Part shown: one piece after another, positions 1 through 35,731 of the stretch
Position numbering within the stretch: the first letter of the stretch is position 1
How the letters are laid out: each line of letters opens with the position of its first letter
Virus record (IMG/VR): IMGVR_UViG_3300029318_000037
Span: 1 to 35,731 of that record
Direction: 5' to 3' (one strand)
Length of the DNA: 35,731 nucleotides
DNA from: a virus
Taxonomy: Duplodnaviria > Caudoviricetes
Notes under the pieces: generated by a model
Told to the model about the DNA's origin: nothing
Databases searched by the model: none
The model's input: the letters and a program-made list of their open reading frames with translations, nothing else
Made by a program: the position numbers and the translations under genes

Positions 1-738
1 ATGCCTTTTGAAACTCATGATGAATATGACGATGCATTGCAAAATGACAAATACCATTATGGCAAACCTCATGATGAAGAACAAAAACAAATGTCTGCTA
101 GATTAGAAAAAGCTCTAAAAAAAAAAGCAGATGACCACAATGAATCCGTTGGTGACACTGCAAGTAAAAGAACTACTGTAAGAACACTATATACTGTTTA
201 TAAGCGTGGCATCGGTGCTTATAGAACAAATCCAGAATCAGTTAGACCAAGTGTAAGCAGTCCAGAGCAATGGGCAATGGCTAGGGTAAATTCTTACTTA
301 TACGCTTTAAAAAACGGTAAATTTAGAGGGGGCAAACATGATACTGATTTATTACCAGAAGGTCACCCGCAAAGCACAAAGTCAAATGAAGATGATTACA
401 TTGAAAAACAAACGTATGGTGATTATCCACAAAGCGCAACAAATAACGCAAAACGTGTAAAGAACTGGATTGAAAAACATGGACGCAGTGAAGTAAGGGG
501 AATGACTGAAGTCGGTCTTGCAAGAATGAATCAATTAATTGCTAGAGAAAAATTAAGTTTATCAACATTAAAAAGAACGTTTAGTTTTTTATCAAGAACA
601 AAAGGCGGTGGCTATAATAAAATAAACCCTGACTATAGAGATACGCCTTGGCGTGACAAAGGTTATGTGGCATTCCTTGGCTGGGGTGGTGAAGCAATGT
701 TAAAATATGCTGAAAGAAAATTAAACCAGCTAGATTAA
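1..738 (+). CDS. Head-associated multidomain protein; probably the C-terminal extension of the portal ORF starting at 34225
   Basis: Two motif blocks typical of uncharacterised phage head modules: VYKRGIGAY...EQWAMARVNSYL and VGLARMNQL...LSLSTLKRTFSFLSR...LGWGG. Lies between portal and MuF when the genome is circularised. Confidence 0.7.
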   Translation: MPFETHDEYDDALQNDKYHYGKPHDEEQKQMSARLEKALKKKADDHNESVGDTASKRTTVRTLYTVYKRGIGAYRTNPESVRPSVSSPEQWAMARVNSYLYALKNGKFRGGKHDTDLLPEGHPQSTKSNEDDYIEKQTYGDYPQSATNNAKRVKNWIEKHGRSEVRGMTEVGLARMNQLIAREKLSLSTLKRTFSFLSRTKGGGYNKINPDYRDTPWRDKGYVAFLGWGGEAMLKYAERKLNQLD

Positions 739-739
739 A

Positions 740-1570
740 ATGATAAAAAATAGGAATGAATGGCAAAAAGCATTTGAACGTCAAATGGACATTGCAGAAC
801 GTAAAAGCATTGCTGAAGTAAAACGTTTTTATAAGTCAGAATACAATAAAGGCATTCAATCATTTTTATCTATGAATGCAACTAATTACGAAAACACATT
901 TGTAATTGACGATCTTACAAAACTTTATAGAAACTTATATGTTAAAATAGGTTTGCATTTTGCTAAATGGTATGCGCGTACTTTTGATAAATACATAACA
1001 AAAGGCGTGAACCCTAAACAATTTGAGAGTTTTTGGGCCGAAAGGTTTGCTTTTTTAGGAATGTCTATTGGCGCTAAACGTGTTACGTTAGTTTCTGGCA
1101 CAGCAAAAAAAACATTAAGAAAAATATTGACTGGTTTTATGTCTGACGAAAACTTTATGGCAATGGGCGTAGATCAGCAAGCTAGAGTTTTAAGAAATAC
1201 ATTTAACACATACAGTGCAAATCAAGCTACAAGATTAGTTAGAACAGAAGCAACAGCAGCGGCTAATTTTGCAACGATGCAAAGCGCACAAACAATTTTT
1301 CCTGGATCACAAATGAAAAAAGAATGGATTGCTAGTTTTGATGATAGAACACGTGATGCACATGCTGAAGCTGACGGATCAATAGTTAATCATGGTGACG
1401 CTTTTTTAGTTGGTGGTGATTTTATGCAATATCCTGGTGATCCAGCTGGAAGTGCTGCTAATGTTATCAATTGTAGATGTAGTGTTGCGCCATTTCCAGT
1501 AGAAGATGCGCAATCAATTGCAGATATAGAGGATATAGGTTTTGGTCTAGCTAGTCAACCAACATTTTAA
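740..1570 (+). CDS. Phage head morphogenesis protein (MuF / SPP1 gp7 family)
   Basis: Motifs RLVRTE, KKEWIASFDDRTRDAH and YPGDP...NVINCRC; position between portal and protease. Confidence 0.9.
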   Translation: MIKNRNEWQKAFERQMDIAERKSIAEVKRFYKSEYNKGIQSFLSMNATNYENTFVIDDLTKLYRNLYVKIGLHFAKWYARTFDKYITKGVNPKQFESFWAERFAFLGMSIGAKRVTLVSGTAKKTLRKILTGFMSDENFMAMGVDQQARVLRNTFNTYSANQATRLVRTEATAAANFATMQSAQTIFPGSQMKKEWIASFDDRTRDAHAEADGSIVNHGDAFLVGGDFMQYPGDPAGSAANVINCRCSVAPFPVEDAQSIADIEDIGFGLASQPTF

Positions 1571-1583
1571 AAAATTAAATTCG

Positions 1584-1591
1584 TATCTTTA
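1584..1591 (+). promoter_or_regulatory. Bacteroidota -7-like promoter variant (TATCTTTA) for protease/capsid
   Basis: One mismatch to TAnnTTTG, intergenic, 14 nt before the ATG at 1606. Confidence 0.45.
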
Positions 1592-1605
1592 ATAAAATTT
1601 TTGTT

Positions 1606-2295
1606 ATGGGTAATATTATATTTAAACAAGCGCCAATTGGCGAATTATTAGATGCCGATGAGTATGCTGGTATTGTAAAAGGTTATGGGTCTTATTTTGG
1701 TAATATCGATTCTGATAAAGACGTGATTATGAAAGGCGCATATAAAAAGACAATTGCAGAAAATGGTAATAGGGTAAAATATTTGTATCAACACAACATG
1801 ATGCAACCTATTGGTAAAATGAAAGAGATGTATGAAGATGACAAAGGTCTTGTATTTGTTGCAGAAATTGCTAAAACGCAATTAGGTAAAGATGTAGTTG
1901 AATTAATGAAATCAGGTGTTTTAACTGAAAATTCTGTTGGTATTATGCCAATACAAAAAGAAAACAAAAATGGTTATAGGGAAATATCAGAGGTTAAGCT
2001 ATATGAAATTAGCGCTGTCACCTTAGCTGCAAATGAAGAAGCTAAAATATTAGATGTTAAAGGTAATGTAGATTATGATAAGTTAAGTAAGCGTTATGAC
2101 AATCTTTGTAAAATAATCCGTAAAGGCGAAATATCTGATGACTTAGGTTATGCGCTTGAAGCGGAAATTTTAAAACTAAAATCTTTATTTATGGAGTTCA
2201 CAAAGCCGACTGATGACGTCACTTTGCCGAATGTCGAAAGTAAAACACAAGATTTCGATATGTATAGTTATTTAATTAATTCCTTAAAAAAATAA
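1606..2295 (+). CDS. HK97-family prohead protease
   Basis: Motifs GYGSYFGNIDSDKD, LYQHN..QPIG and LYEISAVTLAAN; directly upstream of capsid. Confidence 0.93.
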   Translation: MGNIIFKQAPIGELLDADEYAGIVKGYGSYFGNIDSDKDVIMKGAYKKTIAENGNRVKYLYQHNMMQPIGKMKEMYEDDKGLVFVAEIAKTQLGKDVVELMKSGVLTENSVGIMPIQKENKNGYREISEVKLYEISAVTLAANEEAKILDVKGNVDYDKLSKRYDNLCKIIRKGEISDDLGYALEAEILKLKSLFMEFTKPTDDVTLPNVESKTQDFDMYSYLINSLKK

Positions 2296-2297
2296 AA

Positions 2298-3503
2298 ATG
2301 GAAGAAAATGTAAAACAACAGCTAGATCAATTAGGCAATATTATTGACGAAAAAATTGAGAAAGCTAATGCTCAGGTGCAAACGCGCACCGATGGTAAGA
2401 TTGATGAAACCTTAAAAGGTGAAATCAAAAATCTTACTGAAAAATTTAATGAGAGAATGGACAATATGGAAGTTGCTAATAAGAAAAACTTCGATTCGTT
2501 ACAAACTCAAAAAGAATCTAAGGATTTCAAAAGTGCTTTAATTAAATCAATTAATGAAGGTGCTATTGACGCTTTAAAAAACGGTTCATCAAGAGGTGCT
2601 AGTTTTGAAGTTAAAGCTGACATGACTGTTGGTGCTGACTTTACTGGCGAAGTAATCCCAGCACAAAGAGTTCCTGGTTATTACTTTGACCCTAACAGAC
2701 CGCAAAACATTAGACAATTAATTCCTAGTGGATCAACTGCTTCTGATGTTGTAAGGTTTGTATCTGAATCTGGTTATTCTAATGGTGCAGCAGCTGCGGC
2801 TGAAGGTAGCACGTTAGGTCAAACGGATTTTGATATGACTGCGACAAGTGTTAATGTTGAAAAAATTGGTACTTATTTAAGAATTTCTGAAGAAATGTTA
2901 GCTGATACGCCACAGCTTACTAGCTATATTTCAAACAGAGTTCCAGCTAAATTAATGGAAGTAGAAGATGACCAATTACTTGGTGGTTCTGGTGTTGCAC
3001 CAAACCTAAAAGGTTTATTAAATTCATCTACTGATTTTGATGAAAGTGCAAGTGGTGCGTTTACTGACAAAGTAGTTGCGCCAAATGAGTTTGACGTATT
3101 AGTTGCAGCTATTAACCAAATGGCTTTAAACAACTACAGACCAAACTTTATTCTTTTAAATCCAACAGATTTTCACCAAATCTTGTTAACTAAAGACACT
3201 ACTAACAACTATATTAAGGATCAAGTTTATCAAGGACTTGCGCCTAGCTTTATGGGTGTGCCAGTTGTACAAAACGTACAATTACAGGCGGGTAAATTCT
3301 TAGTTGGAGATTTTGCTAATTCATGTCAAATGTGGGTTAGAGATAATTTATCTGTTGAGTTCTTTAGAGAAGATGGAACTAACGTTAGAGATGGTTTCGT
3401 TACTGTTAGAGCAGTTGAAAGAGTTGCATTAGCAACTTACTTACCTAAGGGTATCATAAACGGTACATTTAGTTCAGCAATTGCAGCAATTACTAAGCCG
3501 TAA
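2298..3503 (+). CDS. HK97-fold major capsid protein with N-terminal coiled-coil delta domain
   Basis: ~106-aa helical N-terminus, then ISEEMLAD, EDDQLLGGSG..PNLKG and FLVGDF; followed by a strong terminator. Confidence 0.95.
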   Translation: MEENVKQQLDQLGNIIDEKIEKANAQVQTRTDGKIDETLKGEIKNLTEKFNERMDNMEVANKKNFDSLQTQKESKDFKSALIKSINEGAIDALKNGSSRGASFEVKADMTVGADFTGEVIPAQRVPGYYFDPNRPQNIRQLIPSGSTASDVVRFVSESGYSNGAAAAAEGSTLGQTDFDMTATSVNVEKIGTYLRISEEMLADTPQLTSYISNRVPAKLMEVEDDQLLGGSGVAPNLKGLLNSSTDFDESASGAFTDKVVAPNEFDVLVAAINQMALNNYRPNFILLNPTDFHQILLTKDTTNNYIKDQVYQGLAPSFMGVPVVQNVQLQAGKFLVGDFANSCQMWVRDNLSVEFFREDGTNVRDGFVTVRAVERVALATYLPKGIINGTFSSAIAAITKP

Positions 3504-3520
3504 TCTTACTTTAAATTAAT

Positions 3521-3552
3521 AAAAAGGGCGCTATTTTAGCGCCTTTTTTTTT
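3521..3552 (+). terminator. Rho-independent terminator after capsid gene
   Basis: AAAAAGGGCGCTA-ttt-TAGCGCC followed by a 9-T run. Confidence 0.9.
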
Positions 3553-3625
3553 GCTCTCTATATCTGTAAATGAAAAAATATTTAAAAAAAAACTAAAAAT
3601 ATTTTTTTAATTCAATATGATTTAT

Positions 3626-3633
3626 TAGTTTTG
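3626..3633 (+). promoter_or_regulatory. Bacteroidota -7 promoter element TAGTTTTG for the accessory cassette
   Basis: Exact TAnnTTTG in the intergenic region ~30 nt before the ATG at 3663. Confidence 0.65.
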
Positions 3634-3662
3634 TTATCAACAAACAATTAAAAATTAAAAAG

Positions 3663-3908
3663 ATGTTAGAATTTATAAAAGAATTAGATAGAGAGCATAG
3701 AGAATTTGAAAGCACCCCTTTTGCTATGCAATTTAGGACAAAACATGACGACATGGGTCATATACAAAGGGATAGGCCATCATGGTCTGGCGATTTGGAA
3801 TGGGCGATATTTTTCAACACAAAATGTGTTCATGTGTCTAAGGGTTTAACTAGCGCAATCAATAAATTAAATAAATTAGGTGTAAAGCAAAGTGATTTAT
3901 TTTTTTAA
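3663..3908 (+). CDS. Hypothetical protein (81 aa)
   Basis: ORF with A-rich leader downstream of a promoter motif. Confidence 0.7.
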   Translation: MLEFIKELDREHREFESTPFAMQFRTKHDDMGHIQRDRPSWSGDLEWAIFFNTKCVHVSKGLTSAINKLNKLGVKQSDLFF

Positions 3909-3960
3909 GATAAATTATTAGATTAACGAAAGAAAACAATTATTAAATAAAAATATAAAT

Positions 3961-4197
3961 ATGAAAACAAGTTTAGAAATTATGCTAGATGGCATAGCAA
4001 AAAAGAAGTACAATGAGAAGTACAAATATTGTACAAAAAAAGAACAAATGCAGTGTTTAATTTACTTAGATCAAGATTTAAAAATAATGCGAGAAAAAGA
4101 GCAAGTCGAAACCCACGTTAAAAAGTGTCTTACATGCATTCTGGCGATACTTCTCTTTGGTTTGGTAGGTATGGCTGTAATTAACTTTTTTTCGTAA
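3961..4197 (+). CDS. Hypothetical protein with C-terminal transmembrane helix
   Basis: Hydrophobic C-terminus CILAILLFGLVGMAVINFF. Confidence 0.7.
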   Translation: MKTSLEIMLDGIAKKKYNEKYKYCTKKEQMQCLIYLDQDLKIMREKEQVETHVKKCLTCILAILLFGLVGMAVINFFS

Positions 4198-4316
4198 TGG
4201 ACGGTTATTTAACGCCTTATGAGGAATTGGAATTTATTTGCAGTGTTTGTGAAAAACCATTAGCTAAGGATCAATATTATTGTTCTAACAGTTGTTTTGA
4301 AGCCGACATGCGATGA
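4197..4316 (+). CDS. Small Zn-ribbon-like protein (39 aa; not in ORF track)
   Basis: MDGYLTPYEELEFICSVCEKPLAKDQYYCSNSCFEADMR with CxxC...CxxxC; TAATG and ATGA coupling to both neighbours. Confidence 0.7.
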   Translation: MDGYLTPYEELEFICSVCEKPLAKDQYYCSNSCFEADMR

Positions 4317-4456
4317 ATAAAGATTTTATAAAATATATATTATGTGTTTTATTGCTTATATTTAGTTTGAGGCAATTGCACAATTATAATGACATAACGG
4401 GGTTTTTATTTTTAATGATCCTGTTTTTTTCAGTTGCGTCTAATCGCAACACATAA
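4313..4456 (+). CDS. Small two-TM membrane protein (47 aa; not in ORF track)
   Basis: MNKDFIKYILCVLLLIFSLRQLHNYNDITGFLFLMILFFSVASNRNT; ATGA overlap with the upstream ORF; ends just before a terminator. Confidence 0.6.
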   Translation: MNKDFIKYILCVLLLIFSLRQLHNYNDITGFLFLMILFFSVASNRNT

Positions 4457-4480
4457 TTTTGATTAGTTTTTGTTAGTTAG

Positions 4481-4515
4481 AAAAAGCCAGGTAAAATTAT
4501 TTATCTGGTTTTTTT
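4481..4515 (+). terminator. Rho-independent terminator
   Basis: AAAAAGCCAGgtaaa...tttatCTGG followed by a T run. Confidence 0.75.
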
Positions 4516-4900
4516 GTATCTTATAGCTGTGGATAGCAACTTACTTGGCTGTACAGCTGAATATAAATTTGCCACTATGGCAATGGAAAGCGGATTGAAA
4601 GTATCAATGCCCTTACTAGATTCTTCACCTTATGATTGCATTGTTGAATTACCTGATTTTAAACTAAGAAAAATACAAATAAAATCAACAGCAAAACCAG
4701 TAGTGCCACGTGGCATACATGTTACTTTACATACTAAGAATAGATATTATAGATTAAATGAGGTTGACTATTTTGCAATATGGATTCAAGTTTTTTCTGG
4801 TTTTTTTATAATTAAAAATACTGGAACTAACAGCGCATTTAAATTTACTAGGCATGGTAAATATTCAAATAATTTTAATAACTTTGCAATTATAGATTAA
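4514..4900 (+). CDS. Free-standing PD-(D/E)XK endonuclease (group I intron-associated type); start may be GTG at 4529
   Basis: Motifs G..AEYKF, VSMPLLDSSPYDCIVE, IQIKS and VDYFAIW. Confidence 0.8.
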   Translation: MYLIAVDSNLLGCTAEYKFATMAMESGLKVSMPLLDSSPYDCIVELPDFKLRKIQIKSTAKPVVPRGIHVTLHTKNRYYRLNEVDYFAIWIQVFSGFFIIKNTGTNSAFKFTRHGKYSNNFNNFAIID

Positions 4901-4940
4901 TCTTTTTTCCCGATAGATTATTTTTATTTGTTTTCATTAT

Positions 4941-4975
4941 AAAAGTGCTACAAAAAATTGTGGCACTTTTTTTTT
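4941..4975 (+). terminator. Rho-independent terminator
   Basis: AAAAGTGCTACAA-aaaa-TTGTGGCACTTTT plus a T run. Confidence 0.85.
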
Positions 4976-4997
4976 ATCTTTACATAAAATAAATATT

Positions 4998-5195
4998 ATG
5001 AAATTAAAAGCATTAATGTCATTAAATCATAAAGGTAAAAGTTATGATGTAGGTGACGAAATAAAAGTTGACGAAGATAAGGTCCAAGTTTTTATAGACA
5101 AAGGTTGGGCTTGTAAAGAAGCTAAGTCAAAAAAAAAGGAAACTAAAGAGTTAAAAAAAGAATCAATAGAAACTAAAGACGATGCGTCAGAATAA
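4998..5195 (+). CDS. Small head-module protein of the type that usually follows HK97 capsid genes
   Basis: Motif Y.VGDEI.V......FIDKGWA with a K/E-rich tail; overlaps the connector gene. Confidence 0.7.
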   Translation: MKLKALMSLNHKGKSYDVGDEIKVDEDKVQVFIDKGWACKEAKSKKKETKELKKESIETKDDASE

Positions 5196-5706
5196 AATTA
5201 ATTCAACTACTGGTTCAGAAATAGTATCAACAAGCGATCTAAAATTATACGCCAGAATTGATACTACAGCTGACGATACGCTTATAGCGAGAATGTTAGT
5301 GCAAGCCAGAATTTGGTGCGAAAATTATATTAGTAAAGACATTGTTGCTAAAAATAGAACATATTATATTGATGAATCAAAAAGCGGTATGTTTGATTTA
5401 CCTTTTGCGCCAGTTTCTAGTATAACTTCAGTACATGTTGACAATGTTGCAACTACAGATTTTACAGTTTTAGGATTAGACAAAGAAACTATTGAATTAG
5501 ACAATGGCCCAGCAAATAATATAAAAGTTGTTTATGTAACAAGTGGTATTGATAATAATTTATTACAACAAGCAATTTTGCAATTAGCTGCAACGTATTA
5601 TGATCATAGGTCTGATATTTTTGATGGTAATTCTAAAATAGGTGTTGTTGAAATACCAACTAGTGTTAAAAATATATTAAGTTCTTATAGATCAATGTTT
5701 ATATAA
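5182..5706 (+). CDS. Head-tail connector protein (HK97 gp6 / SPP1 gp15-like)
   Basis: Motifs LKLYARID...DDTLI, CENY and QAILQLAATYYDHR. Confidence 0.88.
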   Translation: MRQNKINSTTGSEIVSTSDLKLYARIDTTADDTLIARMLVQARIWCENYISKDIVAKNRTYYIDESKSGMFDLPFAPVSSITSVHVDNVATTDFTVLGLDKETIELDNGPANNIKVVYVTSGIDNNLLQQAILQLAATYYDHRSDIFDGNSKIGVVEIPTSVKNILSSYRSMFI

Positions 5707-6032
5707 TGGACGCTGGAAAATTAAACGACAGAATTACAATAAAAAGATTAACTAGAGTTAGCGATAATTTTGGTGGTTTTAACTCGACATTAGCTGACGT
5801 AAAAAGCGCATGGTGTGAATTTAAACAAGTTTCTGGTGAAATAGAAATGGAAAACGGTAAACGTCAAAGAAGCATTGTTGCTGAGTTAATATTAAGAAAA
5901 AAAACAGCTGACGATATTGTTGTTGGCGATATATTTGTTTTAGAGGGGCAAACCAATAAGTTTAGAATAAACGAAATGTTTGAATCTGAATTAAAATATT
6001 ATGTAAAAATTAAAGCAACAAAAGTAGATTAA
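5706..6032 (+). CDS. Head closure / head-tail adaptor (SPP1 gp16-like)
   Basis: N-terminus MDAGKLNDRITI...DNFGG; position after connector. Confidence 0.85.
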   Translation: MDAGKLNDRITIKRLTRVSDNFGGFNSTLADVKSAWCEFKQVSGEIEMENGKRQRSIVAELILRKKTADDIVVGDIFVLEGQTNKFRINEMFESELKYYVKIKATKVD

Positions 6033-6481
6033 TGAAAGCAACTGTAAAAATAAATCAAAGCGACTTAAACAACTTAAACAAAAAAATAGCTTTTTTTAAG
6101 GGGTTTGATAAAAATGTTTTATCTACTGAATTAGCAAGAACTGCTATGGATATTGCAAGGGAAGCTAAAAAAAATGTTGCAAGAAATGCTAATGATACTG
6201 GTGCTTTAAAACAATCTATAACGCCAGTGATAAAAGGTAAAACAGTTTCAGTAGTAGCTAATAAAAAATATGCGCCATACATTGAATTTGGCACTGGTAG
6301 ATTAGTAAGTTTAGATGACATGTTAGAATTAGGAATACCAAGCACATACGCAATGCAATTTAAAGGCAAAGGTTTACGTGAGGTGAATTTACCAGCTAGA
6401 CCATTTTTATTTAGTAGCGCAAGAATAGGTATGCGTAACTTAATAGATAGATTAACAAAAAGAATAGAAAAAATTAGATAA
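6032..6481 (+). CDS. HK97 gp10-family neck protein
   Basis: Motifs DTGALKQSI, YAPYIEFGT and PARPFL. Confidence 0.88.
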   Translation: MKATVKINQSDLNNLNKKIAFFKGFDKNVLSTELARTAMDIAREAKKNVARNANDTGALKQSITPVIKGKTVSVVANKKYAPYIEFGTGRLVSLDDMLELGIPSTYAMQFKGKGLREVNLPARPFLFSSARIGMRNLIDRLTKRIEKIR

Positions 6482-6918
6482 TGTTAGAGGCAATACATTT
6501 TGTGCGTAAAGCAATTATTACAAAATTAACAAACAATGTTAGTATTGATTCAGCTAACGTGCCTGTTTATGGGCGTGTTCCAAATAACGCATCTTATCCA
6601 TATATAAGAATTTATTCAGTTTCTAATAATGAAATAGACCAAAACGCAACACAATTTAACATGGAAACTATTACCAGAATAGAATGCGTAGCAAGATACG
6701 TTTCTGACGATGGTGGTGAATTTGACGTTAATTCAATGGTTTCACAATGTTTAAATTTATTAAGAACAAGATCATCAAATTATATAAATCTATCATCCGA
6801 TGGGTTTACCGTTTATACAAGTACAAATGACGGTGTGACTTATTTTGAAGATGATTTAACAGATCATACATACTATAGAGGTATAATAGAATTATCAAAC
6901 CGTATAACACAAAATTAA
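6481..6918 (+). CDS. Tail completion / terminator protein (DUF3168-like)
   Basis: Motif VYGRVP.NASYPYI; position after gp10-like gene. Confidence 0.75.
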   Translation: MLEAIHFVRKAIITKLTNNVSIDSANVPVYGRVPNNASYPYIRIYSVSNNEIDQNATQFNMETITRIECVARYVSDDGGEFDVNSMVSQCLNLLRTRSSNYINLSSDGFTVYTSTNDGVTYFEDDLTDHTYYRGIIELSNRITQN

Positions 6919-6919
6919 A

Positions 6920-7222
6920 ATGGCACAAAAATTAAGTGAAGAAACAGAAGTAAAATTAGATTTAAAAACAATAGGTATTATTGTAGGTGGCGCTATAAGT
7001 TTAGCAAGTATGTATTTTGCTTTAAAATCTGATATTGCAATGGCAAAAGAATTACCAGAACCAGAAGTTTCTAAAATCGAATGGTCTTATAAGGATGAAT
7101 TGGTGCGATCAGAAATTAGTAATACAAATGAAAAAGTAGAAGGTTTGGAAAAATCTGTTGGTGAAATTAAAGAACAATTAAATAAAATTGATGAGAGATT
7201 ATATCAAATATCAAAAAAATAA
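6920..7222 (+). CDS. Single-TM protein with C-terminal coiled coil
   Basis: TM segment TIGIIVGGAISLASMYFAL; heptad pattern VEGLEKSVGEIKEQLNKIDERL. Confidence 0.75.
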   Translation: MAQKLSEETEVKLDLKTIGIIVGGAISLASMYFALKSDIAMAKELPEPEVSKIEWSYKDELVRSEISNTNEKVEGLEKSVGEIKEQLNKIDERLYQISKK

Positions 7223-7225
7223 TAA

Positions 7226-7561
7226 ATGAAAAAATTATGTGTAACAATTGCATTTTTGGTGACTTTTGTGAGTTTTGCTCAAAATAAAGATGACATTACT
7301 GTTATTTATTACAGTGCTAAATTTATACCAGATGTAGATTTATCAGATTATAATGATTATAATTTGCAAAAATTTTATATAGATAAAAACCCTGAAATTT
7401 TATCTGAGGAAAAAATTAAATATTTACCAACCATTATTTTGTATAATGATGGTGAACAAATATTAAAAATAGAAAGTGATATTAGTTTAAAATTAAAACC
7501 TGAAAATTGGATAGATATTTTGCAAGAACATATAGAGGAGTTGTTATCGCAACGCTTTTAA
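7226..7561 (+). CDS. Exported thioredoxin-like fold protein lacking CxxC
   Basis: Signal peptide ending SFA|Q; VIYYSAKF and KIKYLPTIILYNDGE resemble the thioredoxin beta strand and cis-Pro loop. Confidence 0.6.
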   Translation: MKKLCVTIAFLVTFVSFAQNKDDITVIYYSAKFIPDVDLSDYNDYNLQKFYIDKNPEILSEEKIKYLPTIILYNDGEQILKIESDISLKLKPENWIDILQEHIEELLSQRF

Positions 7562-7914
7562 CTTGTAATGTATATAGTCAATTTGAATCAGATAAATTAA
7601 GTCATTTTTTAGGTGGTTATTCTAGTGGCGCATTTGCCTATGAATATACTTATCAAAAAACTAACAATAAAAAAAAGGCGTTTGTAAGCGGTTTGTTAGG
7701 TTCTTTAATTGTTGGGTCAGCAAAAGAATTTCACGACAGCAGACAGCTTAATAATAGCTTTGACAAAAACGATTTACTCGCTACTTTTACTGGTGGCATA
7801 ATAGTAAGTTTGACTTTTAACATTTTAAAAAAAAATAAAAATGAAAAAATACATAACAATCTTGTTCGCAATTATCGTAAGTATAAACGTAAACGCGCAA
7901 GAAAAAAAAGATAA
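7507..7914 (+). CDS. Membrane protein, YfiM/DUF2279-like
   Basis: Motif set DK..HF..G, G..KE..D and DL.A...G with hydrophobic helices; highly basic C-tail. Confidence 0.65.
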   Translation: MDRYFARTYRGVVIATLLTCNVYSQFESDKLSHFLGGYSSGAFAYEYTYQKTNNKKKAFVSGLLGSLIVGSAKEFHDSRQLNNSFDKNDLLATFTGGIIVSLTFNILKKNKNEKIHNNLVRNYRKYKRKRARKKR

Positions 7915-8941
7915 TATTTTTAAGAAAATATTTAAATATGCTACACCTTACGTAAGTTACTCACAATCAAATAGTTTGCAAGGCATACAAACATTTTACG
8001 TGACACAACAATCAGAATTAATAGAAACTACTGTAAAAAATCCAGAAAACTTTGCATTTAACTTTGGTCTGCGTAAACTAGCTAGATTTGGATATGAAGA
8101 AAGAGTTAATTTTTACGATGGTAATGAATCTAAAAATGTTACACAAAATTCTAACGTAGGAAGTGTTGACGGATTAGAATATTTATTTAACGTTTCAAAT
8201 GGTCGCCAACAAGGTGTAGAGTTTATAAACAGACAATATTTTATTAGATACGTTGCTAAAAATTATATAATAAAAGCAGAACATTTAAAAAATGAAATTG
8301 TAGATATTGAATACAATTCATTAGACGTAAGATTTAAATTACCGATAGGTAAAAGATTAAGTTTTGCTGTAGGTGCAATTGCGCGTACAAACCCAGTAGC
8401 TTATGGTCATAACCCGATACAAAAGTATTTTGATGAAGGCAATAATTGGTGGGATTTAAGTTATGCTATAGGCCACACTGATCAACTATTTGAAATGACT
8501 GATGTTAGCACTGGTGAATTTTTAGGTTATGATTATTTATGGTTTGATCAAAATGGCGTTCAAATAAGTTCGTCAGACGAAGATTATAGACGATTGCATT
8601 TTGGTAATATTGTTAATCAATTTAACGCCAATGAACTTGCGCAAATAGGTGACTTTACTTATTTATCAGCAATAGCATCATTAGATTACTATTTCTACAG
8701 AAAAAACATTTGGATTCATGGTTTTATAAACGCATTACCGTATCATAAATTGTTAGACGGTGATGAAAGATATTCTTATGATAATTTTATTGGTGATGAC
8801 AAATGGTTAGATGTTCAGGGTGGTATTATATTTGGCTTTCGTATAAACAAATGGTTTGGGTTATTTAGTGAATATAATTACCAATCATATTGGGGCAAAG
8901 AATTACAAAGTATTAAAACAGGTATAAACATTAGATTATGA
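7841..8941 (+). CDS. Putative outer-membrane beta-barrel protein
   Basis: Signal peptide ending VNA|Q; many amphipathic aromatic-rich strands (FAFNFGLRK, SLDVRFKL, SLDYYFY, GIIFGFRI); C-terminal strand KTGINIRL. Confidence 0.6.
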   Translation: MKKYITILFAIIVSINVNAQEKKDNIFKKIFKYATPYVSYSQSNSLQGIQTFYVTQQSELIETTVKNPENFAFNFGLRKLARFGYEERVNFYDGNESKNVTQNSNVGSVDGLEYLFNVSNGRQQGVEFINRQYFIRYVAKNYIIKAEHLKNEIVDIEYNSLDVRFKLPIGKRLSFAVGAIARTNPVAYGHNPIQKYFDEGNNWWDLSYAIGHTDQLFEMTDVSTGEFLGYDYLWFDQNGVQISSSDEDYRRLHFGNIVNQFNANELAQIGDFTYLSAIASLDYYFYRKNIWIHGFINALPYHKLLDGDERYSYDNFIGDDKWLDVQGGIIFGFRINKWFGLFSEYNYQSYWGKELQSIKTGINIRL

Positions 8942-9069
8942 TAGAATACATAAAGCATGCAACAGGTTTATGTGGTGAGCCACATGTAAGTTTATTATTA
9001 ATTTTATTTGTTTATATAATAATTAATTTTAGGTATAATAAAATAAAAAAATATGACAAAGAATTTTAG
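8938..9069 (+). CDS. Small membrane peptide (43 aa; not in ORF track)
   Basis: MIEYIKHATGLCGEPHVSLLLILFVYIIINFRYNKIKKYDKEF; ATGA overlap with the barrel gene and overlap with the endolysin start. Confidence 0.55.
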   Translation: MIEYIKHATGLCGEPHVSLLLILFVYIIINFRYNKIKKYDKEF

Positions 9070-9436
9070 CAAATCAGAATTTGAATCAAAGTGTGGTTGC
9101 GAAATGCCAGATGAGGTTTATGTAAATGTTGTAAAAGTAGCAAATCAACTACAATATTTAAGAGGTGAAATAGGAAAGCCAATAAGAGTAAATAGCGCAT
9201 ATAGAAGCCCAGAACACAATGCAAAAGTAGGCGGTGTATCTAAGTCACAACATTTATTAGGTAAAGCTGCGGATATAGCTGTAAAAGGAATGGCGACTGA
9301 TGTACTATATCAATATATAGAAGATGCAATTAGTAATGGTGAAATGTTACAAGGTGGATTAGGTTTATACGATACGTTTGTACATTATGATATAAGAGGC
9401 ACAAAAGCAAGATGGGACTACAGAAAAAATAAATAA
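9053..9436 (+). CDS. Endolysin, peptidase M15A family
   Basis: Motifs NSAYRSPEHNAKVGG..KSQHLLGKAADI and FVHYDIRG (Zn ligands H, D, H). Confidence 0.92.
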   Translation: MTKNFSKSEFESKCGCEMPDEVYVNVVKVANQLQYLRGEIGKPIRVNSAYRSPEHNAKVGGVSKSQHLLGKAADIAVKGMATDVLYQYIEDAISNGEMLQGGLGLYDTFVHYDIRGTKARWDYRKNK

Positions 9437-9438
9437 TT

Positions 9439-9897
9439 ATGAGTAAAAAAAGTTTTAAAGATAGTACTGTTGGTAAAATTATTTTAGGCGCTGCAACAAT
9501 GATAAATCCAACATTAGGTAACGTGTTACAAGGTGTTACAAGTCCAAAAGAGGCGCTAGCTGAAATTAGTAAATCTGGCATTTCTGTTGACGATAAAATT
9601 AAATTACAGCAAATGATATACGATCAACAAAACAAAGAAATGGAAGCTGTTACAGCGCGTTGGCAAGCAGACACTGGGGTAAATTCTGGTTGGCTTAGTA
9701 AAAACGTAAGACCACTAATTTTAATTTGGTGCATTGTAATATTTAGTTTTGCTGGTATTTTAGATAGTATTGAAGGCATTCCATTTCAAATTAATTCTTT
9801 ATGGAATGATACATTTGAAAAAGTTATGATGGCTACAGTTTTAGCATATTTTGGTGGACGTACAAGTGAAAAAGCAATTAACAGTTTTAAAAAATAA
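9439..9897 (+). CDS. Holin (3TM/GTA-holin-like)
   Basis: Motifs RWQAD..SGWLSKNVRPL and AYFGGRT.EK with TM segments; adjacent to endolysin. Confidence 0.8.
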   Translation: MSKKSFKDSTVGKIILGAATMINPTLGNVLQGVTSPKEALAEISKSGISVDDKIKLQQMIYDQQNKEMEAVTARWQADTGVNSGWLSKNVRPLILIWCIVIFSFAGILDSIEGIPFQINSLWNDTFEKVMMATVLAYFGGRTSEKAINSFKK

Positions 9898-10028
9898 TGG
9901 CAAAAAGAAGCAAGCAAATTAACCCAATACAATACAGAAAAACGCCAAAAAAAAGACCAGGCATACATTCTAAAAACAAATCACAATCACAACGAAAAAA
10001 GAAGTATCGCGGACAAGGTAAACATTGA
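9897..10028 (+). CDS. Small highly basic peptide (43 aa; not in ORF track)
   Basis: MAKRSKQINPIQYRKTPKKRPGIHSKNKSQSQRKKKYRGQGKH; TAATG coupling to holin; stops just before the fibre promoter. Confidence 0.7.
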   Translation: MAKRSKQINPIQYRKTPKKRPGIHSKNKSQSQRKKKYRGQGKH

Positions 10029-10041
10029 CTTTTAAATTTTG

Positions 10042-10049
10042 TAAATTTG
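10042..10049 (+). promoter_or_regulatory. Bacteroidota -7 promoter TAAATTTG for the tail fibre
   Basis: Exact TAnnTTTG, 13 nt before the ATG at 10063. Confidence 0.7.
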
Positions 10050-10062
10050 TAAAAAATCACCA

Positions 10063-13000
10063 ATGGCTACACTTACAGGAACTAAAATTAAAGATACTTA
10101 TGATGGTCTGTTAAAAGTATCAGACAATGTAGGTCTAAATTCTACAAAAAAAATAATTACTGACGGATTAGGTAATAATTCGAGTGTTAAAATATCTACA
10201 AGTGATTTTGAGGTTGGTGGTTTTTTCTACGTAGATATTGACGGTAATTTACCTGATTCTAAAATTGGTATTGGTACTAGTTCACCAAGTGAAACTTTAC
10301 ACGTAGTTGGTGACTTCCGTTTAACAGCAAGATTTTATGACGGTAGCAATTCAGCTGGTTTATCAGGACGTGTTCTTATGTCAACTGGAACAGCAACTAG
10401 TTGGTCAAACACCTTTACAACATCAATGACTTTTGATGCTGGCGTTATTATAAACGCTGGTATAAAAGATTATGCTGGATCAACTGGTACTGCTGGTCAG
10501 GTATTAAGTTCAACTGGTTCATCAGATGTTGAATGGGTTTCGCTTTCAGAAATACAGGGCGTTGACGGTTCTGGTACGGCTAATTATATTCCGATATGGA
10601 CAGATTCTGATACGTTAGGTAATTCAGTTATATATCAATCTAGTTCTAATATTGGTATTGGTACGCTTTCACCTGGCTCTTATAAACTTCATGTATTTGG
10701 TGATTTTAAATTAAATTCTAATGGCAGTGGTTATATACAATCTGATTACGGTGATCACAGAATTTCAATATATGATTCAAGTAATAATGAAGTTATTCAA
10801 TTTAAAGATTTGGACGGTAGTTCAGCTAATCAATTAGTAGTTGCGTCAACTGGTGTTGGTATAAACGTAGCTAATCCAAGTGAAAAATTACATGTATCAG
10901 GTAGTGCTAATGGAAATGTAAAAGTATTAATACAAAATAATAATACAGGAACTCACGCCTATGCTACCTTAGGATTTCAAAGTAATCAAAATCATTCAGT
11001 TCAACCAGCATTATTTTTAAACGGTTCTAATAATACTAATTATGCGGGTGCAAACTCATTGAATATGTATCAGCATGGTAATTTTCCTTTAGGATTTGTT
11101 ACGAGTAATTTAATAAGAATGACAGTTGCTGGTGATGGTGCCGTTGGAATAGGAAATACTTCGCCTAGTTATAAATTATCTGTGTCAGACGATACAGATG
11201 GTTCAGTAAACATTTTTCAGTTAAGAAATGGTGATGCTACTTATTCACAATCATTTAGTTATGTTCTTGATACTTCTAAAAACCTAGTAATTACAGGTGC
11301 TTCTGGTGCTGGTGGAATAAGATATAATGTAGGAACTAATGGCTTTACAATAGCTGGTGGTTCTGTCGGAATCGGAACTACTTCGCCTAGTTCAGGTTTG
11401 CATTTATCAGGTGGCGACAATACAAAATCAAAATTTACCTTAACAAATACAGCACCACTTATAGACAACAGCTGGTCAATAAATCCAACCAATGGCACAA
11501 ATTTAAGTTTAAATCAAGGTATAAGTAACAGAGTTACATTTATTGGTGGTGGTCAGCTTCAACTTAACGCATACGGATCAGGTACTTTTACTGGTACTAC
11601 AACACAAAGATTAGGAGTTGATTCGTCTGGTAATGTAATTGAAATACCTATAGGAAGTGGCCCAGTTGACGGTAGTGGTTCTGCAAATAAAGTAGCAATT
11701 TGGTCTGATGCAGATACATTAACAAGTGATTCTAATTTGCACTGGGATAGCACTAATGATAGATTAGGCGTTGGTTTAAGCAATCCTAGTTACACAATAC
11801 ATATACCTGACGGAAGCAGTAACGCAAATCCTGATCATGCAATAGCCATAGGTAATGATGCTGATATAAAACTTTACCGCCACAGTAATACTGGCGTTAA
11901 CGTAATTGAGGGTGATGGTCATTTAAATATAAGAACTAATACAATAACATTTCAAAATCAAGCTGGAACAGAAACTTTATTTAAAGGCGTTGCTGATGGT
12001 GCGTTTGAGGCATATTATAATAACTCTAAAGAATTAGAAACTATAAGTCAAGGTGTTAACATTAGGGTAAAATCTATTATTCCTAGTGCTGGTAACACAA
12101 ACGGTGGTTATTGGTTATACGGTACTCATGCACATGGTTTTGTGTCTAATAGTAATGGTGATTTAAGAATTTTAGGGTTAACACCAGGTGGTCAAAAAGA
12201 AGTTTTAAGAAGCTACATAACAACCGCTAGCAGATTAGTTATTGACGGTAATAATTATTATAACGTTGGTATTGGAACAGGTACACCAAGTGAAAAGTTG
12301 CACGTAAGTGGTAACATAAAAGGAACTGGTAATGCTTTTTTTGGTTCAGGTGGTACTGGGACAACAGATGCTATTGTTAGTATTGACGGTGGTAGTGGAA
12401 CAGGTGGCGAAGCATATTTAAGATTGATGAGAGGTGGTTCTTCAGGATTTATTTTAAATCACACTGCAAATGAAATACAAGTTAGAGCTACTGCTAATAT
12501 ACCTATGTTCTTTTATACAAACGACACTATTGGTATAAAACTTAACGCTAACAGTTCTGTAACTTTTTCAGAATATGGGTCTGGTACATTTACAGGCACT
12601 GCAACACAACGATTAGCTGTTGATTCTAGTGGTAATATTATAGAAGTACCTATTGGTAGTGGTGCTGTTGATGGAAGTGGTACTACTGGCTTTATAACTA
12701 AATGGACTGATGGTGATACTATTGGTGATAGTATATTAGAAGTAAACAGCGCTTTGCCAAGTGATGTTTTAATGCCACAATACATAAGACATGCTGGTGA
12801 TACTAATACTTATTTTGGCTTTTATGACAATGATACTTTTTTATTAGCAACAAATAATAATGAAAGAATGCGTGTTACTGACGCTGGTAATGTAGGCATT
12901 GGAACTACTTCGCCTAGTGAAAAATTAGAAGTTGTAGGTAATATTATGGCAAACGTATCTAATACTGGTGGTTTTATGCTTACAGCTAATTCTGCTAGTG

Positions 13001-16000
13001 GTTTAGTAAGAAATAACGCTACTGGACTTGCTTTAAGAACAAACACTACTGATCGATTGATTATAGACAATTCTGGTGATGCAAGTTTTACTGGTGCTGT
13101 AACAGTTGAAGGTGGTATATTACATTTAGGCAAAGCAGATACATCATCTGGTCATATTAACGCTAAAGAGTTAATGACGTTTAACATTGACACAGACAAT
13201 GATGACACTAACAGATATTTTGGTTGGTATACTAATGGTGAATCAGCTAGTGGTAGTGAGTTAATGAGATTAACAGAAGCTGGGTATTTAGGCATAGGTA
13301 CTACAACGCCTAATAGATTACTTACTGTGGGTGGCACTTCACAATTTAATGATACAGCATATTTTGCAAATAGAGGTTTAATATCTTGGGGTTCTATGGG
13401 TGGAGGCACTGGTTTTGGTATTAGGGCTGAAAGTGGTAATGCATTAAGTTTAGGGGCTAATGGTACTTGGGACTATTTAATAATTGATACAAGTGGCAAT
13501 GTCGGAATAGGGTCAAGTTCGCCTGGTGAAAGATTACAGTTACAAGTTAATGATGACACTTTTAATGACATTAACATTTTAAATATAAAAAGGGTTTGGT
13601 CAACCGCATCAACTTCAGACAGATCGCATGGAATAAAATTTAGTGATTACAATTCTACAAACGCACTTATATATGTTGATAGAACTAATTCTGCCACTAA
13701 TTACAATAGTGATTTGTTATTTTTAACAAATTCAGGTTCAAGTGGTACAAATTTATCAACTAAAATGATTATTACTAGTGGTGGTAGCATAGGTGTCGGT
13801 ACTTCTAGCCCCAATGTTAAATTTGAAATTTCAGACGCTACTAGTCCAATTTTAAGGTTGCATAATACAACATCAAATGGCGCAAATTCTGGTACTATTC
13901 AATTATACGAATCAAATACTAATTACGGTGCTTACCTTACATATAATGGTGACGCTAATGTTTTTCAAATTGGTACTAGAGTAAACGGCACTAATCATTC
14001 ACGTGTGCAAATAGCTAGAGATACTGGTACTGTTAGGTTTAATGCATACGGTTCTGGCGCTTTTACAGGAACAGCTACACAACGTTTAGCTGTTGACAGT
14101 TCTGGTAATATAATCGAAGTAGCTATTGGTTCTGGCGCAGTTGATGGAAGCGGTGCTGCAAACAAGTTAGCAATATGGTCTGACGCTGACACACTTACAA
14201 GCGACACTAACTTGCACTGGGACACAACTAATGACAGATTAGGTATTGGGACTGCTACGCCTAGTGTTTTATTAGACATATTAGGAAGTGGGGAAGAATG
14301 GCTTAGAATAGTTGGGGGAAGTTCAAATATTAATGGGATACGACTTGGAAGTTCAAGTGGTTCAAGACAAAATGTTTTTTACAGAAATAGGAGTAATGAC
14401 TTACTTACTATCAGGGCTGGTATAGATGATTCTGACATACAAATTATTGCTGGTGGAAGCGCAAATGAAATTATGCGATTTGATGGTACTAACTCAAGAG
14501 TAGGTATTGGAACTACTTCGCCAAGTGATAAATTAGAAATTGCTGGTCTTACTAACTACACAGGCCTAACATTAAAAGGAACAGGCGCGTCAAGACCAGC
14601 GCTTACATTTAAAAACGTAAATCAAAGTTATTTAGGTGCTATTTATGGAACAGAAAGTAATAGTTTAATTTTTGAATCAGGTGGGGACGGCACAACTGGT
14701 GTTGTAGCTATGACAATTAAATCTGACGGCAAAGTTGGAATCGGTACTACTTCGCCTTCTAGTACATTAACTGTTGATGGTACAGTTGAAGTACAAAACA
14801 ATGCACTTTCTTTAAGAGATACTAGTAGCAATCTACAAATAAAAATACAACCTAGTGTTGGTGGTAATGGCAGAATAATGGCTCACAATACTAACATGGG
14901 TACAAACCAAAATTTAGATATAAAAGCTACACAAATAGATTTATATTCTGGTTCAATTTCAGGTAGCGCAAATGTATCTACTCTTTTATTAGATTCATCT
15001 AACAACGCAACTTTTGCTGGTAGTATTGTTATGGGTGGCGCAACATTAGCTAATAGCTATATGATAGAAATGATCCCAACTGGTGGTAATATATTAAGAA
15101 GCACAAGGGGTACTTCAGTTTTTGGTTCTTATCAAGTTACTAATGGCGCTATATATTTAGGTGCTACTTCAAATGATGCTTTAAATATAATTACAAATGA
15201 TACTCCACGTATTCATATCACTAATGGTGGTAATATCGGTATAGGCACTACTTCACCTGTAAACAAACTAGATGTTAATGGTATTATTGCTGTAAATCAG
15301 ACAGCTGGTGGTAATGCTGGTATAAAAATTATTACAAAGAATGATGCTGAAGCATTTTTAATCATGGGTGACCCTGATGACAATTCTATGGGTGGTATTG
15401 CATATAACAACAATACAAATAGTTTATCAATTGATTGTAATAATGCTGAAAGAATTAGTATAAATTCTAGTGGTAACGTAGGTATTGGAACTACTTCACC
15501 ATCACATCTTTTAAGTATTGGCACAGAAGGTAATGCAAGTGGCAAAAAATTAACATTTTATTTAGATGGTTCTGACGGTGATTATGCTGGTATTGGCGCA
15601 CAAAGAGGTGAAACCAATGTTTATTGTTCGTCAGAAATTCGTTTTATAAATGAAAGTAATTCTAGTGGTTCTGGTGCAATGTCATTTAACACTGGATTAA
15701 ACACATTAAATGAAAGAATGCGTATTACTAGTGCTGGCAATATTGGAATTGGAACTACTTCACCTTTAGGTAAGTTAGATATTGTTGGAAACACAGATGA
15801 TAATACTAATTTTTTAACAATTCAAGATAACGATACTTCAGCAAATTCACACAGACCAAGTATAAGGTTTAGATCAAACACAGCTCAAATTGGACAAATT
15901 GTAGGTTTAAATGCTGGAATGAGATTTTCTGTAGGTGCTGGAGAAACTTCATTTTTAGAGATTAGAAATACTGGAAATATAGGTATCGGTACTACCGCAC

Positions 16001-19000
16001 CAGTAGGTAAACTACAAGTTGTTGATGGTGATATTAGGGTAACAACATCAAGTTCATTTTCAAATTTAATAAGTAGTAGGGCAGCAAACCCAAATGCTAA
16101 CGGTTATAATTTAGGTGGGTTGTTATTTCAAGCGTATTCTACTATGACTAATTACACAACTGGTGCTGCTATATACGCGTATGCCGATGGGGCTGCATGG
16201 ACATCTAGTAGCGTACCATCATATTTATCATTTCACACTGCATCAAGTGGTTCTGCAACTACAACAGAAAAAATGGTAATAAAAAATGATGGCAAAGTTG
16301 GAATAGGAACTACTTCGCCAGAATCTACGCTTGATATTAGAGGTTCAGGTGGTTATTTACAATTAACTAGTACAGCTGCAGTTGGTTCAATAAAATCTGA
16401 TTATAATTTACAATTATTTGCAGACCCTGAAGACGACAATAGTAGTGGTTACCAAAATATTCAGTTTTTTACAGCTGGTTCAAATGAAAGAATGAGGGTT
16501 GGCTATAACGGTAATATTGGAATAGGGACTACTGCGCCAATAACTAAAACTCACATTAAAGGTAATGGGCTTACTGTTGAAGAATCTTCTGCGGGCAGAA
16601 AGATACAAATTATTGCGCCAGTTTCAGGAGTAGATTCAAAGATACGAACTAATGCAACTAGTGCTGGATTTATATTTCAAAACAACCCAAGTGGTGATGG
16701 TTCTACATTTGTAGATTTAATGGCAATAGGCAGTTCAGGCGTTACAACTTTCACTGGTAAAATAGATATAAATTTAAGTTCTGAGGGAACTTATTTTGTT
16801 GGTGGTTCTGGCGGTTTAAGAAGATTATCAATTACTAGTGGCACAAACACTTCTGCTGGCGCTTTACATACTTTTAATATCGCATCAAGTAATGGTAAAT
16901 ATAAATTTGATATTAATGGAACTGAAAAATTTTCATTAGATAGTACAACTGCTACTTTTGCTGGTAACGTAACAACAACTGGTGTTGCTTATACTGATTA
17001 TGTACAAACAAGAAGTGGTACTTCTATTGATTTTAGGCATCAAGATGCATCAGTTATTATGAGAATTGATACTGATGATGCAAGAGTTGGTATTGGAACA
17101 ACTTCGCCTACTTCTAAATTAGATGTTAAATCTAGTGGGTCAAATATTGACGAAATATCTTTAACACATTCAGGTAACACAGTAAAAATAGCTTCTCTTG
17201 GTCAAGAATCAGGACACGGAAGTTTAGTGTTACGAAATAACAGTGGCACAATACAAACTAGGTTAAGTGCTGGTGGCAATAATTCTTATATTTTAAATTC
17301 TAATTTGGGAATAGGAACTAGTTCACCAACTGGTAAACTTAATATAGTTCAATCATCAACAACAGACCCAGCATTAAGATTAACTGATGACGGAGTAGCA
17401 AGTTATGATTTTACGTTTCCAGACACATCAACTATTCAATTAGGGACAAACACAACAAGCGATAAAACTTTTAAATTAGTAAATGCTGGTAGTGGTAATT
17501 TAAATATTTCAGTTGATAACGCAACTTTAAAATCTACTGCGCCTGAACTTTTATTTTCTGAAACTGGTAGTGGCACTTCTAATAGAATATATGCTGATGG
17601 TGGCAATTTACATATTGATATAGACAATACAGCTAACGATAGTGGCAATTTAAAATTATTACATCAAGGGACACAATTTGCAGTGTTTAAAGGCAGTACA
17701 GGTGCTTTAGGTATTGGAACTACTAGTCCAGCCACTAAATTAGACGTAGTAGGTAGTGCAACTTTTACAGGCACAGTAACTGCTGGCTCTTATTTTCTTG
17801 GGGATGATGCTTCAATCTCATTAGCAACCACGGGTTCAGGAACTGTATTTTTAAGACCTAATGGACAAACTACATCAGGTCAAATGAAAGTTGAATCAGA
17901 TGGAAACGCAACTATTGCTGGGGACGTGATTATGTCAAAATCTGCTGGACCGACATTAAACATGAATACTAATACAGCGGGTAATACTTCAAAAATTTTA
18001 TTACACGAAGGTACTACTGCAAGCCCCGCAAATGGTGCATCTATAAGATATGACGGCTCTGCTAATACATTTAAAATTGGTGTTGGTGCAAATGTAAATA
18101 CAACAAGATTAACAATAGACAGAGCAACTGGACTTGCGACTTTTGCAAATAATGTAACTTTATATTCAAGGTTAACTTTTGATTATGGTGGTGATCATTA
18201 CCTTGAAGCTGGTACAAATAGTTTAGCTTATAAAAATTCTAGTGGTGCTGTTGTAATGACGCTTAATGCTAGCACAAAAGATGTAAGTTTTGCATCAAAC
18301 ATACAAGTTTATGGTTGGATAAAAGGTGCAAGTGATACAAATACACTTTATTCTGCTACAAGTTTAGGAACTTATTTGCAATCTCCAACAAATAGTGGAA
18401 CAGGTGGTAATATATATTTTAGAAATTTTAGTGGTACAGTTTTTCAAACATTTAGTCAAGTAGATGGTAGTGCAACTTTTACTGGTGACATAACTATTGA
18501 CGACAGTAATGCCACGTTAAATTTATTATCAGGCATAAATGGTAATAGTACAATTAATTTTGGTGATCCAGCAGACAACAATCCAGGCCAAATAATATAT
18601 AGACATAATGGTAACAGCATGTCATTTGATACAGCTGATAATGAGCGTATGCGTATTGATATGAATGGTAATATTGGCGTAAATACAACATCGCCAGGTG
18701 TAAAATTTGACGTAATACATTCTGACACTGGCGCTGGTTATAGTGATGGGGTCGCAAGATTTCACAATAATACATCTAGCGTAATGGGTGGCGCTGCTGT
18801 TTTAAATGTTCGTAATTCTTATAATGCTGGGTTTGGAGGGTTAATAAAATTTTGGTCAACAAGCATTATGTCTAGTGTTGGTAATATTTCATTTAACAGT
18901 GATAGAACAGCTGTAAATTATAACACTACATCAGATTATAGATTAAAAGAAGATTATAAAGATTTTAACGGATTAGACATAACATCTAAAATTAAAGTTT

Positions 19001-19221
19001 ACGACTTTAAATGGAAAAATAAGGATCACAGAAGTTATGGTGTAATAGCGCATGAATTAAATGATGTAGTGCCTAGCGCGGTAACAGGTGAAAAAGATGG
19101 TCAGGATATGCAAGCTGTTGACTATTCTAAATTAGTTCCGTTATTGTTAAAATCTGTACAAGAATTAAAAGAAGAAAACCTTGCTTTAAAAGCTAGAGTA
19201 AACGCACTAGAAAAAAATTAA
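10063..19221 (+). CDS. Giant modular tail fibre (3052 aa) with C-terminal intramolecular chaperone (peptidase S74)
   Basis: About 24 G(N/K)VGIGTxxP linkers; G/S/T/N-rich beta sequence; C-terminal TSDYRLKED...GVIAHEL...VDYSKLVPLLLKSVQEL. Confidence 0.92.
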   Translation: MATLTGTKIKDTYDGLLKVSDNVGLNSTKKIITDGLGNNSSVKISTSDFEVGGFFYVDIDGNLPDSKIGIGTSSPSETLHVVGDFRLTARFYDGSNSAGLSGRVLMSTGTATSWSNTFTTSMTFDAGVIINAGIKDYAGSTGTAGQVLSSTGSSDVEWVSLSEIQGVDGSGTANYIPIWTDSDTLGNSVIYQSSSNIGIGTLSPGSYKLHVFGDFKLNSNGSGYIQSDYGDHRISIYDSSNNEVIQFKDLDGSSANQLVVASTGVGINVANPSEKLHVSGSANGNVKVLIQNNNTGTHAYATLGFQSNQNHSVQPALFLNGSNNTNYAGANSLNMYQHGNFPLGFVTSNLIRMTVAGDGAVGIGNTSPSYKLSVSDDTDGSVNIFQLRNGDATYSQSFSYVLDTSKNLVITGASGAGGIRYNVGTNGFTIAGGSVGIGTTSPSSGLHLSGGDNTKSKFTLTNTAPLIDNSWSINPTNGTNLSLNQGISNRVTFIGGGQLQLNAYGSGTFTGTTTQRLGVDSSGNVIEIPIGSGPVDGSGSANKVAIWSDADTLTSDSNLHWDSTNDRLGVGLSNPSYTIHIPDGSSNANPDHAIAIGNDADIKLYRHSNTGVNVIEGDGHLNIRTNTITFQNQAGTETLFKGVADGAFEAYYNNSKELETISQGVNIRVKSIIPSAGNTNGGYWLYGTHAHGFVSNSNGDLRILGLTPGGQKEVLRSYITTASRLVIDGNNYYNVGIGTGTPSEKLHVSGNIKGTGNAFFGSGGTGTTDAIVSIDGGSGTGGEAYLRLMRGGSSGFILNHTANEIQVRATANIPMFFYTNDTIGIKLNANSSVTFSEYGSGTFTGTATQRLAVDSSGNIIEVPIGSGAVDGSGTTGFITKWTDGDTIGDSILEVNSALPSDVLMPQYIRHAGDTNTYFGFYDNDTFLLATNNNERMRVTDAGNVGIGTTSPSEKLEVVGNIMANVSNTGGFMLTANSASGLVRNNATGLALRTNTTDRLIIDNSGDASFTGAVTVEGGILHLGKADTSSGHINAKELMTFNIDTDNDDTNRYFGWYTNGESASGSELMRLTEAGYLGIGTTTPNRLLTVGGTSQFNDTAYFANRGLISWGSMGGGTGFGIRAESGNALSLGANGTWDYLIIDTSGNVGIGSSSPGERLQLQVNDDTFNDINILNIKRVWSTASTSDRSHGIKFSDYNSTNALIYVDRTNSATNYNSDLLFLTNSGSSGTNLSTKMIITSGGSIGVGTSSPNVKFEISDATSPILRLHNTTSNGANSGTIQLYESNTNYGAYLTYNGDANVFQIGTRVNGTNHSRVQIARDTGTVRFNAYGSGAFTGTATQRLAVDSSGNIIEVAIGSGAVDGSGAANKLAIWSDADTLTSDTNLHWDTTNDRLGIGTATPSVLLDILGSGEEWLRIVGGSSNINGIRLGSSSGSRQNVFYRNRSNDLLTIRAGIDDSDIQIIAGGSANEIMRFDGTNSRVGIGTTSPSDKLEIAGLTNYTGLTLKGTGASRPALTFKNVNQSYLGAIYGTESNSLIFESGGDGTTGVVAMTIKSDGKVGIGTTSPSSTLTVDGTVEVQNNALSLRDTSSNLQIKIQPSVGGNGRIMAHNTNMGTNQNLDIKATQIDLYSGSISGSANVSTLLLDSSNNATFAGSIVMGGATLANSYMIEMIPTGGNILRSTRGTSVFGSYQVTNGAIYLGATSNDALNIITNDTPRIHITNGGNIGIGTTSPVNKLDVNGIIAVNQTAGGNAGIKIITKNDAEAFLIMGDPDDNSMGGIAYNNNTNSLSIDCNNAERISINSSGNVGIGTTSPSHLLSIGTEGNASGKKLTFYLDGSDGDYAGIGAQRGETNVYCSSEIRFINESNSSGSGAMSFNTGLNTLNERMRITSAGNIGIGTTSPLGKLDIVGNTDDNTNFLTIQDNDTSANSHRPSIRFRSNTAQIGQIVGLNAGMRFSVGAGETSFLEIRNTGNIGIGTTAPVGKLQVVDGDIRVTTSSSFSNLISSRAANPNANGYNLGGLLFQAYSTMTNYTTGAAIYAYADGAAWTSSSVPSYLSFHTASSGSATTTEKMVIKNDGKVGIGTTSPESTLDIRGSGGYLQLTSTAAVGSIKSDYNLQLFADPEDDNSSGYQNIQFFTAGSNERMRVGYNGNIGIGTTAPITKTHIKGNGLTVEESSAGRKIQIIAPVSGVDSKIRTNATSAGFIFQNNPSGDGSTFVDLMAIGSSGVTTFTGKIDINLSSEGTYFVGGSGGLRRLSITSGTNTSAGALHTFNIASSNGKYKFDINGTEKFSLDSTTATFAGNVTTTGVAYTDYVQTRSGTSIDFRHQDASVIMRIDTDDARVGIGTTSPTSKLDVKSSGSNIDEISLTHSGNTVKIASLGQESGHGSLVLRNNSGTIQTRLSAGGNNSYILNSNLGIGTSSPTGKLNIVQSSTTDPALRLTDDGVASYDFTFPDTSTIQLGTNTTSDKTFKLVNAGSGNLNISVDNATLKSTAPELLFSETGSGTSNRIYADGGNLHIDIDNTANDSGNLKLLHQGTQFAVFKGSTGALGIGTTSPATKLDVVGSATFTGTVTAGSYFLGDDASISLATTGSGTVFLRPNGQTTSGQMKVESDGNATIAGDVIMSKSAGPTLNMNTNTAGNTSKILLHEGTTASPANGASIRYDGSANTFKIGVGANVNTTRLTIDRATGLATFANNVTLYSRLTFDYGGDHYLEAGTNSLAYKNSSGAVVMTLNASTKDVSFASNIQVYGWIKGASDTNTLYSATSLGTYLQSPTNSGTGGNIYFRNFSGTVFQTFSQVDGSATFTGDITIDDSNATLNLLSGINGNSTINFGDPADNNPGQIIYRHNGNSMSFDTADNERMRIDMNGNIGVNTTSPGVKFDVIHSDTGAGYSDGVARFHNNTSSVMGGAAVLNVRNSYNAGFGGLIKFWSTSIMSSVGNISFNSDRTAVNYNTTSDYRLKEDYKDFNGLDITSKIKVYDFKWKNKDHRSYGVIAHELNDVVPSAVTGEKDGQDMQAVDYSKLVPLLLKSVQELKEENLALKARVNALEKN
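11566..11775 (+). repeat. Internal fibre module, copy 1 (AYGSGTFTG..TQRL.VDSSGN.IE..IGSG.VDGSG...LHWD.TNDRLG)
   Basis: Near-identical protein copy at ~14041-14250 and a partial copy at ~12571-12730. Confidence 0.85.
14041..14250 (+). repeat. Internal fibre module, copy 3
   Basis: Aligns without gaps to 11566-11775 at protein level. Confidence 0.85.
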
Positions 19222-19226
19222 ATTAG

Positions 19227-19234
19227 TATATTTG
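19227..19234 (+). promoter_or_regulatory. Bacteroidota -7 promoter TATATTTG
   Basis: Exact TAnnTTTG in a 28-nt intergenic gap. Confidence 0.7.
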
Positions 19235-19249
19235 TAAAAAATAAATATT

Positions 19250-19582
19250 ATGGCAAACACATACTCATGGGATATACCCGCTGTAGATTGCAGACCAACA
19301 GAAGGTGATTTGTCAACTGTTGTTTATAACGTTCATTGGCGTTATAATGCAGATGATGGTAAGGGTAACACCGCTACGATTATTGGAACACAAACAGTTG
19401 GTTCGCCTGATCCTGAAAATTTTAAACCTTTTGCAGATTTGACCAAAGATATTGTTGTATCTTGGATTGAACCTGAAATGGATATGGCAGAAATGAAATC
19501 TAACGTTGACGCACAAATAGCGGAAAAAGAAAACCCAACAACAGAAACCTTACCATTACCAAGTGATAATGGTGGCGAATAA
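19250..19582 (+). CDS. Fibre-associated protein (possible assembly factor)
   Basis: Motifs VV..VHWRY and F.PF.DLT...V.SW; directly after the fibre gene. Confidence 0.6.
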   Translation: MANTYSWDIPAVDCRPTEGDLSTVVYNVHWRYNADDGKGNTATIIGTQTVGSPDPENFKPFADLTKDIVVSWIEPEMDMAEMKSNVDAQIAEKENPTTETLPLPSDNGGE

Positions 19583-19605
19583 TTAATAATTTAACAAACA
19601 GAAAA

Positions 19606-19845
19606 ATGGCACAATTAGAAGAACAAGAGTTCGAGAAATTAAAACAACAAGAAGCTAGTAAAAATGCAATATTATTTGATATTGGTGCAATGGCTACACA
19701 AACTAAAAAACTACATAAAGCGTTTGAAAATCTGGAAAATGATATGCAAACCTTTCGTGAAGAATTAGTAGCTAAGTACGGTAAAATTAACGTTGATTTA
19801 AAAGACGGTTCATTTGAATTAGTTGAAGAAGAAGTTAAAGAGTAA
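19606..19845 (+). CDS. Hypothetical coiled-coil protein
   Basis: Helical body ending KYGKINVDLKDG; coupled to the next gene. Confidence 0.7.
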   Translation: MAQLEEQEFEKLKQQEASKNAILFDIGAMATQTKKLHKAFENLENDMQTFREELVAKYGKINVDLKDGSFELVEEEVKE

Positions 19846-20312
19846 TGGCATTAATTAATGGAACATCTTTTGCGTTGTTTCATAATGGTAATATTCTAGG
19901 ACATTCTACTGAAACTAAATTTAAATTAAATGTTGATTTACCTGAATCTACAACAAAAGCGTCAGCTGGCTTTCAAGAAGTTATAGCTGGTGTGCGTTCT
20001 GGCACAATAACTGCTTCAGCATTAACAGATTACAGTGATACTTTAAATTTTGAGCAATTAGCTGACATGGTTTTAACGCGTCAGCAAAGTGAGTTTATAT
20101 TTGAACAATCTGCATTTGAGGGTTTATTTTTAACTGGTAACGGCATTATTATTAATGTAGATGAAATTGCTGAATCTGAAAATGTTGTTAGTTTTGACGT
20201 AGAAATACAGCTTACTGGATTATTTAGTTTGCAAGATGAATCAAGTGGTAGATATTGGAATACAACAGATGTTTTTTGGGAAAATGCTAACTTTGAATGG
20301 CAACTTGCATAA
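19845..20312 (+). CDS. Tail tube protein paralog A with Trp-rich C-terminal extension
   Basis: Shares NGT, LGH.T, DLPE.TTK.S.GFQEVIAGV.SG and DYSD with 20362-20769. Confidence 0.8.
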   Translation: MALINGTSFALFHNGNILGHSTETKFKLNVDLPESTTKASAGFQEVIAGVRSGTITASALTDYSDTLNFEQLADMVLTRQQSEFIFEQSAFEGLFLTGNGIIINVDEIAESENVVSFDVEIQLTGLFSLQDESSGRYWNTTDVFWENANFEWQLA

Positions 20313-20324
20313 TAAAAAAAATCG

Positions 20325-20332
20325 TATATTTG
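20325..20332 (+). promoter_or_regulatory. Bacteroidota -7 promoter TATATTTG for the major tail tube gene
   Basis: Exact TAnnTTTG, intergenic. Confidence 0.7.
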
Positions 20333-20361
20333 TAACATATTTAATCATTAAAAAATAAAAA

Positions 20362-20769
20362 ATGGCTACAACATCAGTATTTAATGGAACTAATTTACTT
20401 TTAAAGATTGAAACTGTAACACTAGGACACACAACTAGTTGTTCACTCACATTATCTAATGACTTACCAGAGGCAACAACAAAAAATTCAAACGGATTTC
20501 AAGAGGTTATTGCTGGTGTTATAAGTGGTGAAATTTCTTTTGAAGGATTGGTTGATTATAGTGATAGTGCTAACGCAATACAAATGGCGGATTATTTATT
20601 GGCTAGAACTCAATTGACATGTGTTTTTGGAACTGCTGAAACTGGTGATGCTGTATATACAGCTGAAGGGTTTTTAAGTTCTTTGGAGCAGTCAGCTGAA
20701 ATGGAAAGTCCAGTATCTTATTCAGGATCAATTACGTTAACTGGCGCGATTACAAAATCAACTAACTAA
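20362..20769 (+). CDS. Major tail tube protein (TP901-1-like family), paralog B
   Basis: Motifs TSCSLTLSND, G.LSSLEQSA and VSYSGSITLTG; followed by chaperones and tape measure. Confidence 0.88.
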   Translation: MATTSVFNGTNLLLKIETVTLGHTTSCSLTLSNDLPEATTKNSNGFQEVIAGVISGEISFEGLVDYSDSANAIQMADYLLARTQLTCVFGTAETGDAVYTAEGFLSSLEQSAEMESPVSYSGSITLTGAITKSTN

Positions 20770-20779
20770 TAGTTAAAAA

Positions 20780-21157
20780 ATGGCAAACAGAAAAAGAGGT
20801 TATTACTCAATAAAATTGGGTGGTCAAAGTCGTACAATGCATTTTTCAATGAATTTTTGGACGAACTTTACAGATATTTTAGAAATACCTATTGATAAGA
20901 TAGGCGAAGTATTTCAAAATGGTATAAATTTATCAACTATAAGAGCGCTAATTTATTCAGCGCTCTTGGCGTTTGACCAAGAAAATAACAACGAAATAAA
21001 TTACAATATCTATAGCGTTGGTGCTTGGCTAGATGAAATGCCAGCTGAAAAAATAGAGGACATTGTCAGTGCAATGATGGAATCTAAAATTCTTGGCAAT
21101 GATTTAAATGTTGGTATAAAAAGAACAGTTGCAAAAACTACAAAAAAGGGAAAGTAA
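20780..21157 (+). CDS. Tail assembly chaperone (lambda gpG analogue)
   Basis: Between tube and tape measure; ends in a slippery heptamer. Confidence 0.82.
   Translation: MANRKRGYYSIKLGGQSRTMHFSMNFWTNFTDILEIPIDKIGEVFQNGINLSTIRALIYSALLAFDQENNNEINYNIYSVGAWLDEMPAEKIEDIVSAMMESKILGNDLNVGIKRTVAKTTKKGK
21142..21154 (+). other. Programmed -1 frameshift site (tandem A AAA AAG and G GGA AAG)
   Basis: Both heptamers are in the correct phase just before the TAA; the -1 frame is open (VKKSISWDDLFDYY...) into ORF 21181-21486. Confidence 0.85.
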
Positions 21158-21180
21158 AAAAGTCCATTAGTTGGGACGAT

Positions 21181-21486
21181 TTGTTTGATTATTATATAGG
21201 GCAAATTGGAATTACGCCAAATGACTTTTGGACTAACACTTGGAAAGAAAATCAACTTCTTGGCGAATCGTATCAAATCAAACAAAACTTAGAGTGGGAG
21301 CGCACACGTTATATAGCAATGATGCTATTTAATACTAACGTTGATAAACGTGCTAACATGATTACGCCTGACAAATTATTTCCATTACCACAAGATGTTT
21401 ATTTAGAACGTGGTAAACCAAAATCTACACGTGAACAATACGAAAAATTTAAAGAGAAAATTAAGAAAATAAGTAATAAAAAATAA
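21181..21486 (+). CDS. Tail assembly chaperone C-terminal part (gpGT analogue), made by frameshift
   Basis: Only a TTG start; motif IGITPNDFW..TWKE; in the -1 frame of the upstream ORF. Confidence 0.8.
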   Translation: MFDYYIGQIGITPNDFWTNTWKENQLLGESYQIKQNLEWERTRYIAMMLFNTNVDKRANMITPDKLFPLPQDVYLERGKPKSTREQYEKFKEKIKKISNKK

Positions 21487-21501
21487 CTGTTATGTTTTTT
21501 G

Positions 21502-21509
21502 TATTTTTG
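21502..21509 (+). promoter_or_regulatory. Bacteroidota -7 promoter TATTTTTG for tape measure
   Basis: Exact TAnnTTTG, 15 nt before the ATG at 21525. Confidence 0.6.
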
Positions 21510-21524
21510 TCTTAAATCTTTCTT

Positions 21525-23858
21525 ATGGCAACACAACCCCTAAAAGTTAAAATTAATGGTGATGCTAGTGGCTTAAATAAAGCTATGGCAAGCGCACAGG
21601 GCAAGCTAAAATCTTTTGGAAGTAAATTAAAAGGACTTGGCAATTCTTTACAAGCTATTGCAATTCCTATGGGTCTATTAGGTGGCGCTGGTGTAAAAAT
21701 GGCATTGGACTTTGATAAGTCAATGACTAAAATAAAATCATTAGTTGGTATTGCGGGTGATGAAGTAGATAAAATGGGTGAAAGCGCTAGAAAAATGGCG
21801 CTAGCTACTGGTATTTCAAGCCAAGAAGCTGGTGATGCATTATTCTTTATAACTTCAGCTGGTTTGCGTGGTTCTGATGCTATGGAAGCATTAGAAATAG
21901 CAACAAAAGCAGCTGCTTCAGGATTAGGCGAAACTAAAACAATTGCTGACTTAGCAACATCTGCAATGAATGCTTATGGATCACAAAACATGAGCGCAAC
22001 GGATGCTACAGATGTTTTAACTGCTGCTGTTAGAGAAGGTAAATTAGAATCTAGCGAACTAGCTGGTGCTATGGGTGGTGTTATACCCATTGCATCAAAC
22101 ATGGGTGTCGAGTTTCATGAAGTTGGTGCTGCAATGGCAGCTATGTCAAGAACAGGAACAAATGCAGCTGTTGGCGCGACACAATTAACAGCAATTCTTG
22201 CGTCATTAAAAAAACCAGCAGATCAAGCTGTACAATCATTAGCCAATATGGGTTTAAGTACAGATCAAGTTCAACAAAGTTTAGCTGAACAAGGTTTAAT
22301 GGCTACATTAGAAATGTTAAAAAACAGAACACAAGAATTTGGTGTTGATATTTCTAGTATATTTCCAAATATAAGAGCGCTAAAAGGTGTTATGGATTTG
22401 ACTGGTGCTGGTATGGAAGATGCTAAAGGTATTTTTGATTCACTATCTAATAGCGCTGGCGCAACTGCTAAAGCATTTGACACTACTTCAAAATCAGCAA
22501 GTTTTCAATTTCAAGCTGCACTAAATGGCGCAAAAGAAACTTTAACTAGTTTAGGTCAACAATTATTAGTTGCAGTTGTGCCAGCAATACAAAAAGCTGT
22601 TGGTTTTGTAAGAAATTTACATAATAGATTTAAAGAATTAAGCCCAAGCACACAAAAGCTAATATTAGCTTTAAGTGGTGTCGCTGTTGCATTACCTACA
22701 ATTATAACTTTAATTGGTGGGCTGACAACCGCATTAAGTGTTTTAATTTCGCCAATTGGTTTAATTGCAGCTGGCCTTGCAGCTGTAGCTTTTATTATAC
22801 ATAAAAACTGGAATGAAGTTTTGCCAGTAGTTGTTGGTTTATTTAATCAGTTTGTAGATTTATTTAATTCATCAGTGTCTTTAAGAATAGCAATTGCAGC
22901 TATTGGATCAGTTTTTAAATCAGTATTTATTGCAGCAAAAGCACAGATAATGCAATTTGTAAATATTTTTAAAACTATGTGGAAGGTAATTAAAGAGTTT
23001 TCACAAAAAGGTTTTAAAGGTAGTTTTGGTGATATATTACAAGAAGGTTTTGACAATGGCAAAACAATTGCAACTGATGCTGCCGAAGATATTGCAACAG
23101 AATTTACAGATAGTTACACAAATGCTTTATCTAGTAAATTAGAACATAAAACAGTAGAACAAGTTCAAGGAAGTTTGAATAATGTAGTTGACAAGTTTAA
23201 AGGATTTGGCAACAATTTAGTTAACAATATGTTTACTGGTGGTACTAGTGGTGGTGGTGGTGAAGAACCTACTAATGAAGATCAACCATCTGTTTTAAGT
23301 CAAGTTGTAGGAAGCGATGAAGATGAGCAAATGGTAAACGAAAAAGTTTCTAGGTTTTTAGAAACTATGAATAATTTAGGTTTAAGTGTGCAATCAATTA
23401 TGTCGGCAGTTGGTGATTCGCTTATGGGAGCATTTACAGCTATGTTAGATGGTCAAAATTTTGTAAAAGTATTAGGTAATGCTTTAAAACAAATTATAAA
23501 ACAATTAATAGCAGCGGCATTGGCAGCATTAGCATTATCTACTATATTAGGTGGTTTGGGTATTGGCACATTTAAAGGTGGCGGTACTGGTTTTAAAGAC
23601 ATATTTGGTAAACTTTCTGGGTTTGGTAAATTTGCTAACGGTGGTATTGTAAGCGCACCAACAATGGGTCTTATGGGTGAATACCCTGGAGCAAAATCTA
23701 ATCCAGAAGTTATTGCGCCATTAGATAAACTAAAAAATATGATTGGCAATACAGGTGGCGCACAACAAGTGCAAGTTGGCGGTTCATTTGAAATACGAGG
23801 GCAAGATTTGGTTGTAGCATTAGAAAGAGCAAACAGTACACGTAATAGATTAATTTAA
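21525..23858 (+). CDS. Tape measure protein (TP901 family core)
   Basis: N-terminal LKVKINGDASGL; Ala/Gly-rich helical core; hydrophobic segments; C-terminal FANGGIV..PT...GE....PEVIAPL. Confidence 0.93.
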   Translation: MATQPLKVKINGDASGLNKAMASAQGKLKSFGSKLKGLGNSLQAIAIPMGLLGGAGVKMALDFDKSMTKIKSLVGIAGDEVDKMGESARKMALATGISSQEAGDALFFITSAGLRGSDAMEALEIATKAAASGLGETKTIADLATSAMNAYGSQNMSATDATDVLTAAVREGKLESSELAGAMGGVIPIASNMGVEFHEVGAAMAAMSRTGTNAAVGATQLTAILASLKKPADQAVQSLANMGLSTDQVQQSLAEQGLMATLEMLKNRTQEFGVDISSIFPNIRALKGVMDLTGAGMEDAKGIFDSLSNSAGATAKAFDTTSKSASFQFQAALNGAKETLTSLGQQLLVAVVPAIQKAVGFVRNLHNRFKELSPSTQKLILALSGVAVALPTIITLIGGLTTALSVLISPIGLIAAGLAAVAFIIHKNWNEVLPVVVGLFNQFVDLFNSSVSLRIAIAAIGSVFKSVFIAAKAQIMQFVNIFKTMWKVIKEFSQKGFKGSFGDILQEGFDNGKTIATDAAEDIATEFTDSYTNALSSKLEHKTVEQVQGSLNNVVDKFKGFGNNLVNNMFTGGTSGGGGEEPTNEDQPSVLSQVVGSDEDEQMVNEKVSRFLETMNNLGLSVQSIMSAVGDSLMGAFTAMLDGQNFVKVLGNALKQIIKQLIAAALAALALSTILGGLGIGTFKGGGTGFKDIFGKLSGFGKFANGGIVSAPTMGLMGEYPGAKSNPEVIAPLDKLKNMIGNTGGAQQVQVGGSFEIRGQDLVVALERANSTRNRLI

Positions 23859-25876
23859 TGGCATACGGTCTTAAATATAAATTAGAATTTAGTGATGTCT
23901 TAACCAAAGGTAAAAAAATAGAAATTTGGAAGGACAATTATACAGGTAGCGTTTTACCTATGGTTGGGCAAGCCGAACCAGTTGTAATAAAATGGAATGC
24001 TAATGACGATCCATACAATTCACCTATAATAGGATCAGTTTGTACGTTAAATTTATTTACTACTGATACTGTTACTTATGATGATTTTTATGAACATGAT
24101 GAGCGTGAATATAAAGTAAAAATTTCATATAAAGATAGTTCAAATGTTTATAGGACTTATTGGATGGGTTGGTTGGTTGTTGATAGATTTAAAGAACAGT
24201 ATAAAGCTAATCCTGTTGCATTTAGTTTAAATGCTTATGACGGTTTAGGAACACTTGATAATTTTGATGCGCCAATAGGAACTAATCCATTTAATGAAGC
24301 TACTGGATTAGCAAATAGAACAAGAATTGCCACAATACTTGCTAAACTTAATTTAGGTTTTGATATATATGTACAGGCAGATTTATGGCAAGCAACATTT
24401 GGAACACCTACATATCCAATGCTTAAAAAAGTAATGCAAGAATCACTAATTACAAATGGCCGTAATGAATTACTTAATAAATTTGATTTGCCAACATGTA
24501 AAAAACAATTAGAAGCAATTTTAAAAAATTATAATTGTCGTATTTTTCAATCGTATGGACGTTGGTATATTGTAGAAAATTCTAACATATTTGACGCAAA
24601 TGTTAAATCTACAATATTTAGTTCTGCAACTGGTGGCACAACACCAACAGGCATAAGATCAAGCATAACATCACAATTAGTAAGTGCTAGTGCTGAAGTA
24701 ATACAAACAGACATATATAATTCATCTGGCGTATATCAATCAAGCACTAATGAATCTTTATTAAAAATAGTGCCTACTAGTTTAAAAAATGTTAATGGCG
24801 ATTTAACAAGGGAATACATACAACCAATAAATGAATCTAAATATAAATTTACAACAACACAAAATAATTGTTATTCTTATACTAGAAATATTGGTTTTGA
24901 ATATGGTAGTTACGGGTGGATTTTTACAAGTTACGCAACATTGGTTACTGATGATTTTTCACAACAAGGACGTAAAGCTGCAAAATTAGTAAATGCACCA
25001 ACTTCTGGAGAAACTTTAATTTTTAATTCTGACTATGTTGGTCAAACAGCTAGATCATGGAATCATTATTATACTGGTGTAAGCGCACAAGTAGGTGTTT
25101 TTGTTGAAAAAAATGAAAACAGTGTAAGTAATTTTCAAATACAATTTAGAATAGTTGTTAGTGCGCCCCCTAACTTTAAATATTGGGACGATGAAAACAG
25201 CACATGGACCAACACAAGTACGACAATTACAAGGTCAATTGAAGTTTTTAATAATTGGCAAACTATTAATGTTAGTTTTGATGGCACTGGTTATCCAACA
25301 AATTTAACAAATAATCAAGTTGGTATTCAAATTTTAAATTGTACTTATTCTGGAACTGGTGTTGACGATATATATTTTGATAATGTAGGAATTATAGGTA
25401 ATTATTTTAGACCAAGTGGCACACCTACAGCGCCAAATGACAATAGAAATATACCTAGTTCATATATAGAATTTGCAAAAAGAACAACAGCAAATAATGT
25501 TTATAGTGATGAAAAAATTATAACAGGCACATATTATTTTAGCACTGGTAATGGAATACCGACACTATATGCATATAAAAGAACTAGGGACACACAATTA
25601 AAACCAATGTATCATAGGCATTTACAAAACATAATGAATGATTACAGAGAGTTTTTGGTAAGATATGAAGGCACTTTTAGGAATATGGAAAATGATCCTG
25701 TAAGCATGCACAATAGAATATGGTTTAATTTTGGAACGTCAATAGCCCAAGACCCACAAAGTTGCTATATTGATGGATTAACATATAATGTAAAATCAGC
25801 AAACGCAAAAGTTATAGCCCACTTGCCAAATGACGATGATGATTTAAGTTGTGATTTTAGAATTACGTCAGAATAA
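23858..25876 (+). CDS. Tail tip / hub structural protein (672 aa)
   Basis: Coupled to tape measure; MAYGLKY start; motifs A.DGLGTL and CRIFQSYGRWYI; beta-rich. Confidence 0.7.
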   Translation: MAYGLKYKLEFSDVLTKGKKIEIWKDNYTGSVLPMVGQAEPVVIKWNANDDPYNSPIIGSVCTLNLFTTDTVTYDDFYEHDEREYKVKISYKDSSNVYRTYWMGWLVVDRFKEQYKANPVAFSLNAYDGLGTLDNFDAPIGTNPFNEATGLANRTRIATILAKLNLGFDIYVQADLWQATFGTPTYPMLKKVMQESLITNGRNELLNKFDLPTCKKQLEAILKNYNCRIFQSYGRWYIVENSNIFDANVKSTIFSSATGGTTPTGIRSSITSQLVSASAEVIQTDIYNSSGVYQSSTNESLLKIVPTSLKNVNGDLTREYIQPINESKYKFTTTQNNCYSYTRNIGFEYGSYGWIFTSYATLVTDDFSQQGRKAAKLVNAPTSGETLIFNSDYVGQTARSWNHYYTGVSAQVGVFVEKNENSVSNFQIQFRIVVSAPPNFKYWDDENSTWTNTSTTITRSIEVFNNWQTINVSFDGTGYPTNLTNNQVGIQILNCTYSGTGVDDIYFDNVGIIGNYFRPSGTPTAPNDNRNIPSSYIEFAKRTTANNVYSDEKIITGTYYFSTGNGIPTLYAYKRTRDTQLKPMYHRHLQNIMNDYREFLVRYEGTFRNMENDPVSMHNRIWFNFGTSIAQDPQSCYIDGLTYNVKSANAKVIAHLPNDDDDLSCDFRITSE

Positions 25877-25903
25877 TCTTTGCTTTCCTTTTCTGTTTGC
25901 AAG

Positions 25904-25943
25904 AAGCCGTCACAGTTAATTTAATTGTGGCGGTTTTATTTTT
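25904..25943 (+). terminator. Rho-independent terminator ending the tail operon
   Basis: CCGTCACAgTTAA-t-TTAAtTGTGGCGG followed by a T-rich run. Confidence 0.85.
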
Positions 25944-25954
25944 AAAATATTTTT

Positions 25955-25985
25955 TTTGTTTTATTGAAAATAAATTTTAACTTTG
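25955..25985 (+). promoter_or_regulatory. Full Bacteroidota promoter TTTG-N19-TAACTTTG for the early/replication operon
   Basis: Both -33 and -7 elements at canonical spacing. Confidence 0.75.
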
Positions 25986-26006
25986 TTTAAATATTAAAAA
26001 TAATTT

Positions 26007-26207
26007 ATGATTGAAAAAGCATTTAAAGGCGATCTTAAACGTCTTAGGTTGAAACGATACGATGTTTGTGAAATGCTACATTGTACAATGCCAACATTAA
26101 AATCAAGAATAAACAAACCAGAAACTTTTACTGTTAACGAAATTGTTTTGTTAAAAGACAACGGTTTTAGTTTATTATATAATAATTTGTTAAATATATT
26201 AAAATGA
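26007..26207 (+). CDS. Small HTH (Cro/XRE-like) DNA-binding protein
   Basis: RYDVCEMLHCTMPTLKSRINKPETFTVNEI fits an HTH; first gene of the operon. Confidence 0.7.
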   Translation: MIEKAFKGDLKRLRLKRYDVCEMLHCTMPTLKSRINKPETFTVNEIVLLKDNGFSLLYNNLLNILK

Positions 26208-26680
26208 AAAAAATAAAAATACATGGGAAGGATTACATTGAGGTAAATGAACGCGTCAAATATTTTAGAGATAATTATGACGGTTATTCTTTAACATCAG
26301 AAGTAATAGAAAAAACTTCAGAATCAATTATGATACAGGCAACAATTAAAGACAAAGAGGGTTTTGTTATTGCTTCGGGAATTGCTGAAGAAATAAAAAG
26401 CAATAGTGGTATAAACAAAACATCTTACGTTGAAAATTGTGAAACCTCTGCATGGGGTAGGGCTTTGGGTAATTTTGGTATTGGTATAGATACTAGTATT
26501 GCCAGTGCTAATGAAGTTGCTAATGCTGTTGCAAATCAAGATGATAGGCAATGGCTTACTGAAAGCCAATTTCAGTCAACATTAAAAGGCACTAAAAAGA
26601 AAGCAGAAAATGTTTTAAAGAAATTTAAAATGAAAAATGAGTACAAAAATAAAATTATAAACCAATTTAAAATTAAATAA
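26204..26680 (+). CDS. Putative single-strand annealing protein (Rad52/Sak-like)
   Basis: Motifs GKDY.EVNERV and SYVENCETSAWGRAL; next to SSB-like and RecE-like genes. Confidence 0.65.
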   Translation: MKKIKIHGKDYIEVNERVKYFRDNYDGYSLTSEVIEKTSESIMIQATIKDKEGFVIASGIAEEIKSNSGINKTSYVENCETSAWGRALGNFGIGIDTSIASANEVANAVANQDDRQWLTESQFQSTLKGTKKKAENVLKKFKMKNEYKNKIINQFKIK

Positions 26681-26681
26681 T

Positions 26682-26969
26682 ATGTCAGAAAAAAAATCAA
26701 TTTACGTTAACGGTGTAAGGTTTTTTAAACCTAATGAAAATGCACCTGAAAATTTAGTTGCTAATGTTTTGATTACACCAAAATTATTAGGCGAATCTTT
26801 ACGTCAAGATGAAGTAAAGGACGCTAAGGGCGAATATCAAGGCAATAAGCAATACCGCGCTACATTATGGAAAAATAGTGACGGTAGTTATAGCATGAGT
26901 TTTAATACTTATAAAGCTGAAAGCAAAGTTCAGCAAGCAGAAGAAAGTGGCGATGACTTGCCATTTTAG
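26682..26969 (+). CDS. Putative single-stranded DNA-binding protein
   Basis: Acidic C-terminal tip DDLPF. Confidence 0.65.
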   Translation: MSEKKSIYVNGVRFFKPNENAPENLVANVLITPKLLGESLRQDEVKDAKGEYQGNKQYRATLWKNSDGSYSMSFNTYKAESKVQQAEESGDDLPF

Positions 26970-26976
26970 TTTTAAC

Positions 26977-27004
26977 AAAAGGGTGGCTATTAGTCACCCT
27001 TTTT
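26977..27004 (+). terminator. Rho-independent terminator
   Basis: AAAAGGGTGGCT-att-AGTCACCC followed by TTTTT. Confidence 0.85.
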
Positions 27005-27016
27005 AATTAATAAATT

Positions 27017-27331
27017 ATGGGAAAAAGTAAAGTAATAACACCAAAATATTATAATGGTTTAAATGATTATACAGCAAAAGAAGTTGTAGATAATTTTGAA
27101 TTAAACTATCATTTAGGTACTGCATGTACTTATATATTAAGAGCATATAAAAAACATGATACGCCAAATGAAGATTTACAAAAAGCAATAGATCATTTAA
27201 CTTTTGAATTAGAGCGAATTGAATACATACAACAATATAATAGGAATCGTGATTTTAAAGATCATATTGTTTTAAATGCAGCAAAAAAAAGAATAGAACA
27301 ATTAAAAAACCCAGCTACTTATATAGAATAA
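27017..27331 (+). CDS. DUF3310-like protein
   Basis: Motifs PKYY, LNYHLG.A..YILRA.KK and EDLQKA...L. Confidence 0.75.
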   Translation: MGKSKVITPKYYNGLNDYTAKEVVDNFELNYHLGTACTYILRAYKKHDTPNEDLQKAIDHLTFELERIEYIQQYNRNRDFKDHIVLNAAKKRIEQLKNPATYIE

Positions 27332-27333
27332 TT

Positions 27334-27468
27334 ATGAAAAATAATAAATTTAACGGGTCAACTGAAGCATTAACTTTTTTACATTATAGAGTTGAGGCAT
27401 TAGTTAAAGAAAATAAAAGGTTAACAAATAAATTAAAAAAATGTCAAAATGAAAACAGTAAGGGATAG
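27334..27468 (+). CDS. Small coiled-coil hypothetical protein (44 aa; not in ORF track)
   Basis: MKNNKFNGSTEALTFLHYRVEALVKENKRLTNKLKKCQNENSKG fills the gap between neighbours. Confidence 0.5.
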   Translation: MKNNKFNGSTEALTFLHYRVEALVKENKRLTNKLKKCQNENSKG

Positions 27469-28207
27469 CAACGAAGAGTATCATTCTAGTCCAGGTATAA
27501 GTGCCTCTGGGTTAAAAATGATATATAAAGAATCTGTAAGTAAATATTTAAAGCGCAAACCATTTGAATCAAAATCAATGGCATTAGGTACTGCTGTACA
27601 TTCTGCTTTATTAGAACCAGATGAATTTAGTCGAGAATATTTAGTGTTACCTAAAATAGATAGGCGAACAAAAGACGGTAAAAATGAATATAATAATTAC
27701 ATGAGTAAGGCGAACAACAAAACTTTGTTAGCATCAGAAGATTATAATATTATAAATGAAATAAATAAAAATTTAAAAAAAAATAAATTAGCTAAGTTTT
27801 ATTTAGAAGGTCAAAAAGAAATATCACATTATGGTCAATACAATGGTGTCGAAGTTAGAGTAAGGCCAGATGTTATAAATATGCATAGGGGATATATCGC
27901 AGATGTTAAAACATGTAGAAATAATTCACCTAAAAATTTTAAAAATGATGTGTATAAATACGCATATCATTTACAGGCGGCATTTTATATGGATATGATT
28001 GATGGTATTGACCATTTTAAATTTGTTACTGTAGAAACTGTTTATCCTTACACTGTTGAGGTTTACACGTTAAGTGAAGAAATGATTGAGCAAGGACGTA
28101 ATGCGTGGAAGCAAGCATTTAGTGATTATGAAATGTATTTAGAAACTGGTGTTGTTCCAAGTTATAATTGGTATCAATACGCTAACGATGGAAGTTATTT
28201 ATTATGA
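27449..28207 (+). CDS. RecE/exonuclease VIII-like PD-(D/E)XK nuclease (DUF3799-like)
   Basis: Motifs EYH..PGIS.S.LK, GTAVH..LLEP, RPD, DVKT and YHLQAAFY. Confidence 0.88.
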   Translation: MKTVRDSNEEYHSSPGISASGLKMIYKESVSKYLKRKPFESKSMALGTAVHSALLEPDEFSREYLVLPKIDRRTKDGKNEYNNYMSKANNKTLLASEDYNIINEINKNLKKNKLAKFYLEGQKEISHYGQYNGVEVRVRPDVINMHRGYIADVKTCRNNSPKNFKNDVYKYAYHLQAAFYMDMIDGIDHFKFVTVETVYPYTVEVYTLSEEMIEQGRNAWKQAFSDYEMYLETGVVPSYNWYQYANDGSYLL

Positions 28208-28581
28208 AACATTATAGAGATATTGTCGAAAAATATTACAGCATTGACATTGCTGAAAAAAACAGAAAATTAAAATATGTATATGCGCGTGCAATTTATT
28301 TTTATTTATGTGATAAATATTCAAAAGCGCATAGGACAGAAGTTGCTGAATCTATAGACAGGCATAGGTGTACTGTTTTGCATTCTTTAAAAACATTTCC
28401 ATATATGTTAAAGCATGACAAACAATTAAAAATGGATTTATATTTAATAAAACAATTAGCAAATATTAAAGATACTAAGCGTCAAATGTCTATAAAAAAA
28501 TTAGTAAATGCTTACAACAATTTATTAATAAAATTTGATGTTTTAAAAGCATTATACGACAAAGAAAAAAATAAACAGTAA
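28204..28581 (+). CDS. Protein with DnaA domain IV-like HTH
   Basis: YARAIYFYLC...VAESIDRHRCTVLHS resembles DnaA-C (ARQIAMYL...RDHTTVLHA). Confidence 0.65.
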   Translation: MKHYRDIVEKYYSIDIAEKNRKLKYVYARAIYFYLCDKYSKAHRTEVAESIDRHRCTVLHSLKTFPYMLKHDKQLKMDLYLIKQLANIKDTKRQMSIKKLVNAYNNLLIKFDVLKALYDKEKNKQ

Positions 28582-28587
28582 ATTTAA

Positions 28588-28965
28588 ATGAAAGCTAACC
28601 CGTTTTATAGATATTTAACAAAAGAAGATAAATTACAACATCGGATCATTAGCTATTTAAAATATCAGTACCCAGATTTATTACTGGCACATGTACCTAA
28701 TGAGGGTAAGCGCAGTATTTTTGAACGATTTAAATTTAAATATTTAGGCGGTTCATCTGGCATTCCTGATCTTTTAATATTTAAAAAAAATAAATATTAC
28801 TGTGGACTTGCAATTGAATTAAAAGTTGGTTATAATAAACCAACGGCAAACCAAAAAGCATGGATTGATAATTTAAATAAAAATAATTGGTTAGCAATTT
28901 GGGTTAACGATTATGACAAATGCATTGAAATAATAAAAAAATATTTAAAAGATGAGCAAATTTAA
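28588..28965 (+). CDS. VRR-NUC domain nuclease (resolvase-like)
   Basis: Motifs ED.LQ, HVPNEG, GIPDL, IELKVG and PT.NQ..W. Confidence 0.88.
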   Translation: MKANPFYRYLTKEDKLQHRIISYLKYQYPDLLLAHVPNEGKRSIFERFKFKYLGGSSGIPDLLIFKKNKYYCGLAIELKVGYNKPTANQKAWIDNLNKNNWLAIWVNDYDKCIEIIKKYLKDEQI

Positions 28966-29200
28966 TTACGTGTATTTTGATTCTGATAATCAAAAAGTCA
29001 GATGGACACAAACCGTTACTGAAGACATTGATATAACATATAATTTTATCGGGAAAATGACGAGGGTTGAATTTGATCTATTAGTTGAAGTGTTATGGGA
29101 AGTTTTTGAAGACAAAGACATACCATTAAAAGATTTTATGAAATATTACAATGATATTAGACATTTTTGTGATAAGATTAAAATTATATTAGAAAAATAA
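28952..29200 (+). CDS. Hypothetical protein
   Basis: ORF coupled to both neighbours. Confidence 0.65.
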   Translation: MSKFNYVYFDSDNQKVRWTQTVTEDIDITYNFIGKMTRVEFDLLVEVLWEVFEDKDIPLKDFMKYYNDIRHFCDKIKIILEK

Positions 29201-30058
29201 ATGAAAATAAATAAAATAATAAAACCAAAACGATTTGCGCGTTTTGTAATAATCCCGTCTGCAATATTTAGGCATAAAAACATAAGCGCCGCTTCTACTG
29301 GATTATATTGTTGGTTATTTTCACATGACGAAAAACAAGAAATGACATTTAAATTTATTTTAAATCATTTTAGCAATGGGCGTGATGCTTTACAAACATG
29401 TATAAAAGAATTATCTACAATTGGTTTTTTGATACGTGAACAAGTTAAGGTTGACGGAAAATTTAAAGGTTATAATTACATACTAAATGACATACCGCTA
29501 ACTGGAAAACCGTTAACTGGAAAACCGCTAACTGGAAATCAACAACAAAGTAATATATATATAGATAATATATATAATAATAAAAGTAATATAAAACCAA
29601 ATGCTAAAAATTACGCTAAAATAGTCACTGACGCATTTGATTATTTTGTAGAATTATTTCCAGTTAAAAACCGCCCTACTACAAAAACTAATATTGATAG
29701 ATGGTTAGATACATTAGATAAAATTCATCGCATTGATAAATATGATTTGCGTGAGGTATATTTAAAATGTAAAGAATTAAGAAATGATCCTTTTTGGGAA
29801 ACTAATTTTCTATCATTAGTAAAATTAAGAAATTATAATCGCGAAGGAATTAGATACATAGATTACTTTATGTATAAAGCAAAACCAAATGTAAACAACA
29901 TAAGAAAAAAAATACCAGGCGCTATAAAATTTTACAAATACAATGATCCGTTAGGTAAAAAATTAGTTGGTGTTAAAACTATAAATGGTGATATTGATTA
30001 TGATATGTTAAAAACAATGTTATCTGCAAATGATCTGAAAATATTATTAAATGATTAA
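29201..30058 (+). CDS. Replication initiator-like protein (N-terminal winged HTH)
   Basis: Motifs F.IIP, IS..S.GLY..L.SH and GRDAL...IKEL...GFL.R; internal DNA repeats after the HTH. Confidence 0.75.
   Translation: MKINKIIKPKRFARFVIIPSAIFRHKNISAASTGLYCWLFSHDEKQEMTFKFILNHFSNGRDALQTCIKELSTIGFLIREQVKVDGKFKGYNYILNDIPLTGKPLTGKPLTGNQQQSNIYIDNIYNNKSNIKPNAKNYAKIVTDAFDYFVELFPVKNRPTTKTNIDRWLDTLDKIHRIDKYDLREVYLKCKELRNDPFWETNFLSLVKLRNYNREGIRYIDYFMYKAKPNVNNIRKKIPGAIKFYKYNDPLGKKLVGVKTINGDIDYDMLKTMLSANDLKILLND
29494..29538 (+). repeat. 3 x 15-bp tandem repeat ACCG(C/T)TAACTGGAAA; putative iterons
   Basis: Units at 29494, 29509 and 29524 with one mismatch in total; followed by a nearly pure AT tract. Confidence 0.85.
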
Positions 30059-30554
30059 AAAAGGTCAAGTTTTTACGTTAGATAATTTAGAACAAAAAAT
30101 TGTACTTACAATTGCAACCGAAAGACAATTAAATAAAGAAAAAACAGGTTGGAATGGTTATAGAACTGTAGCAAAAACTAATAATGTAGAACTAAATAAA
30201 GTTGGTTTTGGTGCTGAATTTATATTTTGTAGAGAATTGAACTTATTTCCAGATTTTACTATTCTTAATACTAGTAAAACATTAGGGACAGATAAATATG
30301 ATTGCATATATAAAAATTTTACAGTAGATGTTAAAGTAAATAGAAACGTAAATAATCCTTTTATGATCCCAGAATATGCTAAAACAAATTGCAATTTATT
30401 TGCTCTTTTTGTTTGTAAATTTCCAAAATACAGATTTGAAGGTTTTGCAACTAACCAAATGATATTTCAAAATAAAAACTTAAAAATGACAAGAGTTAAA
30501 GCGTATGTGCTAGAAAAAAAATTGTTATTAGATTATAACGATTTAAAATTATAA
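30051..30554 (+). CDS. Hypothetical protein, possible PD-(D/E)XK-fold nuclease
   Basis: Pattern G..AE, D and VDVK. Confidence 0.5.
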   Translation: MIKKGQVFTLDNLEQKIVLTIATERQLNKEKTGWNGYRTVAKTNNVELNKVGFGAEFIFCRELNLFPDFTILNTSKTLGTDKYDCIYKNFTVDVKVNRNVNNPFMIPEYAKTNCNLFALFVCKFPKYRFEGFATNQMIFQNKNLKMTRVKAYVLEKKLLLDYNDLKL

Positions 30555-30573
30555 ATTTATAAAAACAAATAAA

Positions 30574-32253
30574 ATGATTGAGGAATTAAGTAACTTGGGA
30601 ATTAAAATAAAAAGACAATCTGGTGAATATAAAACAACATGTCCAAAATGTAGCGATACAAGAAAAAACAAAAAGGACAAGTGTTTATCTGTTAACATCA
30701 CCAGAGGTATCTACAATTGTCATAATTGTGGATGGTCAGGATCAGTCCAAAAGTTTTCTGCAAAACCTGACTATATTATACCAGTTAGAGAAAATGTACA
30801 AATCAACAACCGCATTTTAAATTGGTTTTCTGATCGTAAAATTACTGAACCTACATTATTACATTGGAAAATAGGGGAATCACTAGAATACATGCCACAG
30901 GTAAACAAAAAAAGGCGTGTAATAAATTTTAATTATTACAGGGAAAATAAACTTATAAACACAAAGTTTAGAGATAGTGAAAAAAACTTTAAGATGGTTT
31001 CTGGTGCTGAATTAATATTTTATGGATTAGACAACATAAAAGAATTAGATATTGTTTACATAGTTGAGGGTGAAATTGACGCATTAAGTTTACATGAAGC
31101 TGGACTTTATAGTGTTTGTAGTGTGCCAAATGGCGCTAGTAAAGGCAATCAAAAATTAGAATACCTTGACAATTGTTATAAATATTTTGAAAATAAAAAA
31201 ACGATAGTTATATGCACTGATAATGACGCACCTGGTCTAGCGTTGAGAAATGAATTAGCTAGGCGTTTTGGTTTTTATAAATGTAAATATGTGGATTTTG
31301 GTGAATTTAAAGACGCAAATGATGTATTAGTAAATGCTGACAAAGAAACTTTGCGCAATATTATTTCAAATAATAAAAGTTTTCCGTTAGAAGGTATTTT
31401 AAATATAGACAACATTTGGAACAGTGTTTTAAATTATAATGAAAATGGTTTAAAAAATTATTCAATTGGTATGGGTAATTCAGATAATTATTTTAACCTA
31501 GCATTTGGCGAATGGACTGTTGTGACTGGTATTCCTAATAGCGGTAAATCAGATATTGTCGATCAAATATGCTGTAATTTAGCTACTAAATATGGTTTTC
31601 GTTGCGCAATGTTTGCACCAGAATCATTTCCGTATGAGGGTCACATAAAACGTATTGCAAATAAATTAAACGAAAAAAATTGTGATAATAATGATTTAAA
31701 CAATACAAAAGATTTTATTGAAGAACATTTTCATTGGGTAAAAATAGATTTGGAAAACCTAACGTTAAAGGGCATTTTGGACGCATTTAAACAACTTGTG
31801 TTGCAAAAAGGTGTAAATGTGTGCGTCATTGATCCTTATAATATGTTAGACCATTCTGCGCAACGCGACTATTCTTATGTTGGGCGCTTACTTTCACAAA
31901 TAACACAATTTTGTCAACAAACAAAAACACACTTGTTTTTAGTAGCACACCCAAGAAAAATAGAATCAATAGAGGGTAAATATCGAAAACCAACATTATA
32001 TGATATTTCTGGATCGTCAGATTTTTTTAACAAATCATATAACGGTTTAATTGTATTTAGACAAATTGGGCAAAAATCTAAATATAAAAGTGATGTTGTA
32101 AGCGTATATGTAGAAAAAGTAAAGCGTAAAGAAAATGGTCAATTAGGTCAATTTGAAGTTGCACCTGATTTTGTTAATGGTGGCGTTTACAAACATTTAA
32201 CACGTGAAAACAAAAAATTTGAAGTAATAAAAGATAATAATATACCTTTTTAA
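30574..32253 (+). CDS. Bifunctional primase-helicase (T7 gp4/Twinkle-like)
   Basis: Zn finger CPKC...CHNC; TOPRIM VEGEIDALS and DNDAPG; Walker A GIPNSGKS; VIDPY, LVAHPRK and YDISGS. Confidence 0.93.
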   Translation: MIEELSNLGIKIKRQSGEYKTTCPKCSDTRKNKKDKCLSVNITRGIYNCHNCGWSGSVQKFSAKPDYIIPVRENVQINNRILNWFSDRKITEPTLLHWKIGESLEYMPQVNKKRRVINFNYYRENKLINTKFRDSEKNFKMVSGAELIFYGLDNIKELDIVYIVEGEIDALSLHEAGLYSVCSVPNGASKGNQKLEYLDNCYKYFENKKTIVICTDNDAPGLALRNELARRFGFYKCKYVDFGEFKDANDVLVNADKETLRNIISNNKSFPLEGILNIDNIWNSVLNYNENGLKNYSIGMGNSDNYFNLAFGEWTVVTGIPNSGKSDIVDQICCNLATKYGFRCAMFAPESFPYEGHIKRIANKLNEKNCDNNDLNNTKDFIEEHFHWVKIDLENLTLKGILDAFKQLVLQKGVNVCVIDPYNMLDHSAQRDYSYVGRLLSQITQFCQQTKTHLFLVAHPRKIESIEGKYRKPTLYDISGSSDFFNKSYNGLIVFRQIGQKSKYKSDVVSVYVEKVKRKENGQLGQFEVAPDFVNGGVYKHLTRENKKFEVIKDNNIPF

Positions 32254-32459
32254 TGACAAAAAAACATTATAAGGCAATTCAATGGTGTTTTGCAAATAAC
32301 ATTTATGTTAGTCCATTACCAAGAAAATCAGGCATATATATTGAGATAAAAGAAAAAAATAAAAAGATAATTTCACCTGACCATTATAATCAAAAAGAAT
32401 TGCAATTAAAAATATGGGAATTATATTTGTATCTTTATGAAAAATATAACAATGGCTAA
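32253..32459 (+). CDS. Hypothetical protein
   Basis: TAATG-coupled ORF. Confidence 0.65.
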   Translation: MTKKHYKAIQWCFANNIYVSPLPRKSGIYIEIKEKNKKIISPDHYNQKELQLKIWELYLYLYEKYNNG

Positions 32460-32832
32460 AAGGCAACAAAATCCGACACGTAAAAAAGCAATGATTAAAG
32501 CATTGGAAAAAACTTTTGGTGTTGTATCAACAGCTGCAACCATGATAGGATTAAATAGAAGCACACATTATGAGTGGTTAAATACTGATCCAGATTATAA
32601 ACAAAAGGTCGAGGAATTAGAAAACCTTATGTTAGATTTTGCTGAAACTAATCTGCATCAACAAATTATGGAAGGTAATACAACAGCTACAATATTTTTA
32701 TTAAAAACAAGAGGTAGAAAACGCGGTTACATTGAGCGTCAAAATATAGAGATGACAGCTGACGTTAATACAACTAAATTATCACCTGAAGCACAACAGA
32801 AAATTGACGATATTCTAAATGAAGAATATTAA
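32452..32832 (+). CDS. Terminase small subunit (in-frame alternative start at 32437)
   Basis: HTH G.VS.AA..IG..RST.YEW and ATIFLLKTRGRKRGY; upstream of terL. Promoter-like motifs at 32422-32437 favour the second ATG. Confidence 0.82.
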   Translation: MAKRQQNPTRKKAMIKALEKTFGVVSTAATMIGLNRSTHYEWLNTDPDYKQKVEELENLMLDFAETNLHQQIMEGNTTATIFLLKTRGRKRGYIERQNIEMTADVNTTKLSPEAQQKIDDILNEEY

Positions 32833-34177
32833 CGGAATTATTAAAAGTAAATGCGAAGATTCTTTATTATTTTTTACTAGGTATATTTTTAAAGAAAATA
32901 CTGGTATAAAATTTGAAGTTGCTAACTTTCACATTCAATTAGCTAATACATTAGAGCAAGTATTTAATGGCGATATAAAGCGTTTAATAATCAATATACC
33001 GCCTAGATATGGTAAAACAGAAATAGCTGTTAAAATGTATATCAGTTGGTGTTTAGCTAAAAATCCAAAATCTAAATTTATACATTTATCTTATTCAGAT
33101 GCATTGGCTCTGGATAATAGTTCAATGACTAGAGAATATATACTATCCGATGCGTTTCAAAAGATATGGCAATTACAATTAAAAAAAGATAGTCAAAGTA
33201 GAAAAAAATGGTACACAACGCAAGGTGGTGGTGTTTATGCTACGGCTAGTGGTGGTGCTATTACTGGATTTGGTGCTGGTAATGGTGGCGCTATTATTAT
33301 TGATGACCCGTTAAAACCTGACGATGCATTAAGTGATGTAAGGCGTAGTTTTATAAATAATAGATACAATACAACTATTAGATCAAGAGTAAATGATAGA
33401 GATGTGCCTATTATAGTTATAATGCAAAGATTACATGAAGACGATTTATCTGGTTATTTAATTGAGGGTAACAGCGGTGAGCAATGGCATCATTTAAAAT
33501 TATCTGCAATAGATGTAAATAACAAACCACTATGGCCTAGTAAACATTCATTTAAAGAATTAGAGGCAATAAGGCAAGCAGACAGATATACTTTTGCTGG
33601 TCAATATATGCAAGACCCAGCACCAGATGAGGGTGGCGAATGGCGTAAAGATTGGTTTAATATAATTAACAAAGCTGAAATGCCTAATGATATACAATGG
33701 GAAATGTTTATTGACGGTGCTTATACAAAAGACACACGTAATGACCCAACAGGTATTCAAATAAGTGGTAAAAGCAATGATAATTTATATATACTAAAAA
33801 GCATTGATAAATATTTAGAAATGCCAGAACTTAAATCATTTATAGTTTCTTTTGTTAAAAGTTGTGGCGTACACATAAATCAAATATTAGTAGAACCAAA
33901 AGCATCTGGTAAATCATTAGTGCAATTGTTAAGGCGTGAAACTAATTACAATGTCAGCGAATTAAAAACTGATTTTGTACGTTTTAGCAAAATAGAGAGG
34001 GCTAGAGCATCATCACCTTTTATTGAAGGTGGTCGAGTGTATTTAATTAAAGATGGTTGGAATGACGCATATTTACAGCAAGTTGGTACATTTCCAAACG
34101 CAAAACACGATGAACATATTGACGTTACAGCATACGCCATTGAACGTAATTTAATCAAAAACTTCTTTGTTGTTTAA
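32819..34177 (+). CDS. terL: Terminase large subunit
   Basis: Walker A IPPRYGKT, Walker B IIIDDP, MQRLHEDDL.G and nuclease FPNAKHDEHID. Confidence 0.95.
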   Translation: MKNINGIIKSKCEDSLLFFTRYIFKENTGIKFEVANFHIQLANTLEQVFNGDIKRLIINIPPRYGKTEIAVKMYISWCLAKNPKSKFIHLSYSDALALDNSSMTREYILSDAFQKIWQLQLKKDSQSRKKWYTTQGGGVYATASGGAITGFGAGNGGAIIIDDPLKPDDALSDVRRSFINNRYNTTIRSRVNDRDVPIIVIMQRLHEDDLSGYLIEGNSGEQWHHLKLSAIDVNNKPLWPSKHSFKELEAIRQADRYTFAGQYMQDPAPDEGGEWRKDWFNIINKAEMPNDIQWEMFIDGAYTKDTRNDPTGIQISGKSNDNLYILKSIDKYLEMPELKSFIVSFVKSCGVHINQILVEPKASGKSLVQLLRRETNYNVSELKTDFVRFSKIERARASSPFIEGGRVYLIKDGWNDAYLQQVGTFPNAKHDEHIDVTAYAIERNLIKNFFVV

Positions 34178-34224
34178 TTACTTTAAAATTTTGTATTTTT
34201 ACAAAAAATTTATTATAGGTAACT

Positions 34225-35731
34225 ATGGCTTCTATCTTTGACCGCTTTAAATCCTTACTTACTAAAAACGCACAACAAACAGCACAAGAATATAATCGCG
34301 CTATATATAACTGGTTGGGCGAAAGTGTTGTTTGGAATCCAGAAAACAATGACACTTACATAAATGAGGGTTATAGAAAAAACGCAACTATATATTCTTT
34401 GATAAATATTATAACAAAAGCTGCAACTACAATTCCATTTCAAATTTATGAAATAGAAAACAAAGCGGACTACAAAAGATATAAGGCAATGACTAGTGGC
34501 GCAATTGATCCTAATATTTTACACAAGTCAGAAATATTAAAAAAACGTGCATTAGTAGAAATACAAGATACTGAATTACACATGTTATTGGATAGACCAA
34601 ATCCATCGCAATCTTATAATTCGTTTATTACTGAATTAATAGCATTTGGTAAATTAACAGGTAACAGATACATTTACGGTATTGCTCCAGAATCAGGTAA
34701 TAATGCTGGTAAATATAAAGAAATGTATGTAATGCCATCGCAGATCATGGAAATTATTTCTGGTGGTATTATGCAACCTGTAAAAAAATATAAATTACAA
34801 TACAATGGTAATTATGATATACCAGCTGAAGCTGTATGTCATATAAAAGATTTTAACCCATACTATGATGGGACAGGTACACATTTATATGGACAATCAC
34901 CACTGCGTGCTGGATTACGCTCATTAACCACTAATAATGAAGCAACACAAACAGGCGTAAAATATCTGCAAAATCAAACAGCACGCGGTGTACTTATGAG
35001 TGAAGAAGGTGATATAAATGAAGTGCAAGCACAACAATTAAAAGATAAATTTCGTCAAGCGCATCAAGGATCAAATAATGCTGGTGATATTATTATAACA
35101 CCAAAAAAATTAAGTTGGGTTAACTTTGGTTTGAATGCTGCTGACGTTTCACTTATAGAGCAATACAATGCATCTATAAAAGATTTATGTAATATTTATC
35201 ACGTGCCTGTACAGTTGTTAAACAATACAGAATCAAGCACTTACAATAACATGAAGGAAGCTAAAAAAGCATTATATCAAAATGCTGTTATTCCTGAATT
35301 ATGTAAAATACGTGATGAATTAAATAGATGGTTAACACCAATGTATGGTGAAAAATTATGTATTGATTTTGATTTTAGTATTATACCAGAACTACAAGAA
35401 GAAACTGATAAAATAGTAAATCAAATGTCACAGGCGTGGTGGTTAACGCCAAATGAAAAACGTACTGCTATGAATTATGGTGAAGATGAGGATAATGAAA
35501 TAATGAATGATTATTATATACCAGCTAATTTAATACCAGTAAAAGACATGTCATCTATAAATGAGCCAGAGCAAATTGACATTGAAGTCGATAAACTGTT
35601 TAAGCAAAAAATACCAGCATTTCATGACGCATTTACTACGCAAGAAGAAGCAGAACAAAGAGCAAGGGAAATGGGCTGGGACGGTCAAGGTGTAGGTTTT
35701 CACAGACATACCTACGATGGGCGAACAATCT
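34225..35731 (+). CDS. Portal protein (HK97 family), open at the window end; absent from ORF track
   Basis: Own translation: MASIFDRFK..., LL.RPNP.Q, LTGN.YI, HIKDFNP, YGQSPL, STYNN and WLTPNEKR; no stop codon before 35731. Confidence 0.92.
   Translation, partial: MASIFDRFKSLLTKNAQQTAQEYNRAIYNWLGESVVWNPENNDTYINEGYRKNATIYSLINIITKAATTIPFQIYEIENKADYKRYKAMTSGAIDPNILHKSEILKKRALVEIQDTELHMLLDRPNPSQSYNSFITELIAFGKLTGNRYIYGIAPESGNNAGKYKEMYVMPSQIMEIISGGIMQPVKKYKLQYNGNYDIPAEAVCHIKDFNPYYDGTGTHLYGQSPLRAGLRSLTTNNEATQTGVKYLQNQTARGVLMSEEGDINEVQAQQLKDKFRQAHQGSNNAGDIIITPKKLSWVNFGLNAADVSLIEQYNASIKDLCNIYHVPVQLLNNTESSTYNNMKEAKKALYQNAVIPELCKIRDELNRWLTPMYGEKLCIDFDFSIIPELQEETDKIVNQMSQAWWLTPNEKRTAMNYGEDEDNEIMNDYYIPANLIPVKDMSSINEPEQIDIEVDKLFKQKIPAFHDAFTTQEEAEQRAREMGWDGQGVGFHRHTYDGRTI

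Follow-up and report, generated by a model that had tools for sequence, protein, structure and literature searches.

A conserved coiled-coil and thioredoxin-fold gene pair with a lineage-dependent outer-membrane β-barrel in phages: a candidate for the outer-membrane step of lysis

Among phage-encoded envelope proteins, λ Lom is an outer-membrane β-barrel, and the T4 holin T has a globular periplasmic part. In a survey of huge phages, 1,603 phage barrels, including 12-stranded ones, were reported near envelope genes (10.64898/2026.10.24.761521). Among the closest described lysis systems are the two-component spanins, whose λ subunit Rz is described as having an N-in transmembrane (TM) segment and two helical parts with a linker. 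By the same account, periplasmic cysteines are missing in only ~4% of two-component spanins, and 91 of 677 phages are spaninless, including Croceibacter and Bacteroides phages (PMC6139136). Isolated flavobacterial phages are reported to carry few annotated spanins (PMC8776804), and further related work is available (10.1101/2025.11.12.688109). The gene module described below bears on the route that spaninless phages take through the outer membrane.

The window (the whole stretch of DNA analysed, 35,731 bases, which is the full viral record) belongs to an HK97-type siphophage with its genes on the plus strand, among them portal, terminase, capsid, neck, tail tube, tape measure and primase-helicase; no integrase was found among the proteins of the genome that were scanned. 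Between the tail terminator (6481-6918; phrog_176) and the endolysin lie five ORFs on the plus strand, at the positions originally stated. g1 (6920..7222, 100 aa) encodes a predicted type II inner-membrane protein with an i-spanin-like layout, g2 (7226..7561, 111 aa) an exported thioredoxin-fold protein lacking CxxC, g3 (7507..7914, 135 aa) a YfiM/DUF2279-like small membrane protein, g4 (7841..8941, 366 aa) a predicted 12-stranded outer-membrane β-barrel, and g5 (8938..9069, 43 aa) a single-TM peptide with the motif HxxGxCGExH. They are followed on the same strand by an M15 peptidase endolysin (9053..9436; PF08291, E 1.6e-20; phrog_894) and an annotated holin (9439..9897; phrog_3427, E 9e-14). 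Successive junctions from terminator to endolysin measure 1, 3, -55, -74, -4 and -17 nt, that is, spacers of 1 nt (terminator/g1) and 3 nt (g1/g2) and then overlaps. For signal peptides and TM segments, the assignments rest on visual inspection and hydropathy scripts. Promoter scans stayed at chance level in two runs. The module is real, conserved and undescribed in the literature searched; no description of a g1-g2-barrel cassette appears among the literature matches listed. We tentatively propose, at somewhat less than even confidence, that it forms a spanin-like bridge which, without a lipoprotein, serves the outer-membrane step of lysis.

Loci were compared in 81 representatives, deduplicated at 88% barrel identity (38 from a near clade and 43 from a far clade), 61 of which have 2.5 kb of room downstream (28 near, 33 far). 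The 82 near-clade loci follow the order g1-g2-(g3)-barrel-(g5)-endolysin-holin with differing upstream genes and endolysins. The far-clade barrels, 39-81% identical to P0132 and ~30-36% to that of the window, are followed 0-5 kb downstream by g1-g2 and then by lysis genes. A third group, of 47-110 kb phages, carries barrel and g1-g2 together, and in three of its loci that were read the module sits by the endolysin with the holin distant. The co-occurrence expected for related phages thus extends across very divergent ones. In 28/28 near-clade and 27/33 far-clade representatives with room, and in 53/64 barrel-less loci with room (from the best 80 of 144 stretches), g2 has an endolysin or holin gene no more than 3 kb away, which upholds the predicted attachment to the lysis cassette. 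This linkage persists across gene orders and endolysin types, the latter being swapped among relatives for amidases or other M15 types. Such proximity speaks for a bridge in lysis, whereas the 6/33 far-clade and 11/64 barrel-less loci with no detected lysis gene within 3 kb speak against it.

The barrel-less loci came to light in a holin-anchored scan of 80 loci, which revealed g1-g2 pairs without a barrel; a scan with a barrel-less g2 profile confirmed 144 stretches, and the 80 best-scoring ones were analysed. No barrel was found in any of these 80 (best 80 of 144). Whole-record searches with a profile that detects barrels in other genomes at about 1e-120 gave a barrel in 0/5 and 0/21 near-complete genomes of this type (second search: 26 records chosen for length). 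A fixed g1-g2-barrel trio is contradicted by this clade, with its 0/80 loci and 0/26 near-complete genomes. Since the barrel is missing from a whole g1-g2 clade, the core is g1-g2, and the barrel is a lineage-dependent third part. Five phages (L154, L393, L399, L406 and L414) hold both kinds of pair. All 220 g2 matches with room have g1 immediately 5' (220/220, not deduplicated), as do 73/73 barrel-less g2 loci with room (among the best 80 of 144 stretches, not deduplicated). Of five records with a barrel and no g2 at hand, none gave a g2 (0/5), all five being incomplete or ending near the barrel (G023, 93% complete, ends ~1 kb past it).

The predicted parts of g1 are a short N-terminal tail, one TM segment, a short helix, a proline hinge and a coiled coil, with ~65 residues in the periplasm. 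Lys or Arg precedes the TM segment in 98/114 representatives and follows it in 25/114, the proline hinge is present in 99/114, and alignment A2 contains a 7-residue (heptad) indel within the coil. This predicted type II topology with a periplasmic coiled coil is that of an i-spanin and matches the layout given for λ Rz; together with the adjacency of the coupled g1-g2 genes near lysis genes, it argues for a bridge. Two features argue against it: periplasmic cysteines are found in 0/114 g1 representatives, and no spanin family is among the best 25 PHROG or Pfam matches listed for g1. The weak matches of g1 are to holin and XhlA-like families, namely phrog_1296 'holin' (18/34 members, best 6.9e-5) and phrog_10340 holin/antiholin (4/34 members, weak).

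These matches and the TM segment of g1, which is rich in small residues and contains GxxxG in 47/114 representatives, also fit a lysis-timing relay resembling T4 T/RI. Here g1 would act as a single-TM holin or as a cofactor of one, and g2, cleaved and periplasmic, as an antiholin-like regulator. The barrel, where present, would sense superinfection or another outside cue at the outer membrane and pass the signal on via the g2 C-terminus. In T4, holin T is reported to be bound by RI, which is itself cleaved and periplasmic (PMC8385771), and extra lysis cofactors such as Lcc6 have been reported (10.1101/2024.01.23.576932). The pair g1-g2 does combine a single-TM protein with a cleaved periplasmic partner, a likeness of topology only, and a relay accounts more simply than a bridge for the persistence of g1-g2 without the barrel. 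However, these phages already have a separate annotated holin, and in one clade the holin lies far from the module, which keeps its place next to the endolysin. The periplasmic part of g1 is a coiled coil, in contrast to the globular one of T; among the matches listed for the module proteins there is no T or RI family, only weak generic holin matches. Under a relay, moreover, the cationic 43-aa peptide encoded after the holin would be the sole candidate for the outer-membrane step. We consider a relay of this kind rather improbable, though it is the main rival to the bridge; if true, the module would still represent an undescribed virus-encoded envelope-spanning relay.

Returning to the bridge, its second subunit would be g2. 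The window's g2 matches PF00085 and TIGR01068 weakly and far homologs exceed the PF00085 cut-off, which backs the thioredoxin fold; CxxC is present in 0/82 g2 proteins, bearing out the forecast of a thioredoxin-like protein without it and setting g2 apart from redox thioredoxins and Dsb proteins with a CxxC active site. g2 keeps the cis-Pro position, and among 82 aligned rows P68 is invariant and F111 and Q19 are conserved in at least 90%. Its 576 homologs have viral atlas neighbours. A fusion search returned a single longer g2 form, a g2/g3 chimera rather than a Rosetta-stone fusion.

Glutamine follows the predicted cleavage site in 80/82 g2 proteins and 70/82 barrels, so that the Bacteroidota-type export signature proposed for the window proves to be conserved. 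The Q-rule has been described for Bacteroidota (PMC5837995), and Q-rule proteins without assigned function are reported in Porphyromonas phages (PMC10367356). Because this Gln is conserved in g2 and the barrels, the host is likely a member of the Bacteroidota, probably a marine one. We infer it in this way since searches with the barrel, g1 and one barrel-less g2 gave no match to a cultured phage.

For g4, AlphaFold2 predicted 12 long strands with pLDDT 80 from a first alignment and 86 from a more diverse one. All top fold matches are membrane barrels, in agreement with the suggestion that 7841-8941 encodes a barrel. Foldseek ranked NanC, EspP and NalP highest, and VIA-align gave Z ~11 to several barrels; CymA and KdgM/GalP are also among the top fold matches, with OMPLA and LpxR lower; rmsd values are 4-6 Å and identities at most ~12% among the matches listed. 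The prediction thus points clearly to an outer-membrane barrel fold but to no particular family, since the membrane-barrel matches are tied at Z 9-11.5. The model shows a signal peptide, an even number of strands and a β-signal-like C-terminal strand, which reads G-hydrophobic-N-x-x-hydrophobic in 79/82 members. We reject a soluble or virion protein on the strength of the signal peptide and the predicted barrel fold.

Residues 80-110 form a long conserved loop on the periplasmic side (sidedness deduced from strand order), around which R78, K79, A81, F83, Y85, Y92, G94 and E96 are highly conserved, and which is partly unordered in the monomer models (pLDDT <50 at 83-90 and 94-97). A basic ring of R78, K79, R136, K145, R164 and K/R166 is near-invariant. 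On the model, this ring and the unordered loop suggest a partner-binding mouth, and they count in favour of a bridge. On the other side, residues 185-271 form a large helical/hairpin outer loop.

None of the 82 g4 members had a meaningful Pfam match, g4 matched no NanC/KdgM porin, autotransporter, OMPLA or LpxR family in Pfam or NCBIfam, and the PDB holds no sequence relative of it. It has 309 homologs, 290 representatives at 50% clustering, and viral atlas neighbours. The module is common: an estimated ~1,800 IMG/VR stretches carry barrel patterns, 543 of the 601 checked being confirmed, in addition to the 144 confirmed from the barrel-less g2 profile. Among 185,579 GTDB species genomes, three barrel loci were found (a 35.8-kb contig almost identical to loci from viruses, a 976 bp piece, and an endolysin-g1-g2-barrel carrier), all of which look like phage contigs in bins. 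A further 400 genomes from the phylum of a Bacteroidetes bin yielded none (0/400). Judged by these searches, the g4 family is virus-only, with no true cellular homolog found.

The fold matches raise the question of a barrel acting apart from g1-g2, either as a NanC/KdgM-like anion pore or as an OMPLA/LpxR-like lipid hydrolase, which as an enzyme could weaken the outer membrane on its own. NanC, KdgM/GalP and CymA are among the top fold matches, OMPLA and LpxR ranking lower, and g4 has conserved inward Arg/Lys, Glu and His residues, including H293, H302, E113 and E344; moreover, transport-linked barrels are reported to be common in huge phages (10.64898/2026.10.24.761521). Yet at Z ~11, rmsd 4-5.5 Å and no more than ~12% identity none of the matches listed stands out. 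The 0/400 cellular genomes with a homolog are unlike the pattern of host-derived transport genes, and the barrel travels with g1-g2 down to 30% identity. Such independent action is accordingly the least probable of the readings considered here, and a stand-alone pore is an unlikely role for the module.

The remaining genes of the window are of a different kind. g3 has no ATG; it starts with TTG at 7507, its signal peptide is encoded in another frame within the last codons of g2, and its basic tail overlaps the signal peptide of the barrel gene. In 15/16 g3-bearing representatives the frame within the end of g2 is open, TTG-started and hydrophobic, the sixteenth having a separate g3, whereas in 22 representatives without g3 it is full of stops or charged residues. 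From this difference the g2/g3 overlap looks to be under selection. g3 matches phrog_26616 (E 5e-7), NF008028 (E 2e-6, below cut-off) and, weakly, PF10043. In a lipobox check, homologs differ in where the Cys stands ahead of the cleavage site, which is followed by Gln; the YfiM/DUF2279 profile is below cut-off. The motif noted in the g5 product as HxxGxCGEPH recurs as HxxGxCGExH in 12 distinct sequences, located on either side of the barrel, downstream of the endolysin or of the holin, or several kilobases off. Because g3 is present in only 17/81 representatives (16/38 near, 1/43 far) and g5 stands near the barrel in 6/81 (6/38 near, 0/43 far), both are optional passengers of the slot. The original prediction of a five-gene system falls on these counts and on the absence of the barrel from one g1-g2 clade.

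The slot also gathers lipoproteins, a Cys-rich exported protein and a second small barrel. Such host-surface genes would suit a late envelope modifier, in which the phage receptor is blocked or mimicked as a decoy by the barrel together with g2, or a bridge stiffens the envelope late in infection, for superinfection exclusion or progeny protection; so would the large, acidic and aromatic outer loop of g4, with DxDxDG-like motifs in distant members. But the module moves among phages with unrelated tails and genomes of ~30 to 110 kb, a poor fit for a receptor-specific blocker, and the fixed coupling of g1-g2 to lysis genes would be left unexplained. We regard this role as improbable.

Covariation of g2 with the barrel bears more directly on the proposed bridge. 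The g2 C-terminus is [KR]F in barrel-linked lineages and its terminal Phe is held across ~20% identity. Of 146 unique barrel-locus g2 proteins, 143 carry [KRQ][FY] close to the C-terminus and two of the remaining three end in F, whereas 0/80 end in F in the barrel-less clade (best 80 of 144 stretches). In a g2 tree built without the tails, the barrel-less proteins form one clade (97/81), so that the joint absence of barrel and terminal Phe, suggestive of co-loss, counts as a single event. This single event, and a Phe-type g2 directly before the endolysin and without a barrel in L148 (a record 46% complete), weigh against a bridge. Distances of g2 and barrel correlate (rho 0.80, 54 loci). Within the near clade, g2-barrel rho is 0.45 against 0.11 (g2-holin) and 0.24 in comparison with the holin. 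This correlation and the tracking of the barrel by the g2 Phe favour the bridge. In the far clade, however, barrel-holin rho (0.66) is as high as that of g2-barrel (0.61), and in the near clade g1 does not track g2 (rho 0.04), both of which count against it. Mutual information in paired g2/barrel alignments was dominated by phylogeny (effective n ~32) and is set aside, and complex prediction of barrel (25-366) with g2 (19-111), at a score of 0.00 in two runs with no control pairs folded, speaks neither for nor against a contact.

No canonical spanin was recognised in the genome, as originally noted. Three scans found no lipobox in the window on either strand, apart from a 40-aa minus-strand frame inside another gene that one scan flagged and that was read as noise; the scan does detect the lipoprotein of L077. 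By these scans the window encodes neither an outer-membrane lipoprotein of the o-spanin type nor a unimolecular spanin with N-terminal lipobox and C-terminal TM segment, and the absence of a lipobox is in keeping with a lipoprotein-free bridge. Lipobox flags near the cassette occur in 11/81 barrel-type representatives and comprise three separate lipoproteins, seven Cys-holding g2 or barrel signal peptides and one doubtful case; a lipoprotein lies near the cassette in 5/43 barrel-less representatives. In three compact near-complete barrel-less genomes the credible membrane or exported flags are g1, g2 or holin only. Anticorrelation with spanins, proposed as a check, was sought in 12 near-complete holin-bearing genomes, six of them picked for g1-g2 near the holin. 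Three of the 12 have neither g2 nor barrel: G034 shows a 49-aa lipoprotein just before the endolysin and TM-coil genes within 2 kb, as anticorrelation would have it, and the other two show no clear spanin candidate. The idea that the module may replace spanins thereby gains weak support, and the weakness of the anticorrelation is a point against a bridge.

We propose the following putative model. g1 would sit in the inner membrane with its coiled coil in the periplasm, as an i-spanin-like subunit, and g2, once exported, would attach to it, serving as an adaptor without redox activity. As g2 is exported yet not lipidated, the hold on the outer membrane must come from elsewhere, and the basic periplasm-side mouth of the predicted barrel, with the co-varying g2 Phe, offers one such hold. 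In the window's lineage, the barrel that the phage itself encodes may provide the docking site for the C-terminal Phe of g2. Once holin and endolysin have removed the wall, the bridge would act on the outer membrane by pulling or disrupting it. Phages of the barrel-less clade would have to rely on an outer-membrane protein of the host as the partner of g2; that this clade keeps g1-g2 in the lysis cassette with no visible outer-membrane anchor is a further point against the model, as is the cationic peptide (9897-10028), another, weak candidate for outer-membrane disruption. Disruption of the outer membrane is our best guess for the role of the module. With yet more reserve than the bridge itself, we suggest that phages of marine Bacteroidota may widely use a new class of outer-membrane disruption, in which an i-spanin-like coiled coil is joined by way of a redox-dead periplasmic thioredoxin to an integral barrel, the last being encoded by the phage in most lineages and borrowed from the host in the barrel-less clade. 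As it occurs naturally both with the barrel and terminal Phe and without them, the small gene set lends itself to direct testing.

In summary, the module shares with the two-component spanins (λ Rz/Rz1, T4 PseT.3/PseT.2) a hinged type II coiled-coil subunit, an adjacent gene for an exported partner and a position in the lysis cassette. It differs from them in that the partner is a soluble signal-peptidase-I thioredoxin fold rather than a lipoprotein, g1 is devoid of periplasmic cysteines, and the place of the outer-membrane subunit is taken, in the lineages that have one, by an integral 12-stranded barrel. As in T4 T/RI, a single-TM inner-membrane protein is paired with a cleaved periplasmic partner of ~100 aa (PMC8385771), whereas the module has a coiled-coil g1, a separate holin, a linked outer-membrane barrel and no match to either family among those listed. 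The phiKT disruptin gp28 is a precedent for spaninless phages breaching the outer membrane by other means; it is described as a 56-aa amphipathic peptide (10.1101/515445), in contrast to the multi-compartment set found here. Compared with the 12-stranded monomeric barrels (NanC/KdgM, autotransporter translocators, OMPLA and LpxR), g4 is alike in strand number and general fold and differs in its identity of at most ~12%, rmsd of 4-6 Å, long periplasm-side loop and helical outer loop. The huge-phage barrels resemble g4 as phage-encoded signal-peptide β-barrels, 12-stranded ones included, and are reported to be mostly host-related and near transport genes (10.64898/2026.10.24.761521); unlike them, g4 gave no cellular homolog in the searches and occurs linked to g1-g2 and to lysis genes, in phages of 30-110 kb.

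At positions 7507–7561 of the window, the last helix of the exported thioredoxin-fold protein g2 encodes, in another reading frame, the signal peptide of the YfiM/DUF2279-like membrane protein g3. The start codon of g3 within g2 is a conserved TTG, and the presence of g3 goes together with shifted terminal residues and codons in g2.

Several phages carry further exported or surface-type genes near the lysis cassette. In the distant clade, whose barrels share about 30%–36% identity with that of the window, an exported Cys-rich protein is encoded directly 3′ of the barrel (9056–9775 in locus L155, 8981–9559 in L179, 7554–8234 in L183 and 9011–9574 in L215). It displays an LDL-receptor-A-like motif, with a very weak match to PF00057, and its C-terminus recalls type IX secretion signals, a likeness we take to be putative. 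A second, small β-barrel (PF13505, E = 1.7e-4) lies 3′ of the endolysin in L221 (10708–11115). In a minority of phages, a Tyr/Trp/Pro-rich lipoprotein, possibly a surface protein or one resembling o-spanins, is found in or near the cassette (L318, 2709; L329, 805; L077, 7372; L272, 6424). Five barrel matches come from a Woesearchaeota-labelled bin (L083, G057), each on a separate contig, and are likely phage contigs binned together.

Directly 3′ of the holin, the window encodes a very basic 43-residue peptide (9897–10028) without an obvious hydrophobic face. Its motif recurs in 77 loci, both with and without the barrel or g2, and the peptide is a candidate disruptin-like or nucleic-acid-binding peptide. 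Directly 3′ of the lysis cassette, the gene of a repetitive tail-fibre-like protein of 3052 residues (10063–19221) separates the head-neck genes from the tail tube genes; two tandem tail-tube-like genes (PF06199, phrog_1407) occupy 19845–20312 and 20362–20769.

In L154, L393, L399, L406 and L414, a single lysis region harbors two pairs of g2 with the coiled-coil protein g1, one with the terminal Phe of g2 and the other without it. Around 6459 in L249 and 9814 in L231, a g1-like protein whose linker differs adjoins the holin or endolysin and has no g2 next to it. Moreover, in genome G034, which lacks both g2 and the barrel, the gene of a 49-residue lipoprotein lies 5′ of that of an amidase-like endolysin, and two TM-coil genes lie 3′ of the latter (L341, 4542–6575), an arrangement that possibly includes a canonical spanin pair.
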